A stretch of 64,000 bases of DNA from Alphaproteobacteria bacterium (GTDB lineage: Bacteria > Pseudomonadota > Alphaproteobacteria > Rickettsiales > UBA998). The DNA is taken from contig JAYUJH010000006.1 of assembly GCA_043765375.1 (NCBI GenBank), positions 10,110 through 74,109 of the forward strand, in the 5' to 3' direction. The position numbers and the translations under genes were made by a program. Positions 1 to 64,000 of this stretch are shown one piece after another (the first letter of the stretch is position 1; the number at the start of each line of letters is the position of its first letter). The notes under the pieces are model-generated. The model had not been told where the DNA came from. It ran no database searches and saw only the letters and a list, made by a program, of their open reading frames with translations.

Positions 1-1713
1 CCAGAACTTGGTGACGTGGGCAACCAAACGCCAAGCAATTTCAATGATGCTGAAATAGGGCGATTAATCAGGCAAAACTCACTGCGTTTATACCCCAACA
101 CCCCCACCGCTAATGGATTTTGCTTGTTCATCAAGCGAGAATTACTCAACCAAATTGGTGATTTTAATGCGGATTTATTTCCCAGAGGATATGGTGAAGA
201 AAACGAGTTTTCCATGCGCTCCCGCAATGCAGGGTGGCAACATAAAGTTGATGATGCTTGCTTTATATTCCACCAGCGCAGTGCATCATTTGGTGATGAA
301 AAAGCTATATTAATTGAAAATGCCAATAATGTTTTGCGTAAGCGATACCCTGAATATTCAAAATTAGCGGCTGATTTTTGCGTATCTCCCGCAATGCAAC
401 AAGTGCGCCGTCATGTCCGCTTATTATATCAAAACGCCAGAACCCCAAAACCTAGCATACTCCCAAAACCTCGTATAATATATGTGCTGCACGGCAATGC
501 AACAGGAGGAACACCATATACTACCCGTGATTTAATGAATAATTTAGCAAGTAAATGGGATATTTTCTTAGCGGAATGTGACCGCTCCACCATCACTTTG
601 AAAAGAATGATTAATGGAGAATTGCAACTAATGGGAGAATGGAAATTACAAACACCGCTCTCAATCGCTGATCAATTCCGCCCTGATTATGCTGCAATCA
701 TGTTATATTTATTGCAAACATATGCAATTGAGTTGGTGCATATTCGTCATTTGCATAAGCATTCGCTTGATTTGCCCCGCATCGCTAATGCGCTGCATAT
801 CCCCGTGATTTTATCATTCCATGATTTTTATTTCGTTTGTCCAACTATTAATTTGCTTGATGAAAAACAAAAGTTTTGTGGGGGCGTTTGCACCAAAACC
901 AAAATAACTCAAAATAATGGCAAAGCCAATGAGGCAGATACTCAAGCAACATCAGATTGCGCCCTACCCTATCCACTAGAGGAATCCATACCACCGCTGA
1001 AACATCGTTTCATTCACCGTTGGCAGGAGGAAATATCACGCATTTTTCCATATATTAGTGGGTTTGTTACCACTAGTCATTTCGCCCGTGATATTATGGT
1101 TAAGACATACCCAACCCTTGCCAATGAAGATTTTCGTGTGATTGAGCATGGTAGAGATTTTGCGCAACAGCAATATTTAGCGGTTGCACCATCGCTAAAT
1201 GCTCCCCTCAAAATTATAATCGCAGGGCAGATGACCAAGCATAAAGGGGCAGATTTCATTGAAAAATTGCTAAAATTGGACACTGACAACGGCGCAATAG
1301 AGTTTCACTTTCTTGGCAATCTCCCTGAAAAATATTCGCATTTGGGTGTGTTTCATGGCAGTTATAGCCGTGATGAATTGCCCGCCAAAGTTGCAGAAAT
1401 TGGTGGCAATGTGATGGGAATATTTTCCATTTGGGCAGAAACATATTGCCATGTTCTCTCAGAAGCATGGGCGTGTGGAATGCCCGTTATCGCAAGCAAT
1501 TTAGGCGCATTAAAAGAGCGCATTAATATCCATGGTGGGGGGTGGGTAATTGACATTGCTAAGCCAAAATCCGCATATACAAAAATATGCGCAATCCGTG
1601 CGAATGAGAATGATTATCAGCGTAAAGTTGCCGCCGCCTCATTGCAAGCACTTCGCAATATTAATGAAATGTCAGATGATTATGCTGATTTTTATGCTGA
1701 TGTGATGCGATGA
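1..1713 (+). CDS. Multi-domain glycosyltransferase (GT2 C-terminal part + GT-B/GT4), 5'-truncated by window edge
   Basis: Frame open from base 1; GT2 motifs (GFCLFIKR, FPRGYGEENEFSMR) followed by GT4-like region (HDFYFVCP, WAETYCHVLSEAWACGMPVIASNLGAL). Confidence 0.85.
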   Translation, partial: PELGDVGNQTPSNFNDAEIGRLIRQNSLRLYPNTPTANGFCLFIKRELLNQIGDFNADLFPRGYGEENEFSMRSRNAGWQHKVDDACFIFHQRSASFGDEKAILIENANNVLRKRYPEYSKLAADFCVSPAMQQVRRHVRLLYQNARTPKPSILPKPRIIYVLHGNATGGTPYTTRDLMNNLASKWDIFLAECDRSTITLKRMINGELQLMGEWKLQTPLSIADQFRPDYAAIMLYLLQTYAIELVHIRHLHKHSLDLPRIANALHIPVILSFHDFYFVCPTINLLDEKQKFCGGVCTKTKITQNNGKANEADTQATSDCALPYPLEESIPPLKHRFIHRWQEEISRIFPYISGFVTTSHFARDIMVKTYPTLANEDFRVIEHGRDFAQQQYLAVAPSLNAPLKIIIAGQMTKHKGADFIEKLLKLDTDNGAIEFHFLGNLPEKYSHLGVFHGSYSRDELPAKVAEIGGNVMGIFSIWAETYCHVLSEAWACGMPVIASNLGALKERINIHGGGWVIDIAKPKSAYTKICAIRANENDYQRKVAAASLQALRNINEMSDDYADFYADVMR

Positions 1714-1778
1714 TGTTGTTATGTGATTGTGTTAAATAGTGTTTTTCGGGGTAATTTTTTTAGGGTGACTTTTTGGAA

Positions 1779-1960
1779 TGGATACCAGCCTCCGCTGGTA
1801 TGACAAACGCTAACAACCAATTGCTATTCCCGCCCACACATTCCCGTCACTAATTCTATATACAACTCACAACTCCCGTCACTCCGTCGCAGGACGGAGT
1901 CCATAAAAACACACAAAGCAATTATGGGGTTAATAGATACCAGCCTCCGCTGGTATGACA
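1779..1960. repeat. Cluster of three REP-like palindromes between convergent genes
   Basis: TGGATACCAGCCTCCGCTGGTATGACA (1779-1805), GTCACTCCGTCGCAGGACGGAGTCCA (1878-1903), TAGATACCAGCCTCCGCTGGTATGACA (1934-1960). Confidence 0.85.
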
Positions 1961-1991
1961 ACATAAAAATATGTCCCAATATTAAAGAGGC

Positions 1992-2810
1992 TCACAATAA
2001 CTCGCCATGCTTGGCAATCAAAGCCTCGGCAATAAGCACATCTTGCGGGCTATCAACGCCAGACATTGCCGCACGATTGCCATAATCCACCGCAACGCAC
2101 CTGATTTTGCAATCATTTTCCAGCAAGCGTAATTGCTCCAAACCCTCTAACTTCTCATAATTACTCTCTGCCATAGTGGAATAGCGGGCAAGCATTACGG
2201 CAGAGTAACCATAAATCCCAATATGTCGCCACACAGGACTTATCATTGCTGAAGATTGCGCTCGCAATTCCTCCTCCCCCCTGATTGCAGGAATAATTTG
2301 TTTGCTAAACCATAATGCTTGACCGTCAGATTTGCGCAACGCAACTATTGTTCCACTAAATGGCGTTTTGATTTTTTGTTGACGCATTAAATCCAACTCC
2401 GTCCATGAAAGCTGGGTAACAAGCGTCACAACATCAGCAGGGTTGCTCCAATATGAATTAATCATATCCACAATAAAATCTGGCGGGGTGAGCGGTGCAT
2501 CGCCTTGCAAATTAATGATAAACTCTGGTGCGTATGATAATTTAGCCACTGCCTGAGCGCATCTATCCGATCCACTTTGGCAATTCTCATCAGTTAGCAC
2601 ATAATCAACGCCAAGTTCCACACAATGATTGGCTATCATCTCATGATCGGTTGCAACCAGCACTTTGCAATCACCCGCCAGCTTGGCAGCCTCATTGGCG
2701 ATTGCCACCACCCGTGCAAGCATAGTCTGCCCCGCAATAATGGCGAGTGGTTTGGCAGGCAACCTTGTTGAAGCATAACGTGCGGGAATTATTATTATAT
2801 TTTTAGTCAT
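1992..2810 (-). CDS. kdsB: 3-deoxy-manno-octulosonate cytidylyltransferase
   Basis: IIIPARYASTRLPAKPL, SGSDR, INLQGDAP, RHIGIYGY, LEGLEQLRLLE; start moved to MTKNIII. Confidence 0.95.
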   Translation of the reverse strand: MTKNIIIIPARYASTRLPAKPLAIIAGQTMLARVVAIANEAAKLAGDCKVLVATDHEMIANHCVELGVDYVLTDENCQSGSDRCAQAVAKLSYAPEFIINLQGDAPLTPPDFIVDMINSYWSNPADVVTLVTQLSWTELDLMRQQKIKTPFSGTIVALRKSDGQALWFSKQIIPAIRGEEELRAQSSAMISPVWRHIGIYGYSAVMLARYSTMAESNYEKLEGLEQLRLLENDCKIRCVAVDYGNRAAMSGVDSPQDVLIAEALIAKHGELL

Positions 2811-2869
2811 TTTTGCTATTGCATATATATGTGCTTTAATATTCATGATATATCAGTTATATTGTAGCA

Positions 2870-4867
2870 ATGGAATATAATTTTAATCTTATCCCAAATA
2901 ATTCAAGCAACAGCGTGACTAACGTTGCATCAGCAAGGTTGATGCTAGAAAATGCAAACCCTGCTATTATTTCTGTGTTAGCCAAAAATGGTGCAACTTT
3001 GAGCGGTATAGTTCAAAGCCGCAGCAATAACGGCGTGGTAAGTTTGCAAACAGACTTTGGCAATCTCAACCTCAAAAGTGATTTATTCCTCAAAAAAGGG
3101 GCGGAACTTGTCATTAAAATTGAGCAAAAACAATCAGATTTAATTGCAAAAATAATTAGCGTTAATGGTTTATCACCAAATAAATATCAAGAAATTATGG
3201 CTGCTGAAAAAGCGTTAATCATACAAGATAAAGTGACGACTAGCTCCAATGTGATTGAAAATAAGATTGATAGCAAAATTGAGAATAAGGCGGTAATAAC
3301 TCCACCCCAAACAATAACTAATTCCTCCCCAAACTTGAGTGCGCCACAATTGCGGGGAGTATTTTTGCAACAACCAAAAATTAGCCCTGAATTATTGCAA
3401 CAAATCGCCCCGACTATGAATTATGGCACAAGTTTGAGTGCAGGAACGGCGTTACAATTAAAAATCATTAATATTTTAATTCCTGATGATAATATTAATG
3501 ATACTTTTACTAACTTAAATAATATAGCGACTAATAATTCAGCAACTAATAGTTCAGCGAAAAATAATGTAACACAAAATAATTTAACGCAAAGCCTTGC
3601 AGCAACAAATACAATTCAACCGCCGCCCCAGCCACAAACAAAATCTTCACAACTAACATCGCCACAATTATCTGCATCACATGCAATTAACGCAACTAAC
3701 ACGCCAAATATCGCCAATAATTCCGCTTTGCCTCCCACAACCCCCGCCATAACCAGCACTTTAGTATCTGCCGGCAATGACAAAACCAAACTTACCCCGC
3801 TGGAATATTTGCGAAATATTTTGCCTAATAATTCAAGCATCACTCAAGCGGCTAATCCAACCACCACCGCACCAAATATTTTTAATGGAGTGGTGTTGCA
3901 TCAAGCTAATATGCGGGAGCTAACCATGCAAACTGATATGGGACTGGTGAAGTTATTTTTAAGCACGCCATTACCCAAAGGTTCAATCATTCAATTTGAA
4001 TTGTTACAGCTGGAAAATGTAAGGGGGGTGATGAATGGAACGAGGGGGGCTTTGTTGCAAGATTTATCCACGGAAGAATTGTTCAAAACCACGCCAACAA
4101 ACTTGCCCACTTTGGAAGAAATGGTGGAGTTAAAACATTTAAGCCAAATCCCCACCCCTGCATATTTGCAACCGCATATTGTGCCAAGGATTGGTGCAAC
4201 TTTGGCGAATGAAATGTTATTTTTTCTAAATGCTTTAACTAATTTTAATCCATCTACTTTGAAACAAAATAATCTGCAAAAAACTGATGCACAAAAATTG
4301 CTCGGAGATGTTTTGCATCAACAATTGCAATCACTTGAGGGCGGGGATTCAAAACTTAACAACTTAAATAATGAGATTGGCTCGCTTAAAAAAACCTTTG
4401 AGCAATCATTACAAAACTTAAAAAATGATGATCCTAAAAAAGAAAATTGGCAAAGCATGTTAATTCCAATTTATGATGGAACTCAATTGCGCCCCATTCA
4501 ATTATTTATGAAAAAAAAACAAGTAAGCAACAAAGATGTGACGCAAATAACCAACCATTTTATGCTGGAATTGGAGTTGGATAATATAGGTTTGATGCAG
4601 CTTGATGGCTTGGTTCAACAACAAAAAGTGAATGCTAATAACGCATCATCACCTAAAACCGCTAATATTAATTTTAACATGATAATTCGCACCCAGCAAC
4701 CATGGGAAGATGCAATCAAAGCAGATATAATTAATATTTTCACCAGTGCGCAACAAATCACGGGGACAAAAGGAACATTGCAATTTCAGCATGGTAAAGC
4801 GGCGATAATCCCTCACCCTGATGTGACTTCTTCGCCCAAAACACAAGAGCGTAGCATCATTGTGTGA
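2870..4867 (+). CDS. Hypothetical protein, possibly FliK (flagellar hook-length control)-like
   Basis: 665 aa with N/T/P/Q-rich low-complexity middle and compact C-terminal beta domain (HFMLELELDNIGLMQLDGLV...FNMIIRT). Confidence 0.5.
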   Translation: MEYNFNLIPNNSSNSVTNVASARLMLENANPAIISVLAKNGATLSGIVQSRSNNGVVSLQTDFGNLNLKSDLFLKKGAELVIKIEQKQSDLIAKIISVNGLSPNKYQEIMAAEKALIIQDKVTTSSNVIENKIDSKIENKAVITPPQTITNSSPNLSAPQLRGVFLQQPKISPELLQQIAPTMNYGTSLSAGTALQLKIINILIPDDNINDTFTNLNNIATNNSATNSSAKNNVTQNNLTQSLAATNTIQPPPQPQTKSSQLTSPQLSASHAINATNTPNIANNSALPPTTPAITSTLVSAGNDKTKLTPLEYLRNILPNNSSITQAANPTTTAPNIFNGVVLHQANMRELTMQTDMGLVKLFLSTPLPKGSIIQFELLQLENVRGVMNGTRGALLQDLSTEELFKTTPTNLPTLEEMVELKHLSQIPTPAYLQPHIVPRIGATLANEMLFFLNALTNFNPSTLKQNNLQKTDAQKLLGDVLHQQLQSLEGGDSKLNNLNNEIGSLKKTFEQSLQNLKNDDPKKENWQSMLIPIYDGTQLRPIQLFMKKKQVSNKDVTQITNHFMLELELDNIGLMQLDGLVQQQKVNANNASSPKTANINFNMIIRTQQPWEDAIKADIINIFTSAQQITGTKGTLQFQHGKAAIIPHPDVTSSPKTQERSIIV

Positions 4868-4977
4868 TGTGTGAGATTGTGATGTGCGAAATGTTGATTT
4901 TGGCTGATTTTTGATTGCAATAAATCACCTTAAATGATATATTGATTTTAGTTATATATGACCATGAAACAATAGAA

Positions 4978-5394
4978 ATGAATATACACACAGAAACCTT
5001 TAATGCGTTCAAACAAGCGGGAGTGCCAGAAGAATATGCGCAACGAGCCGCAACAGCAGTGGCGGGTGACCAAAACGCAATCATAGAAAAATTGACTAAA
5101 ATGGAAAATGATATTGCTAATAGGTTTATCAGGTTTGAAAATGATATAACTAACAAGCTAATTAGATTTGATAATGAAATTAACACGAAATTAGTTAAGA
5201 TGGAAAATGATATCAACAACAAGTTCGTTAAAATGGAAGGTGATATTGAAAAACGCTTTACAAAATTAGAACATGATATTCGTGAAGATACGCATTCTTT
5301 AGATAAAAAGTTTCTCATAATAACTACTATAGTAAGCAGCACGTTGCCCATAATTGGCGGTATGTTGTTTTTTGTACTAAAAGCACTTAATTAA
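4978..5394 (+). CDS. Membrane-anchored coiled-coil protein with 11-aa repeats (CCDC90/DUF1640/Bdr-like architecture)
   Basis: Head (FKQAGVPEEYAQRAA), about six 11-aa repeats (KLTKMENDIAN...), C-terminal TM helix. Confidence 0.7.
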   Translation: MNIHTETFNAFKQAGVPEEYAQRAATAVAGDQNAIIEKLTKMENDIANRFIRFENDITNKLIRFDNEINTKLVKMENDINNKFVKMEGDIEKRFTKLEHDIREDTHSLDKKFLIITTIVSSTLPIIGGMLFFVLKALN

Positions 5395-5456
5395 ACATCA
5401 AAACCATCATAATATAATTTCACGTTACGCATTTTTATGCTATAAACCCGTATTAT

Positions 5457-6452
5457 ATGAGTTTTGAAAATTATCCACCATCATTGCAGCAATTAACTGA
5501 GCTAACCGCATCTGATATTTTGCTTGTTAATAAGGTGATATTGGCAAATGTTGAGCAGTCCGTCCCGCTCATAACTGATATTGCGCACCATATTGTGCAA
5601 TCAGGAGGAAAGCGTTTGCGCCCCTGCTTAACCATTGCTTGTGCTAAATTGCTAGCATATGAAGGGGTTCGTCATATCAACTTAGCAGCGAGTGTGGAGC
5701 TAATTCATACCGCAACATTATTGCATGATGATGTGGTTGATGAAAGCACAATGCGCCGAGGGTTAGAGACTGCAAATAATATATGGAGCAATCAAGCAAG
5801 CGTGTTGGTGGGAGATTTTTTGCTTTCACGGGCGTTTCAATTGATGGTTGCTGACGAGGCGATTCCAGTGCTGAAATTGCTATCTGACGCTTCAGCGACC
5901 ATTTCACAAGGTGAAGTTAAGCAGCTTGTTGCCGCTGGTGATGTGAACACAACGAGCGAAACTTACTTTGAGATAATCCATGCCAAAACTGCTGTATTGT
6001 TTGCAGCAGCTTGTGAAATTGCCCCAATCATTGCTGGAAAACCCGAATTACGCCCGCATTTTGCTCAATTTGGCAATCACCTTGGGATTGCCTTTCAATT
6101 GATTGATGATGCGCTTGATTATTCCACCAACCTTGAAGATTTAGGAAAAAATATTGGTGATGATTTGCGTGAAGGCAAAATGACCCTACCAGTGATTATC
6201 TCATATGCTGCTGGAAATGAGAGCGAGCGAGCATTTTGGCAACAAGTTATTGCAGAAAATGTTGCAACCGAGTCGGATTTATCTCACGCAATCGCCCTAA
6301 TTGGCAAGCATAATGCAATTAAATATATTATGGAACAAGCAAAACAACATTTGCAACAAGCATCAAATGCTTTGAATGAAATTGGCGGCGAGCAAAATGC
6401 AACAAATGCACTTAAATCAACGCTTGCTTTTTGTTTGGCGAGAAAAAACTGA
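5457..6452 (+). CDS. ispB: Polyprenyl diphosphate synthase
   Basis: GGKRLRP, ELIHTATLLHDDVVD, GDFLL, FQLIDDALDY, GKNIGDDLREGKMTLP. Confidence 0.95.
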   Translation: MSFENYPPSLQQLTELTASDILLVNKVILANVEQSVPLITDIAHHIVQSGGKRLRPCLTIACAKLLAYEGVRHINLAASVELIHTATLLHDDVVDESTMRRGLETANNIWSNQASVLVGDFLLSRAFQLMVADEAIPVLKLLSDASATISQGEVKQLVAAGDVNTTSETYFEIIHAKTAVLFAAACEIAPIIAGKPELRPHFAQFGNHLGIAFQLIDDALDYSTNLEDLGKNIGDDLREGKMTLPVIISYAAGNESERAFWQQVIAENVATESDLSHAIALIGKHNAIKYIMEQAKQHLQQASNALNEIGGEQNATNALKSTLAFCLARKN

Positions 6453-6473
6453 AATATATTAAAGAGTTGAGAT

Positions 6474-7157
6474 ATGATTAAACCAATCACAATTGCCATT
6501 CCCAAAGGGCGGATATATGAAGAATTGCAACCATTATTGCAGGCTTGTGGAATTGTTCCAGAGCCAGCATTTTTTAATGATAATGCACGGCAATTGATTT
6601 TTGCAACTAATCAACCACATATCAGGTTCATTCGGGTGCGATCATTTGATGCGGCAACATTTGTGGCGTTTGGTGCAGCAGAAATTGGTATGGTTGGCAG
6701 CGATGTTTTGGAAGAGTTTAATTATGACGAAATATACGCCCCGCTAGATTTGGGCATCGGCAAATGCAGGTTGAGTGTAGCAGAATTGGCAAAAAATATT
6801 TATAATGGTGACATAAGAAATGATATCCTAAATAACGACAGCCTAAATAACGCAACTCACATACGGATTGCGACTAAATATCCTAACCTCACCAAGAAAT
6901 ATTTCGCTAACCAAGGGGTGCAAGCGGAGTGCATCAAACTCAATGGTGCAATGGAATTAGCTCCTATACTCGGATTATCAGAACGTATTGTGGATTTAGT
7001 TTCCACTGGTAGCACGCTCAAGGCTAACGGACTGGTTGAAATTGCAACCATAATGCAAATATCAACCCGTTTGATAATCAACCGCTTATTTTATAAAACA
7101 GAGGCGAATCTTGCACAGGATTTGATTAGTGGATTTAGGAATGCGATGGTGAAATAG
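6474..7157 (+). CDS. hisG: ATP phosphoribosyltransferase (short form)
   Basis: TIAIPKGR, IATKYP, LNGAMELAP, IVDLVSTGSTLKANGL. Confidence 0.97.
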   Translation: MIKPITIAIPKGRIYEELQPLLQACGIVPEPAFFNDNARQLIFATNQPHIRFIRVRSFDAATFVAFGAAEIGMVGSDVLEEFNYDEIYAPLDLGIGKCRLSVAELAKNIYNGDIRNDILNNDSLNNATHIRIATKYPNLTKKYFANQGVQAECIKLNGAMELAPILGLSERIVDLVSTGSTLKANGLVEIATIMQISTRLIINRLFYKTEANLAQDLISGFRNAMVK

Positions 7158-7190
7158 GATATATTATTGTTTGCTAACAAAGTTAATTTA

Positions 7191-7300
7191 TGGATACCAG
7201 CTTTTGGCTACGCCTCTCTTCGGGTGCTGGTATGACAAAACTCGCAAGACTTTACTTAAAATATAGATACCAGCCTGCGCTGGTATGACAAACGCTAACA
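7191..7300. repeat. Two REP-like palindromes between convergent hisG and EAL genes
   Basis: TGGATACCAGC-long loop-GCTGGTATGACA (7191-7237); TAGATACCAGCCTGCGCTGGTATGACAAACGCTAACA (7264-7300), near-identical to 1779-1815. Confidence 0.85.
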
Positions 7301-7330
7301 TAGGCGCAAGCCTCGCCTCCAATTAATCCA

Positions 7331-9109
7331 CTACATCGCTTGTTTATCTTGCACCCCGCCTTCACCAAAACCTTCATCACGGAAGCGGCGAACATTAAAT
7401 AATCCTGCATAATTTGAAGTGATTTTATCATGAAAATTGAGGATTGATTCATCTGTGGAAGGCTTGCCGATATAATATCCCTGTCCATATTGCACTCCAG
7501 ATTCAAACAAAAACTCCGCCTCTTTTTGTGTTTCCACCATTTCACCAATCATCATCATATCCAGATTGCGACATAGACTAGCCATCGCTTTTAGCAATTT
7601 GCGCCCCCGTTCTGTTTGCATGGAATCACGGACATAACTGCCATCAATCTTAACAAAATCCACCTGCAAATGACGCAAATAATTAAATGATGATTCCCCC
7701 ACTCCAAAATCATCAAGGCATACGAGATTGCCCTCTTTGCGCAATGTTTGAATGAAATCATTCGCCATTTGCATGTTATCAATCTTGAATGATTCCGTCA
7801 CTTCAATCATCAAATGTGAGCGAACATCATTATATTTACGCAACAAATTGAGGAATGTATCAATAAATAAATTGGAGCTAAGCGAACGCCCCGAAAGATT
7901 GACTGCCAAAGAAACATGCTGCCCCATCTTTTTACGCTCTTGAATGATGCACAAAACCTTTTCTGTTATTGCAAGGTCGCAATCATTAATCAAACCAGCT
8001 TGTTCACCAAATGTGATAAACTCAAATGGATTTTTGAACTTGCCCATATCATGCAACCGCACCAAACATTCGTGATGATGCACAATTCCCGTGCGCAAAT
8101 TGACAATTGGCTGAAATGCTAGCGAGAAAGCGTCCGCACTCAAAGTTTTTTTGAATGTGCCGATATGGTCAAGCGTGATATCTAACATTTCTTCATAGCT
8201 TTCATTCAAGCTGGTGATGCTAAACTTTTCACCTTTATTTTCCGCAAACTTATTAATCGTATAAAGCACAGCATTTGCCAAATCATGCTCGGATAGCGGA
8301 TATTCATCAGATGAAGTTTTTATATTAGTTGCCTCAACTTTTAGATCCAACCCTTTAATTTGCAATTTAGCAATATTTTTAATGCCGTCCACTAGCTCTT
8401 GATTATTAGTATTACCCGGGGTGATGATGGAATATGAACCACGCTCAATGATTTTTGCTGCCTCATTATTAACGGATTTTGTTTTGATATAATCACCAAT
8501 AGATTTAAGCAATTTAACCGCATTATCAGTGCTTAAACTATCCAGCAATATTTGCAATTCTGGAATATCAACAATGGTGATGTTGAGTTCTTCTCCACGC
8601 GCATTGGCTTCAACAATTTGTTTGCAAGCATGAAGGGTGAATATTTCTTTCTCAACTATTCCTTCAATTTGCTCAATTTCCGCCAATTCTTCATAATGTT
8701 GAATTAATGACTCACAGCGCAGTGAAAAATAAAATCTCTCGCATTTGTTTTTGGAATTATCATTTGGAGAATTAATATGTTGAATATTATCATGTTCAAT
8801 ATAAATACCCGACAAACGAAAAGCCATTTCCTCACCATTGGCAGCAATAAAATCAAGCGGGACTGAATCTATACGGTTTTTTTGCTTAATGGTTTCCATG
8901 ATGTTTTTCAACCGACCATGGTGATTATGCGCAATTATCTGTTTGAAATTAAGCCCGATAATATCCGCACTTTTGCGCCCAAGCAAGCCCTGCATTGCAC
9001 CATCAGCAAATACTATAACTCCATCTTGTTCAACTTCAACCAAAATATCTGCACTGGAGAAGGCGAAAGCTGCGAAATTATCACTTGGAATGTTTGGATT
9101 TTTAGTCAT
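7331..9109 (-). CDS. PAS + degenerate GGDEF-like + EAL c-di-GMP phosphodiesterase
   Basis: N-terminal PAS-like region; AFQPIV, ECLVR, AVNLSG, IEVTES, LDDFGVGESS, VKIDG, EMVET, QGYYIGKP. Confidence 0.88.
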   Translation of the reverse strand: MTKNPNIPSDNFAAFAFSSADILVEVEQDGVIVFADGAMQGLLGRKSADIIGLNFKQIIAHNHHGRLKNIMETIKQKNRIDSVPLDFIAANGEEMAFRLSGIYIEHDNIQHINSPNDNSKNKCERFYFSLRCESLIQHYEELAEIEQIEGIVEKEIFTLHACKQIVEANARGEELNITIVDIPELQILLDSLSTDNAVKLLKSIGDYIKTKSVNNEAAKIIERGSYSIITPGNTNNQELVDGIKNIAKLQIKGLDLKVEATNIKTSSDEYPLSEHDLANAVLYTINKFAENKGEKFSITSLNESYEEMLDITLDHIGTFKKTLSADAFSLAFQPIVNLRTGIVHHHECLVRLHDMGKFKNPFEFITFGEQAGLINDCDLAITEKVLCIIQERKKMGQHVSLAVNLSGRSLSSNLFIDTFLNLLRKYNDVRSHLMIEVTESFKIDNMQMANDFIQTLRKEGNLVCLDDFGVGESSFNYLRHLQVDFVKIDGSYVRDSMQTERGRKLLKAMASLCRNLDMMMIGEMVETQKEAEFLFESGVQYGQGYYIGKPSTDESILNFHDKITSNYAGLFNVRRFRDEGFGEGGVQDKQAM

Positions 9110-9430
9110 AATTATTACCAATTTATTTATATTATTACTATGCCAAATAATGATTAATATATTATTAAGTTACATTGTTTTTGTGCATTGCGAGAGGATT
9201 TTTTATGATGCAAATCAAGCATTACCTTCAACTAAATATATAATTAACCATTAATAAATACTTGTTTCAGCAATCAACAATACTTATCAATATTTAATAT
9301 TAACTTGAATTACTTGCATTTTTATTATACCAAATATTCATATAAAAAATATTAATATAAAACGCTTGAGTTTTTTGCATCATTTGTTATGTTGTTGTGG
9401 ATTAAAATAATATTATAATTTTGAGCAAAT

Positions 9431-11647
9431 ATGAACATATCAACATCAATAGTCACCAAAGATGCTATTCCTCAAAATGGTGATGATATTTCACCAGCAA
9501 CCATTGCGCAACATGGCTTGAGTGCTGATGAATATCAAAAAATTGTTGAAATCATGCAGCGTGCGCCAAACTTAACCGAGCTTGGCATATTTTCAGTGAT
9601 GTGGAGCGAGCATTGTTCTTACAAAACCACTCGCAAGTGGCTGTCACAACTGCCAACAACTGGCGAGCGGGTGATTTGTGGCCCTGGGGAAAATGCAGGC
9701 GTGATTGATATTAATGACGGGCAGGCAGTGATTTTCAAAATGGAAAGTCATAATCACCCTTCATTCATTGAGCCATATCAAGGGGCAGCAACGGGTGTTG
9801 GTGGTATTTTGCGTGATGTGTTCACTATGGGAGCGCGCCCGATTGCTGTGTTAAATGCGTTGCGTTTTGGCGCACCAGAAAATCAACGCACAAAGCACCT
9901 TGTTTCAGGAGTTGTTGCTGGAATTGGTGGCTATGGTAATTGTGTTGGCGTGCCAAATGTTGGAGGTGAGTGCAATTTTGATGAGGCTTATAACGGGAAT
10001 ATTTTAGTCAATGCAATGGCAGTTGGTTTGGCAGATGCGGACAAAATATTTTATTCTGCCGCAGCTGGAATTGGCAACCCCGTGTTATATGTGGGGGCAA
10101 AGACTGGTAGAGACGGTATTCATGGCGCAACAATGGCATCTGCTGAGTTTGATGCAAATAGCGAAGAAAAACGTCCAACTGTGCAAGTTGGTGACCCGTT
10201 CATTGAAAAATTATTGATTGAAGCATGTTTAGAGCTGATGCAAACTGATGCAATCATCGCCATTCAGGATATGGGAGCAGCGGGATTGACTTGTTCATCG
10301 CTTGAGATGGCAGGAAAAGGCGAGCTTGGAATTGAGATAGAGCTTAGCAAAGTGCCGCAACGTGAACCGCACATGACCCCATATGAGATTATGCTATCCG
10401 AGAGCCAAGAGCGCATGTTGATGGTGATAAAACCTGAGAGGGAGCAACTAGCGCATGATATTTTTCGCAAATGGGAACTGGATATCGCAACAATTGGTGT
10501 GCTAACTGATACGGGGCGTATGGTGCTGAAAGAACATGGTGCAGTGGTGGCGGATATGCCAATTGCTCCGATTTCAACTAATTCTCCCGTGCTGGAACGT
10601 GAATATAACATTGTCAATGCAGCAAATGTGGCGATTGCAAATGCAGATTTGAGCGTGACAGAGGCGGGGGCGGCTTTGAAACAATTGCTTGCAACTCCAA
10701 ATCTATGCTCCAAACGATGGATTTATGAACAATATGATAGCCAAGTGATGAATGATACGGTGGCAACAAGGGGCGCAGATGCCGCAATCGTCAGAGTTCA
10801 TGGAACAAAAAAAGGGTTGGCAATAACCACTGATTGCACCCCACGCTATTGTTTGGCAAACCCGCATGAAGGTGGCAAACAAGCAGTAGCAGAGGCTTGG
10901 CGCAACATTAGTGCAACTGGCGCAACCCCAATTGCGATAACGAACTGCCTCAATTTTGGTAACCCTGAAAAACCCGAAGTGATGGGACAAATTGTTGGTT
11001 GCTTGCAAGGAATGGGTGAAGCTTGCACGGCCTTGGATTTTCCTATTGTGTCGGGCAATGTATCATTATATAACGAAACCTCGGGCAAAACAATCCTTCC
11101 AACTCCCGCAATTGGTGGGGTTGGATTGTTTGACGATGTCACAAAACACGCAACCATCAAGTTCAAACAGTCAGGTAATGCTATCATATTAATTGGTGGA
11201 GTTGGAACGCATTTGGGTGCATCAATCTATATGCGCAATGTGAAGGGAAGCAAACTCGGTGGTGCGCCAATTGTGGATTTAGCGAAGGAAAAATTACATG
11301 GTGATGTGGTGCGAAATATGATTATTGCAGGCAAAATTGTCGCCAGTCATGATTTATCTGATGGCGGGTTGCTGATTGCAATCGCTGAAATGTGTATGAG
11401 TGGTGGGTGCGGTGCAAGCGTTGAACTGCCATTAAATGAAGCAGCATTATTTGGTGAAGATCAAGCGAGATATTTGCTAGAAATGAGCGATGATAATTGG
11501 CAGGAGCTTAGCAAAACCAGCATTGATGCACAAAAAATTGGCGTAGTCGGTGGCGATGAGTTAAATATTAATGGTACAATAATCGCTAAAACATCAGAAT
11601 TATGCGAGATTAATGAATCATGGTTGCCAGAATATATGGGGCAATAA
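9431..11647 (+). CDS. purL: Phosphoribosylformylglycinamidine synthase subunit PurL
   Basis: [42 protein letters not shown]. Confidence 0.98.
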
Positions 11648-11692
11648 TAATATTGTTTTATTAACTAATTTGAATTATAATAGGAACTTAAA

Positions 11693-11923
11693 ATGCCATT
11701 ATCTGCTGAAATAATTAAACAACGAATAACAAATGCACTGCCAGATGCAATCATTGAACTGGTGGATTTAGCGGGGGACAACGATCATTGGCAAGTGAGC
11801 GTGACCTCGGCCGCATTCGCTGGATTGCCAAAAATAAAACAGCATAAGATGGTGTATGATGCGTTTGGTGATGATATGGGGACAACATTGCACGCATTAA
11901 GTGTTAAAACTATCTCACTCTAA
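11693..11923 (+). CDS. bolA: BolA family protein
   Basis: GDNDHW, F.G...IKQHKMVY, LHALS; purL-bolA adjacency typical of alphaproteobacteria. Confidence 0.92.
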   Translation: MPLSAEIIKQRITNALPDAIIELVDLAGDNDHWQVSVTSAAFAGLPKIKQHKMVYDAFGDDMGTTLHALSVKTISL

Positions 11924-11971
11924 ACGACTATCTTAATTTAAGCTAAATAATATATTTTTATGGAGAATAAT

Positions 11972-12070
11972 ATGTGCAAAACATTAGATAACATCGTCAG
12001 CAAAATCAAAGCAAAATTATGCGATAAAAAAACAACCGCTCCAGAGCAAAAACCATCAGATAAATCATGA
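11972..12070 (+). CDS. Putative 32-aa small protein
   Basis: GGAGAA SD upstream of ATG; MCKTLDNIVSKIKAKLCDKKTTAPEQKPSDKS. Confidence 0.4.
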   Translation: MCKTLDNIVSKIKAKLCDKKTTAPEQKPSDKS

Positions 12071-12121
12071 TGAGCGCATTATTCAAGTTAAATGTTTGAT
12101 TTCTAAATACTTAATTTTTAG

Positions 12122-12451
12122 ATGTTTGATTTTTCATTTGCCGAATTATTGGTGGTTGCAGTAGTTGGATTAATTGTGCTTGGTCCTGAAGAATTGCCAA
12201 AAGTCGCTCGCTATGTGCGAAATATTATTAGGCAAATTAAATCAGCTAGTGCAAATATTCAACAACAAGTAACGGAATTGCTTGATGATGAGGATATAAA
12301 AACCGCAACAAACTTCATCAAAGGCGATGATGGCAAGTTTTATGCAACTTATGATGTGCCGAATATCATAAGAGATGGCGGTGGTGATATGCCAAACATC
12401 ATAAAAAACAAAAGTGACGATATGTTAGACACAGCAAAACATGATTTGTGA
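12122..12451 (+). CDS. tatB: Twin-arginine translocase TatB
   Basis: MFDFSFAELLVVAVVGLIVLGPEELP. Confidence 0.92.
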   Translation: MFDFSFAELLVVAVVGLIVLGPEELPKVARYVRNIIRQIKSASANIQQQVTELLDDEDIKTATNFIKGDDGKFYATYDVPNIIRDGGGDMPNIIKNKSDDMLDTAKHDL

Positions 12452-12583
12452 AAAATAACTTGCAAAATTATAACTTACAAAATTGTGGCGTGTCAAAAAA
12501 AATCTATAAAAAATTATATATTATAAGTGATTGATAAAACATGATATACATATATAATAATTATACAAAACATCAAAACTTGA

Positions 12584-13381
12584 ATGAATAAATTATCCAC
12601 AGAACTGGCGCAACAATCGCTTTATACCCATCTTGCCGAGTTGCGCACTCGCCTGATTTATAGCATTTTGGCGTGGTTGATGACGAGTGTGCTGAGCTAT
12701 CTCATGATATCTCACATCATGCAATTTTTGACCGTTCCACTCGCTGCGGCCTATGCTAGCCCAGAATCTAAACGGTTAATATTCACCAGCCTGCCCGAGG
12801 CGTTCGTAACATATATAAAACTGGCAATGATTTCAGGGGTTTTTTTCGCCTTCCCAATAATAGTGTGGCAATTATATCGTTTCATTGCCCCCGCACTTTA
12901 TGCTCGTGAAAAACGTGCAACCATACCATTTTTGGTGGCAGCACCTTTGTTGTTTTATGCTGGTGCAGCACTTGCCTATTTTTATATTTTTCCTGCGGCA
13001 TGGAAGTTTTTTGTCAGTTTTGAGATGCTCGCAAACCCCGTTCAGGGTGGTTTGGCTGTGGAACTTGAGGCAAAATTAAGCGAATATCTGAGCTTAATTA
13101 GTGGAATAATTATCGCATTTGGCATTTCTTTTCAACTGCCATTAGTGTTGCTGTTAATGATTAAAGCGGGAGTTCTTGATGTCGCCAGCTTGAAAAAAGC
13201 AAGGCGTTATGCAATTATTGGCTTGCTGATTATAGCGGCGATACTCACTCCGCCAGATATATTTTCACAAATTGGATTGTTTGTGCCGCTTTATGGCTTA
13301 TATGAAATCGCAATTTTCATCGGGGGTTTTATGCAAAAATCCCGCAATGACGAACCAAATGATGATGAAATCGTGGTTTGA
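12584..13381 (+). CDS. tatC: Twin-arginine translocase TatC
   Basis: HLAELRTRL, FIAPALY, FGISFQLP, AAILTPPD. Confidence 0.96.
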   Translation: MNKLSTELAQQSLYTHLAELRTRLIYSILAWLMTSVLSYLMISHIMQFLTVPLAAAYASPESKRLIFTSLPEAFVTYIKLAMISGVFFAFPIIVWQLYRFIAPALYAREKRATIPFLVAAPLLFYAGAALAYFYIFPAAWKFFVSFEMLANPVQGGLAVELEAKLSEYLSLISGIIIAFGISFQLPLVLLLMIKAGVLDVASLKKARRYAIIGLLIIAAILTPPDIFSQIGLFVPLYGLYEIAIFIGGFMQKSRNDEPNDDEIVV

Positions 13382-13500
13382 AAAACACTAAGTTAAGATG
13401 AAATCGTAACTTGAAAGACATAATCCCGCACAGAAATATTTCATACATCACTGATATTTCAGTTTATTGTTGCGTTAATGATGATTGTCTTTATGTTGAC

Positions 13501-15225
13501 ATGTTAATGTTGAAATATATCTTAAAATTACGAATAATTTATTTTGTCAAGCTATGCTTGATTGCATCATTATGCTTGATTGCATTTTTACCGTGGCAAA
13601 ACGCATTTGCAGCGCAATCTCGCTATATTGCTCGTTATGAAAACGTTAATTCAGCAAAACATGTTAATGTTGTAAGAAATATTAATGTTGGCAGAGAAGG
13701 CAGAATTACAACACGGAGCAATTCCAGTTATGGTTCAAATCGTTATAATCTTCGCCGTAGACCTAATATTACAGCATATAATGCAACTGATAATTCAAGG
13801 ATAATTGCACCAGAGCTTCAACAAATTGGCCTTGAGCAAAATAAACTTCAAATACGCAACATTAATGATGCCCTGCGACCAAATATTTTACAACCAAATA
13901 TTGCACAATCAAATATTGAGCGAAATAATGTTACCGCAAAAACTGAATTAGTGATAAAACCATTTGAATATTATAATGACGCACCAATTTCAATTGCCCC
14001 CCCTCCCGTTCCTATAATTTCTTCTAAAAATAATATTAATGCGCCTAAAATTGATGAAATAAAAACTATTCAAACAAAACCCACTCAAGCAATAATAGAG
14101 CTTCCAGCGCAACAAATAGCCAAAACAGGTGATGTAATAGATTTTGGCGTGCAACCATTGCAAATGCAGCAAATAAAAACAATTCCGCCAGAAATTATCT
14201 CGCCAAAAGTTGAAGTTCCAGCTCAGGAGCAAGTTCAAAAAGTGGAAGTGCAAGAAATAGAGGTGCAAGAAATAGAAATTAGAGAGGTGACATATAATAA
14301 TGCACCAAAAATTGTGCCAAACACCACATCGCCAAACATAGCCAAAACACAAAATATAACTGCCTCACCAGATAACTCCGAACCAAATATACCCACTCCA
14401 AAAGTCACTGAAATTGAAGTTCCAACCATTAACGCCCCGCCCAGTGTGAAATTAACTGAGCCGCAACCTGATGAAATATCAGCGCAGACAAAAAATATTT
14501 TGCAGAAATTGCCAAATGATATATTTCCAACAGAGCGAATGGAGCGTGGTAATTTTGATGTGAACCGCACAAAGATGCAACAAACCACACCAGATTATGG
14601 CGGAATAGCCCAAGAAATTGGGGCAAGTGTTGCGGTGCGTCGCCAATCATTTGATGTGAATTATGAGTTGGATAAAGCATATAATGCGCTAATTCGTGGT
14701 AATACTGAAATAGCGGTGCAGATTTATCGTGATGTGTTGAATGCTGAGCCAAATAATAAATATGCGCTTTTTGGGTTAGCCACGACTTATCATAAACTTG
14801 GTATGACCAAGCAAGCTCGTCCAATTTATGGCAGATTGCTTGAGCTTGACCCTTATAATAAAGAAGCATTGAACAATTTTCTTGCCTTGGTTGGTGAGGA
14901 AGCTCCCGAATCTGCTATATTATATCTTGAGCAATTAAAAGGGCAGAACTCAGATTTCAGCCCAATTTATGCGCAATTAGCATCGCTTTATTCCAAGCAA
15001 AATAATAACCAGCTTGCGATTGAAAATATGCAAGAGGCGATATTAATTTCTCCCGAAAACTTGGTATATCAATATAATTTAGCGGTGATGTATGATAAAG
15101 CAAAACAAGGCGATAGGGCAGCTATGCTTTATCGCCAATTGGTCAAATCAGGGCTTGATGGCAAAGAATTACCCGCAAGTTTGAGTGATATTCAGAAAAG
15201 ATTAACTTATTTATTGTCTAATTAG
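13501..15225 (+). CDS. Exported protein with long disordered region and C-terminal TPR repeats
   Basis: N-terminal signal/TM segment, P/I/N-rich linker, TPRs (ALFGLATTYHKLG, IYAQLASLYSKQ, YQYNLAVMYDK); start uncertain. Confidence 0.75.
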   Translation: MLMLKYILKLRIIYFVKLCLIASLCLIAFLPWQNAFAAQSRYIARYENVNSAKHVNVVRNINVGREGRITTRSNSSYGSNRYNLRRRPNITAYNATDNSRIIAPELQQIGLEQNKLQIRNINDALRPNILQPNIAQSNIERNNVTAKTELVIKPFEYYNDAPISIAPPPVPIISSKNNINAPKIDEIKTIQTKPTQAIIELPAQQIAKTGDVIDFGVQPLQMQQIKTIPPEIISPKVEVPAQEQVQKVEVQEIEVQEIEIREVTYNNAPKIVPNTTSPNIAKTQNITASPDNSEPNIPTPKVTEIEVPTINAPPSVKLTEPQPDEISAQTKNILQKLPNDIFPTERMERGNFDVNRTKMQQTTPDYGGIAQEIGASVAVRRQSFDVNYELDKAYNALIRGNTEIAVQIYRDVLNAEPNNKYALFGLATTYHKLGMTKQARPIYGRLLELDPYNKEALNNFLALVGEEAPESAILYLEQLKGQNSDFSPIYAQLASLYSKQNNNQLAIENMQEAILISPENLVYQYNLAVMYDKAKQGDRAAMLYRQLVKSGLDGKELPASLSDIQKRLTYLLSN

Positions 15226-15258
15226 GCTATAAAAATATTTTAATCGGAATTATATTAT

Positions 15259-16338
15259 ATGGATATTACGGACTTGCTTGCTGTATCGCACCAAAATCGT
15301 GCATCAGATTTACATTTATCATCAGGAAGCCCACCTATAATCAGGGTAAATGGTGATATAATGCCAATTAAAACCTCGCCCCCGCTCTCGCCCGAGGCAA
15401 TCAAAGAAATGCTTTATTCGGTGATGACAGATCAACAACGAAGCGAATATGAAGGGCAGTGGGAGTTGGATTTTTCCATTTCATTTGGGCAAGCATCTCG
15501 TTTTCGGGTGAATGCTTTCAACACGATGAAAGGCCCCGCCGCAGTTTTCAGGACTATTCCAACCAAAATATTATCGCTTGATGAACTTGGTGCGCCAGAT
15601 ATATTCAAAAAATTATGCGGGCTGCATAAAGGTTTAGTGCTGGTGACTGGTCCTACGGGTAGCGGAAAATCCACCACACTTGCCGCAATAATTGATCATA
15701 TCAACCGCACTCAGCAAAAACATATCATCACGATTGAAGATCCAATAGAGTTTGTGCATCAGTCGCAGAGATGTTTAATCAATCAACGTGAAGTTGGAGC
15801 AAGCACTCGTTCATTCGCTCGCGCACTCAAAAGTTGCTTGCGTGAAGATCCTGATATCATCTTGGTGGGTGAGTTGCGGGATATTGAAACAATCCATTTG
15901 GCGATGACAGCGGCAGAAACAGGGCATTTGGTGATGGGAACATTGCACACCAACACCGCACCAAAAACGATTGACCGCATCATTGATGTGTTCCCAAGTG
16001 CGGATAAAGAAATGGCACGGGCGATGTTATCAGTTTCATTGGAGGCGGTGATTTCTCAAGCATTGCTCAAAACCAAAGATGGCACGGGGCGGGTGGCAGC
16101 GCATGAGATTATGCTTGGAACATCAGCGGTTCGCAATTTAATTCGTGAGGCGAAAATCCCCCAACTTTATTCGGTGATTCAAACAGGCTCCAAAATGGGT
16201 ATGAAAACGATGAAGGAAAGCCTTAATGAACTGGTGGTTGCAGGCAAAATTGATGAGTCTGAAATGCACCGTATTTTAGCAACCAGCAGTGAGATGGATA
16301 CATTACCCAAGCCAACACAGAATAATAATGCTTTTTGA
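15259..16338 (+). CDS. pilT: Type IV pilus retraction ATPase
   Basis: ASDLHL, GPTGSGKSTT, TIEDPIE, LREDPD, AETGHLV.GTLHT, AVRNLIRE (AIRNLIRE motif). Confidence 0.96.
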   Translation: MDITDLLAVSHQNRASDLHLSSGSPPIIRVNGDIMPIKTSPPLSPEAIKEMLYSVMTDQQRSEYEGQWELDFSISFGQASRFRVNAFNTMKGPAAVFRTIPTKILSLDELGAPDIFKKLCGLHKGLVLVTGPTGSGKSTTLAAIIDHINRTQQKHIITIEDPIEFVHQSQRCLINQREVGASTRSFARALKSCLREDPDIILVGELRDIETIHLAMTAAETGHLVMGTLHTNTAPKTIDRIIDVFPSADKEMARAMLSVSLEAVISQALLKTKDGTGRVAAHEIMLGTSAVRNLIREAKIPQLYSVIQTGSKMGMKTMKESLNELVVAGKIDESEMHRILATSSEMDTLPKPTQNNNAF

Positions 16339-16427
16339 ATGTTTTATTTAGTTTTGCGAGTTTTGTTTAGTAATTATTCAGCATTTATAGTATATGTTGA
16401 AATTAATATATATTTTAGGCGAATTAA

Positions 16428-17645
16428 ATGGAAAATATTGGATTATATCAGTTTTACGAAATGCAACGAGCGACGATTGCACCAGTAAATATTATGGCAA
16501 AACTTGGCAAAGATTGGTTCGCCAACCCACGCAATCCTTTTGCATCACGCTATCTTGGAGCGAGCTTTGAGTTGCTAGAGCGCATGACACGGCAATATGG
16601 CAAGCCAAGATTTGCCATTCATGAGGTGCAAATTGATGGAAAACCAGCGAAAGTTCATAACCATATCGTCATGAATAAACCATTTTGTCATTTGCGAGAA
16701 TTGTCAGTTCCAGAACTAAAGCGTGATGTGCCAAAAATATTGGTAGTTGCGCCAATGTCAGGGCATTATGCAACCTTATTGCGGGGAACTGTGGAGGCAT
16801 TAATTCCATATGCTGATGTTTTTATCACTGATTGGGTTGATGCGAAAGAAGTTTCAATCCTGCAAGGTGAGTTTGGGCTTGACGATTATATTGATTATGT
16901 CAGAGATTGTGTTCGCCATATTGGGGCAGATGTGCATGTGATTGCAGTCTGTCAACCTGCCGTTCCCGTGCTTGCTGCGGTTGCATTAATGGCGGAAGAT
17001 GGCGAAGAATATACGCCAAAAAGCATGACTTTAATGGGTGGGCCAATTGATACCAGAATTGGCATAACAAAGGTTAATGAGTTTGCCCAGAAAAAACCGC
17101 TAGAATGGTTTCGCCGCAACGTGATAACACTAGTTCCATGCAGCCATAGCGGTTTTATGCGCCGTGTCTATCCGGGGTTTTTGCAACTTAGCGGATTCAT
17201 AACCATGAATAAAAAACGCCATATTGAAGCACACGTAAATATGTTTGAACATCTTGTTGAGGGCGATGATGAAAAAGCCAATGCGCATATAGCGTTTTAT
17301 GATGAATATTTGTCAGTGTGTGACTTAACCGCCGAGTTCTATCTAATGACGATTGATAAAGTATTTCAGCGACATTTGCTGCCAAAAGGTGAGTTTGATT
17401 ATCGTGGTAGAATTGTTAATCCCAGTGCAATCACCAAAACCGCATTGCTATGTGTGGAAGGTGAAAAAGATGATATTTCTGGGGTGGGGCAAACAAGAGC
17501 TGCACTTGATTTATGCTTCAATATTCCAGCGGATAAACAACGTTATCATTTGCAAAAAGATACGGGACATTATGGCATTTTTAATGGTCGTAAATATAGG
17601 GAGCAGGTTTTACCCGTGATTATGGAGCATATTAAAACTGCGTAA
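16428..17645 (+). CDS. phaZ: Intracellular polyhydroxyalkanoate depolymerase
   Basis: APMSGHYATLLRGT, AVCQP, GPIDTR, EGEKDDISG, GHYGIFNG. Confidence 0.95.
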   Translation: MENIGLYQFYEMQRATIAPVNIMAKLGKDWFANPRNPFASRYLGASFELLERMTRQYGKPRFAIHEVQIDGKPAKVHNHIVMNKPFCHLRELSVPELKRDVPKILVVAPMSGHYATLLRGTVEALIPYADVFITDWVDAKEVSILQGEFGLDDYIDYVRDCVRHIGADVHVIAVCQPAVPVLAAVALMAEDGEEYTPKSMTLMGGPIDTRIGITKVNEFAQKKPLEWFRRNVITLVPCSHSGFMRRVYPGFLQLSGFITMNKKRHIEAHVNMFEHLVEGDDEKANAHIAFYDEYLSVCDLTAEFYLMTIDKVFQRHLLPKGEFDYRGRIVNPSAITKTALLCVEGEKDDISGVGQTRAALDLCFNIPADKQRYHLQKDTGHYGIFNGRKYREQVLPVIMEHIKTA

Positions 17646-17780
17646 TGTTTTTTACTATGTATTTGTATTATGATATGAGAATTGATGATGTTGATTAGTT
17701 CTGGGGAATTGTAACATTTTAACGTCACAGCAATTTACAGTTCCATTGTTTTATGTAATTCAAGTAAATAATCGCTATAA

Positions 17781-18392
17781 TCATCGCATTTGTTGCAAAG
17801 CTCTAACAGCTCGCTTATCACCATTTCGTGCAAGTTTTTCCAAAATTAATCGCAATTGTTTGATTTTTTGCGGATTTTTCTGCAACTTCGCATAAGTCAC
17901 TGCTGCCATATAATTACCACGAGTCACACTCAAACGCAATAAATCATCAGCTTTTTCAGGTTGCTCACTCGCAATCAACATCGCCAATTGCTCAGGTGCT
18001 TTGTCATGACCCAACTTGCTTGCGGAATCCAACAATTTGCGCTTATATTCACCATCGGCGAGTTGTTCAGCCGTGATAAATTGCGCACTTGCCACCATTA
18101 ATGCTTGCTCTCGGTTTTGTGGCTCAAGATGGCTTGCCACCTCCAAACATTGTTGCAACATTGCCGTGCGAGCCTTAGATTCTGGAAGCTGTTGCAACAT
18201 TGCCGTGCGAGATTTCATAATTAATTCAGGTGATTTGCTAGCGATTATTTCGGCAAAATCTGCATTGATTTTGGTTGCATCGCCCACTTGCAAATCTCGC
18301 TTAAACTCCCGTAGATTAATCGCAAAAGTGGGAGAGGCAAAAATTGGTGATACAGCACCGCACAATAGCATTATTATGAATATTTTTTTCAT
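17781..18392 (-). CDS. Secreted helical (Sel1/TPR-like) protein
   Basis: Signal peptide; SASKLGHDKA, SVTRGNYMAA and KLARNGDKRA resemble Sel1-type turns. Confidence 0.55.
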   Translation of the reverse strand: MKKIFIIMLLCGAVSPIFASPTFAINLREFKRDLQVGDATKINADFAEIIASKSPELIMKSRTAMLQQLPESKARTAMLQQCLEVASHLEPQNREQALMVASAQFITAEQLADGEYKRKLLDSASKLGHDKAPEQLAMLIASEQPEKADDLLRLSVTRGNYMAAVTYAKLQKNPQKIKQLRLILEKLARNGDKRAVRALQQMR

Positions 18393-18394
18393 TA

Positions 18395-20617
18395 TTAATT
18401 TAACTCCATAAAACAGGCAGAATTTCCACCAGCAAACTCATCTATCCACGGCTTTGCAGCACGGCTCAATTTTGCAACCATTTGTTGCAATCTCACATTT
18501 GCAAAAATATTTGATACACTCATATTATCATTCCAATATGCAACAAAACTCATGTAATTCCTTAAATTAGGGCGGTTGTCAAACATACCCATATCCGTTT
18601 GAAAAATATTGCCATTCTCCCCCGCAGTAAAATTATTCGCAGCTTGTGGCAAAATTAATAACGGATTATAACTCATACTAACAAAATCATGCAGCAAATA
18701 TTGCAATTTTTGCGTTGCCTCTGCCGTAATTTCATCGCCCTGAAGTTGCATCATTCTCACCATTAATGTAAGAGTAGCGATTGATTGACGATTATACCAA
18801 ACCGCCCTCGCCCCCCGTTTCGCCTCTAGTTGCAGCGTTCCAGCAGGCAACGCCCCCGCAGGAAATGTTCCATTCATATTAATTTGTGCTATCGCCCGAT
18901 AAAAACCTAATCTGCCCTCATGATATAATTTTGGATCTTTCGCAATAATTCCATATGCAAGCAGCACCGCATCTGCCATGTAGCGATGATTATTGAAATC
19001 CACTTCACCATCAAACTTCATATTAGCTATCTCAACCAATGGTTGCAACCAGTCATGCAAAATCTCCAGCTCGCTCGCATCAAAATCATCATATACCACA
19101 CTTATTGCAGCCATGACGGGAATAAGTGTTCGCTTTAATGCGTAAATTGCATTATGATGCTTTTCACTGCGCCCAAACGCCTCCGCCCTCGCCCATTTCA
19201 GCAATAATTGTTTCAGCTCCGCCCTCGCTATCGCATCTCCCGCTTTAGCACGACTTGTTTGCAACATCACCACCCACGCAAAATCTTCTGCGGAATGGTC
19301 AGTTCCATAACTATCATCAGCTTTCAAAGCATTAATTGGCTCACCCAACTGTGGCAAAGTGAAATTATCATTACAAACATTTAATCCAATGCTCGTATTT
19401 GATAATAATTTTTGTGGATAAAGTTTTTTGAAAGGCTCAAAAGTAACCATGTTTGGTTGCTCAATATTCACATGTTGAACTGAGTTTTTCAGGCGTTCAA
19501 TCACTGCTTGCGCCGCTTGTTCTTGAGCTTTCAGACCATGTTGACGATATCCATCACGCAGATAATAATGCGCTTTGAGGTTAGCTTTTGGCGTGGCGAT
19601 GTTCTCCGCAACTAGCTGTGCTTGCTCCATTTCTCCAGCTTCTGCCAGCCATTTGACATGTTGCAATATAGCTTTTTCTTGCGGAGAATCTTTCATCATC
19701 AACCACAGAGAATGCAACATTAAATTATCATTTTTTTGAGTATCGTGCTTTTTGGTGGATTGTTCTTCATTATCATTTTTAGTGCGTTTTTCTTTAGCAT
19801 TATTTTTTTGAATCAAATCTGCATTATATATTTTTTGTAATAATTCATTGCGCTGCTCCAATCGTTGATGAAGTGGCGCAATCGCAACCAAATGTAGGGC
19901 ATCATTTAATTTATTTGCATTAATCGCTGCATTAATCGCCATCAAATCAAGCGGTTGCTGTTTGCCATCACGCAAATGCAAACGGTGCAACCCATAGGCT
20001 CTATGGCGGGCGGTTTTTTGACGTTTCAACAACAAATTGGGAGTTTCATAATCACCACTATCAAGCAATGCGGTTGTAACTGCATTCAAAAAATCATCAT
20101 GTGATGGATAGTTTTTCTTTGAGAAATCTTGTAATAATTCAAGCATTTGCTTGGTTTTTGGTTGACCATCATGCAAGGATTGCGCTCGCAAAATCGCTAT
20201 TTTATGGTATGATTTGACTATATCATCGCTCAAACCATCACTCATTTCTAGCGCAATTTCATAGCGATGTTCTCGCAAACTAATTGCCACTAAGTTACTG
20301 ATTACTATATCTTTTGTGAGATAAGGAGTGTTCTCATCAGCAACAAAATCTGCATATAAATCACTCCATGTAGTGAAAGCATTTGATGAACCAAAATCAG
20401 CCTCCGCTTGCAACCATTTTTCTGCTAAAGTTGGCGTTGACGTAGTTGCAGCAACTGCGCCCGTCATGCTTTGAGTTTGATTATCATTCGCAATTACGCT
20501 TGCGCTTTCATTTGCATCTGCATTCGCATTCGCATTCGCATTAGCATTCGCATTCGCATTTGCATTTGCACAAAAAATATTCCCAAATAGCACCATCACC
20601 AACAATAAACGTAGCAT
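18395..20617 (-). CDS. Secreted protein: N-terminal helical region + C-terminal alginate lyase (AlgL/PL5-like) domain
   Basis: Signal peptide; LLKWARAEA, FNNHRY (cf. AlgL NNHSYW), LQLEAKRGARAVWYN (cf. AlgL ELKR.QRALAYH), EFAGGN. Confidence 0.75.
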   Translation of the reverse strand: MLRLLLVMVLFGNIFCANANANANANANANANADANESASVIANDNQTQSMTGAVAATTSTPTLAEKWLQAEADFGSSNAFTTWSDLYADFVADENTPYLTKDIVISNLVAISLREHRYEIALEMSDGLSDDIVKSYHKIAILRAQSLHDGQPKTKQMLELLQDFSKKNYPSHDDFLNAVTTALLDSGDYETPNLLLKRQKTARHRAYGLHRLHLRDGKQQPLDLMAINAAINANKLNDALHLVAIAPLHQRLEQRNELLQKIYNADLIQKNNAKEKRTKNDNEEQSTKKHDTQKNDNLMLHSLWLMMKDSPQEKAILQHVKWLAEAGEMEQAQLVAENIATPKANLKAHYYLRDGYRQHGLKAQEQAAQAVIERLKNSVQHVNIEQPNMVTFEPFKKLYPQKLLSNTSIGLNVCNDNFTLPQLGEPINALKADDSYGTDHSAEDFAWVVMLQTSRAKAGDAIARAELKQLLLKWARAEAFGRSEKHHNAIYALKRTLIPVMAAISVVYDDFDASELEILHDWLQPLVEIANMKFDGEVDFNNHRYMADAVLLAYGIIAKDPKLYHEGRLGFYRAIAQINMNGTFPAGALPAGTLQLEAKRGARAVWYNRQSIATLTLMVRMMQLQGDEITAEATQKLQYLLHDFVSMSYNPLLILPQAANNFTAGENGNIFQTDMGMFDNRPNLRNYMSFVAYWNDNMSVSNIFANVRLQQMVAKLSRAAKPWIDEFAGGNSACFMELN

Positions 20618-20637
20618 AATTCCAACAACCTTATATC

Positions 20638-21498
20638 TTAACGTGTATCAATTTTCACAGTAACTGGCAGGCGAATCCATTCAGTTGGTATAGGGTTTTG
20701 TGGCACAATATAAACCTTCGCCTTTGAATCTTCTGCACCAGTATCATTCATCATAATTTCCGTAACTTTGCCTGTTTGCATGATATCATGGGCTGGAATG
20801 GAAATTACAACCTCCATATCTTTGGCAAGTTTCACCGCATTATCATATGAGAATGTCGCTTCAACCATAGCACCACCATCGGCAGAATCTAAGTTTGGCA
20901 CAATCGCTGCAAAACTTGCTTTCACAACATATATGCGCTCATATATTCCCATAAAACAATAGGCCGCAAGCGCAATCCCAATCAAAGCGAAGGCTACGAA
21001 ATTAACCATTTTGCGTGCGGTTTTTTTTGTGACGGTTGATGCGGGTAATTTGCGGGCAGTGGTGAAGTTTTTGCGTGAAACCACATCAAGCACATCACCA
21101 ACATGAACCATATCACCCGCAACATAAGCTGAGACTAAATATTGCAATAATGATGCACTGCGTTCGTCTAAATCATTGAAGCGACAACCAGCCTTGCTGC
21201 CGTCACTGCTCAAATGGCGAACCTCGCATTTAATTGGCATGACCAGTGAAAATCCATTAAAATCATAATGCAGCTTCAGGTTCAAAATCGTCCCCTGTTT
21301 TAGCTCTATATTATGTGATATCAACGGCTTAACATAAATAGCAATTCCTTGATGCGACCAATCTGCAACTTCATAAATATTGCTATTAAGCTCAATTTTA
21401 ATTGGCAATTGCACCCGCATGTGCTGCCGTTGAACTTCCGCTTCATGCACTATGTTTGAACTTTGAGTTTTATTTGGGCTTTGAGTTTTCGCCTGCAT
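20638..21498 (-). CDS. Alg44-like PilZ membrane protein (c-di-GMP receptor)
   Basis: IVHEAEVQRQHMRVQLP (RxxxR), DWSHQG (DxSxxG), VSRKNFTTARK, one TM helix, periplasmic beta domain. Confidence 0.8.
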   Translation of the reverse strand: MQAKTQSPNKTQSSNIVHEAEVQRQHMRVQLPIKIELNSNIYEVADWSHQGIAIYVKPLISHNIELKQGTILNLKLHYDFNGFSLVMPIKCEVRHLSSDGSKAGCRFNDLDERSASLLQYLVSAYVAGDMVHVGDVLDVVSRKNFTTARKLPASTVTKKTARKMVNFVAFALIGIALAAYCFMGIYERIYVVKASFAAIVPNLDSADGGAMVEATFSYDNAVKLAKDMEVVISIPAHDIMQTGKVTEIMMNDTGAEDSKAKVYIVPQNPIPTEWIRLPVTVKIDTR

Positions 21499-21502
21499 AT
21501 CA

Positions 21503-22960
21503 TTAGCCTTCAATATCCGTCCCCCCGATGGTTATTTTATCAATCAATAATGAAGGCTGACCAACTCCCACTGGAACGGATTGTCCATCTTTACCACATG
21601 TTCCAACGCCATCGTCAAATGCGAGATCGTTCCCAATCGCTTTGATGCGTTGCATTACTTCGGGGCCATTGCCGATTAATGTTGCCCCTTTAATTGGATA
21701 TGTGACAACTCCATTTTCAATCATATAGGCTTCAGATGCAGAAAACACAAACTTGCCCGATGTTATATCAACCTGTCCACCACCAAAATGAACAGCATAA
21801 ACCCCACGTTTCACTGATTTTATCATATCTTCAGGAGCAGCGTCGCCCGCCAACATATATGTGTTAGTCATGCGGGGCAATGGCAAATGCGCATATGATT
21901 CCCGCCGACCATTGCCAGTGAGTGGCATATTCATCAGGCGAGCATTCATACGATCTTGGAGATATCCTTTCAAAATACCATCTTCAATTAATATATTATG
22001 TCCGCTAGGAGTTCCTTCATCATCTATGGTTAAAGAACCACGCTTGCCCATAATTGTGCCATCATCAACTACGGTGACACCTTTGCTTGCAACTTGTTCA
22101 CCAATTCGCCCTGAAAATGTTGAAGTTCCTTTGCGGTTGAAATCGCCTTCCAACCCATGACCAACGGCTTCATGCAGCAACACTCCACACCAGCCATTAC
22201 CAAGCACCACGGGCAATTCACCTGCTGGAGCGGGGCGAGCAGCGAGATTAACCAATGCTTGCCTTAATGCTTCATCTGCTTGCGCTTTCCAATTGGCGGT
22301 GATGATATATTCAGCGTAACCAGAGCGTGCGCCCCTGCCCGCAGAACCACTTTCCATGCGTCCATTTTCTTCCACTACAACGGAGATATTTAAGCGCACC
22401 AAGGGGCGGATATCACGGGCGGAATCAAAATTGGGGCGCAATACCTCAATCACTTGAAAATTACCAATCAACGAGGCGGAAACTTGCTTAATGCGTGCAT
22501 CTTTCGCCCGCAAATACGCATCAATTTCAGTTAATATCTCCACTTTTGCGCTAAACTCAACCCCAGAGATTGGGTTAATGGCAGGATAAAGCGGCGTGTG
22601 CGCCCTATTAACTGACATATTTATATTATTGCTTTTGCCTGATTTTTCAATGGCAACCACAGTTTCTGCTGCCCGCTTGATTGCTTCTTCCGAGAGTTCA
22701 TTTGCATGAGCAAACCCGCATGTTTCACCAAAAACTGAGCGCAACCCAAAACCTTTAGAGATGTTGAATGAGGCGTTGCGAATGCTACCATCATCAAAAC
22801 TAACTGATTCTGTTTGATCATATTCAAGGAATAATTCGCCATCGTCCATGCCCTGCAAAGCATTTTCAACAATGGAAATTGTGCGGTTCTTATCTAGTTC
22901 TGCGCTAAAAAAATCATAATTATCTGTCATATAACAATTATTATTAGCTTGTTTTGTCAT
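21503..22960 (-). CDS. tldD: Metalloprotease TldD
   Basis: LLHEAVGHGLEGDFNRKG, PRMTNTYM, GTCGKDGQSVPVGVGQP. Confidence 0.97.
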   Translation of the reverse strand: MTKQANNNCYMTDNYDFFSAELDKNRTISIVENALQGMDDGELFLEYDQTESVSFDDGSIRNASFNISKGFGLRSVFGETCGFAHANELSEEAIKRAAETVVAIEKSGKSNNINMSVNRAHTPLYPAINPISGVEFSAKVEILTEIDAYLRAKDARIKQVSASLIGNFQVIEVLRPNFDSARDIRPLVRLNISVVVEENGRMESGSAGRGARSGYAEYIITANWKAQADEALRQALVNLAARPAPAGELPVVLGNGWCGVLLHEAVGHGLEGDFNRKGTSTFSGRIGEQVASKGVTVVDDGTIMGKRGSLTIDDEGTPSGHNILIEDGILKGYLQDRMNARLMNMPLTGNGRRESYAHLPLPRMTNTYMLAGDAAPEDMIKSVKRGVYAVHFGGGQVDITSGKFVFSASEAYMIENGVVTYPIKGATLIGNGPEVMQRIKAIGNDLAFDDGVGTCGKDGQSVPVGVGQPSLLIDKITIGGTDIEG

Positions 22961-23117
22961 AATATGCTAGTGATTTATTCACAACACAATATTGATTTAT
23001 TATTGACATTGCACAAATTAAAACTTATTCACAAATATGAACATATGTTGCATGTAAAATCAATGTGTGATACATAATATATAATATATTTCTTATATAA
23101 TTTGATGATTATTCAAG

Positions 23118-24149
23118 GTGATTATGAAAGTGACTATCGCAGACAAAATAACCCATTGCAACAATGTTGCCATTAAAGTGAAGTCAACAAACGCAAACAT
23201 TATGCAAGTGATGATAATTAGCTTAATATTGCTTTTTGTGATGACTTCACCAAGTTTGGCAGTTGACGAAGTTATTGTGAACGAGGTTGCTAAGGAAGTT
23301 TCAACTGATGCAACGCCTGAAAAAACGGTTGCAAAGAAAGCGGTTGCAAATGATGCGATAGCTGACGAAGAAATCGTCAAAGGAATTGCAAAACCATGGC
23401 AATCATATTATCAAGGGGCAGCAACTCCAGTAATGGAGCGGGTGCAATCGCTACATAATTACATATTCGTAATTATTTCTGTGATAACTGTATTTGTGAC
23501 GGCGTTGCTGATTTATGTGTGTATTCGGTTTCATCATAAGCGCAACCCAAATGCGAGCAAAACAACGCATAATACCTTGTTGGAGATTGCTTGGATAACG
23601 ATTCCAGCATTGATTTTGGTGACGATATTTATACCGTCACTTAAACTCCATTATTATATGGATAAAACTCACAACCCAGATTTAACTTTGAAAATTACTG
23701 GTTATCAATGGTATTGGGGTTATTCTTACCCTGATCAAGAGGTTGAGGAATATTTAAGCAATATCAAAACAGATAAAGAACGCAGCGCAACTGAGCCACG
23801 TTTGCTTTCAGTTGACAACCCGTTGGTTGTTCCAGTCGGTGCAACTGTTAGGGTGTTATTGACTGGAGCTGACGTTATTCACAGTTTTGCTATGCCATCT
23901 TTTGGGGTTAAAACCGATTGTATCCCCGGGAGATTGAATGAAACATGGTTTCAAGCAACTAAAACTGGTATATATTATGGGCAATGTTCAGAATTATGCG
24001 GTCAAAAGCACGGATTTATGCCAATAGAAGTGCGAGTTGTTGAAAAAGATGTGTTCAAGCAATGGGTTGAACGAGCCAAAAAAGGTGATTTTGCGCTGAA
24101 TGGAATAAATATTCCAACTGATAATAAAGTTGCTGCAATTAAGAAATAG
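23118..24149 (+). CDS. coxB: Cytochrome c oxidase subunit II (start uncertain)
   Basis: GYQWYW, DVIHSF, CuA motif CSELCGQKHGFM. Confidence 0.97.
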   Translation: MIMKVTIADKITHCNNVAIKVKSTNANIMQVMIISLILLFVMTSPSLAVDEVIVNEVAKEVSTDATPEKTVAKKAVANDAIADEEIVKGIAKPWQSYYQGAATPVMERVQSLHNYIFVIISVITVFVTALLIYVCIRFHHKRNPNASKTTHNTLLEIAWITIPALILVTIFIPSLKLHYYMDKTHNPDLTLKITGYQWYWGYSYPDQEVEEYLSNIKTDKERSATEPRLLSVDNPLVVPVGATVRVLLTGADVIHSFAMPSFGVKTDCIPGRLNETWFQATKTGIYYGQCSELCGQKHGFMPIEVRVVEKDVFKQWVERAKKGDFALNGINIPTDNKVAAIKK

Positions 24150-24218
24150 CCTCAAGAGAAATAGATTTAAGAAAAACAGCCCCAAAAAAAATGGATTTTA
24201 AGTAATTAGGTGATAAAT

Positions 24219-25829
24219 ATGGAACATACAGATAATCATTCACATCATGCAACTAGTCATCATAATCCAACAGGTTTGCGCCGTTGGCTATTTTCCACCA
24301 ACCATAAAGATATTGGAACATTATATCTGATTTTGGCGGTGATTTCTGGTTTGATTGGTGCAGCTTTTTCTATTTACATGCGTATGGAATTGCAAGAACC
24401 GGGGGATCAATATTTCGGTGGTAATTATCAATTATATAATGTCTTTGTAACAGCTCATGCCATATTAATGGTGTTCTTCCTGATTATTCCCGCATTGTTC
24501 GGTGGGTTTGGTAATTGGTTTGTGCCAATCATGATAGGTGCGCCAGATATGGCTTTCCCGCGCATGAATAATATCAGTTTTTGGTTGCTTGTGCCTTCAA
24601 TATTATTGCTGATTGCCTCATCATTAATTGGTGAAGGAGCAGGAACTGGTTGGACATTATATCCACCACTTTCAAGCATTGTTTCACACCCCGGCGCATC
24701 AGTTGATTTGGCAATTTTCTCACTACATTTGGCTGGTATTTCATCAATATTAGGAGCGATTAATATCATCGTTACCATTGTTAATATGCGTGCGCCCGGA
24801 ATGACATGGTTTAAGATGCCATTATTTTGTTGGGCAATATTTTTCACCTCAATTTTGTTGTTAGTATCGCTGCCAGTGCTTGGTGGAGCAATAACCATGG
24901 TGCTAACAGATCGTAATTTAGGCACACAATTTTTTGATCCCGCAGGTGGAGGAGATCCAGTTTTATATCAACATTTATTTTGGTTTTTCGGTCATCCTGA
25001 AGTTTATGTATTGATTTTACCTGCATTTGGTATCATCAGCGAAGTAATTGTGACATTCTCCAACAAACCAATTTTTGGTTATAAAGGAATGGTATTTGCA
25101 ATGGGAATTATTGGAATACTAGGCTTTGTTGTCTGGGCGCATCATATGTTCACTATTGGAATGAGCGCAAATACTAGGGCTTATTATATGGCAGCAACAA
25201 TGCTAATCGCTGTTCCAACTGGTATTAAAATATTTACATGGATTGCGACAATGTGGGGCGGGTCAATTCGTTTCACCACTCCAATGCTGTTTGCTATCGG
25301 GTTCATATTTTTGTTCACAGTTGGTGGAGTAACGGGTATTGTTCTCGCTAATAGCTCCATAGACATCACCATGCATGATACTTATTATGTGGTTGCGCAT
25401 TTCCATTATGCCATGTCACTTGGTGCATTATTTGGAGTATTCACCGGATTTTATTATTGGATAGGCAAAATGTCTGGTTATCAATATAAAGAATGGCTGG
25501 GTAAAACTCACTTTTGGATATTTTTCATCGGCACAAACTTGACATTTTTTCCGCAACATTTCCTTGGAATGGCTGGAATGCCTCGCCGTATTCCTGATTA
25601 TCCTGATGCTTACGCAGGTTGGAATTATGTATCGTCAATTGGGTCATACATAGCGGGATTTGGGGCAATATTTTTCCTATATGTGGTATATCGCATTTTC
25701 GCTGATAAAGTTCCAGCGGGTGATAATCCATGGGGAGAAGGAGCAAAAACTATTGAGTGGGGAGTTTCATCACCTCCAGCTTTCCATACTTTTGAGAATT
25801 ATCCAATCGTTCCAAATTATGGTCACTAG
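24219..25829 (+). CDS. coxA: Cytochrome c oxidase subunit I
   Basis: [31 protein letters not shown]. Confidence 0.98.
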
Positions 25830-25832
25830 AAT

Positions 25833-26723
25833 ATGATAGCGATTGCGCAATCAAACGAAGCATCATTGCGTGATTATTGGCAATTGCTTAAACCAGGGGT
25901 AATGTTGCTAGTGGTTTTTACTGCAGCAATAGGCTTGGCAGTTGCACCAATTCATTTGCAAAAACTGGAGTCTTTGGTGGTTGTGATAGCCATTGCCATG
26001 GGCTCTGGTGCGGGCGCAGCGTTTAATATGTGGTATGATGCAGATATTGACGCAATCATGCAACGCACTCGCAAACGTCCAATTCCTGCGGGGAAAATTG
26101 CCCCACAAGATGCGCTAATGCTCTCGCTGGTGCTTGCTGTGATATCAGTTGCGCTGCTTGGGTTAGCGAGCAATTGGGCAGCAGCTGGGTTGCTTGCATT
26201 TGCAATATGGTTTTATGCTTGTTTTTATACAATGTTGCTTAAACGTTACACTGCACAAAATATTGTTATAGGTGGTGCAGCAGGCGCATTCCCGCCAATT
26301 ATTGGTTGGTTAGCAGCTTCTCCGCAATTATCGTTTGAACCAATATGTTATTTTTTGATAATATTCCTCTGGACTCCACCGCATTTTTGGGCGTTGGCGT
26401 TATATCGTCATGAGGATTATCGGGCAGTAAATGTGCCGATGTTGCCTGTTGTGGCTGGTGAAAAATCTACTTTGCGCCATATCACATTTTATTCAATTTT
26501 GCTTGTTGCCTCAGCGATGTTGCCATATTTAATGGGTTATCGTGGTGTAATTTACGCTATGATTGCTGGAACATTAAGTGCATATTTTTTGTTAAAAGCG
26601 TTGCAATTGCAGATGAAACCAAATCCACAAAAAGCAATCAAATTGTTTTTATTCTCTATTTTATATTTATTTGCAATTTTCACCGCCATTTTGTTTGATT
26701 ATGTTGTTACGACTTTTTATTAA
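25833..26723 (+). CDS. ctaB: Protoheme IX farnesyltransferase
   Basis: LLKPGV, DADIDAIMQRTRKRP, WTPPHFWAL. Confidence 0.96.
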   Translation: MIAIAQSNEASLRDYWQLLKPGVMLLVVFTAAIGLAVAPIHLQKLESLVVVIAIAMGSGAGAAFNMWYDADIDAIMQRTRKRPIPAGKIAPQDALMLSLVLAVISVALLGLASNWAAAGLLAFAIWFYACFYTMLLKRYTAQNIVIGGAAGAFPPIIGWLAASPQLSFEPICYFLIIFLWTPPHFWALALYRHEDYRAVNVPMLPVVAGEKSTLRHITFYSILLVASAMLPYLMGYRGVIYAMIAGTLSAYFLLKALQLQMKPNPQKAIKLFLFSILYLFAIFTAILFDYVVTTFY

Positions 26724-26790
26724 CATTTAATGTTTGTCAATTTCCGTAGCAATAAATAATATATTAACATAACAAGGATATTTTCAAGCC

Positions 26791-26916
26791 ATGCCAAAAA
26801 ATGAAATCCATAATAAAAAGAAAAAAAGCAATTATATATTGCTTATGATATTAGTAGCCGTCATTATTTTGTTATATCAGCTAACACTTGCTCGTTTTGG
26901 GTTTGCAAATAAATAA
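26791..26916 (+). CDS. Putative 41-aa single-TM protein (CoxF-like position after ctaB)
   Basis: AAGGA upstream; MPKNEIHNKKKKSNYILLMILVAVIILLYQLTLARFGFANK, basic patch then TM helix. Confidence 0.6.
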   Translation: MPKNEIHNKKKKSNYILLMILVAVIILLYQLTLARFGFANK

Positions 26917-26984
26917 TATTCATTTGCATAAATAATCACGCCTACAAATTATTATGCTCGCAGATTATTATATAGTTAAACAAT

Positions 26985-27080
26985 AATGCTCAAAAATCAT
27001 CACGCTCAATCATACTAAAAAATCATCACGCACTTAAATCGTCAAAAAACTAAATCATCAAGAACTAAATCACCGAGGAC
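26985..27080. repeat. Degenerate AAATCATCA tandem repeats
   Basis: About five copies of aaatcatca/aaatcgtca/aaatcacc at irregular spacing between convergent genes. Confidence 0.6.
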
Positions 27081-27084
27081 ATAA

Positions 27085-29115
27085 TTACTTAATAGTTTTT
27101 TGCAATCTCTCCATTTCATCACGCAATTTTGCAGCTAGTTCAAAATCCAAATTGCTCGCTGCCCTTAACATATCGTCACGCAATTTAAGCATTAAATCTT
27201 TCGCGCTGATGTTTTGTCCCGTGCTATAATCAATAATTTTGCCAGTAGATGTTGCACCAAAACTTGCACCCACTTTTTGCTTATTGGCTTTGGCGGCTTT
27301 TTCATCTTTAGCTGATTCATTTTCAATGGAAGAGGCGATGTTGCGCACAGTTGAACGTGGTATAATCCCATGTTTTTCATTATGCGCTGATTGAATTGCT
27401 CGCCTTCTCGCCGTTTCACTAAGTGCTATATTCATAGAATTGGTAATGCGATCTGCATATAAAATCACTCGCCCATCAACATTTCGTGCTGCTCGCCCGA
27501 TTGTTTGAATAAGCGAGGTGGCAGAACGCAAAAATCCTTCCTTATCCGCATCTAAAATTGCCATCAACCCGCATTCAGGAATATCCAAACCTTCACGCAA
27601 CAAATTAACACCAATTAGCACATCAAACACGCCAATACGCAAATCCCGAATAATATCAATGCGCTCCAAAGTTTCAACATCAGAATGTAAATATCGCACT
27701 TTTATGCCATGTTCATCTAAATATTCAGTTAGCTGCTCCGCCATTTTTTTGGTCAAAGTTGTCACCAACGTGCGATATCCCTTTGCAAGAGTGAGTTTAA
27801 TTTCCGCAAATAAATCATCAACTTGAGTTGCTACGGGGCGAATAATTGGTTCAGGATCAATCAAACCCGTTGGGCGGATAATTTGCTCAACAAACTCCCC
27901 GTCCGTCCAGCCAAGCTCAATTTGCGAAGGAGTTGCTGAAACATGCACGCTATTGGGGCGGCGAGCGTCCCACTCATCAAACTTCATCGGGCGATTATCC
28001 AGCGCACTTGGCAAGCGAAAACCATATTCCACCAGTGTGGTTTTGCGGGCGCGATCCCCATTATACATACCCCTAATTTGCGGCAAAGAAACGTGGCTTT
28101 CATCAACGAATAACAACGCATTTTTAGGCAAATATTGAAACAAAGTTGGAGGAGGCTCACCCGCATTTGTGCCTGCGAGGTAGCGAGAATAATTCTCAAT
28201 GCCACGGCAACTGCCCGTTTCAACCAGCATCTCAAGGTCAAATGTGGTGCGTTGCTCCAGCCGTTGCGCCTCTATCAATTTATTATTCGCCCGCAAATCC
28301 TCCAACCGCTCCAGCAATTCCGCCTTAATTTGTTTGATTGCCCGTTCAATCGTTGGGCGTGGCGTGACATAATGGCTGTTCGCATAAATCGTGATACGCT
28401 GCATTGCGCCTTGATTCTCACCTGTCAAAGGGTCAAACGCATATATTTCATCAATTTCATCACCAAAAAAACTAATCCGCCATGCCTGATCATCAAGATG
28501 CGAGGGAAACAAATCAATCGTATCCCCCCGCACACGAAAAGTTCCCCGCTTGAACCCAATATCGTTGCGGTCATATTGCAAATCAATCAAACGGCGCAGT
28601 AGTGTATCTTGCGCAACCATATCCCCCTTGGCAAGTTGGATAATCATCTCGCTATAAGTCGCAGCAGATCCAATACCATAAATGCAAGAAACTGACGCAA
28701 TCACAATCACATCTTCACGTTCCAACAATGAGCGAGTGGCGGAGTGACGCATACGATCAATTTGTTCATTAATGCTTGCATCTTTTTCAATGAATGTGTC
28801 ACTACGGGGGACATACGCTTCAGGCTGATAATAATCATAATATGAAACGAAATATTCCACCGCATTATTCGGAAAAAACGATTTGAATTCATGATAAAGC
28901 TGCCCCGCTAATGTTTTATTATGCGCCATAATCATGGCGGGGCGATTGGTGCGAGCGATGATATTCGCCATGGTGAATGTTTTGCCTGAACCAGTCACCC
29001 CGAGCAGAACTTGATCTTTTTTGTTTTCACTTAAACCAGCGAGCAATGCTTCAATCGCTTGTGGTTGATCACCCGCTGGAGCATAATCTGATGTAAGTTG
29101 GAAGGGTATTTGCAT
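27085..29115 (-). CDS. uvrB: Excinuclease ABC subunit B
   Basis: [36 protein letters not shown]-terminal UVR motif. Confidence 0.98.
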
Positions 29116-29217
29116 CGCACCAACATATAATATTTACATAATAGTTACAAGTTGCAATATATATCATTATGTGATTATGTGAGGGAAACAATTAAATAAT
29201 TTTCATGAGAATATATT

Positions 29218-30342
29218 ATGTTGTTAGAAATATCAAAAACAGAAAAACAATTTGTTAAAATTGAAGCATCTAAAAATGATGATTTAAGCGAGCTATCACT
29301 TGAAAAAATGATTGCAGGATACAGAACTGATCAATCAGAAGAATTTATTCTTTCAGAAAATATTTTTGGTGAAGAGCTATTTATGCTTGGAAATCAAGTA
29401 TATACTAAAAATAAAAAAATAGCTGATATAATTGCAATAGACAAAAGAGGAAATGGAGTTATTATTGAGTTAAAAAAAGATAAGGGGAAACTTGGAATAG
29501 AAACGCAGGCTTTGCAATATTTAGTTGAACTTTCAGCGTTCTCGGGCAAGGAATTTATAGAGAAAGCAACTAAGAAAAATTTTACCCATAAAGATAGAAA
29601 TATTGATCAAATATTAGAAGATATTAAAAATTTTGTTGATGATGACGTAACATTGGAAAGCTACAATCAGAAAAGTCGCATTATTTTATTAGCACAAAGT
29701 TTTGATTCTTCAATATTTTCAATAGGAGAGTGGTTAGATTTACAGAACATATCATTTCGTTGTATTGAATATTCATGCTATAAGATAAAAGCTAACGATT
29801 TTATTGACTTTAGCATAAAATTTGACCGTTCTAAAGATACTTTATACAGGATTGCAAATAACAAAAGAACTTTTGCTACAGTTAGAAAAGACACTAAAAT
29901 ATATTGGCATAATATTTCCACAACGCAAGAACAGTGGAATTTTTTACAAGAAAAAGGGATAATATATTGTGGATTTGAAGGGATAGAATGGGATAGAGGA
30001 ACTGTTATTCTAAAAAAATACATCAAGGGTGATACCGTAATTGCGTATGCAAGTCGCAATGTAGGAATTATTGGCTATGGCATGGTTGAGGGAAATTATA
30101 GATTAGTAAGCAAAGAAGAAGCTAATCCAATTAATGGCTGCAGACACTGGCTTGATGTAAAGTGGAAATATACTCTTCCAATTAATCATTCAATAAAAAG
30201 AGCGGAGTTTGAAAAAACAGACAAATATCCTAAGATATATCACCCAGTGCAAACCTCATCTATTTTAGGCGACCAAGAGCAAGCCAAATTATTGCTGGAA
30301 GATATTGCTGAAAAAGCTGCAAAATATGGTAAAGTTTGGTGA
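29218..30342 (+). CDS. PD-(D/E)xK (NucS/RecB-like) nuclease with C-terminal PUA/EVE-like domain
   Basis: IADIIAIDKRGNGVIIELKK...QALQY; C-terminal KGDTVIAYAS..VGIIGYGMV...VKW; visibly more A-rich than neighbours. Confidence 0.65.
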   Translation: MLLEISKTEKQFVKIEASKNDDLSELSLEKMIAGYRTDQSEEFILSENIFGEELFMLGNQVYTKNKKIADIIAIDKRGNGVIIELKKDKGKLGIETQALQYLVELSAFSGKEFIEKATKKNFTHKDRNIDQILEDIKNFVDDDVTLESYNQKSRIILLAQSFDSSIFSIGEWLDLQNISFRCIEYSCYKIKANDFIDFSIKFDRSKDTLYRIANNKRTFATVRKDTKIYWHNISTTQEQWNFLQEKGIIYCGFEGIEWDRGTVILKKYIKGDTVIAYASRNVGIIGYGMVEGNYRLVSKEEANPINGCRHWLDVKWKYTLPINHSIKRAEFEKTDKYPKIYHPVQTSSILGDQEQAKLLLEDIAEKAAKYGKVW

Positions 30343-30346
30343 TTTT

Positions 30347-31558
30347 TTAAGCCCCATCACCCGACTGATATTTCGCCCGCACGGTTGCATAAGCATAATC
30401 AAGCCATGGTAGCACTGATTGCATATCTGTAAGTTCCACCGTTGCCCCGCCCCACAAACGCAAGCCCGCTGGTGCGTCACGATAACCATTCACATCATAA
30501 GCAACATTTTCTTTCTCAAGCATTCCCGCCATTTGCTTGGTTATTTCACGTTGTGCATTATCATTTAAGCCCGCAAACCACTCATCTTTAATCGCCAAAC
30601 AAATTGAAGTGCTGGAGCGAATGGATTTATCCTGCGCCAAGAAATCAGCCCAATCACTAGTTGCAACCCATGATTCCACCGCTGCTAAATTGGCTTTGCT
30701 GCGGTTGATTAGCACTTCTAGCCCGCCAATATTCTCCGCCCAGCGCAAGCCATCTAGTGCATCTTCCACACATAACATTGAGGGCGTATTGATAGTTTCA
30801 CCCGCAAATATTCCTTCAATCAACTTGCCTTTGCTGGTTAAACGCATTATTTTTGGTAGCGGCCATGCTGGAGCATAACTCTCTAGCCTTGCAACTGCCC
30901 GAGGTGAAAGGACAATCATGCCGTGCGCCCCCTCCCCGCCCATTACTTTTTGCCATGACCATGTTACCACGTCCAATTTACTAAAATCCATATCCATTGC
31001 AAAAACTGATGATGTTGCGTCGCAAATGCTAAGCCCTTGGCGTGTTGCATAAATCCAATTGGCATTAGGCACACATACGCCAGAAGTTGTTCCATTCCAG
31101 GTGAAACATACGTCATTCTCCCAATTAACGGCGTTCAAATCACAAATCTCACCATATTTTGCAATCTCGCTGCGACAATTTGGCAGTTTTAATTGTTTAA
31201 CAGCGTCAGTCACCCAACCTTCGCCGAAACTCTCCCATGCGAGCATTTCCACACCACGCGCGCCGAGCATTGTCCACATTGCCATTTCATATGCTCCAGA
31301 GTCAGATGCGGGAACAATTCCAATGCGATAATCTGATGGAATATTTAGCAATTTACGGCTGCGATCAATCACTTCTTTCAACTTGGATTTGCCGATTGAG
31401 GAACGATGCGAACGACCAATTGGTGCATCACTCAACGCATCTAAACTCCAACCAGCCCTTTTGGCACATGGCCCTGATGAAAAACATGGATTATTTGGGC
31501 GAGCAATTGGCTTGATATGCGTTTGAGCGGTTTGTTTGGCTTGTGCTTGTTGCTGCAT
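30347..31558 (-). CDS. serC: Phosphoserine aminotransferase (alphaproteobacterial type)
   Basis: [45 protein letters not shown]. Confidence 0.96.
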
Positions 31559-31743
31559 GATTATTTCTTAAATGGAGGTTTTCTTAAATAGAGGTTTCTT
31601 AGGTGAAGTATTTCACATGATATAATATCACATCATATCTGATATAAAATAGTCAATAATGCAAGTTATTTTATGTTTAATCCAAGTTATTTTGTGTTAT
31701 ATACAGGTTGATATAATACATAAATTAGATTATTTAAGTTGGT

Positions 31744-32409
31744 ATGAAAAGCCTTGTAATGAAAAATATTAGCCATGCGATTGCAGAAAAAATCAATGCA
31801 AATATTGCTAAACTAAACAATTTACAAGCGCAAATCACCTCGCTGCAATATGAGATGGAACAATTTTTAGCGCAATATTTTGCTAATATATCCAAACATT
31901 TGCCTCAATATTTGTTGAGTAATCATTTGTTGAATAATCCATCAAGTCAATCATGTTCAGTCCGCCCAAGTTCAAAAGATTATGCAATTAATTTTGACCA
32001 ATTATTAAAGCAATTATATCGCACTCTCGCCAAGCATTTTCACCCAGATTATAGCAATAACAATGTTGCATTTATTGGAGAAAAACCTCGCCAGCAAAAC
32101 AATGCCAATATGCAACATCTGAATGCGGCCTATGCGCAAAAGCAATTAGGCAGCTTGTTGTTGATTGGTGCGGAGCTTGATTTGCGTGACAACATAACAA
32201 CTCACAGCCTTGATGATTTGCTACATTATCATCAATTATTGCAAACAACAATCATTCAAGCCGAGCAGGAATTGGCGCAAATCCAACAATCTGATGTGTT
32301 GAAGTTAAAGCGAAATATCTTGCTTGCACGCTTGCATGGATATGATATGATGACGGCGATTGCGGTGACGATGAAATATAAATATCAGCAAAAAGAATAT
32401 ATTGGGTGA
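31744..32409 (+). CDS. Coiled-coil protein with J-domain-like HPD segment
   Basis: LKQLYRTLAKHFHPD...MQHLNAAY flanked by coiled coils. Confidence 0.65.
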   Translation: MKSLVMKNISHAIAEKINANIAKLNNLQAQITSLQYEMEQFLAQYFANISKHLPQYLLSNHLLNNPSSQSCSVRPSSKDYAINFDQLLKQLYRTLAKHFHPDYSNNNVAFIGEKPRQQNNANMQHLNAAYAQKQLGSLLLIGAELDLRDNITTHSLDDLLHYHQLLQTTIIQAEQELAQIQQSDVLKLKRNILLARLHGYDMMTAIAVTMKYKYQQKEYIG

Positions 32410-32422
32410 AATGTGAGGCAAA

Positions 32423-33418
32423 GTGAGTGGATTTGAGAACTTAAAACAACGGATAAAATCAGCTTTTAGTGCAACAAAAAGGCTACCCGCCCCACAATAT
32501 AACGGCTTTGAACATCATAATTTGCTTGGGATTGAGCAGCTTAATGTTGCGGATATTCAAGCAGTGCTGGATTGCGCTGAACAATATCTCCATATCAACA
32601 AAGGCGAAGATAAAAAACACCCAATTCTCAAAGGGCGAACCTTGATTAATCTGTTTTTTGAGAACTCCACCCGCACCCGCACCTCATTTGAGATTGCTGG
32701 CAAACGTCTCGGTATGGACGTGATTAATATTTCATCTGCGGTTTCTTCTGCCTCCAAGGGAGAATCATTGCTGGACACAGTCAAAACTCTAAATGCCATG
32801 TCAAGCGATGTAATCGTGATGCGTCACCCTGATAGCGGTGCATTGGATTTGCTGCAACCACACGTTAATGCGCATTTGGTGAATGGGGGGGACGGTTCGC
32901 ATGAACACCCAACTCAAGCATTGCTTGATGCACTCACCATACGCCATCATAAAAAGCGGTTTGATGGGTTGATTGTGGCAATATGTGGTGATGTGTTGCA
33001 TAGTAGGGTTGCTCGCTCTAACATTATTTTGCTCAAGCGAATGGGGGCGAATGTGCGCCTCGTTGCACCATCAACTTTAATGCCAGCTGCACCAAAATCA
33101 TTCGGAGTGGAATTGCATAATAATATGGAAGATGGGTTGCAAGGAGCTGATGTGGTGGTGATGCTGCGCCTTCAACATGAACGTATGAATGGTCGTTTTA
33201 TTCCATCGGGTCGGGAATATGCGGAACGCTTTGGCTTGACTAAACAACGTTTGCAACTTGCCAAACATGATGCGTTGGTGCTGCACCCCGGCCCCATCAA
33301 CCGTGGAATAGAAATTATGAGTGATGTGGCTGATGATTTGGCACATAGTGGTATTTTGGAGCAGGTGGAAGCGGGCGTTGCCGTGCGCCAAGCGGTGCTA
33401 CAATTATTGATTGGATAA
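32423..33418 (+). CDS. pyrB: Aspartate carbamoyltransferase
   Basis: [37 protein letters not shown]. Confidence 0.97.
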
Positions 33419-33469
33419 GATTTATCACTTGTAAATAATAATATTTGGGTATATTAATATTGTCATTAT

Positions 33470-33546
33470 GGGCGGTTAGCTCAGTTGGTTAGAGCGCGTC
33501 GTTGACATCGACGAGGTCGGAGGTTCGAGTCCTCTATCGCCCACCA
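33470..33546 (+). tRNA. tRNA-Val(GAC)
   Basis: GGGCGGT acceptor, anticodon arm CGTCG-TTGACAT-CGACG, GGTTCGAGTCC, 3' CCA. Confidence 0.97.
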
Positions 33547-33581
33547 TATTAGGATTTAATTAGAAGTTAATTAGTTGCTAG

Positions 33582-33635
33582 TTTGTAATATTTGACTTTT
33601 GCAATATTAAACTTTGTAATATTTGACTTTTGCAA
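33582..33635. repeat. 23-bp direct repeat, period 31
   Basis: TTTGTAATATTTGACTTTTGCAA at 33582 and 33613. Confidence 0.8.
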
Positions 33636-33766
33636 CATTTGTGACAAAAATAATTGATGCAATAATCAAAAAATCATGTTAAATTAATATTTAGGATATA
33701 TTTTTTTGTCCCGCATAACACACATTAAATAAAACCACATTAATTTGAGAGCTAAAATATTTTTTT

Positions 33767-34378
33767 ATGGTCAAAGACTTCCTAAGCGATATTAACTTCA
33801 ACCATAACTTTAATGATTGTCACGATGGCTATTATGAAGGGCAAATGTTGATTGCAACGCCTTATGTGCGGGGTGAAGTTTTCTCTGGTGCGGTGATTTA
33901 TATATTTTCGCATAATGCGGGCGGAGCTACGGGGATTATTGTTAATAAACCACTGGAAATGGTGCATTACGCTTCATTATTTCAACAATTATCCATTGAT
34001 ATTAGCAAACATACCGAAGATTTAAGCATTCACCATGGTGGGCCTGCGGAAGAAAACCGAGGATTTGTGCTGCATAGTGCTGAATATGAACTTGAAGATA
34101 CATTATGCAATGATTGTGGAATTAGCGTCACGGCTAGCATCAAAATATTGCGTGATATTGCGGCGAATAAAGGCCCTGAAAAATCATTACTAGCAATTGG
34201 TTATGCTGGTTGGTCAGCGGGGCAGTTGGAAGCAGAAATTGAAGCAAATCTATGGCTCACTGTTCCCGCAACGCCTGAAATTATTTTTAACTCGGCTAAT
34301 AATACCAAATATAATATGGCAGAAAAATTGCTCGGAATTGATATGTTTCGGGTTGCACCAATGGCGGGACACGCTTAA
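33767..34378 (+). CDS. YqgE/AlgH family protein
   Basis: GQMLIATP, GGP...RGFVLHS, GYAGWSAGQLEAEI, GHA C-terminus. Confidence 0.93.
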   Translation: MVKDFLSDINFNHNFNDCHDGYYEGQMLIATPYVRGEVFSGAVIYIFSHNAGGATGIIVNKPLEMVHYASLFQQLSIDISKHTEDLSIHHGGPAEENRGFVLHSAEYELEDTLCNDCGISVTASIKILRDIAANKGPEKSLLAIGYAGWSAGQLEAEIEANLWLTVPATPEIIFNSANNTKYNMAEKLLGIDMFRVAPMAGHA

Positions 34379-34409
34379 AAAAACCTGTATTCACAGATTC
34401 TGTAAAATA

Positions 34410-35315
34410 TTAGTTAGTTATCATCGTTCCTGCGCCATGGTCAGTGAAAGTTTCCAACAGCAAAACATGCGCTATTTTGCCATTTAGAATATGGGCGGAA
34501 GCAGTATTTTGTTGCACCGCATTAATGCAAGTCTCTATTTTTGGAATCATTCCACCGCTAATAACCCCTCGTTTGATTAAATCAAGGGATTCCTCAATAT
34601 TAATCTCGCTTATCATCTCACCATCGGAATCTAGCACTCCATCAACATCTGTCAAAATCATTAATTTGCGTGCGCCAAGTGCAGAGGCGATTGCACCCGC
34701 TGCCGTATCCGCATTAATATTATAAGTCTCACCATTTGCACCAACTCCAATTGGGGCGATAACGGGAATCATACCCGCATTTGTGATGCCTTTTAGCACA
34801 TCTGCATTGATTTTTGTCGGCTCTCCAACAAAACCTAAATCTAACACCCGTTCAATATTGGAATCAGGATCACGAATAGTGCGGGTTAATTTTTGCGCCT
34901 CAATCAGCTTGCCATCTTTGCCTGAAATACCCACAGCAACTGCGCCCGCTTGGTTAATTGAAGTTACTATTTCCTTATTTATTGTTCCAGCCAACACCAT
35001 TTCAACAATTTCAACTGCAGCTTTGTCGGTGATGCGCAAACCATCAACAAACTCGCTATGTATTTTGAGGCGTTCCAACATTTTGCCAATCTGCGGCCCT
35101 CCGCCATGCACCACGACTGGCTTGATGCCAACAGTTTTCAACAATACAATGTCACGGGCGAAAGTTTCAAACAAACTTGCATCACCCATTGCATGACCAC
35201 CATATTTAATTACAAATACCTCACCCGCAAATCGCTGCATATAGGGCAATGCCTCAGTTATAGTGTAGGCTGCTCGCAAAAATGATTTAGTATTTATGGG
35301 TGAATTTTTCTTCAT
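34410..35315 (-). CDS. argB: Acetylglutamate kinase
   Basis: VIKYGGHAM, VHGGGPQI, YNINADT, LTDVDG, GGMIPK; start moved to MKKNSP. Confidence 0.97.
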   Translation of the reverse strand: MKKNSPINTKSFLRAAYTITEALPYMQRFAGEVFVIKYGGHAMGDASLFETFARDIVLLKTVGIKPVVVHGGGPQIGKMLERLKIHSEFVDGLRITDKAAVEIVEMVLAGTINKEIVTSINQAGAVAVGISGKDGKLIEAQKLTRTIRDPDSNIERVLDLGFVGEPTKINADVLKGITNAGMIPVIAPIGVGANGETYNINADTAAGAIASALGARKLMILTDVDGVLDSDGEMISEINIEESLDLIKRGVISGGMIPKIETCINAVQQNTASAHILNGKIAHVLLLETFTDHGAGTMITN

Positions 35316-35383
35316 ATTACATGGTTTTACAATAAATATAAATGCTATGCAACAAAATATGAATATTACATGTTGGTGGGTGG

Positions 35384-35704
35384 TTACGCAAAAAATGCTT
35401 TCACCACCAGCGCAATGATACCCGCACTCATCACGCCCATCATCCATTTCAGCACCGCAATTTCAGCTTTAATGTTTGAGAAATCATCTTTGATTTTAGA
35501 GAACTCGTCTTTAATCCGCATCTCTAATGATTGAATATCATGCTTTAATTCTGATTTGAACAACATTAATTCCTGTTTAGTGGCAACACTATCCTTAAAC
35601 GCATCGTCCAGAGCATTGTCGTGCGCCCTTGCTTGAGCCTCTGATACGCCAGAGTTTTTTAATGTTTCAACGTGGTTTAATCTATCAAAGTTTATTGCAA
35701 CCAT
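35384..35704 (-). CDS. CCDC90/DUF1640 family protein
   Basis: FD.L..VETLKNSGVSEAQARA, VATKQEL neck motif, coiled coil, KWMMG + TM. Confidence 0.8.
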   Translation of the reverse strand: MVAINFDRLNHVETLKNSGVSEAQARAHDNALDDAFKDSVATKQELMLFKSELKHDIQSLEMRIKDEFSKIKDDFSNIKAEIAVLKWMMGVMSAGIIALVVKAFFA

Positions 35705-35823
35705 AATATACACAATAACATTTGCGCATAATAATCACAAGTGAAAAATCAGGAAAAAAAACATGATTGCGCAAGGCACAAAAATTGGTTATATATCATA
35801 ATATTAATATCTCAAGGAATGTC

Positions 35824-36852
35824 ATGCCAGCCCTAAGAATGCTAAAATCTCAAACGTCATTTCAATTTATGCGTCATAGCAAAATAGCATTACTCGGCTC
35901 ATTATTAATGAGTGCATTGACGATTGCGCTGGTTATGACCAAAGGGTTAAACCTTGGAATTGATTTTGCGGGTGGAATTATTTTGGAGGTAAAAACCGTT
36001 CAAGTTCAAGATTTGGGAGCAATGCGCAAAACATTAAACCTGCCCGAATATGGCTCAATTAGCTTGCAATATTTTGGTGACGAACATGAGGTTTTAATTC
36101 GTGCATCAGGTGATGGTGTGCTGCCACAAGCAAAAGTTGCAGAAGCAATCAAACAACAATTATCAACCAATATTGGCGTTGAAAATATTGATTTTCGTCG
36201 CATAGATTATGTTGGTGCAACAATTGGTGGAGAAATGCTAATTGATGGTTTAATTGCATTAGGGATTGCATTCGTTGCAATGTTATTTTATATATGGTTG
36301 CGTTTTGAATGGCAATTTGGCATTGGTGGGTTGCTTGCTTTGCTGCATGATGTAATTTTAACCATTGGTTTTTATTCGCTAACAGGTTTTGAGTTTGGCT
36401 TAACGGCGATTGCATCATTACTAACTGTGATTGGCTATTCCATCAATGATTCCGTGGTAATTTTTGACCGTATTCGTGATATTATGCGAAAAACTAACTA
36501 TAAAACTTTAAGCGAGGTGATTGATTTAAGTCTCAATCAAACGCTTTCACGCACATTGCTCACGGGGGTGACAACATTGCTTGCCGCTGGCGCACTTGGT
36601 GCTTTAGGTGGTGAAGCGATTAGTTCATTTGCATATTCTCTATGTTTTGGCGTGCTAATTGGGACTTATTCCTCAATATATATTAGTGCGCCATCGCTAA
36701 TATATTTCAATTTATCGCTTAAAGCATTTGATAAAACGGAAGAATTGCATGAAAACACACAATTCTTGCGTAATAAATATATGAGTGAAAATAACTCAAG
36801 CTCAAAGCCTCCAAGTTCAAAAACGCCAAGCCCAACGCCCCTAAAGCCATAA
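35824..36852 (+). CDS. secF: Protein translocase subunit SecF
   Basis: LNLGIDFAGG, RFEW, HDV, GYSINDSVVIFDRIR, GTYSSIYI. Confidence 0.96.
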   Translation: MPALRMLKSQTSFQFMRHSKIALLGSLLMSALTIALVMTKGLNLGIDFAGGIILEVKTVQVQDLGAMRKTLNLPEYGSISLQYFGDEHEVLIRASGDGVLPQAKVAEAIKQQLSTNIGVENIDFRRIDYVGATIGGEMLIDGLIALGIAFVAMLFYIWLRFEWQFGIGGLLALLHDVILTIGFYSLTGFEFGLTAIASLLTVIGYSINDSVVIFDRIRDIMRKTNYKTLSEVIDLSLNQTLSRTLLTGVTTLLAAGALGALGGEAISSFAYSLCFGVLIGTYSSIYISAPSLIYFNLSLKAFDKTEELHENTQFLRNKYMSENNSSSKPPSSKTPSPTPLKP

Positions 36853-36858
36853 GTTAAT

Positions 36859-37923
36859 ATGCGAATGAAAATAAATCAAAAAGCGCAATCACTAAAAATA
36901 TGGGCATTAACTGATTATCGTGCAGGAACAACCAACCAAGTGCTGGGAGTTGCCGAAAATATTGCCCGTGAAGATGAACATTTTGAAGTGATTGAAAAAA
37001 AATTGCTCTATAATCGTTTAGGGAAGCTGCCAAACGGTTTGCAACAATTTGTTGGCTTGGCCTCGCTCCACAAAGTCAGTGCGGCTCATTTGAGTGCGCC
37101 ATATCCTGATATCGTAATTTCAGCGGGTAGGCGGGCAGCTGTAATTGCTCGCTATATTCAAGAGCGCAACAAAGCGGTGAAGTTAGTTCATATAATGTCA
37201 CCCGAATTGCCGTTTAAGTTTTTTGATATGATAATCATGCCCCAACATGATTTTCCACCAAATGCCAAAAATATTGTTACCACCCTTGGTGCGCCGCATC
37301 GCCTTAATAATGATATTTTAAGCCAAGCAGCAAACCAAAATCCACTCGGACATTTTTCCCTACCCAAACCATGGACGATGCTTTGCCTTGGTGGCAATAC
37401 ATCTTTTGGTAGATTTATGTTAAATGATAATCTGGCTTTAGCTGAACAATTAGCACCACTTGCATCTGAGGGTGGCAGCTTGTTGATAACCTCCAGCAGG
37501 AGAACGCCAGCGGCGATCATGCAAATGGCAATAGAATCAATTCAAACTAAATATCCTAACATTACCATAAAATCATATTCACCAGATGGTTCAAGTGATT
37601 ATAATCCTTATCATTCATGGGTTGCGCAAGCGGAGCGTTTTGTCATCACTGCGGACTCCGTTTCTATGATTTCAGAAGCCGCATTCACCACCAAACCAAT
37701 TTACATTTTTACCCCAAATGAATCGGCAGGCAAAAAACATTTGCATTTTGTGCAAGCGATGATTGCGGCGGGACATGTTAAACATTTGCGCGATTATGAT
37801 GCAAATTGGCAGCGTTTGGTCAATTTGAATGAGGCAAAACGCTTGAGCTATAAAATACGAGAATTATTTGACAATCAAGGGGGGTTGGGAGTTCAATATC
37901 AACTTGAAAAGGGGAGCGTATGA
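36859..37923 (+). CDS. ELM1/DUF1022 family (glycosyltransferase-like) protein
   Basis: W.LTD.R.G..NQ..G.AE, PDIVISAGRR, MPQHD, SSRRTP, TADSVSMISEA. Confidence 0.85.
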   Translation: MRMKINQKAQSLKIWALTDYRAGTTNQVLGVAENIAREDEHFEVIEKKLLYNRLGKLPNGLQQFVGLASLHKVSAAHLSAPYPDIVISAGRRAAVIARYIQERNKAVKLVHIMSPELPFKFFDMIIMPQHDFPPNAKNIVTTLGAPHRLNNDILSQAANQNPLGHFSLPKPWTMLCLGGNTSFGRFMLNDNLALAEQLAPLASEGGSLLITSSRRTPAAIMQMAIESIQTKYPNITIKSYSPDGSSDYNPYHSWVAQAERFVITADSVSMISEAAFTTKPIYIFTPNESAGKKHLHFVQAMIAAGHVKHLRDYDANWQRLVNLNEAKRLSYKIRELFDNQGGLGVQYQLEKGSV

Positions 37924-38672
37924 GCGACATAGTAAAAATTAATATTCAACAATTGCATAAAAGTTTTGGCAAAAAACAAGTGCTATGCGGGGTGGATTTG
38001 CAGGTGAAAACTGGGCAATCATTAGTGGTGATTGGCGGGTCTGGCAGTGGAAAATCTGTGTTGCTAAAATCTATACTTGGTTTAGTGCGCCCTGATTCTG
38101 GCAACATAACCATTGATGGTTCGCCACTCAACCATCGCACTAGCGAGGCTAATATGCGCCGTTTTGGTATGTTATTTCAAGGGGGTGCGTTATTTGATAG
38201 CTTCACTGTGTGGGAAAATATCACCTTCGCTTTAGCAAGACGGGATAAATTAAGCAAGGCGCAAGCGCAAGAAATAGCAGTGGAAAAATTGCGTCAAGTG
38301 GGGCTTGCATCAGAAGTGGCAATGCAAAAACCGTCCGAACTATCAGGTGGAATGCAAAAACGAGTCGCATTAGCACGGGCAATTTGTGGCAACCCCGAAA
38401 TTATTTTCTTTGATGAACCAACAACAGGGCTAGACCCAATCATGGCGGAAATTATCAATGAATTAATCGTGAGATGTTGCAAAGAAATAGGCGCAACCGC
38501 AATCACCATAACCCATGATATGCACAGCGCAAGAGCTATCGCTGATGAAATTGCGATGATTTATCAAGGCAAAATCATATGGCGTGGCGCAGCTGAGGAA
38601 GTTATGGATAGCGGCAATGACTATGTTGAGCAATTTGTGAATGGCAGATGCGAAGGGCCTATTCGCTATTGA
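37920..38672 (+). CDS. mlaF: MlaF/Ttg2A-like ABC ATP-binding protein
   Basis: GGSGSGKS, LFQGGALFDS, LSGGMQKRVALARA, DEPTTGLDP, ITHD. Confidence 0.88.
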   Translation: MSDIVKINIQQLHKSFGKKQVLCGVDLQVKTGQSLVVIGGSGSGKSVLLKSILGLVRPDSGNITIDGSPLNHRTSEANMRRFGMLFQGGALFDSFTVWENITFALARRDKLSKAQAQEIAVEKLRQVGLASEVAMQKPSELSGGMQKRVALARAICGNPEIIFFDEPTTGLDPIMAEIINELIVRCCKEIGATAITITHDMHSARAIADEIAMIYQGKIIWRGAAEEVMDSGNDYVEQFVNGRCEGPIRY

Positions 38673-38825
38673 TATGAGTAATATTCGTCTTTATGAAACG
38701 ATGTTAAGTTAATAACGAAAAACCACAGTCCGTAAAATCGCATTCCATGAAATAGACAAGCAAAAAATTAACATAATTTGCAATTTTCTATATTAATCAA
38801 ACGCATTAGCGAATTATTTCAAAAA

Positions 38826-38899
38826 TGGCTGGGGTACCAGGATTCGAACCTAGGATGTCGGTATCAAAAACCGATGCCTTACCGCTTGGCTATACCCCA
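38826..38899 (-). tRNA. tRNA-Gln(TTG)
   Basis: Reverse complement TGGGGTA...TCGGT-TTTTGAT-ACCGA...GGTTCGAATCC...TACCCCAGCCA. Confidence 0.96.
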
Positions 38900-39074
38900 A
38901 CAATTTATATAGTATTTAACTGATTTTTTTAGCAATTTCAACATTAATCATGCAATTGCATAATTTTTTTTCAAATGGCGTTATTTTCCATTTTTCCTTA
39001 CTAAATTAAAGCGGAATTAATGATTTGTGGCAGTTTTTAATTTTATAAACGCAAAAACGCGTAAACGAAAATAG

Positions 39075-39150
39075 AAAGCCCTATAATATTCTCAAAGCCC
39101 CATAACATTCTTAAAGCACTATAATATTCTTAAAGCACTATAATATTCTT
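39075..39150. repeat. 19-bp tandem repeat x4
   Basis: AAAGC(A/C)C(T/C)ATAA(T/C)ATTCT(T/C), four adjacent units abutting the phaC stop. Confidence 0.9.
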
Positions 39151-41077
39151 ATTTTGCCTTAACGTAAGAACCAGGGGCTGGCTCTATTGCAGGATATTTA
39201 TCTGAACCAATTTTTGGTTTAACAGTTTTTTGGGATTTAGTTTTTATCTCTTCCATTTTCGTTGCATCAATATTCACCAATGGCTTTGATTGCGATTTCA
39301 ACCACTCGCTCCAATGACCCCACCATGAACCTTTATGCTCAGTTGCACTTTTCAACCATGCTTGCGCATCTTTATCTTTGGGCGAGCTACCGACATAATA
39401 ATTATATTTATTTTTTTCTGGTGGGTTAATAACGCCCGCAATGTGACCCGAACCAGAAAGCACAAACTCAATTTCTCCGCCATAAATCTTGGTTGAAACA
39501 TAAGTTGATTGCCACGGAGCGATGTGATCTTCCTTAGCTGACAAAATAAATGATGGTGTTTTAATATTGCGCAAATCAAGTGGAACACCGCATAATTGCA
39601 CCGCATTTGGTTGAGCTAGCTTGTTCTTTTGATACATATTGCGCAAATAATAGCTGTGCATGGCGGCTGGCATTCTGGTGCAATCTTCATTCCAATAAAG
39701 CAAATCAAACGGGAACGGCTCAATTCCTAGTAAATAATTATTCACAACAAACGACCATATCATACTATTGGAGCGCAACATACTAAAAGTGGCCGACATT
39801 TCTGTGCCTTCAAGAAAACCTTTTTTCTCCATTTTAGCTTCAATCGCTTGAATCTGCTCCTCATCTATGAACACGCCCAACTCCCCCGGTTCAGAGAAAT
39901 CTATCATCGTAGTGAGGTAAGTCGCACTAGCGATTTTATCTTGCTCACCTTGTGCGTACAAATAACCAAGAGTTGAGGCGAGCAATGTTCCGCCCAAACA
40001 ATAACCCACGCAATGCACATTTTTGCTTTGAGTTACCTCCAGCACCACATTTAATGCAGCGAGCAACCCTTCTTGCATGTAATTCTCAAAACTTTTGTCA
40101 CGATGCGATGCGTCTGGATTGACCCATGAAATCACGAATATATTATATCCCTGCCCCAATAACCACGCAATCATTGAGTTTTTCTGCTGCATATCAAAAA
40201 TATAAAACTTATTTATCCATGCAGGAGTTAGCAAAATTGGAGTTGCAAAACAGCTTTCCACAGTTGGCGCATATTGAATTAATTGCATCAAATCATTTTG
40301 ATAAATAACCGACCCAACACTTGTTGCCAAATTACCACCGACGCTAAATGCTTTATTATCCGTGGTGCTAATCGCCAATTTTCCTCCACCTCGCTTGAAA
40401 TCTTCACGCAAAAGTTGCAATCCACGCAAAATAGTTTCGCCATTACTCTCCAAAGCTGCTTGCATCACATCTGGGTTGGTTATCATATAATTGCTGGGAG
40501 ATACCGCATCTAGCCATTGCTTGGTATAGAAATTGAGTTTTTCTTGATCATGCTCGCCTAAATCACCATCTATTTTAGTCACGGCATTTTGCGCCCAACT
40601 TGCCGTCATCAGATATTGCTTTTTGATATAATCAAAAAATATGTTATTTTGCCAAGCGGCTGAGGAGAATCTCTTATCCTCTATTTGGCTTTTATCTTCT
40701 ATTTGGCTTTTATCATCAGCTTGATTATTCTCGCTAGATTGAGTCAAATCTGATTGTGACGCATTCAACATATTATTTAGCGTTTGCTGCCATAAATTAG
40801 TCGCATCATTTATCCATTCATAACCAAGCTGCATCACTTTGGTTGGATCTCGCATAATTTTGCTAACTAAACTAACGTAATCACCTGCGATATTCCAGTT
40901 TTTTGGTTCAATATCATGCAATTTTGCAAGCCCTTCTTCTTGCGCAATAATCTTCAAAATATCTTGCCAAATATTCACCGCCTCGTTCATATTATAAGCG
41001 AACATTAACGGGTTAAATTGCGTTTTTTTCACGGGCGCGGGCGAAGGAGTAACAGAAATTGGTGGAATATTATTCAT
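39149..41077 (-). CDS. phaC: Class I polyhydroxyalkanoate synthase
   Basis: WINKFYIFD, GYCLGG lipase box, DLLYWN, DHIAPW, SGHIAGVINPP, GSWW. Confidence 0.96.
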   Translation of the reverse strand: MNNIPPISVTPSPAPVKKTQFNPLMFAYNMNEAVNIWQDILKIIAQEEGLAKLHDIEPKNWNIAGDYVSLVSKIMRDPTKVMQLGYEWINDATNLWQQTLNNMLNASQSDLTQSSENNQADDKSQIEDKSQIEDKRFSSAAWQNNIFFDYIKKQYLMTASWAQNAVTKIDGDLGEHDQEKLNFYTKQWLDAVSPSNYMITNPDVMQAALESNGETILRGLQLLREDFKRGGGKLAISTTDNKAFSVGGNLATSVGSVIYQNDLMQLIQYAPTVESCFATPILLTPAWINKFYIFDMQQKNSMIAWLLGQGYNIFVISWVNPDASHRDKSFENYMQEGLLAALNVVLEVTQSKNVHCVGYCLGGTLLASTLGYLYAQGEQDKIASATYLTTMIDFSEPGELGVFIDEEQIQAIEAKMEKKGFLEGTEMSATFSMLRSNSMIWSFVVNNYLLGIEPFPFDLLYWNEDCTRMPAAMHSYYLRNMYQKNKLAQPNAVQLCGVPLDLRNIKTPSFILSAKEDHIAPWQSTYVSTKIYGGEIEFVLSGSGHIAGVINPPEKNKYNYYVGSSPKDKDAQAWLKSATEHKGSWWGHWSEWLKSQSKPLVNIDATKMEEIKTKSQKTVKPKIGSDKYPAIEPAPGSYVKAK

Positions 41078-41187
41078 GATTATATGTTACTCATATTTTA
41101 GGGTAGATTATTTAGGGTATATTAAATTGGCAATTATTAGGTTATGCCGTGTTTTCTCTATTACATCAGTTAAATCACAACACAACC

Positions 41188-42504
41188 CTACATTGGCAAT
41201 TGTGGTGACCAAGCTGGATCAGAAGCATCAGTTGGCGTAACCACTCGGCGCAAATTATTTCCAGTCACATCAATGGAATAAAGTTGTGACCTAGCACCTC
41301 CACCATCTTGTCGGGCAAACATAATCACTCTGCCATTTGGAGCCCAAGTTGGACCTTCAGCAAGCCAACCCTCGGTTATTGAGCGTTCACCACTACCATC
41401 TGGGCGCATCACCCCAATATAAAATCTGCCACCGCTTTGCTTGGTGAAAGCGATTAAATCTCCCCTTGGTGACCATACTGGTGTGCTATATCGCCCTTGT
41501 CCGAAGCTAATTCGTTGCGCCCCGCTACCACCAGCACTCATTACATAAATATGTTGCGAACCACCTCTATCCGAGTTGAAAACAATCTTACCACCGTCGG
41601 GAGAATATGAAGGCGAGGTATCAATCGCTGAGGAATTAGTTAAGCGGCGCAATTGTCTGCTGCGTAAATCCATATCATAAATATTCGTTATACCAGCCCG
41701 AGCGATTGACATTACCATGCGGTTACCGTCATGATTGAATCTTGGTGCAAATGACATGCCCTCAAACCTACCGAGCGATTCTTCACGTCCTGTTTGCAAA
41801 TCCCGCAAATATACCTTTGGCACTCCCCCCGCATATGACATATATAATATCTCTTGCGTATTGGGTGAAAAACGGGGGGTTAGCACCAAATGCTGCCCAC
41901 CTGTTAAATATTTATGATTTTCACTATCTTGATCCATAATCGCCAAGCGTTTAATACGATTTTTAGCTGAACCAGTTTCTGAAACATAAACTATTCTTGT
42001 ATCAAAATAGCCATCTTCACCTGTGATACGCTTGTAAATCTCGTCCGCAACCAAATGCGCAATCCTGCGCCAGTTGCTTAAGTTTGCATCAAATTGTTTG
42101 CCTGTCATTTGCGTTTCGGAGAAATTATCAAACAAGCGAAATTGCACACGCATTTTGCCTGCACCAGCTGCATCTAACTTGCCGACCACCAAGCCTGATG
42201 CGTTGATTTGTCGCCAATCAGCATAACGTGGGATATTAGTATTATAGCCAATTTGTTCAATATATGCACCTTGTTCAATGATGCGAAACAAGCCTGAACG
42301 CTCCAAATCAGCGGCGATTACGGCAGACATTTTCCGCCCAGTATCGTTCAATTCCCCACTTGATGCACCAAAGTTTGGCACAGCAATTGGCAATGGGTCA
42401 AAATGCCCCTTGGTTATATCAATTTCTAATTTTGCTTGCGCGCTAACCATGTTTGCTGCAACCAGCATTAACACTAACAAATATTTCTTAAAGCCCATAG
42501 CCAT
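41188..42504 (-). CDS. tolB: Tol-Pal beta-propeller protein TolB
   Basis: PIAVP, ITGEDGYFDTRI, IMDQD, repeated P.(W/F)SPDG blades. Confidence 0.96.
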   Translation of the reverse strand: MAMGFKKYLLVLMLVAANMVSAQAKLEIDITKGHFDPLPIAVPNFGASSGELNDTGRKMSAVIAADLERSGLFRIIEQGAYIEQIGYNTNIPRYADWRQINASGLVVGKLDAAGAGKMRVQFRLFDNFSETQMTGKQFDANLSNWRRIAHLVADEIYKRITGEDGYFDTRIVYVSETGSAKNRIKRLAIMDQDSENHKYLTGGQHLVLTPRFSPNTQEILYMSYAGGVPKVYLRDLQTGREESLGRFEGMSFAPRFNHDGNRMVMSIARAGITNIYDMDLRSRQLRRLTNSSAIDTSPSYSPDGGKIVFNSDRGGSQHIYVMSAGGSGAQRISFGQGRYSTPVWSPRGDLIAFTKQSGGRFYIGVMRPDGSGERSITEGWLAEGPTWAPNGRVIMFARQDGGGARSQLYSIDVTGNNLRRVVTPTDASDPAWSPQLPM

Positions 42505-42694
42505 GCAACAACTCCACGCAAAACATATTTAACAATGCGATGTATCACAAATTAATGCAACAACGCAAGTGGATTTTGCAATTATCAAATTATTATCAAT
42601 GATAATATAGATAAGAAAAACCATAATAAAATAACGTCAATATAACTATAATTTTAACTTGTTTGTAACTATAAAACGTTATAACAATGAGAAT

Positions 42695-43942
42695 ATGAAT
42701 AAAATATTATCAAAAACGCAATTGTTGGGATACGGTGCGCTTGGTGTGCCAGTCGCCTTTGTTGGTTTGCCAATTTATGTGCATTTACCACATTATTATG
42801 CAACCACTCATGGGCTAGACCTAGCATTAATTGGGATTATTTTGCTGTTGGTACGCTTGTTTGATGCGCTGCAAGACCCGCTAATTGGTTTTTATTCTGA
42901 CAAAACCCATCATTCAAATCGCCGTTTGATGTTGTGTGCGTTACCATTATTAACCATCAGCTTCATTGCATTATTCTCACCACCCGAATTGTCGCATAAT
43001 TGGTTGGTTGCGTGGTTGGTTGCGTCTTTGTTGCTGACATATACCGCATTTAATATGGTGATGATTAATTATTTCGCCTCATCAACTTTGTTACCACAAT
43101 ATGTTGAAAAAACCACGTTAATTGCGGGGGTTAGAGAAGGCGCAATGCTGCTTGGCGTAGTGATTGCCGCCGCCGCCCCCGCTTTGTTGCAACAGAAATA
43201 TTCAGCTGATATTGCCTTTCGCTATTTTGCATTATGCTTTGTGCCACTGGCAATTATTGGAGCAATTGGTATAAATTATAGCTTAAGAAGATGCGATAAT
43301 CAGGGTGAAAAACATGCACATTCTGATGGTTTCAAATTGAGCGATGTTAAACTTTTGCGCCCGCTTTTGCCGTTATATGCTTTATTCCTCGCTAATTCGC
43401 TACCCGTGAGCATCACCAGCACCTTATTTTTGTTTTATGTTGAGGATTATCTCAAATCACCAGCGCAATCAGGCTATTTTTTGCTATGTTTCTTTGTGAG
43501 TGCTGCTGCTTCTGTGCCAATATGGGTATGGCTTTCAGGCAAAATTGGTAATTGGGTAGCGTTGCGAATTGGCATGGCAATGGCGATTGCATCATTCATA
43601 TGCACCATATTTTTGCAAGGGGGTGATGTATCAGGATTTTACATTGTATGTGCCGTTTCAGGATTTGCGGTTGGCGGAGATTTAACTTTGCTTCCCGCTA
43701 TATTTACTGTTGCCATTGCAAACCATCAACGTTTGAGCGCATCAGCATTTAGCATTTGGCATTTTCTCGCTAAGTTCAATTTAGCATTAGCAGCGGGGTT
43801 GCTGTTGCCATTACTTAGCTATTTTGGTTACCAACCGAAAATGATTGGTAGCAATGGGATTTTGCTGGTGTTTTATGCGATAATTCCATGTTCAATCAAA
43901 GTGATTGCGTTGCTCCTCACCTATAACAAAAAATTGCATTAG
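42695..43942 (+). CDS. MFS transporter (GPH/MelB-like)
   Basis: About 12 hydrophobic segments; RLFDALQDPLIGFYSD. Confidence 0.85.
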   Translation: MNKILSKTQLLGYGALGVPVAFVGLPIYVHLPHYYATTHGLDLALIGIILLLVRLFDALQDPLIGFYSDKTHHSNRRLMLCALPLLTISFIALFSPPELSHNWLVAWLVASLLLTYTAFNMVMINYFASSTLLPQYVEKTTLIAGVREGAMLLGVVIAAAAPALLQQKYSADIAFRYFALCFVPLAIIGAIGINYSLRRCDNQGEKHAHSDGFKLSDVKLLRPLLPLYALFLANSLPVSITSTLFLFYVEDYLKSPAQSGYFLLCFFVSAAASVPIWVWLSGKIGNWVALRIGMAMAIASFICTIFLQGGDVSGFYIVCAVSGFAVGGDLTLLPAIFTVAIANHQRLSASAFSIWHFLAKFNLALAAGLLLPLLSYFGYQPKMIGSNGILLVFYAIIPCSIKVIALLLTYNKKLH

Positions 43943-44067
43943 GTGATTTTGTAACAGAAACATAATGTTAAAAATATTGGTGATGTGCTATAATATTGTT
44001 ATTATTGTGGTAACACATGTATTTTAACCTACACGCACCAGCCTGAACCAAAACACATTAAGGATTA

Positions 44068-44877
44068 ATGGAACCATTTCGCATTAAATATCTTGATTAT
44101 GTGAAATCCGAGCCAATTTTAACCGATAATGGCTTGAAATATCATGTAAAATTTGCCGAGCATGAAGGTTCGCCTCACATTGGCTGGGCAGAAAAGTTCA
44201 TGGGGCGTGATTTTGGTATTGGTGCAAATGTTGGTGGATTAATTGGCACGGTGTGCTTATGGAGTTCTGCCGCAGCAGCGGGAACGAGTGTGGCAGCTGT
44301 GACTTCCGCAGCGATTACTTTTGCACCACTTGCTCTGGGTTTGACGTTGATTGGCGGGGCAATTGGTGGAATTAGCGATTATATGCGCCATAATGACCAA
44401 ATGGAAAATGGCTTAAATATTGGTAAAGCTAGCTATTTTAACCGTGATATGGCGATTGGTGGCCTGAGCATGAGCAGCAGCTTTGGTATGGTTGCAAGCA
44501 TTGGCATGATGGGGCTTGCGGTTTTGGGGGCATCAGTTGCACCTTTCGCAGTGGCAATTAACGCCGCAGCATTTGCTGGTGGGTTAATTTATGGCGGGAT
44601 AAATGGTGCAAAAGAAGGATATTCACAGATGGACGCTGAATATATCGCAGCGCAACAAAAATATAAAAACCCTGAATATAAAGTTGCACTTTCACAAAAA
44701 CGTGAAACGCAATTTGATGAAGTCATCTCTAGCGAAGCATCTATCGCCACTACAATTTTGCCGATGGTTATTCCCGCATTGGCACAAACAGAAACTCCAA
44801 CAAATGCAATTAAACTCACAAACAAAGTTCATGAAGCCCCCCTCAGCCACATGGTTGATACTCGGGTATTAGTATGA
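44068..44877 (+). CDS. Hypothetical glycine-zipper membrane protein
   Basis: Two Gly/Ala-rich hydrophobic hairpins (GANVGGLIG...LIGGAIGG; GMVASIGMMG...AGGLIYGGING); AAGGA SD. Confidence 0.65.
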   Translation: MEPFRIKYLDYVKSEPILTDNGLKYHVKFAEHEGSPHIGWAEKFMGRDFGIGANVGGLIGTVCLWSSAAAAGTSVAAVTSAAITFAPLALGLTLIGGAIGGISDYMRHNDQMENGLNIGKASYFNRDMAIGGLSMSSSFGMVASIGMMGLAVLGASVAPFAVAINAAAFAGGLIYGGINGAKEGYSQMDAEYIAAQQKYKNPEYKVALSQKRETQFDEVISSEASIATTILPMVIPALAQTETPTNAIKLTNKVHEAPLSHMVDTRVLV

Positions 44878-44938
44878 TATAGTTAGTTTAACATAAAAAT
44901 TAGTTGTGTGATTGCGTGAATTAATGTATATACTTGAT

Positions 44939-45517
44939 ATGAAAAAAATATTAATTGTTTTAACTTTTATCACATCACTTGGGATTGTAATTATGTTTTC
45001 ACTATTTGGCAACAAAGCACAGGCAGAAATAGCAGATAATGTTTATGGTTTCAGCTTCAAGGAGCTTGCAAGCGGTGAAGATTTGCCGTTGAAAAAGTTT
45101 GAGGGTAAAGTCATGTTGATAGTTAATACAGCATCAAAATGTGGGTTCACCAAGCAATATGACGGGTTGGAGAAATTATATAAAACATATAGTGACCAAG
45201 GTTTGGTGATTATTGGTGTTCCAAGCAATGATTTTGGTGGGCAAGAACCAGCAGACAATGCAGAAATTGCAGAGTTTTGCAAATTAAATTATGGCGTTAG
45301 TTTCCCAATGGCAGAAAAAGTTGCGGTATCTGGCGATAATGCGCACCCATTTTATAGTTATGCTAAGAAAAAATTAGGATTTGGAACTGCGCCAAAATGG
45401 AACTTTCACAAATATTTAGTAGCAAAAAATGGTGAGTTGATAGACCATTTTAATTCAACAACTTCACCAGACGCAAGCAATATCGTTGAAGCGATAGAAG
45501 CGGAATTAGCGAAGTAA
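44939..45517 (+). CDS. Glutathione peroxidase family (Cys type), exported
   Basis: VNTASKCGFT, GVPSNDFGGQEP, PKWNFHKYL. Confidence 0.95.
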   Translation: MKKILIVLTFITSLGIVIMFSLFGNKAQAEIADNVYGFSFKELASGEDLPLKKFEGKVMLIVNTASKCGFTKQYDGLEKLYKTYSDQGLVIIGVPSNDFGGQEPADNAEIAEFCKLNYGVSFPMAEKVAVSGDNAHPFYSYAKKKLGFGTAPKWNFHKYLVAKNGELIDHFNSTTSPDASNIVEAIEAELAK

Positions 45518-45662
45518 TTATTATACAGGTAATTATTCTATGACAGCTTATATTTTTATATAAATATACATCATCTGTAATGACTCTTATTTGAATTATT
45601 CCAACTAAAGCAACGTAGAAAAACTGATGAAAATTGATGCGATGCGTATCACATAGGAACGA

Positions 45663-47369
45663 TTACATTTTAACGTAATTGCACCCGCCCCCACCCTCTG
45701 GCGTAACCCAATTAATATTTTGCTTTGTATCTTTAATATCGCAAGTTTTGCAATGAACACAGTTTTGTGCATTAATTTTCAAGCGTTTTTCACCCACATC
45801 ATTCTCTATTATTTCATAAACACCAGCAGGACAATAGCGAGTTTCTGGTGAGTTATATAACGCTAAATTATGCGCAATTGGCACGCTAGCATCACGCAAA
45901 ACCAAATGAACTGGTTGATTTTCACGGTGATTTGTATTGCTTAAATAGACAGAATCCAATTTATCAAACGTCAAAACTCCGTCATGAGCCGCATAAATAT
46001 ATGGTTTGCAATCACTTGCCAAATGCAAACATTCATTGTCACGCTGATGTTTGAATGTCCACGGCGCACGCCCCCGTGATATATATGTTTCAAATGCAGC
46101 ATTGGCCAAACCCGCATATAAACCATAACGAAATGCGGAGCGAATATTTCGCACTTTGTGCAATTCCTCCCCCACCCATGAAGATTTTACTTTAACTTCA
46201 TAATCCACCAAACTCACATGTGACTTGCCAGCAGAAATTGCTGAAAACACCTCTTCCGCAGCAATCATGGCGGATTTTATTGAAGTATGTATGCCCTTGA
46301 TTTTTGCCACATTCAAAAACCCAGCAGCGCAACCAATCAGGCTTGCGCCCGCCACGGATAATTGCGGGATTGATTGCCACCCGCCTTCATTTAATGCTCT
46401 TGCACCATATGAAATACGGCGAGCTCCAGCAAAAATTGGCGCAATTTTTGGGTGAGTTTTGAATGTTTGCAATGTTTCATATGGGTCTAAATACGGGTTA
46501 GCATAATCAAGCCCAACCACAAAGCCAAGTGATAATAAATTGTCCCCGTGATGATATATGAACGAACCGCCATAAGTTTTTGCATCTAATGGCCAACCAA
46601 CTGAATGAAATACTTCACCACGGCGGTGATTTTCGGGAGCAATTTCCCAAACTTCTTTCAATCCCAGCCCGTAAGTCTGAGGGCAGCGACCTTGGCGCAA
46701 ATCAAACCTTTCAATTAGCTGCTTAGAGAGTGAACCATGCGCCCCTTCAGCAAGCAATGTGTGAGTTGCTAAAATATTCATCGCTGGTTGATATGATGGC
46801 AACTTGTTTGAATTAATATCCAAACCAAACTCTCCCGTTGCAACTCCCCTCACTATTCCTTTATTTTCCGCAGCATCATCAATCAACAATTTTCTAGCAG
46901 GAAATCCCGCAAAAATCTGCACTCCAAGGCTTTCAGCATATGCGGCAAGTGTAATGCACAACTCGCCGAGTGAGATGATATAATTACCATGATTATTCAT
47001 TTGCGGCGGGGTTGGCAGGCGCAATATTTTGTTCTTCGTCATTAATGTGAAAATATCATGATGCACGGGGTTGTTGAATATGTTGCCAAACAATTCTAAC
47101 TCTTGATAATTTGGCAATAACTCCAGCAAAGACCTAGGTTCTAGAACCGCCCCAGAAACAATATGCGCACCAATTGATGCTCCTTTTTCTAGAATAATTA
47201 CATTTATCTCACGCCCCTGTTGTTTAGAAAGTTGCATCAGGCGAATGCTTGCGGCTAATCCAGCAACGCCACCACCAACAATCAAAACATCGCATTCTAA
47301 TTGTTCAACATCAGCTTGCTCAAGCTCAAGTCTTTCAATATCAAATTGGTTATTATCCGAATGTTCCAT
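45663..47369 (-). CDS. ETF-ubiquinone oxidoreductase
   Basis: IVGGGVAG, GAHIVSGA, GLKEVW, YCPAGVYE, NCVHCKTCDIKD. Confidence 0.96.
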   Translation of the reverse strand: MEHSDNNQFDIERLELEQADVEQLECDVLIVGGGVAGLAASIRLMQLSKQQGREINVIILEKGASIGAHIVSGAVLEPRSLLELLPNYQELELFGNIFNNPVHHDIFTLMTKNKILRLPTPPQMNNHGNYIISLGELCITLAAYAESLGVQIFAGFPARKLLIDDAAENKGIVRGVATGEFGLDINSNKLPSYQPAMNILATHTLLAEGAHGSLSKQLIERFDLRQGRCPQTYGLGLKEVWEIAPENHRRGEVFHSVGWPLDAKTYGGSFIYHHGDNLLSLGFVVGLDYANPYLDPYETLQTFKTHPKIAPIFAGARRISYGARALNEGGWQSIPQLSVAGASLIGCAAGFLNVAKIKGIHTSIKSAMIAAEEVFSAISAGKSHVSLVDYEVKVKSSWVGEELHKVRNIRSAFRYGLYAGLANAAFETYISRGRAPWTFKHQRDNECLHLASDCKPYIYAAHDGVLTFDKLDSVYLSNTNHRENQPVHLVLRDASVPIAHNLALYNSPETRYCPAGVYEIIENDVGEKRLKINAQNCVHCKTCDIKDTKQNINWVTPEGGGGCNYVKM

Positions 47370-47561
47370 GTTTAACTATTCAATATATTATAACCCTAAT
47401 AATACATCTCCCCACCACATATTGCAACAATAGAGTTAATTATTGACGTTTTTATAGTTTTACTTTAACTCTTATAAGGTTTAGCTAAAAACCAAATACC
47501 ACAGAACAAAATACCACAGAGCCAAACATCAAAAAAACATGCAATCATCAGGTGAAAAAAC

Positions 47562-48785
47562 ATGACAAATAATGACTCCCAAAATAATATTTTTCCGCAA
47601 CCAAATGCAATTTTAATGTGTGAAGATGGCAGAGAGTTTCAAGGTTATGGTATTGGAGCAGAGGGAATTGTTTTTGGCGAATTATGCTTCAACACGGCAA
47701 TGTCGGGTTATCAGGAAATATTAAGCGACCCTTCATATTTTGGGCAAATAATCACATTCACCACCCCACATATTGGCAATATTGGTGCTAATATGGAGGA
47801 TATTGAATCCAAAACTATCAGAGCGCAAGGCTTGGTGATACGAGAACTGCCAACAAAAAGTGCCAATTGGCGGGCAGAACACAGCTTTGATGATTGGTTG
47901 GTTGATAATGAAATAACAGGAATTGCGGGAGTTGATACTCGTGAAATAACTAATTATATCCGCACAAACGGTCATCAGCGAGTGGCAATCGCCTTTCATA
48001 ATGGTGGTTTAAGGGAGTTGGATCGGGGGGCGATTATTGATGAATTAAGCCAAGTTTTATCCATGAAAGGGGCAGAATTAACACACCATGTCAGCACTCT
48101 AGCCCCTTATGAATGGCGGGAATCATTATGGGATTTAACGCATGGACATAAAATTATATCATCGGACGCATCATCAGATAATATTTTGCATGACCATAAT
48201 TTTCATGCCCATGATTTTCATATAGTAGCAATTGATTATGGCGCAAAGCTCAATATTTTGCGTCATCTCACTGCCCGCAATTGCCAAGTTACCGTAGTTA
48301 GCGGCAGAGCATCGTTGGCAGCAATCATGGCACTAAAACCTGATGGCGTATTTCTTTCCAATGGTCCCGGAGATCCATCGGCAACTGGAATTATCGCAAC
48401 GCCTATCATTCAAGGATTGCTTGCGAAAAATATTCCTATATTTGGCATATGTTTGGGGCATCAACTGCTATCACTTGCGCTTAATGCAGAAACAGAAAAG
48501 TTGCATCAGGGGCATCGTGGGGCAAATCACCCCGTGAAAAATCTCAAAACGGGCAAAGTAGAAATTACCAGCCAAAATCATGGGTTTGTAGTGAAATCCG
48601 ACGTTGTTCCAAATGATGTTGAGGTAACGCATATATCGTTGTTTGATGGCACAATTGAAGGCATTAAGCACCGCACTAAACCAGCTTTTTCGGTGCAATA
48701 TCACCCAGAATCCTCTCCTGGCCCTCATGATAGCTTATATTTATTTGATGAGTTTATTGCGATGATGCAAAAAACTAGGGTTTAG
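47562..48785 (+). CDS. carA: Carbamoyl-phosphate synthase small subunit
   Basis: FNTAMSGYQE, SNGPGDP, GICLGHQ, TSQNHGF, QYHPESSPGP. Confidence 0.98.
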   Translation: MTNNDSQNNIFPQPNAILMCEDGREFQGYGIGAEGIVFGELCFNTAMSGYQEILSDPSYFGQIITFTTPHIGNIGANMEDIESKTIRAQGLVIRELPTKSANWRAEHSFDDWLVDNEITGIAGVDTREITNYIRTNGHQRVAIAFHNGGLRELDRGAIIDELSQVLSMKGAELTHHVSTLAPYEWRESLWDLTHGHKIISSDASSDNILHDHNFHAHDFHIVAIDYGAKLNILRHLTARNCQVTVVSGRASLAAIMALKPDGVFLSNGPGDPSATGIIATPIIQGLLAKNIPIFGICLGHQLLSLALNAETEKLHQGHRGANHPVKNLKTGKVEITSQNHGFVVKSDVVPNDVEVTHISLFDGTIEGIKHRTKPAFSVQYHPESSPGPHDSLYLFDEFIAMMQKTRV

Positions 48786-48988
48786 TGAATAGGGTTTAGG
48801 GTTTAGGAAATAGAGTTTGAGGGTTAGGGTTTAGTCATGCAAAACACATTATTCACCAATGAAAAGTTGGAACAGGCTTCAAATTGCAGTGAAAATAATA
48901 AGGTGCGAATTATCCAAAGAAAAACTACTGGAGCTAGTCTTAAATTAGGGTGGTCTTGGAGCCACCATCAAGATATGATGGATATTTA

Positions 48989-49474
48989 ATGCGCATCATC
49001 GGGATAGATCCCGCATTAGTGCATACAGGTTGGGGGGTGATTGATGCGGAAGGGAGCAAATTGCGCTTCATTGCTGCGGGAGTTATTAGCCCCGACAAAA
49101 GCAATGATTTGAGCCAAAGATTGCTAGATTTGAGCAATCAGTTAAAAGCGGTAATTGAGCAATTCAGCCCACAACAAGCAGCGATTGAGCAAACATTTGT
49201 TAGCATTAATGGTGCATCAACTTTGAAACTTGGTAATGCGAGGGGGGCGTTGCTACTCACTTTAGCGCAATCAGGGTTGCAGGTGTGCGAATATGATGCA
49301 ACTTTGGTGAAGAAAACTATAACGGGAGCGGGACGTGCCGAAAAGGGGCAAGTTGCGAGTATGATAAAAATACTCCTACCGCAATCAGCAGAAATGGTTG
49401 CCAATAAATCATCAGATGCGTTTGATGCCTTGGCAATCGCCATCACACATCACCATCATAAAAAATATGTTTAA
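48989..49474 (+). CDS. ruvC: Holliday junction resolvase RuvC
   Basis: RIIGIDP...TGWG, AAIE, LGNARG, VKKTITG.GRAEK, DALAIA. Confidence 0.96.
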   Translation: MRIIGIDPALVHTGWGVIDAEGSKLRFIAAGVISPDKSNDLSQRLLDLSNQLKAVIEQFSPQQAAIEQTFVSINGASTLKLGNARGALLLTLAQSGLQVCEYDATLVKKTITGAGRAEKGQVASMIKILLPQSAEMVANKSSDAFDALAIAITHHHHKKYV

Positions 49475-49484
49475 TTGTAACAAT

Positions 49485-51722
49485 ATGGCTTTCAAAATGC
49501 GCAAAAGTTTAATAATCTCACTCACGAGTTTAATAATTTTATCATGTCTATATATTTTTTATGTGAAAAACCCTCTGCACATTACAACCTATGAGATAGT
49601 TGAGAAAAATCCTGATAATTTTGCTTATGGTATTGAGCCTGCCCAAAAAATCACATGGGATCAAAAAAATCTTATCACAGGCTGGGCTTTTTCAAAAATC
49701 TCGGATAATCCAGTTGATGTGAAGATTATGCTTGATGACGAACTGATTGCAACCCACAAAGCCGATGTTGCAAGGCAAGATGTCGCCGCAGAGTTTCCAT
49801 CATTTAGCCAAGCCAAACTTGCTGGCTTTGAGTTTTTGCTAAAAATGAATAATTTGCCACGAAAAAATGGTTTTTTGAAGATAGTGTTGCAAGATGATAA
49901 ACAGAATATCAAAATCATCAAAGGAGCTTATTTGGATAATGACGCACCAATTGGAAAAGTAGTTTCTTCCTCGCAATATATTGATATGAGCAACAAAGAC
50001 GATGTAACATTGAAAATATGGGCATTTGATGAAACAGGAATAAAATCCGTTCAAATTAAAATTGGTGATTTGATAGTAGCAACACCAGAAAACTTTGTTA
50101 AAACAACATTACCTATAGACCTAAATTACACAAACTCACAACAAAATCATGGTAAATATACCAAGATTTTAGGGCAGTTATATGAAGTAACTATTCCAAA
50201 AAAAGATATCGCATCGGGAGTTAGCCGAGTTAATGTTGTGATTGAAGATAATGAGAATAAAACATCTATAATTGCAGGTTCTTTGCTGATTAATGAAGGC
50301 AAAAATATAGCTGATGCTAAAAGCGCAAGCAATTCTCCGTGCAAAAAATCTAAAATAATCAATATTTATTATCCTGTGGATTTACCGAGAATAAAGCAAA
50401 TTGAGAAATTACAAGCTATCAAAAAAATATTCACATCACCTTGTGTTAAGTTGGGGCTGAGAACGCGCATTGAATATTTGAGATCCACCACTGGCAAAAT
50501 CAATAATTATATGTTTGACCCTGATTTTTCACAAAATATCATCATCAACGATGTGCAGAAAACTACAACAGGAGTCCCGCTAAGTTTAGCATTAGCAACC
50601 GCCAAACAATTAGATATGCCAATTTTACTAACCCTAGATGGTGGCGTATAGGCAGATTCCGCTTTTGAAGCTATTGAGTGGGATATTATTGATAATTTGG
50701 AGCAAAACAAACAAAATGTTCAATGGAATCAACATAATATTGCACCACCAGATGATGCTATAGATAATATTGCATCTTCCATAACCTCGCCATCACTTGC
50801 CAGAATGATGTCGTTGAATGAATATAATAAAGATTTTTTGCATTATAAACAACGCAATTTGCAACAGGCAATCAAATATATTAACAAATGGCAAAAACAT
50901 AATCATAGCCAAAATATATATATTCATTTTGATCCTGATAATTATATCAATCCTTGGTTTTATAATACACAATGGTATGATTATAACCCACTGACAATTA
51001 AGCAATTTCAGCAATGGCTGACTGGCACGGGGCTATATAGCAATGTTGGTGAGTTGCGAAAATATAAGCATATTCCACCGCTTTCAATCACTGAAATAAA
51101 TGATTTAGCTGGTGAAAAATGGAGCAATATTAACGAGATAGATCCACCGAGAGATGCCCTGAAACAAGGCGATGTTTGGTATGATAAATGGATTTATTTC
51201 AAGCGTCATTTGGTTAATTATCACTATGTTAAATTGCATAAATGGTCAGTTTCCGCTGGATTTAACCCTAATAATATTTATACTGGGCAAGGGATAGACA
51301 AGGATAGTGCTGCATTTATTGATGATAAAGCAACTAGCTGGGGTGACCAAGCTGGCGTATCCATGCAAGGGAGTTTTGTTGATGGCAAGGGTGCTTTCAT
51401 CATGTATGGTGATACTGTAACAGATTCATATAGCGATCGTAATGGTGATAATATTTTTAATATATTAGATAAGTTCGGTAAATGGGGAATTGTTGAGTTT
51501 CACCCCGCTTCTTTAGCTTATCCAGAAAGTTTGCCATCATATGAACAATCAATCAAAATGTTTGATAATTTTAGCAAGCATAATATTGATTTTTTCTCGC
51601 CAATGCCCGGCAATGATGCGCAGGATCAAAAAATAAATCCTCAACATTTTCATAGTTTTGATGCTTTGGCTGGAACAAGATTTGAAGATGCAATGGTTGA
51701 TTTTGTTAAAAATTATCAATAA
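49485..51722 (+). pseudogene. Membrane-anchored Ig-like + putative glycoside hydrolase protein interrupted by in-frame TAG at 50649-50651
   Basis: ORFs 49398-50651 and 50697-51722 share a frame with one stop only: LTLDGGV*ADSAFEAIEWDIIDNLEQ; GWA/R.DV...F...GF Ig-like repeat, DYNP..IKQFQQWL, WGIVEFHP. Confidence 0.65.
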
Positions 51723-52389
51723 TAATCTCGCTAAATATTCCATCTGGCAGAACATTTGCAATATTTTGGCTTAAGCAAATTGCTTTGATGCGCTTGAGTT
51801 TATGCTGTAAATTAGCTGCCTCAACTAATTGCATAAAACTTTGCGCACTCATGGTGGAATAAAGCGAAATAGCGGCAACATCACCTTGTTGCAAAGCTAT
51901 AATCGCCTCCTCACTCAAAGATTTTGTGGGGTGGGTCTGATAAACTTCTAAACTTGATGCTCCAAACCCTAATTGCTGCAACTCAAACGCCATATTCACC
52001 GCTTGATGATTGCTGTGCAAACAAACATAATGTAATGATTTATCCGCATCTTTTGCCATATAATCAAGCAATGAACGCCCCGACGCATCACCATGATATA
52101 TATGCAAAAAGCCAAGTTCTTTTGCCTTGCTTGCTAATATTTCACCCGTCAGATAAAGCGGTTTGGATAATGCAAATTGGCTATTCGCAAGGATTGGTAG
52201 CGCATACCCACTGGTTGCAACAAAAGCATCAGCTCCGCAATTCTCAAGCAAAACATCAGCTTGTGCAACGGGTTCTTGCCAAATCACGGGCGAGATAATG
52301 CAATCATATCCCATATTTTGCCAAGTTAAAGCGGTGATGCTTGCCTGTGGCTCGGGGCGAGTAATTAAAATAATGGGCTTTGCAAGCAA
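51706..52389 (-). CDS. hemD: Uroporphyrinogen-III synthase
   Basis: ILITRPEPQA, VATS, EVYQT, LYS..SA..F, ICLSQNIA. Confidence 0.85.
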   Translation of the reverse strand: MLAKPIILITRPEPQASITALTWQNMGYDCIISPVIWQEPVAQADVLLENCGADAFVATSGYALPILANSQFALSKPLYLTGEILASKAKELGFLHIYHGDASGRSLLDYMAKDADKSLHYVCLHSNHQAVNMAFELQQLGFGASSLEVYQTHPTKSLSEEAIIALQQGDVAAISLYSTMSAQSFMQLVEAANLQHKLKRIKAICLSQNIANVLPDGIFSEIIIDNF

Positions 52390-52394
52390 AATAT

Positions 52395-52544
52395 TTAAGA
52401 TGGGTTAAGTGGTTGTTTGGGCTGTTTGGGTTGCTTCGTTAGTTGCTTTGGGGTGCGATGCAACCCTTGTTTGCAATCAGCCTTGCGCAGCAACAAGTTA
52501 TTTCTAAGTGCTGATTTTAGCCGTATTTCTCTAGCATCATTCAT
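52395..52544 (-). CDS. Putative 49-aa basic small protein
   Basis: MNDAREIRLKSALRNNLLLRKADCKQGLHRTPKQLTKQPKQPKQPLNPS; resembles an alphaproteobacterial small-protein motif R..RL..ALR.NL.RRK recalled from memory. Confidence 0.55.
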   Translation of the reverse strand: MNDAREIRLKSALRNNLLLRKADCKQGLHRTPKQLTKQPKQPKQPLNPS

Positions 52545-52672
52545 GCCAATCAATATATAATATCACAACATAAATGCAACATAAATTGACAAATATAGTA
52601 ACGAATGATGCAATTCCTCAGTTGCAATCAAAAATATTGGTGATTTCAGGCGGAATGTTTTATTAATTAACA

Positions 52673-53110
52673 ATGGATAATGTATTTTTGTATAATTTAT
52701 TGAAATCAATTCACATTGTTGCATTCGTGTCATGGATGGTGGGAATGTTCTATTTGCCTCGCTTATATGTGTATCACGCTGGCGTAGTTAAAGGCGGAGA
52801 ATCCGATTTAATGTTGCAAGTGATGGAGCGTAAATTGCTGCGCTACATCATGAATCCTGCGATGATATTAACATGGATATTTGGGTTATGGCTGGCGGTA
52901 ACAACTGAGGCGTTTCAAATGGGTTGGTTTCACGCCAAAATGACCCTCGTTTTGTTGATGAGCGGAGTTCATGGGTTGTTAGCTGTGCATCTTGGGCAAT
53001 TTGCTCGGGGCGAGAACACACGCTCGGGGCGATATTTTCGTTGGTTAAATGAAGCACCAACAATATTGTTGATTGCAATTGTTTATTTGGTGATATTCAA
53101 GCCTTTCTAG
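52673..53110 (+). CDS. hemJ: Protoporphyrinogen oxidase HemJ
   Basis: KSIHIVAFVSWM.G.FYLPRLYVYH, MERKL, NEAPT, KPF end. Confidence 0.95.
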   Translation: MDNVFLYNLLKSIHIVAFVSWMVGMFYLPRLYVYHAGVVKGGESDLMLQVMERKLLRYIMNPAMILTWIFGLWLAVTTEAFQMGWFHAKMTLVLLMSGVHGLLAVHLGQFARGENTRSGRYFRWLNEAPTILLIAIVYLVIFKPF

Positions 53111-53123
53111 CGTAACCAAACCT

Positions 53124-54281
53124 ATGTTTTCTCAGTTTAATCAACAATATTTATGGTCACTCGGCGTTATGAGTGGAACATCGCTTGATGCAATTGACCT
53201 TGCTATGCTGAAAACTGATGGCGAAATAATCATTGAGCATGGGGCAGTAAAAAATATCGCAATTCCTGATGATTTGCGCCAAAAATTGCAGGATTTAATG
53301 GGCGAACAAGCGTTAACATGCAACCAAAAATTGATTAAACCCACAATCCATAACAATATAAATATTGATTTTTTAAGCATTGAGCAGCAATATTCTAACC
53401 TAGTAGCGAATGCAATTTGTGAGTTCATCGCTGATATAACAGATAAACCCGACATAATAGGATTTCACGGGCAAACTATAATTCACCGCCCACATCAAGC
53501 AATCACATGGCAGTTAGGCAATGCGAATATCATAGCGCAACAAACGGGAATTGGCGTTATCTCAGATTTTCGCAGACGTGATATGGCAGCAGGTGGGCAA
53601 GGTGCGCCCCTTGTGCCAATATATCACGCCGCATTAGCGCATAATCTCCCAAAACCAATTGCGTTATTAAATATTGGTGGGGTAGCAAATGTTACATATA
53701 TAGGCGATGCAGGCGAATTAATTGCGTTTGATACTGGAGCAGGAAATGCCTTACTCAATGATTTTGTGCGCTCCCATACTGGTGAAAATTATGATGATGG
53801 CGGCAAATATGCAGCAGCAGGAAAAGCTGATTTAGGAATTGTTGAACAAGCATTACAACATGATTATTTCAACAAAACTCCACCAAAATCGTTGGATAGA
53901 AATCAGTTTGATGCGCAAATAAGTAATGCAATAAGCGAACTTGGCTTGCATGATGGTGCAGCAACATTAATGCAATTCACCGTGGCGTCAATCATTAAAT
54001 CGCAACAGTTTTTTCCAAAACCAGCAAAAAAATGGGTGATTTGTGGTGGTGGAGTGCATAACAAAGCGATGATGCAATCGTTGCAAAGTCAATTAAATGT
54101 CTTAACGCAATTTAATGTTCCAGTTATTGCATCAGAACAGCTTGGTTGGCGCAGTGATTTTGTGGAGGCGGAAGCATTTGCTTATCTCGCAGTTCGTTCA
54201 TTGCGAGGATTGCCACTAACATTTCCTTCCACCACGGGAGTTAATCACGCGGTAACTGGCGGCGTTTTTTGCCAATCATAG
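53124..54281 (+). CDS. anmK: Anhydro-N-acetylmuramic acid kinase
   Basis: GVMSGTSLD, GFHGQT, DFRRRD.AAGGQGAPL, NIGGVAN, EAEAFAYLA. Confidence 0.96.
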   Translation: MFSQFNQQYLWSLGVMSGTSLDAIDLAMLKTDGEIIIEHGAVKNIAIPDDLRQKLQDLMGEQALTCNQKLIKPTIHNNINIDFLSIEQQYSNLVANAICEFIADITDKPDIIGFHGQTIIHRPHQAITWQLGNANIIAQQTGIGVISDFRRRDMAAGGQGAPLVPIYHAALAHNLPKPIALLNIGGVANVTYIGDAGELIAFDTGAGNALLNDFVRSHTGENYDDGGKYAAAGKADLGIVEQALQHDYFNKTPPKSLDRNQFDAQISNAISELGLHDGAATLMQFTVASIIKSQQFFPKPAKKWVICGGGVHNKAMMQSLQSQLNVLTQFNVPVIASEQLGWRSDFVEAEAFAYLAVRSLRGLPLTFPSTTGVNHAVTGGVFCQS

Positions 54282-54939
54282 GTTGCCTGCTTTCCAGATA
54301 TTCCTGCATTTTTGCATTAATAAAATCAGTCGTGACGTTCTCCAAATCATCTAATTGATTGCGGAAATAATGGTCAGCCCCCGCAAACTTATTATATTGC
54401 ACCCGCATATGGTGATGAGTGCGCAAACGCTCCGAAATGCGGGCAACATCTGGCTCATTAACGATATCGTCCTTATCACCCTGCAACACCAAGCCAACCG
54501 CAGGACACGGCGAAAGGAATGAAAAATCATATTTATTCACGGGCGGGGAAGCAGCAACAAATCCTTCCAATTCAGGGCGACGCATCAGCAACTGCATTGC
54601 AATCCATGCACCAAATGAAAATCCAGATACCCAACAAGTGCAAGCCTCGGGATTTTTATTTTGTATCCAATCAAGGGCGGTTGCAGCATCACCAAGCTCA
54701 CCAAGACCTTCATCATATCGCCCAACAGATTTACCCACGCCACGAAAATTGAAGCGCAACACTGAAAATCCGCTATTCATGAATGATTGAAACAAACGAT
54801 AAACCACCTTGTTATTCATCGTTCCACCATAAAGCGGGTGGGGGTGCAGCACAATCGCAATTGGCGCAATCGGGTTATCATTATGATGATACCGCCCCTC
54901 TAATCTTCCTTCCGAACCATTAAATATAACTTCAGGCAT
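54241..54939 (-). CDS. Alpha/beta hydrolase (conserved alphaproteobacterial family)
   Basis: MPEVIFNG.EGRLEGRY, HPHP..GGTMNN, GFSFG, ADHYF. Confidence 0.92.
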   Translation of the reverse strand: MPEVIFNGSEGRLEGRYHHNDNPIAPIAIVLHPHPLYGGTMNNKVVYRLFQSFMNSGFSVLRFNFRGVGKSVGRYDEGLGELGDAATALDWIQNKNPEACTCWVSGFSFGAWIAMQLLMRRPELEGFVAASPPVNKYDFSFLSPCPAVGLVLQGDKDDIVNEPDVARISERLRTHHHMRVQYNKFAGADHYFRNQLDDLENVTTDFINAKMQEYLESRQPMIGKKRRQLPRD

Positions 54940-55131
54940 ATGCTCTCATGTGGTGAAATGGTGAATAACTTCAATTTATTAATGTGGGTTATGATATTAA
55001 TGTAAATTATGAATGTGATAAATATATCAAAACCACCATCAACATACTTTAATTACTTGCCAATTTCAATATAAATAATTTTGTGTCGCATGTTGTAATA
55101 TAAATGCAATATATATGTTATATATTTGTTA

Positions 55132-55605
55132 ATGATGGGAAATGAAAAGCAAAAAGATAAAATTGAAAGAACTTCCGATGATTGGTTTGTAGGCGGAGTA
55201 GCTGGATTAACTGCGTCCGCATTGGCTGCTTATGGCTGCATTAACTTACAGTTGCGCTCCGTTGGAATTGAAGGATTTGCTGGTGTTACAAGGATAAAAA
55301 TTGATGCAATGCAAACAATAACTGATAACTTCTTGAATAAACTACCGCTCAATATTAATATTGAAAGAAGCAATAATGCAATTCAAGCTGATTATGTATT
55401 AAAAAACATAGATTCATTAAAAGAACCAAATGATTGGACTAAATTAATCGTTATGGGAACATTAGTTGCAACAACAATATTTGTGAGTGGGCTAGCTGCA
55501 AAAACACATCACGAAAAAACAGCGTCAGAACCACCAAAAACTAATATTGATTCTGCAACAGCGACGAGATGGCAACAATTGAAAAAATCTCAACATGAGT
55601 TATAA
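55132..55605 (+). CDS. Hypothetical two-TM protein
   Basis: ORF with two hydrophobic segments; no recognised family. Confidence 0.6.
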   Translation: MMGNEKQKDKIERTSDDWFVGGVAGLTASALAAYGCINLQLRSVGIEGFAGVTRIKIDAMQTITDNFLNKLPLNINIERSNNAIQADYVLKNIDSLKEPNDWTKLIVMGTLVATTIFVSGLAAKTHHEKTASEPPKTNIDSATATRWQQLKKSQHEL

Positions 55606-55638
55606 AAAAATAGGCTGGCTAATTAAAACCAGCCTATT
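55604..55638. terminator. Intrinsic terminator between the convergent islet genes
   Basis: AATAGGCTGG-10 nt-CCAGCCTATT with an A-run (U-tail on the minus strand). Confidence 0.75.
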
Positions 55639-55671
55639 GGGTGTGTAAAACAAACAAAATCCTGTCAATAT

Positions 55672-56142
55672 TCAAATATTTGTGATTCCATCACAAAATA
55701 TTTGAAAGTCAGAATCTAATTGCTCAATTTGCTTCATATTAAATCCAATGTGAAACAGTTGATAATCAGTAATTGCTTGCTGATACCATTTTCTTGCCAA
55801 CTCTTTTTTGTTAAGAAGAACAAAAACCACGGCAATATTAAACGATATCTCACCCATTTGCACAAACTGCTTTATTTGTTCAAATCTGGAGTAGCTTAGA
55901 ATTAACAATTCAAGAGAATTAACTAAAAACAACTCTCGCTGTTCTTTATCTAACTCAGACGATCTAGCTGTTGCCAAAAATTGTGTTGCAGTTTGATATT
56001 CTATTGTCCAAACTGGATCAATTTTTTTATCTGGGTTAAGATAGCCATCATTGTTTGAAACTCTTTCTATTAATCTTGTCGCTATCTCTACTAACTCAAA
56101 AATGTTTAGGGTTAATTTAAGAAGAGTCACAGGATCTGCCAT
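55672..56142 (-). CDS. Hypothetical helical (TPR-like) protein
   Basis: AAGGAAGG SD before MADPVT; FNIAVVFVLLNKKELARKWYQQAI resembles a TPR. Confidence 0.6.
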   Translation of the reverse strand: MADPVTLLKLTLNIFELVEIATRLIERVSNNDGYLNPDKKIDPVWTIEYQTATQFLATARSSELDKEQRELFLVNSLELLILSYSRFEQIKQFVQMGEISFNIAVVFVLLNKKELARKWYQQAITDYQLFHIGFNMKQIEQLDSDFQIFCDGITNI

Positions 56143-56405
56143 GATAGAAACCTTCCTTAATTTAAGGAAAATAAGGGTGTGTTTGAATAATTTGTTTTTC
56201 AACAAACGCCATCACCAAAAAAACTCATCTCATTGCTGCAAAATGCAAGCTATGAAATAAAAAAGTTAAAAGGAAAACATGTTCGCCTTAAAACAAATTA
56301 CTAGAACTAAAATAAACTAATATTAAGAAAATATCAACGCATAAATCTTTGTATAATTGCATTTTAATTACTTGCCAATTTCAATATAAATAGTATGAAT
56401 ATGAT

Positions 56406-57149
56406 ATGTTTAAGCGATTGCGAGAAGATATTGGTGCATTCACCGCCCGAGACCCTGCCGCAACTTCAGCGATTGAAGTGCTATTTTGTTATGCGGGATT
56501 GCACGCTTTATGGTTGCACCGAGTTGCACATTTTTTGCATTGCATCAACTTTAAGTTGTTGGCTCGCATCATCGCAACATTCAGCCGCTTTTTAACGGGA
56601 ATAGAGATTCACCCCGCAGCAAAAATCGGGCGCAGATTAGTGATTGATCATGGAATGGGAGTGGTGATTGGTGAAACTGCCGAAATTGGTGATGATGTGA
56701 CTATATATCACGGGGTAACTTTAGGTGGAATAACCTTAGACAAAGTTCGCCGTCACCCCCGCATTGAAAATGGCGTAGTAATTGGGGCAGGTGCAAAAGT
56801 TCTTGGCGCAATCACGGTTGGAACTGGGGCAATCATAGGCTCAAATGCCGTGGTTACCAAAAATGTTGCCCCAAACACCACGGTGGTTGGCGTTCCAGCG
56901 CATGTGGTGGGAATTATGGTGGGAGCTTCCGCTAATGTTATTTCGGATAATATTGATGACACAAAAGACGCTCACCTAGCACAAAATAACGGCGTTCACG
57001 AGTTTGGCTCACATGCCCACGAGCTTGGCTCATACGGAGGAGAGAAAGCCAATTCTGCTGACCCAATTTATCAGGAATTAGCCGAGATTAAACGGCAATT
57101 ATTGGATTTGCAAAAGCATGTATTATCTTTGAATGGTAATGAAAATTAA
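56406..57149 (+). CDS. cysE: Serine O-acetyltransferase
   Basis: [38 protein letters not shown]. Confidence 0.96.
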
Positions 57150-57565
57150 TTATTATTGCGTAGTTCAACCAGCCCCAAACAAGCACTAACCGCCCCTGCC
57201 CCTTTGTTTTTTCTACTGATATCTGCCCGCTCCAACGCTTGCGCCTCATTTTCCACCGTTAATATCCCGTTACCAATTGCCAAATGATAGCGAACGCCCA
57301 AATCCATCAGTCCGCGCGCGCTTTCATTGCATACAGTTTCATAATGTGAAGTTTCCCCCCGAATGACGCAACCAAGCGCAACATATCCATCATATTCCTG
57401 CTCGCCACTTTCAAGCATAGCAATCGCTGGAGGAATCTCCAACGCACCAGCAACTTGCACAATATCATGTTCAACGCCTCGCTTTTTGCATTCAGCGACC
57501 GCCCCTGCTATCAACATTTCACTAATATGTTCGTAAAATCCTGCGACTATAATCATTATTTTCAT
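57146..57565 (-). CDS. ribH: 6,7-dimethyl-8-ribityllumazine synthase
   Basis: [26 protein letters not shown]. Confidence 0.96.
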
Positions 57566-57600
57566 TTATATAACTCCTAATAAATCCTAAACACTAAACT

Positions 57601-58095
57601 CTACTTAATATTTGCGCCCAATATTTGCGCCATTTGCTGCACCGCATGATAATATCCGTCTGCACCAAACCCGCATATCACCCCTGTTGCAATCGCACTA
57701 ATATATGAAAAATGGCGAAAATCTTCCCGTGCATGGATATTGCTCAAATGCACCTCAAATATTGGCACATTAAGCATCGCCACCGCATCTCGCAGGCTAA
57801 CTGAACTATGCGAAAGCCCCGCTGGATTGATGATTAAACCCCGCACCAAACCAAAATATTGCTGCAAAACATCAATCAATTCGCCCTCATGGTTGCTTTG
57901 CATTGAATCAAGCGTTAAATTATGCTGTTTTGCAATCTTAGCGCATTGCATTTCTATTGTTTTTAAGTTATTATCGCCATAAATATGTGGTTCACGCAAC
58001 CCTAGCATATTCAAATTAGGTCCATTCAACAATAAAATATCACATTTCACGACATCACATTTCACGGCGTCACGTTTCACATTATCATTTTTCAT
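57601..58095 (-). CDS. aroQ: Type II 3-dehydroquinate dehydratase
   Basis: LNGPNLNMLGLREPHIYG, QSNHEG, NPAG, EVHLSNIHARE.FR. Confidence 0.97.
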   Translation of the reverse strand: MKNDNVKRDAVKCDVVKCDILLLNGPNLNMLGLREPHIYGDNNLKTIEMQCAKIAKQHNLTLDSMQSNHEGELIDVLQQYFGLVRGLIINPAGLSHSSVSLRDAVAMLNVPIFEVHLSNIHAREDFRHFSYISAIATGVICGFGADGYYHAVQQMAQILGANIK

Positions 58096-58124
58096 ATTAA
58101 ACTAATTTCACAAAAGATTATAAA

Positions 58125-58337
58125 ATGCAATTATTTATTAAAATATTTCTCAATGGAGCGGAATATCAGCTCGCAAAACAGCTTACCGTCACCGAATTGC
58201 TGCAACAATTATCCATTGATGCACAGCAAATTGCCGTTGAGAAAAATGCGGAGATAATTAGCCGTTCAACTTATGATAATGTGCATATATGTGCAGGTGA
58301 TGCAATAGAGCTGGTTGAGTTTGTGGGTGGGGGTTGA
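58125..58337 (+). CDS. thiS: Sulfur carrier protein ThiS
   Basis: [20 protein letters not shown]-terminus. Confidence 0.94.
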
Positions 58338-59179
58338 TGATGGTGAATAATATTAGGGCAAGTGACGATATTATAGATGATATTATGATGGGCATTGATG
58401 GTAAATCAGACGATGATGATTTGTTAAAAATTGGTAGCTATATTTTCAACTCAAGGTTGCTGGTTGGCACGGGTAAATATCGCTCCGCCCAACATGCTAA
58501 AGAGGCAATCATCGCAAGCGGTGCAGAAATTGTGACAGTCGCATTGCGTCGCCATGATTTCAGCAAAATAACGCCTTCCATCACCACGATAATAACCACT
58601 GATATGGTGCAATATTTGCCCAATTCAGCAGGGTGTTACACGGCAGATGAGGCGGTGCGGACTTTACGTTTGGCACGAGAACTTGGCGATTTTCGTTTGG
58701 TGAAGCTAGAAGTTATTGGTGACAAAACTATGCTATATCCCGATGTGATTGAAACACTCAAAGCCGCTGAGATACTCGCAAATGATGGTTTTGAAGTCAT
58801 GGCTTATACCAATGATGATCCGCTCATTGCCGCACGTTTGGAAGAAGTCGGTTGCGTTGCAATCATGCCAATTGGCTCACCGATAGGCTCGGGACAGGGA
58901 ATAAAAAATCATTTTAATATTCAAGTAATCGTGGAACAGTCTAGCGTTCCAGTGATATTAGATGCAGGAATTGGAACAGCCTCTGATGCAGCAATCGCTA
59001 TGGAATTAGGTTGCTCGGGCGTTTTGCTCAACACTGCTCTGGCGGAGGCAAAAAATCCACAACTAATGGCGGAAGCGATGCGTGGAGCGGTTATTGCGGG
59101 GCGCAAAGCCTATCTTGCGGGGCGTATGGCAAAGCGCAACCATGCTAATGCTAGCTCGCCTGAAATTAATTTGATATGA
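58337..59179 (+). CDS. thiG: Thiazole synthase
   Basis: [36 protein letters not shown]. Confidence 0.97.
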
Positions 59180-59227
59180 CGAAAAAATGGCGAGATTTAT
59201 ATGCTGATATTTGTAAATAGAAAAAAT

Positions 59228-59293
59228 GCCATACCAGCGAATGCTGGTATCCAGAAAATACCAAAATGGACTCCAGATTTCGTTGGAGTGACA
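59228..59293. repeat. Inverted pair of REP-like palindromes
   Basis: GCCATACCAGCGAATGCTGGTATCCA - 13 nt - TGGACTCCAGATTTCGTTGGAGTGACA. Confidence 0.8.
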
Positions 59294-59330
59294 AAAACAA
59301 AATCATATCAAATTAACAAAACTAATTAAT

Positions 59331-60023
59331 ATGATAGGGTCGTTGCGAGGCAAAATTATTCTAATTGCGGAGGATTATATCCTGCTAGAAATTGATGGCG
59401 GAGTGGGATATATGGTGCATATCTCATCACGTCACCTTGCAAGCATCGCCATTAATGATGTGATATTTTTATATATTCATACTAATGTGCGAGAAGACGC
59501 AATCACGCTTTATGGCTTTGAAAATGCTCAAGCGCAATCATTATTTTTGTTGCTTTGCACAGTGCAGGGGGTGGGCAATAAAATGGCGTTGAATGTTATT
59601 TCAACTTTTTCAAGCACACAATTGCGGGATATTTTAATTGCGCAGGATATAAACTCACTCACCATTGTCAGCGGGGTTGGCAAACGGTTGGGTGAGAGAA
59701 TTATCACCGAATTAAAGAACAAAACTAACATATTGGAGCGTATTTTTGCAGATAATAATGCAGTGCAATATACGGATAATTCAAATGTTAATGACGAGGT
59801 AATTCAAATTGAGGCAAATGCTAAGGCGAATGCAAAATCTGTTAAAGCTAAAACATCACCGAAAATATCACTGGATAATAACCTCATTAAAGATGCAACT
59901 TCAGCGTTGGAAAATCTCGGTTATAGCAAAGCAGATGCAATGCGGGCAGCAATTTCTGCCAAAGCGAATGGCGCAACGGATTTGAGCGAAATAATCACCA
60001 ATGCGTTGCGTTTGCTTGGCTAG
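59331..60023 (+). CDS. ruvA: Holliday junction branch migration protein RuvA
   Basis: MIGSLRG, GVGY, VREDAITLYGF, GVGKRLGERIITELK, SALENLGY. Confidence 0.96.
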   Translation: MIGSLRGKIILIAEDYILLEIDGGVGYMVHISSRHLASIAINDVIFLYIHTNVREDAITLYGFENAQAQSLFLLLCTVQGVGNKMALNVISTFSSTQLRDILIAQDINSLTIVSGVGKRLGERIITELKNKTNILERIFADNNAVQYTDNSNVNDEVIQIEANAKANAKSVKAKTSPKISLDNNLIKDATSALENLGYSKADAMRAAISAKANGATDLSEIITNALRLLG

Positions 60024-60225
60024 CTTGCGAGATTTGGCTAGTTTGCATAACTTGGTTATTTTGAAAAAAGTTCTGCTCCACAACTTTTTGCATCACGGGA
60101 ATGCACTTGCCACATTTAGGTTTGCAACCTTGTTTTTCATAAACTTCAAGAGCGCATGTTGCCCCCGCCGCCAATGAATTGAGGCAATGTTGTTCTTTCA
60201 AGCAATTACAAATACATATATACAT
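59995..60225 (-). CDS. bfd: Bacterioferritin-associated (2Fe-2S) ferredoxin
   Basis: MYICICN...CGKC. Confidence 0.88.
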   Translation of the reverse strand: MYICICNCLKEQHCLNSLAAGATCALEVYEKQGCKPKCGKCIPVMQKVVEQNFFQNNQVMQTSQISQASQANATHW

Positions 60226-60248
60226 AATACGAATATTACATTATTTTT

Positions 60249-60279
60249 GTTGCGAATGCAAGTCATTCTTAATCGCAAC
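60249..60279. promoter_or_regulatory. Palindromic candidate iron-regulator (Fur-like) site overlapping the bfd -35
   Basis: GTTGCGA-ATGCAAGTCATTCTTAA-TCGCAAC; minus-strand TTGCAT-17-TAATAT-7-ATG promoter. Confidence 0.45.
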
Positions 60280-60326
60280 TGGGTTAATTTATAAATAAGA
60301 GTTACTTTATAACTGAAATGTTTCCC

Positions 60327-60355
60327 TTGACATTATGCCTAAAAAATCATTTAAT
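60327..60355 (+). promoter_or_regulatory. Sigma70-type promoter
   Basis: TTGACA-17 bp-TTTAAT. Confidence 0.65.
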
Positions 60356-60361
60356 TAATGT

Positions 60362-60572
60362 TCACTTATTTTGTAAATATGTTCTTAATTCTTTGGCGTG
60401 CCGTTTGGGTTTTTCTATTTTTTGGAGGAAACCTCCTCTTAAACGACCCAACAAACCCCCTGACTGCCCTAGTTTTTTTAACAGCAGGCGTTCTTTACCT
60501 GCTAGGCGCATACTTCTACTGGAAGTAGTTCTAAATCTCCCCCGAAGATAAATAATTCTGGGGATTTTTTTT
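60362..60572 (+). ncRNA. Candidate structured sRNA or leader RNA
   Basis: Follows the promoter; hairpins GGAGG-AAA-CCTCC, AGCAGG..CCTGCT, TACTTC..GAAGTA; ends in CCCC..GGGG stem + T-run. Confidence 0.45.
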
Positions 60573-60609
60573 ATTCCTATTTTCCACGCTTGCTGCTATA
60601 ACTTCATTC

Positions 60610-62466
60610 ATGAAAAGATTAATATTTAGCTTAAAAGATGTATCATATAATATTGGCGGAAGACTGCTATTTGAAGGGCTATCTTGCCAAATCCACGAGC
60701 GAGATCGCATTTGTTTGGTGGGTAAAAATGGAGCGGGCAAAACCACCCTCATGAAAATGATAACGGGTGATGTTGAGGCAGATTCAGGCGAAAGATTTTT
60801 GCACCCAAGCACAAATGTTGGTTATTTGTCACAAGCAATGCCCGAGCAGAACCATTTAACTGTGCGAGATTTTGTGCTTGATGGCTTGCCATTGGAGAAT
60901 GAATCTGAGAAAGAAATGCGCAATTATCTGGTGGATATTGTGATTGGTCCCCTAGAGATAAACCCCGATGCAATTATGAGCAGCCTCTCTGGTGGGCAGG
61001 TGCGACGGGCGTGTTTAGCTCGTGCATTAGTGTTGCAACCTGATATCTTGTTACTAGATGAGCCAACAAATCACCTTGATTTAACCGCCATAGAATGGTT
61101 GGAAGATTACCTTAAATATTATGAAGGAGCATTAATTTGTATTAGCCATGATAGAACTTTTTTAACTAATATATCTCAAAAAGTGTTGTGGCTTGATGGT
61201 GGGGATATCAAATTATGCCCACATGGATATGGTAAGTTTGAAGAATGGATGGAGAAAATATTAGAGCAAGAGGCGCGTGAATTGCAAAACTTAAGCAAAC
61301 AAGTAGATGCTGAACATCAATGGACACAAGGAGGAGTGACGGCACGGCGCAAGCGTAATGTGCGCCGAGTGCGTGAGTTATATGCACTGCGGGAGAAATT
61401 GCAACAGGATAAAGCCGCATATAATAAGCGTTCGCAAAAACTGGATATTGACCCAGTTGCAAGGGTGAATGGTTCAAAGTTAATTGCAGAGTTTCGCCAT
61501 GTTCACAAAAAATATATTCGTGGCGATGAAGTAATCCCCATTTTGAATGATTTTTCGCATAGCGTATTGCGAGGTGATAAAATTGGTATATTGGGGCGCA
61601 ATGGTGCAGGAAAATCATCATTCATTAAGCTATTAATTGGTGAAATTGAGGCAGATTCAGGCAGTGTATTTCGCCAAAAAAACTTGGAAATTGCCTATTT
61701 TGATCAACATCGTAGTGACTTAAATCCCAGCAAAACACTAGCAGAAACACTCTGCCCCGATGGTGGACATTATGTGCAGTTAGGTTCAATTGAAGACCCC
61801 CGCCCCATTCATATTTGTGGGTATCTCAAACGCTTTATGTTTGACCCAAAATCTGCATTTGACAAAGTCGCAACATTATCTGGTGGTATGCAAAATCGGT
61901 TACTATTAGCGAAAATACTCGCTCGCCCATCACCATTAATGATTCTTGATGAGCCAACCAATGATCTTGATATGGATATGTTGGATATGCTGCAAGAAAT
62001 GTTATTTGATTATCAAGGAACATTAATTTTGGTAAGCCATGATAGAGATTTTCTAGACCGCTCCGTCACTGAAATTATCGCATTTGAAGGTGACGCACAA
62101 GTGCATGGTTGCTATGGCGGCTATCATGATTATATTCGTGAACGTGAAGTGCGTTTGGGTAAAAAGCCCGCTCCAATCGTCATTCCCCGTGATAGCATGG
62201 CAAAAGCAATTGAAGCACAGGTGAAACAGGTTGCAACCCCACTAACTTATGGTGAACGCATTGAATTAAGCAAAATGCAACAACATATTGACGAACTTCA
62301 ACAACGAATTGATGAATTGCAAAACCAATTAAATGATACTGAATTATTTAGCAAAAGCCCTGATAGTTTCACTAAAATAATTGGTGATTTTGATGAGGCA
62401 ACAGAGTTGCTAACCCAAGCTGAGGAACGCTGGCTGATGCTTGAAGAACGGGCGATTGCCAGTTGA
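60610..62466 (+). CDS. uup: ABC-F family ATPase (Uup-like)
   Basis: Two ABC domains (GKNGAGKT, GRNGAGKS), LDEPTN twice, ARRKRNVRR linker, C-terminal coiled coil ending EERWL.LE. Confidence 0.9.
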   Translation: MKRLIFSLKDVSYNIGGRLLFEGLSCQIHERDRICLVGKNGAGKTTLMKMITGDVEADSGERFLHPSTNVGYLSQAMPEQNHLTVRDFVLDGLPLENESEKEMRNYLVDIVIGPLEINPDAIMSSLSGGQVRRACLARALVLQPDILLLDEPTNHLDLTAIEWLEDYLKYYEGALICISHDRTFLTNISQKVLWLDGGDIKLCPHGYGKFEEWMEKILEQEARELQNLSKQVDAEHQWTQGGVTARRKRNVRRVRELYALREKLQQDKAAYNKRSQKLDIDPVARVNGSKLIAEFRHVHKKYIRGDEVIPILNDFSHSVLRGDKIGILGRNGAGKSSFIKLLIGEIEADSGSVFRQKNLEIAYFDQHRSDLNPSKTLAETLCPDGGHYVQLGSIEDPRPIHICGYLKRFMFDPKSAFDKVATLSGGMQNRLLLAKILARPSPLMILDEPTNDLDMDMLDMLQEMLFDYQGTLILVSHDRDFLDRSVTEIIAFEGDAQVHGCYGGYHDYIREREVRLGKKPAPIVIPRDSMAKAIEAQVKQVATPLTYGERIELSKMQQHIDELQQRIDELQNQLNDTELFSKSPDSFTKIIGDFDEATELLTQAEERWLMLEERAIAS

Positions 62467-62523
62467 TCTAATAAGTTGATTTGTTAAGTTAATATGCTGG
62501 TTAATATTGCATGAATAATATAT

Positions 62524-64000
62524 ATGATTAACATATTAAGCATCATAGCCAAGCAATTTAACTGGAATATTTTCATTCATATTGCGCCACTTGGTTTGTT
62601 GGCTGGTATAATTACCGCCACTAATTTTGATTTATCCGCAAGTTACTGGCTAGAGATAGCAATTATTTTGCTGCCAATTATCACTATATTAATGCGCCAC
62701 AAATTGCGTGAATTAATCTGGATTATAGCGATATTATGGCTGGGGTTGACTGGTGGTTGGCGGGCGCAAAGTTATTTGCAACCAAATCAAATCATCACAT
62801 TAAGCAAGCCATATCGTTTTGTGCAATTACACGCTAAAATTGAAGCTGTTGAGGCGATAAGCCTTGGTAAATATCGCATTATCATCAATCATACCACCAG
62901 CCAAACATTTGCTCCCCAAGATAAAAATGTGCGGTTGCGTTTGAATGTGCGGGCTGATATTGCTCCAAAAATGGGAGATTTAGTGCAGTTTTATGCAAAT
63001 ATATTTCCACCATCACGCCCAGCGATTCAAAATGGGGCAGATTTTGCTCGCTATTTCTATATCAAAAATATTGGTGGAGTTGGCTATTCTATGGGTAAAA
63101 TCAAAATCATATCTTCAATCGCCAAACCTAAACTCGCAAAATCTACATCAAGCAATATCACACCAGATAAAACAATCATCTCACCTCAACCAATATTGCG
63201 GTTAATTTCTCTGTGGCGAGTTAATATTGACGATGCGCTATTACACCATATCACCCCACCGCAAACGGGAATTGCCATCGCACTAATAACAGGGGGGCGA
63301 GCGGCAATTCCTGCTGACATCAACCAAGCGATGCAGATTTCAGGAATTACTCACATTCTCTCCATTTCTGGGTTACATATGAGCATGGTCTGCGGGTTGC
63401 TATATTTTGGCTTGCGGTTGTTGTTAGCAGCAATCGCACCACTAGCTTTGCACCTGCCAATCAAGCAATATTGTGCATTTGCGGCTTTGCTAAGCGGAGG
63501 AATATATCTCGCACTTGCGGATTTCCCTATTCCCGCCATTCGTGCTTATGTGATGATTGCGCTTATTTTTGTTGGCATAATTTGCAATCGTGATGCAGAT
63601 ACTTTGCGCTCGCTAGTGATTGCAGCGATTGGGTTGTTGTTATATAATCCATTAATCGCCTTAGATATTGGTTTTCAATTATCATTCATTGCAACTTACG
63701 CCTTAATCATTGCGTATCGCAGGCTGAACAAGTTTAATGCTTTTGTGAGACAACGAGGCTTTGGAGTTATATCACGAGGTTTGCTTTATGTGTTTAATAT
63801 CATCATTAGCTCGGTGGTGGCGGGGCTTGTGACTGCGCCGTTAGTATTATTTCATTTTGGCTTATTTTCATCTTATAGTGTGCTAACCAACGTCATGATA
63901 TTGCCAATTCTTAGTTTCATGGTGATGCCAGCCTTGATTTTTGGCTTAATGATGGAATGGATTTGGCAGGGTGATTTATTGCTACAAATCGCTGATTATG
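62524..64000 (+). CDS. comEC: ComEC/Rec2 competence protein, 3'-truncated by window edge
   Basis: Frame from 62524 not in the ORF track; GITHILSISGLHM, PAIRAYVM, DIGFQLSF. Confidence 0.92.
   Translation, partial: MINILSIIAKQFNWNIFIHIAPLGLLAGIITATNFDLSASYWLEIAIILLPIITILMRHKLRELIWIIAILWLGLTGGWRAQSYLQPNQIITLSKPYRFVQLHAKIEAVEAISLGKYRIIINHTTSQTFAPQDKNVRLRLNVRADIAPKMGDLVQFYANIFPPSRPAIQNGADFARYFYIKNIGGVGYSMGKIKIISSIAKPKLAKSTSSNITPDKTIISPQPILRLISLWRVNIDDALLHHITPPQTGIAIALITGGRAAIPADINQAMQISGITHILSISGLHMSMVCGLLYFGLRLLLAAIAPLALHLPIKQYCAFAALLSGGIYLALADFPIPAIRAYVMIALIFVGIICNRDADTLRSLVIAAIGLLLYNPLIALDIGFQLSFIATYALIIAYRRLNKFNAFVRQRGFGVISRGLLYVFNIIISSVVAGLVTAPLVLFHFGLFSSYSVLTNVMILPILSFMVMPALIFGLMMEWIWQGDLLLQIADY

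Follow-up and report, generated by a model that had tools for sequence, protein, structure and literature searches.

A probable reduced and dispersed alginate-type exopolysaccharide system in a small-genome alphaproteobacterium

Introduction

The alginate system of Pseudomonas and Azotobacter is encoded by algD-8-44-K-E-G-X-L-I-J-F-A. The available part of PMC4436075 describes Alg8 as binding Alg44 and residues R17 and R21 of Alg44 as binding c-di-GMP, and the available part of PMC8829089 describes AlgL as a periplasmic clearing enzyme on which viability depends while alginate is being made. Divergent, "atypical" alginate operons have been reported by Bundalovic-Torma et al. 2020 (PMC7112194) as rearranged and as losing algKE or algGXLIJF subsets, with increased divergence of alg44 and algX; in the portion of that report available to us, there is no mention of an internal periplasmic deletion in Alg44, of a fusion of a helical module to AlgL, or of alphaproteobacterial examples. 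A further cluster, found in Microvirga, Rhizobium, Agrobacterium, and MAGs labeled "Rickettsiales" or Alphaproteobacteria, contains alg8, alg44, a gene for a large helical/TPR-AlgG protein, algL, and genes for Sel1 proteins, with or without AlgX/J, AlgI, and AlgF. Microvirga, Rhizobium, and Agrobacterium, which supply lyases of these related loci, are among the genera from which CAZy lists PL5 members without a subfamily (Agrobacterium, Rhizobium, Jeongeupella, and Microvirga, according to the accessible text of PMC11890756).

Here we analyze a 64,000-nt stretch of DNA (the window) from a 1.83-Mb, 99.7% complete alphaproteobacterial genome, in which three adjacent genes probably form the core, on the periplasmic side, of an alginate-type exopolysaccharide system of the synthase-dependent Alg8/Alg44 kind that has been reduced and dispersed. 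In common with Pseudomonas and Azotobacter, this genome has an Alg8-like GT2 synthase, an Alg44-like PilZ–TM protein whose c-di-GMP-binding motifs are intact, a periplasmic lyase of the PL5 AlgL type, and AlgD-like and AlgA-like precursor enzymes.

Results and Discussion

Layout of the three-gene module

Three minus-strand genes lie directly 3′ of tldD (21503..22960(-); NCBIfam TldD equivalog, E 6.6e-178), with 4 bp between the tldD stop and the first ATG and with gaps of 20 and 2 bp thereafter. They are a short-form alg44-like gene (gene 1, 20638..21498(-), 286 aa from ATG), a fusion gene (gene 2, 18395..20617(-), 740 aa), and the gene for a 203-aa protein that we call P203 (gene 3, 17781..18392(-)). 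A minus-strand terminator-like site was looked for between tldD and gene 1, and none was found. Logan contigs from two runs span this junction without differences, which is no independent support because both runs may be source samples. The PilZ domain of gene 1 and the Alginate_lyase domain of gene 2 are each the only match of their family in the genome, and the window contains no alg8, algD, algE, or algG. A PAS-EAL protein (7331..9121(-); Pfam EAL, E 3.5e-59, and PAS_9, E 1.4e-7) is encoded 8.7 kb from the module and is one of 3 EAL matches that, with 4 GGDEF matches, make up the genome-wide c-di-GMP turnover set. The tight spacing past tldD, the absence of these four alg genes, and the PAS-EAL gene, placed about 9 kb away, had all been noted in an earlier sequence-only reading of this DNA, and each stands.

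A short Alg44-like PilZ protein

From its sequence, we assign gene 1 as an Alg44-type PilZ–TM protein with a shortened periplasmic part. Its PilZ domain (residues 24-122, 21133..21429(-); Pfam PilZ, E 6.6e-10) carries the motifs R24xxxR28 and D46xS48xxG51, and R24, R28, D46, S48, and G51 are invariant in an alignment of 22 sequences. These motif residues align with the crystal sequences of the Alg44 PilZ domains 4rt0/4rt1/4xrn, which are also the nearest solved structures to gene 1 (E 1.4e-6 for 4rt0, rising to 3.6e-6). Some of the 25 homologues of gene 1 carry the source names Alg44 or mannuronan synthase, and in relatives, the alg44-like gene follows an alg8 homologue. The earlier reading had proposed intact PilZ motifs and had set clustering with Alg44 as a test in advance; the motifs are intact and the protein does cluster with Alg44.

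Following the PilZ domain is a single predicted TM helix (residues 161-187, 20938..21018(-); one segment with a peak of 2.37 in a Kyte-Doolittle window scan) and then the remnant of a periplasmic membrane-fusion-type domain (residues 188-286, 20641..20937(-)), which in alignment lacks ~70 residues of the long forms and is shorter by about that length than the periplasmic part of the Pseudomonas/Azotobacter protein. The gap of ~70 columns is clean in each of 11 short forms when compared with 11 long ones, and the two periplasmic halves of gene 1 align with residues 153-216 and 271-351 of the long forms on either side of it. HlyD_3 was matched in all three long forms scanned and in none of the three short forms scanned, gene 1 giving no match, and the short forms make up one clade with a support of 100/100. 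The missing stretch is part of a domain that is thought to bridge the periplasm, and this weighs against our reading of the module.

A helical module joined to a PL5 lyase

Gene 2, judged by sequence and predicted fold, is a PL5 AlgL-type lyase joined to a helical module, whereas AlgL of Pseudomonas and Azotobacter carries no such fusion. The protein (AlphaFold2 model with mean pLDDT 84.7 and pTM 0.81) consists, in order, of a signal peptide, an (Asn-Ala)n stretch, the helical module, and the lyase. The (Asn-Ala)n stretch is encoded by a hexanucleotide tandem repeat (20509..20570; Tandem Repeats Finder, period 6, 10.3 copies, 89% matches); it is found in none of 4 other fusion proteins, and pLDDT is low over residues 18-52.

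The helical module (residues 63-369, 19511..20431(-)) is entirely helical in the model with pLDDT >80 for the most part, and it has many residues that are invariant among 5 fusion proteins. It is homologous to the N terminus of the relatives' 977-1281-aa helical/TPR-AlgG proteins (hhalign 98.8%, E 5.7e-17, 285 columns), the C terminus of which is AlgG (4nk6, E 2.2e-68). Compared with that protein, the TPR and AlgG parts are lost here, and the lyase has been fused to the N-terminal module in their place. The sequence-only reading had described gene 2 as a scaffold–lyase fusion; the fusion is real, and its helical part corresponds to this large protein and not to AlgK. Of 93 representatives, only 3 align across both halves, and the related genome G014 has one more.

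The lyase domain (residues 421-740, 18398..19357(-)) was identified with Pfam Alginate_lyase (PF05426, E 1.3e-13, residues 501-646), Foldseek, and VIA. All 24 Foldseek matches at E <= 0.001 are PL5 entries, and the VIA Z scores are 32.4 for A1-III, 28.0 for Smlt1473, and 28.0 for AlgL, in agreement with the PL5 toroid fold that had been anticipated for this domain. The AlgL-like active site that had been read from the sequence is also present: H544 aligns with the catalytic His, which is mutated in Smlt1473-H168A and lies within the NNH motif of A1-III, and N543, H544, R604, and Y608 are shared by all 5 fusion proteins compared. Retention of a lyase in so stripped a system would fit the clearing role given to AlgL in the available part of PMC8829089.

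P203

P203 is a rare secreted helical-repeat protein with a weak likeness to Sel1/TPR proteins. Pfam and NCBIfam scans gave no match; its N terminus is hydrophobic, its model is all-helical with 11 helices (pLDDT 86.7), and its fold matches to TPR/Sel1 are weak. Apart from the window's own record (P0119, 100% identity), a word-based search returned a single homologue; G014 has a P203 homologue, 29% identical, at the same position. Gene 3 takes the place that a Sel1-repeat gene has in relatives, where Sel1 proteins of 308-990 aa follow algL, and in the slot of the Pseudomonas/Azotobacter AlgK, this genome has a 203-aa protein without a Sel1 signature. Of the earlier description of gene 3 as secreted, Sel1/TPR-like, and reminiscent of AlgK, the hydrophobic N terminus and a generic TPR/Sel1 likeness survive, and the identification with AlgK is not upheld.

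Partner genes elsewhere in the genome

Unlike the Pseudomonas/Azotobacter operon, the alginate-type system to which the module belongs is split over at least four contigs. An Alg8-like GT2 gene lies at G000:C8:91685-93211, on contig C8, and the module is on contig C6; therefore, co-regulation of alg8 with alg44 is not evident. For this GT2, the three nearest Atlas clusters carry the names Alg8 or mannuronan synthase (score 0.99), and it shares 60-69% identity with the GT2 that relatives encode immediately upstream of alg44; an NCBIfam scan assigned it no family at E <= 0.01. An AlgD-like gene is on contig C1, with the GDP-mannose 6-dehydrogenase 1mfz as its best solved relative (E 1.1e-81, vs. 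3.8e-65 for the best UDP-glucose dehydrogenase), and an AlgA-like gene is on contig C35. Homologues of AlgG, AlgX/J, and AlgI, all present in Pseudomonas and Azotobacter, were searched for in the genome and not found, the ALGX and MBOAT families gave no genome match, and AlgE is missing as well, with no Alginate_exp match. A genome search proposed in the earlier reading therefore yields the synthase and the dehydrogenase and no AlgE porin. No porin was recognized in the related clusters either, which counts against our interpretation.

That reading had left a choice between a split polyuronate system and a repurposed lyase apparatus, in which the PilZ protein would control a periplasmic lyase for the degradation of foreign alginate or polyuronate from the biofilm, without any synthase. 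The three genes do lack a synthase in the window, and runs with this DNA are labeled "biofilm metagenome", although these may be the source rather than independent evidence. However, the genome keeps an Alg8 homologue from the same lineage, alg44 and the lyase accompany alg8 in every uncut related locus, and no genes for uptake or for downstream uronate catabolism were seen next to the module. We favor the split system because the Alg8-like, AlgD-like, and AlgA-like genes sit on other contigs, and we regard a repurposed lyase as very improbable.

The same machinery could instead handle a different polymer, with the Alg8-like synthase making another acidic polysaccharide, e.g., of a polyglucuronate type, that the PL5 lyase trims. 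A UDP-glucose 6-dehydrogenase gene adjoins a GalU-like gene on contig C41, the lyase is nearest by sequence to Smlt1473, a "multi-functional" polysaccharide lyase by its PDB title, the GT2 falls into no NCBIfam family, and CAZy assigns no subfamily to the alphaproteobacterial PL5 group (in the accessible text of PMC11890756); the lyase match and the lack of a family for the GT2 are points against our preferred reading as well. Against a different polymer, the relatives' clusters contain a true AlgG mannuronan C5-epimerase domain together with algD-like genes (within the Microvirga and Rhizobium loci) and algA-like genes (within the Microvirga loci), the closest match to the second dehydrogenase of this genome is GDP-mannose 6-dehydrogenase, and the GT2's nearest named clusters are those of Alg8 or mannuronan synthase. 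We consider a different polymer quite unlikely.

Beyond the identities, folds, homologies, gene orders, and genome content given above, we infer the activity, substrate, c-di-GMP control, protein contacts, and export route of an alginate-type system as follows. By analogy with Pseudomonas, the AlgA-like and AlgD-like enzymes would supply GDP-mannuronate, the Alg8-like GT2 would polymerize it, and c-di-GMP bound to the PilZ domain would cause the short Alg44-like protein to activate Alg8. In the periplasm, the helical module of the fusion protein, inherited from a helical/TPR-AlgG protein, may hold the PL5 lyase at the machine, where the lyase would clear polymer that fails export, and P203 may act as a small helical-repeat accessory in the slot of the relatives' Sel1-repeat (AlgK-like) protein. 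The predicted product is unmodified polymannuronate because no epimerase or acetylation genes were found.

Related loci and the origin of the module

The four genes kept here have direct homologues in the alphaproteobacterial cluster (47-69% identity for alg8, 22-45% for alg44, and 33-43% for the lyase). Of 42 related genome_contigs loci, 38 have alg8 and alg44 immediately upstream of the lyase gene, and contig ends truncate the remaining 4. The same gene order occurs in G014, where alg8, a short alg44, a fusion gene, and the P203 homologue are consecutive, as expected if the genes of the module co-occur elsewhere. Only in this genome is alg8 apart from alg44; in relatives that are uncut there, the two share one contig.

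Occurrence within the family is patchy: among 17 genomes, 8 have the lyase, 10 have alg8, and 11 have alg44. In at least one relative, G010, the cluster is decaying; two stops interrupt its alg44-like stretch, and neither alg8 nor the lyase gave a match there. These observations weigh against our reading and, along with the missing export and modification genes, the unlinked alg8, and the small genome, they would suit a decaying remnant, in which the three genes and a stray alg8 are left from a cluster being lost and no polymer is made or exported. However, all four ORFs (alg8 and genes 1, 2, and 3) are intact, no variation is seen in the PilZ motifs or the catalytic residues of the lyase, the precursor genes are kept, and the combination of short Alg44 and fusion persists across lineages only 33-45% identical, which is hard to square with neutral decay. 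A remnant is, on balance, unlikely.

For a working but reduced system, the history may have begun with a fuller alphaproteobacterial cluster of alg8, alg44, helical/TPR-AlgG, algL, Sel1, AlgX/J, and AlgI genes. A single internal deletion would have shortened alg44, loss of the TPR-AlgG part would have fused the helical module to algL, and a rearrangement in this genome would have moved alg8 off, leaving three genes behind tldD. The module had been put forward as an undescribed system; we conclude instead that it is a variant because it is a reduced derivative of a fuller cluster that is widespread in Alphaproteobacteria. As such, it would be a naturally occurring minimal form of a familiar biofilm polysaccharide system and not a new kind. 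The short Alg44 and the fusion also occur on equal-sized contigs in three further sources (752,366; 7,880; 5,210), which we read as co-location.

A three-gene module behind tldD

Three minus-strand genes follow one another in tandem behind tldD (21503-22960, minus strand, ahead of the first of them; NCBIfam TldD equivalog, E = 6.6e-178): an alg44-like gene (gene 1, 20638-21498, minus strand, 286 aa from its ATG), a fusion gene (gene 2, 18395-20617, minus strand, 740 aa), and a gene for a 203-aa protein that we call P203 (gene 3, 17781-18392, minus strand). Four bases separate the tldD stop codon from the ATG of gene 1, and the next two gaps are 20 and 2 bp. The open reading frames and the 4/20/2-bp spacing are thus as described in the sequence-only reading, which had taken 17781-21498 to be a minimal alginate-like module. 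A promoter/terminator scan found no minus-strand terminator-like site in the tldD/gene 1 interval. A promoter-like site inside the 3′ end of tldD was dismissed as evidence, with 15 sites found versus 19.1 expected from shuffling. The next gene downstream of the module encodes a PHA depolymerase on the opposite strand.

Gene 1 encodes a shortened Alg44

Residues 24-122 of gene 1 form a PilZ domain (Pfam, E = 6.6e-10), where R24xxxR28 and D46xS48xxG51, corresponding to the c-di-GMP-binding motifs RxxxR and D/NxSxxG, are invariant in an alignment of 22 sequences. Among solved structures, the protein is closest in sequence to three Alg44 PilZ crystal sequences (E = 1.4e-6 to 3.6e-6), and one hydrophobic segment after the PilZ domain, at residues 161-187, is its single predicted transmembrane helix. 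A word-based search returned 25 homologs, 11 of which are 280-286 aa long (the window's own record among them), and most of the others are 349-387 aa, several of these being annotated at source as Alg44 or mannuronan synthase. Both proposals made for this gene from the DNA, that its c-di-GMP-binding motifs are intact and that its PilZ protein groups with Alg44, are borne out by the five invariant motif residues and by these relatives.

When the 11 short forms were aligned with 11 long forms, all 11 were seen to be missing the same block of ~70 residues just past the membrane helix, and the C-terminus left in the short proteins aligns to the last ~80 residues of the long ones. HlyD_3 (Pfam) was matched in all three long forms scanned (E = 2e-9 to 2e-6) and in none of three short forms, and two of the three long forms also gave sub-threshold biotin-lipoyl/barrel-sandwich matches. 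The complete HlyD-like periplasmic domain expected of Alg44 is absent from the gene 1 protein. In a maximum-likelihood tree of 22 sequences with a midpoint root, the short forms make up one group (support 100/100), and this group falls among the long forms when Microvirga and Rhizobium sit across the root. The simplest reading would be a single deletion event behind the short Alg44. A metagenome scan with the short-Alg44 alignment found no further reduced module; each of its 16 loci has the long form (30-43% identity).

Gene 2 joins a PL5 lyase to a helical module

The Pfam Alginate_lyase family covers residues 501-646 of the fusion (E = 1.3e-13). We modeled the protein with AlphaFold2 from a 46-row alignment (mean pLDDT 84.7, pTM 0.81), and every one of the 24 Foldseek matches to the model at E <= 0.001 is a PL5 lyase (A1-III, Smlt1473, PanPL, or AlgL; TMt 0.69-0.78). 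VIA, which is independent of Foldseek, placed model residues 378-740 on A1-III 4e1y_A with Z 32.4 (rmsd 3.2, 324 aligned) and on both Smlt1473 7fhu_A and Pseudomonas aeruginosa AlgL 4ozw_A with Z 28.0. The lyase half of the model therefore adopts the (alpha/alpha) toroid fold of PL5.

In HMMER alignments, NNH(542-544) of the fusion aligns with the NNH of Smlt1473 and A1-III, with H544 corresponding to the residue mutated in the Smlt1473-H168A entry, and RGxRAxWY(601-608) aligns with RGQRALHY of Smlt1473. A catalytic role is described for His192 and Tyr246 of A1-III in PMC11890756 and for R249 and Y256 of AlgL in PMC8829089. N543, H544, R604, and Y608 are invariant in all five fusion proteins, and across 46 sequences the conservation of R604 and Y608 is 90% or higher. 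As judged from the alignments, the predicted catalytic Asn-His pair and Arg/Tyr pair of PL5 are present in the fusion, and the AlgL-like active site and PL5 toroid fold that had been anticipated for this gene are both recovered.

The N-terminus of the fusion has a signal-like segment followed by an (Asn-Ala)n stretch, which is coded by a hexanucleotide repeat of 10.3 copies at window positions 20509-20570 and is missing from the four other fusion proteins; the length of this repeat could vary between strains. From residue 63 to about residue 375 the protein is entirely helical and modeled with confidence. This helical module has no Pfam match, is conserved across the five fusion proteins, and in VIA gave generic TPR-like rows alone (Z ~12 at rmsd above 15).

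A word-based search with the 740-aa fusion returned a single hit, and when 1.84 billion representatives were searched exhaustively, 93 relatives came up at E <= 0.001. Just three of the 93 (database records P0001, P0027, and P0028) align over both halves, and nearly all the others are stand-alone lyases of about 360-400 aa. Relatives from the same family have, between alg44 and the lyase gene, a gene for a large protein of 977-1281 aa. That of genome G011 (1205 aa) has Pfam Beta_helix and NosD matches near its C-terminus along with a weak TPR match, and its C-terminal part is a clear AlgG homolog, matching the poly(beta-D-mannuronate) C5-epimerase 4nk6 at E = 2.2e-68. We compared the profile of the five fusion proteins with that of nine of these large helical/TPR-AlgG proteins, and fusion residues 63-369 align with the first ~310 residues of the large proteins (probability 98.8%, E = 5.7e-17). 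From this match we conclude that the "scaffold" of what had been called a scaffold-lyase fusion is the N-terminal module of the helical/TPR-AlgG protein, so that the fusion itself stands and its scaffold receives a specific origin. The simplest history suggested by these sequences is that the TPR and epimerase parts were lost and the helical module was thereby joined to the lyase.

P203 occupies an AlgK-like slot

P203 has no Pfam family (E <= 0.1) and no NCBIfam family, and a word-based search found its own record (P0119, 100% identical), one homolog at 73% identity, and nothing else. Another homolog, of 196 aa and 29% identity, is encoded in the related genome G014, where it is equally placed directly after the fusion gene. 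The P203 model (pLDDT 86.7, from an alignment of 3 rows) has 11 helices after a signal-like N-terminus. Its Foldseek matches are weak and generic, the best being the TPR protein MamA (E = 2.7e-3), with Sel1 proteins at TMq 0.44-0.55, and its structure neighbors in the Atlas are mostly Sel1 clusters (TM 0.56-0.68).

In relatives, the gene after the lyase always encodes a Sel1-repeat protein, of 308-990 aa. When P203 was compared with the Sel1 proteins of this same slot, hhalign gave a probability of 5% (E = 0.007), which does not bear out a reading of P203 as a Sel1 protein that has shrunk. A profile search of PDB sequences gave nothing better than E = 0.74. The sole Cys in the N-terminal hydrophobic stretch follows Leu-Leu with no small residue, so that, as read from the sequence rather than from a predictor, there is no lipobox. 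Of the earlier description of this protein as secreted, Sel1/TPR-like, and reminiscent of AlgK, the signal-like N-terminus agrees, the helical model has weak and generic Sel1/TPR fold matches, and Sel1 by sequence and a lipobox are both wanting. Because the comparisons do not show Sel1 homology, we call P203 a predicted helical-repeat periplasmic protein in an AlgK-like slot and not AlgK. A complex prediction with P203 residues 23-203 and fusion residues 55-740 scored 0.00, a result that counts neither for nor against binding.

Partner genes on other contigs

The source genome (G000; 1.83 Mb in 44 contigs, 99.7% complete) has an Alg8-like GT2 of 508 aa at G000:C8:91685-93211 (Pfam Glyco_tranf_2_3, E = 1.4e-27; Glyco_trans_2_3, E = 6.8e-16). 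It has three hydrophobic segments and is 60-69% identical to the GT2 encoded immediately upstream of alg44 in relatives; it has no NCBIfam family at E <= 0.01 and no PDB sequence match. In the Atlas, the three clusters nearest to it bear the names Alg8 or mannuronan synthase (score 0.99, structure TM 0.95), a result that we take as a lead only. We conclude that the C8 gene encodes a membrane-embedded GT2 of the Alg8 lineage. Just upstream, at G000:C8:86486-91379 (plus strand), lie genes for two large secreted proteins, one of 1138 aa with long Gly/Ala/Leu/Asn-rich repeats and one of 479 aa that is Cys/Gly-rich; both were dropped as parts of the system since counterparts occur in none of 42 related loci.

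A dehydrogenase gene at G000:C1:44537-45817 has GDP-mannose 6-dehydrogenase AlgD as its nearest solved relative over its full length (E = 1.1e-81, versus 3.8e-65 for the best UDP-glucose dehydrogenase). A Ugd-like dehydrogenase gene adjoins a GalU-like gene on C41, and an AlgA-like gene is found on C35. The sequence-only reading had proposed a search of the genome for an Alg8-like GT2, a GDP-mannose dehydrogenase, and an AlgE porin; the first two are present in the forms just described, but AlgE (Alginate_exp, PF13372) had no match in this 99.7%-complete genome, in a search whose control matched 1 of 14 genomes. MBOAT (PF03062) had no match in G000, and neither did ALGX (PF16822), for which the control matched nowhere. 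The AlgG-containing, ALGX, and MBOAT proteins of relatives, used as tblastn queries, found nothing in G000 at E <= 1e-4. About 10 kb past the window end, at G000:C6:84293-84664 (plus strand), there is a sub-threshold Beta_helix match (PF13229, 18.7 bits, E = 0.0012) with three stops in frame. Since tblastn with the AlgG-containing protein of relatives missed this stretch, the match probably arose by chance and is not an AlgG relic.

The gene at G000:C14:38041-39654 (minus strand) encodes a Sel1-repeat protein of 537 aa whose N-terminus resembles that of a lipoprotein. This protein is 26% identical (E = 1e-34) to a 670-aa Sel1 protein whose gene is the divergent neighbor of alg8 in G014, and it is possibly an AlgK-like partner that is now unlinked.

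For c-di-GMP turnover, G000 has four GGDEF and three EAL matches, one of the latter being the PAS-EAL gene, which lies 8.7 kb away from the module. A single further c-di-GMP receptor was noticed, an NfrB-like GT2 on C14 that carries an MshEN domain. This 693-aa GT2 (G000:C14:12994-15075, minus strand) has the MshEN-type c-di-GMP-binding domain at its N-terminus and weak NfrB, cellulose synthase, and PgaC matches, and it is followed at G000:C14:15060-15911 (minus strand) by a gene for a secreted protein of 283 aa with the look of an outer-membrane protein. The two are a candidate second c-di-GMP-linked polysaccharide system.

The module among related genomes

Scanning species-representative genomes with the lyase alignment gave 42 loci, from metagenome-assembled genomes labeled Rickettsiales, Alphaproteobacteria, or Micavibrio and from Microvirga, Rhizobium, Agrobacterium, and Pararhizobium. 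Of these loci, 38 have alg8 and alg44 homologs upstream of the lyase gene in the same orientation, and the other four are cut by contig ends. An algD-like gene precedes alg8 in the Microvirga and Rhizobium loci, and an algA-like gene follows alg44 in those of Microvirga. The fusion, a short Alg44, and a P203 homolog occur together in only one of the 42 (L029, the locus of G014), where the order is alg8, short alg44, fusion, P196 (the 196-aa homolog of P203), ALGX-domain protein, and MBOAT protein. With alg8, short alg44, fusion, and P203 homolog in order in G014, the co-occurrence elsewhere that the earlier reading called for is found. Equal contig sizes (752,366, 7,880, and 5,210) suggest that the short Alg44 and the fusion are co-located in three more sources.

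Among 40 relatives searched, 17 of the same family and 23 from other families of the order, the lyase query matched in 8 of the 17 and 0 of the 23, the alg8 query in 10 and 1, and the alg44 query in 11 and 1. In G000, alg8 and alg44 are unlinked, on contigs C8 and C6, with the window at C6:10110-74109. They are adjacent in eight relatives (G014, G009, G011, G008, G004, G002, G007, and G017) and wherever else the relatives' contigs are uncut at that point; G000 alone has both genes deep inside different contigs. The stretch is present in two DNA runs of one study, both possibly its source, with no RNA run listed, and Logan contigs of the two runs span the tldD/gene 1 junction with zero differences. 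We reject misassembly as the cause of the split because the contigs of this independent assembler run across the junction and because alg8 and alg44 are each over 20 kb away from the ends of their contigs.

The main rival to a working system is that G000 holds a decaying remnant of an alginate-type cluster, a view favored by the unlinked alg8 and the missing components and opposed by the invariant PilZ-motif and lyase catalytic residues; we consider it decidedly unlikely. G010, a complete genome with no alg8 or lyase match, has an alg44-like stretch at G010:C22:390669-391193 that is broken by a TGA and a TAG, apparently a pseudogene left over from the cluster.

In several relatives there is also a second alg8-like gene, divergent at 35-37% identity, at G011:C8:65321-66793, G002:C152:3338-4786, G005:C54:7531-8988, and G008:C11:377066-380216, and in G008 an alg44-like gene of 25% identity adjoins it. 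This suggests a paralogous Alg8/Alg44 system in several relatives that is missing from G000.

A proposed reduced mannuronan system

We hold the identities of the module parts to be very probably right, and of the readings considered we favor, with reasonable though not strong confidence, a reduced set that is a working mannuronan system. By analogy with Pseudomonas (PMC4436075 and PMC8829089), Alg8 and Alg44 would form the c-di-GMP-activated polymerase, and the lyase would clear periplasmic polymer, which would explain why a lyase is kept even in a stripped system. The helical module may tether the lyase at the machine, and the product would be plain polymannuronate because epimerase and acetylation genes were not found. 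With Alg8-, AlgD-, and AlgA-like genes on other contigs, the split, divergent c-di-GMP-controlled polyuronate system offered earlier as one of two alternatives gains support.

A more ambitious version, that Alg8, the short Alg44, the fusion, and P203 are a self-sufficient four-protein mannuronan secretion machine operating without AlgK/AlgE-type export, AlgG/AlgX scaffolds, or the barrel-sandwich part of Alg44, is speculative and seems rather doubtful to us. If it were true, the fusion would be natural evidence of a lyase docked into a trans-envelope complex via its N-terminal helical module, and P203 would be a new minimal adaptor in place of the large Sel1 proteins.

The closest described system is the alginate machinery of Pseudomonas and Azotobacter, and the closest actual relatives are uncharacterized alphaproteobacterial alginate-type clusters. 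Genomes of Microvirga, Rhizobium, and Agrobacterium commonly carry clusters of this type that include a true AlgG domain. According to PMC11890756, CAZy lists PL5 members from Agrobacterium, Rhizobium, Jeongeupella, and Microvirga to which no subfamily has been assigned. Synthase-dependent operons have been surveyed before (PMC7112194), and that survey reports "atypical" alginate operons that are rearranged or have lost algKE or modification genes, so gene loss as such is not new. Our full-text search of the literature found no paper on alphaproteobacterial alg8/alg44 clusters, a short Alg44, or a helical-AlgL fusion, and the supplements of PMC7112194 and PMC11890756 may list such loci. Subject to what those supplements hold, the internally deleted Alg44 clade, the helical module-AlgL fusion, and the P203 family were not found in print, and likewise the AlgG-containing alginate clusters across Microvirga, Rhizobium, and Agrobacterium.

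Alginate synthesis is a model for synthase-dependent polysaccharide secretion, and which periplasmic parts it structurally requires is still argued. For AlgL, several divergent hypotheses of its role are set out in PMC8829089. The module is not a new kind of system but a natural minimal variant useful for dissecting the alginate machine. The lineage offers a natural deletion series, running from relatives with the full alphaproteobacterial cluster, through G014, which is without the AlgG part and has kept its acetylation genes, to G000 with only the synthase, the shortened Alg44, the helical-module-tethered lyase, and the 203-aa helical protein. An active set would represent a minimal gene set for mannuronan production and a compact system for reconstitution, and it would suggest docking through the conserved N-terminal helical module. 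An inactive one would show in what order a small genome takes such a machine apart.

Other features of the window

ORFs of 374 aa (plus strand) and 403 aa (minus strand) at 29218-31558 have no Pfam match at E <= 1e-4. At 13411-16338 (plus strand), a 604-aa protein that combines a long low-complexity region rich in Pro/Gln/Ile with TPR repeats at its C-terminus is followed by a 359-aa PilT-like T2SSE ATPase.
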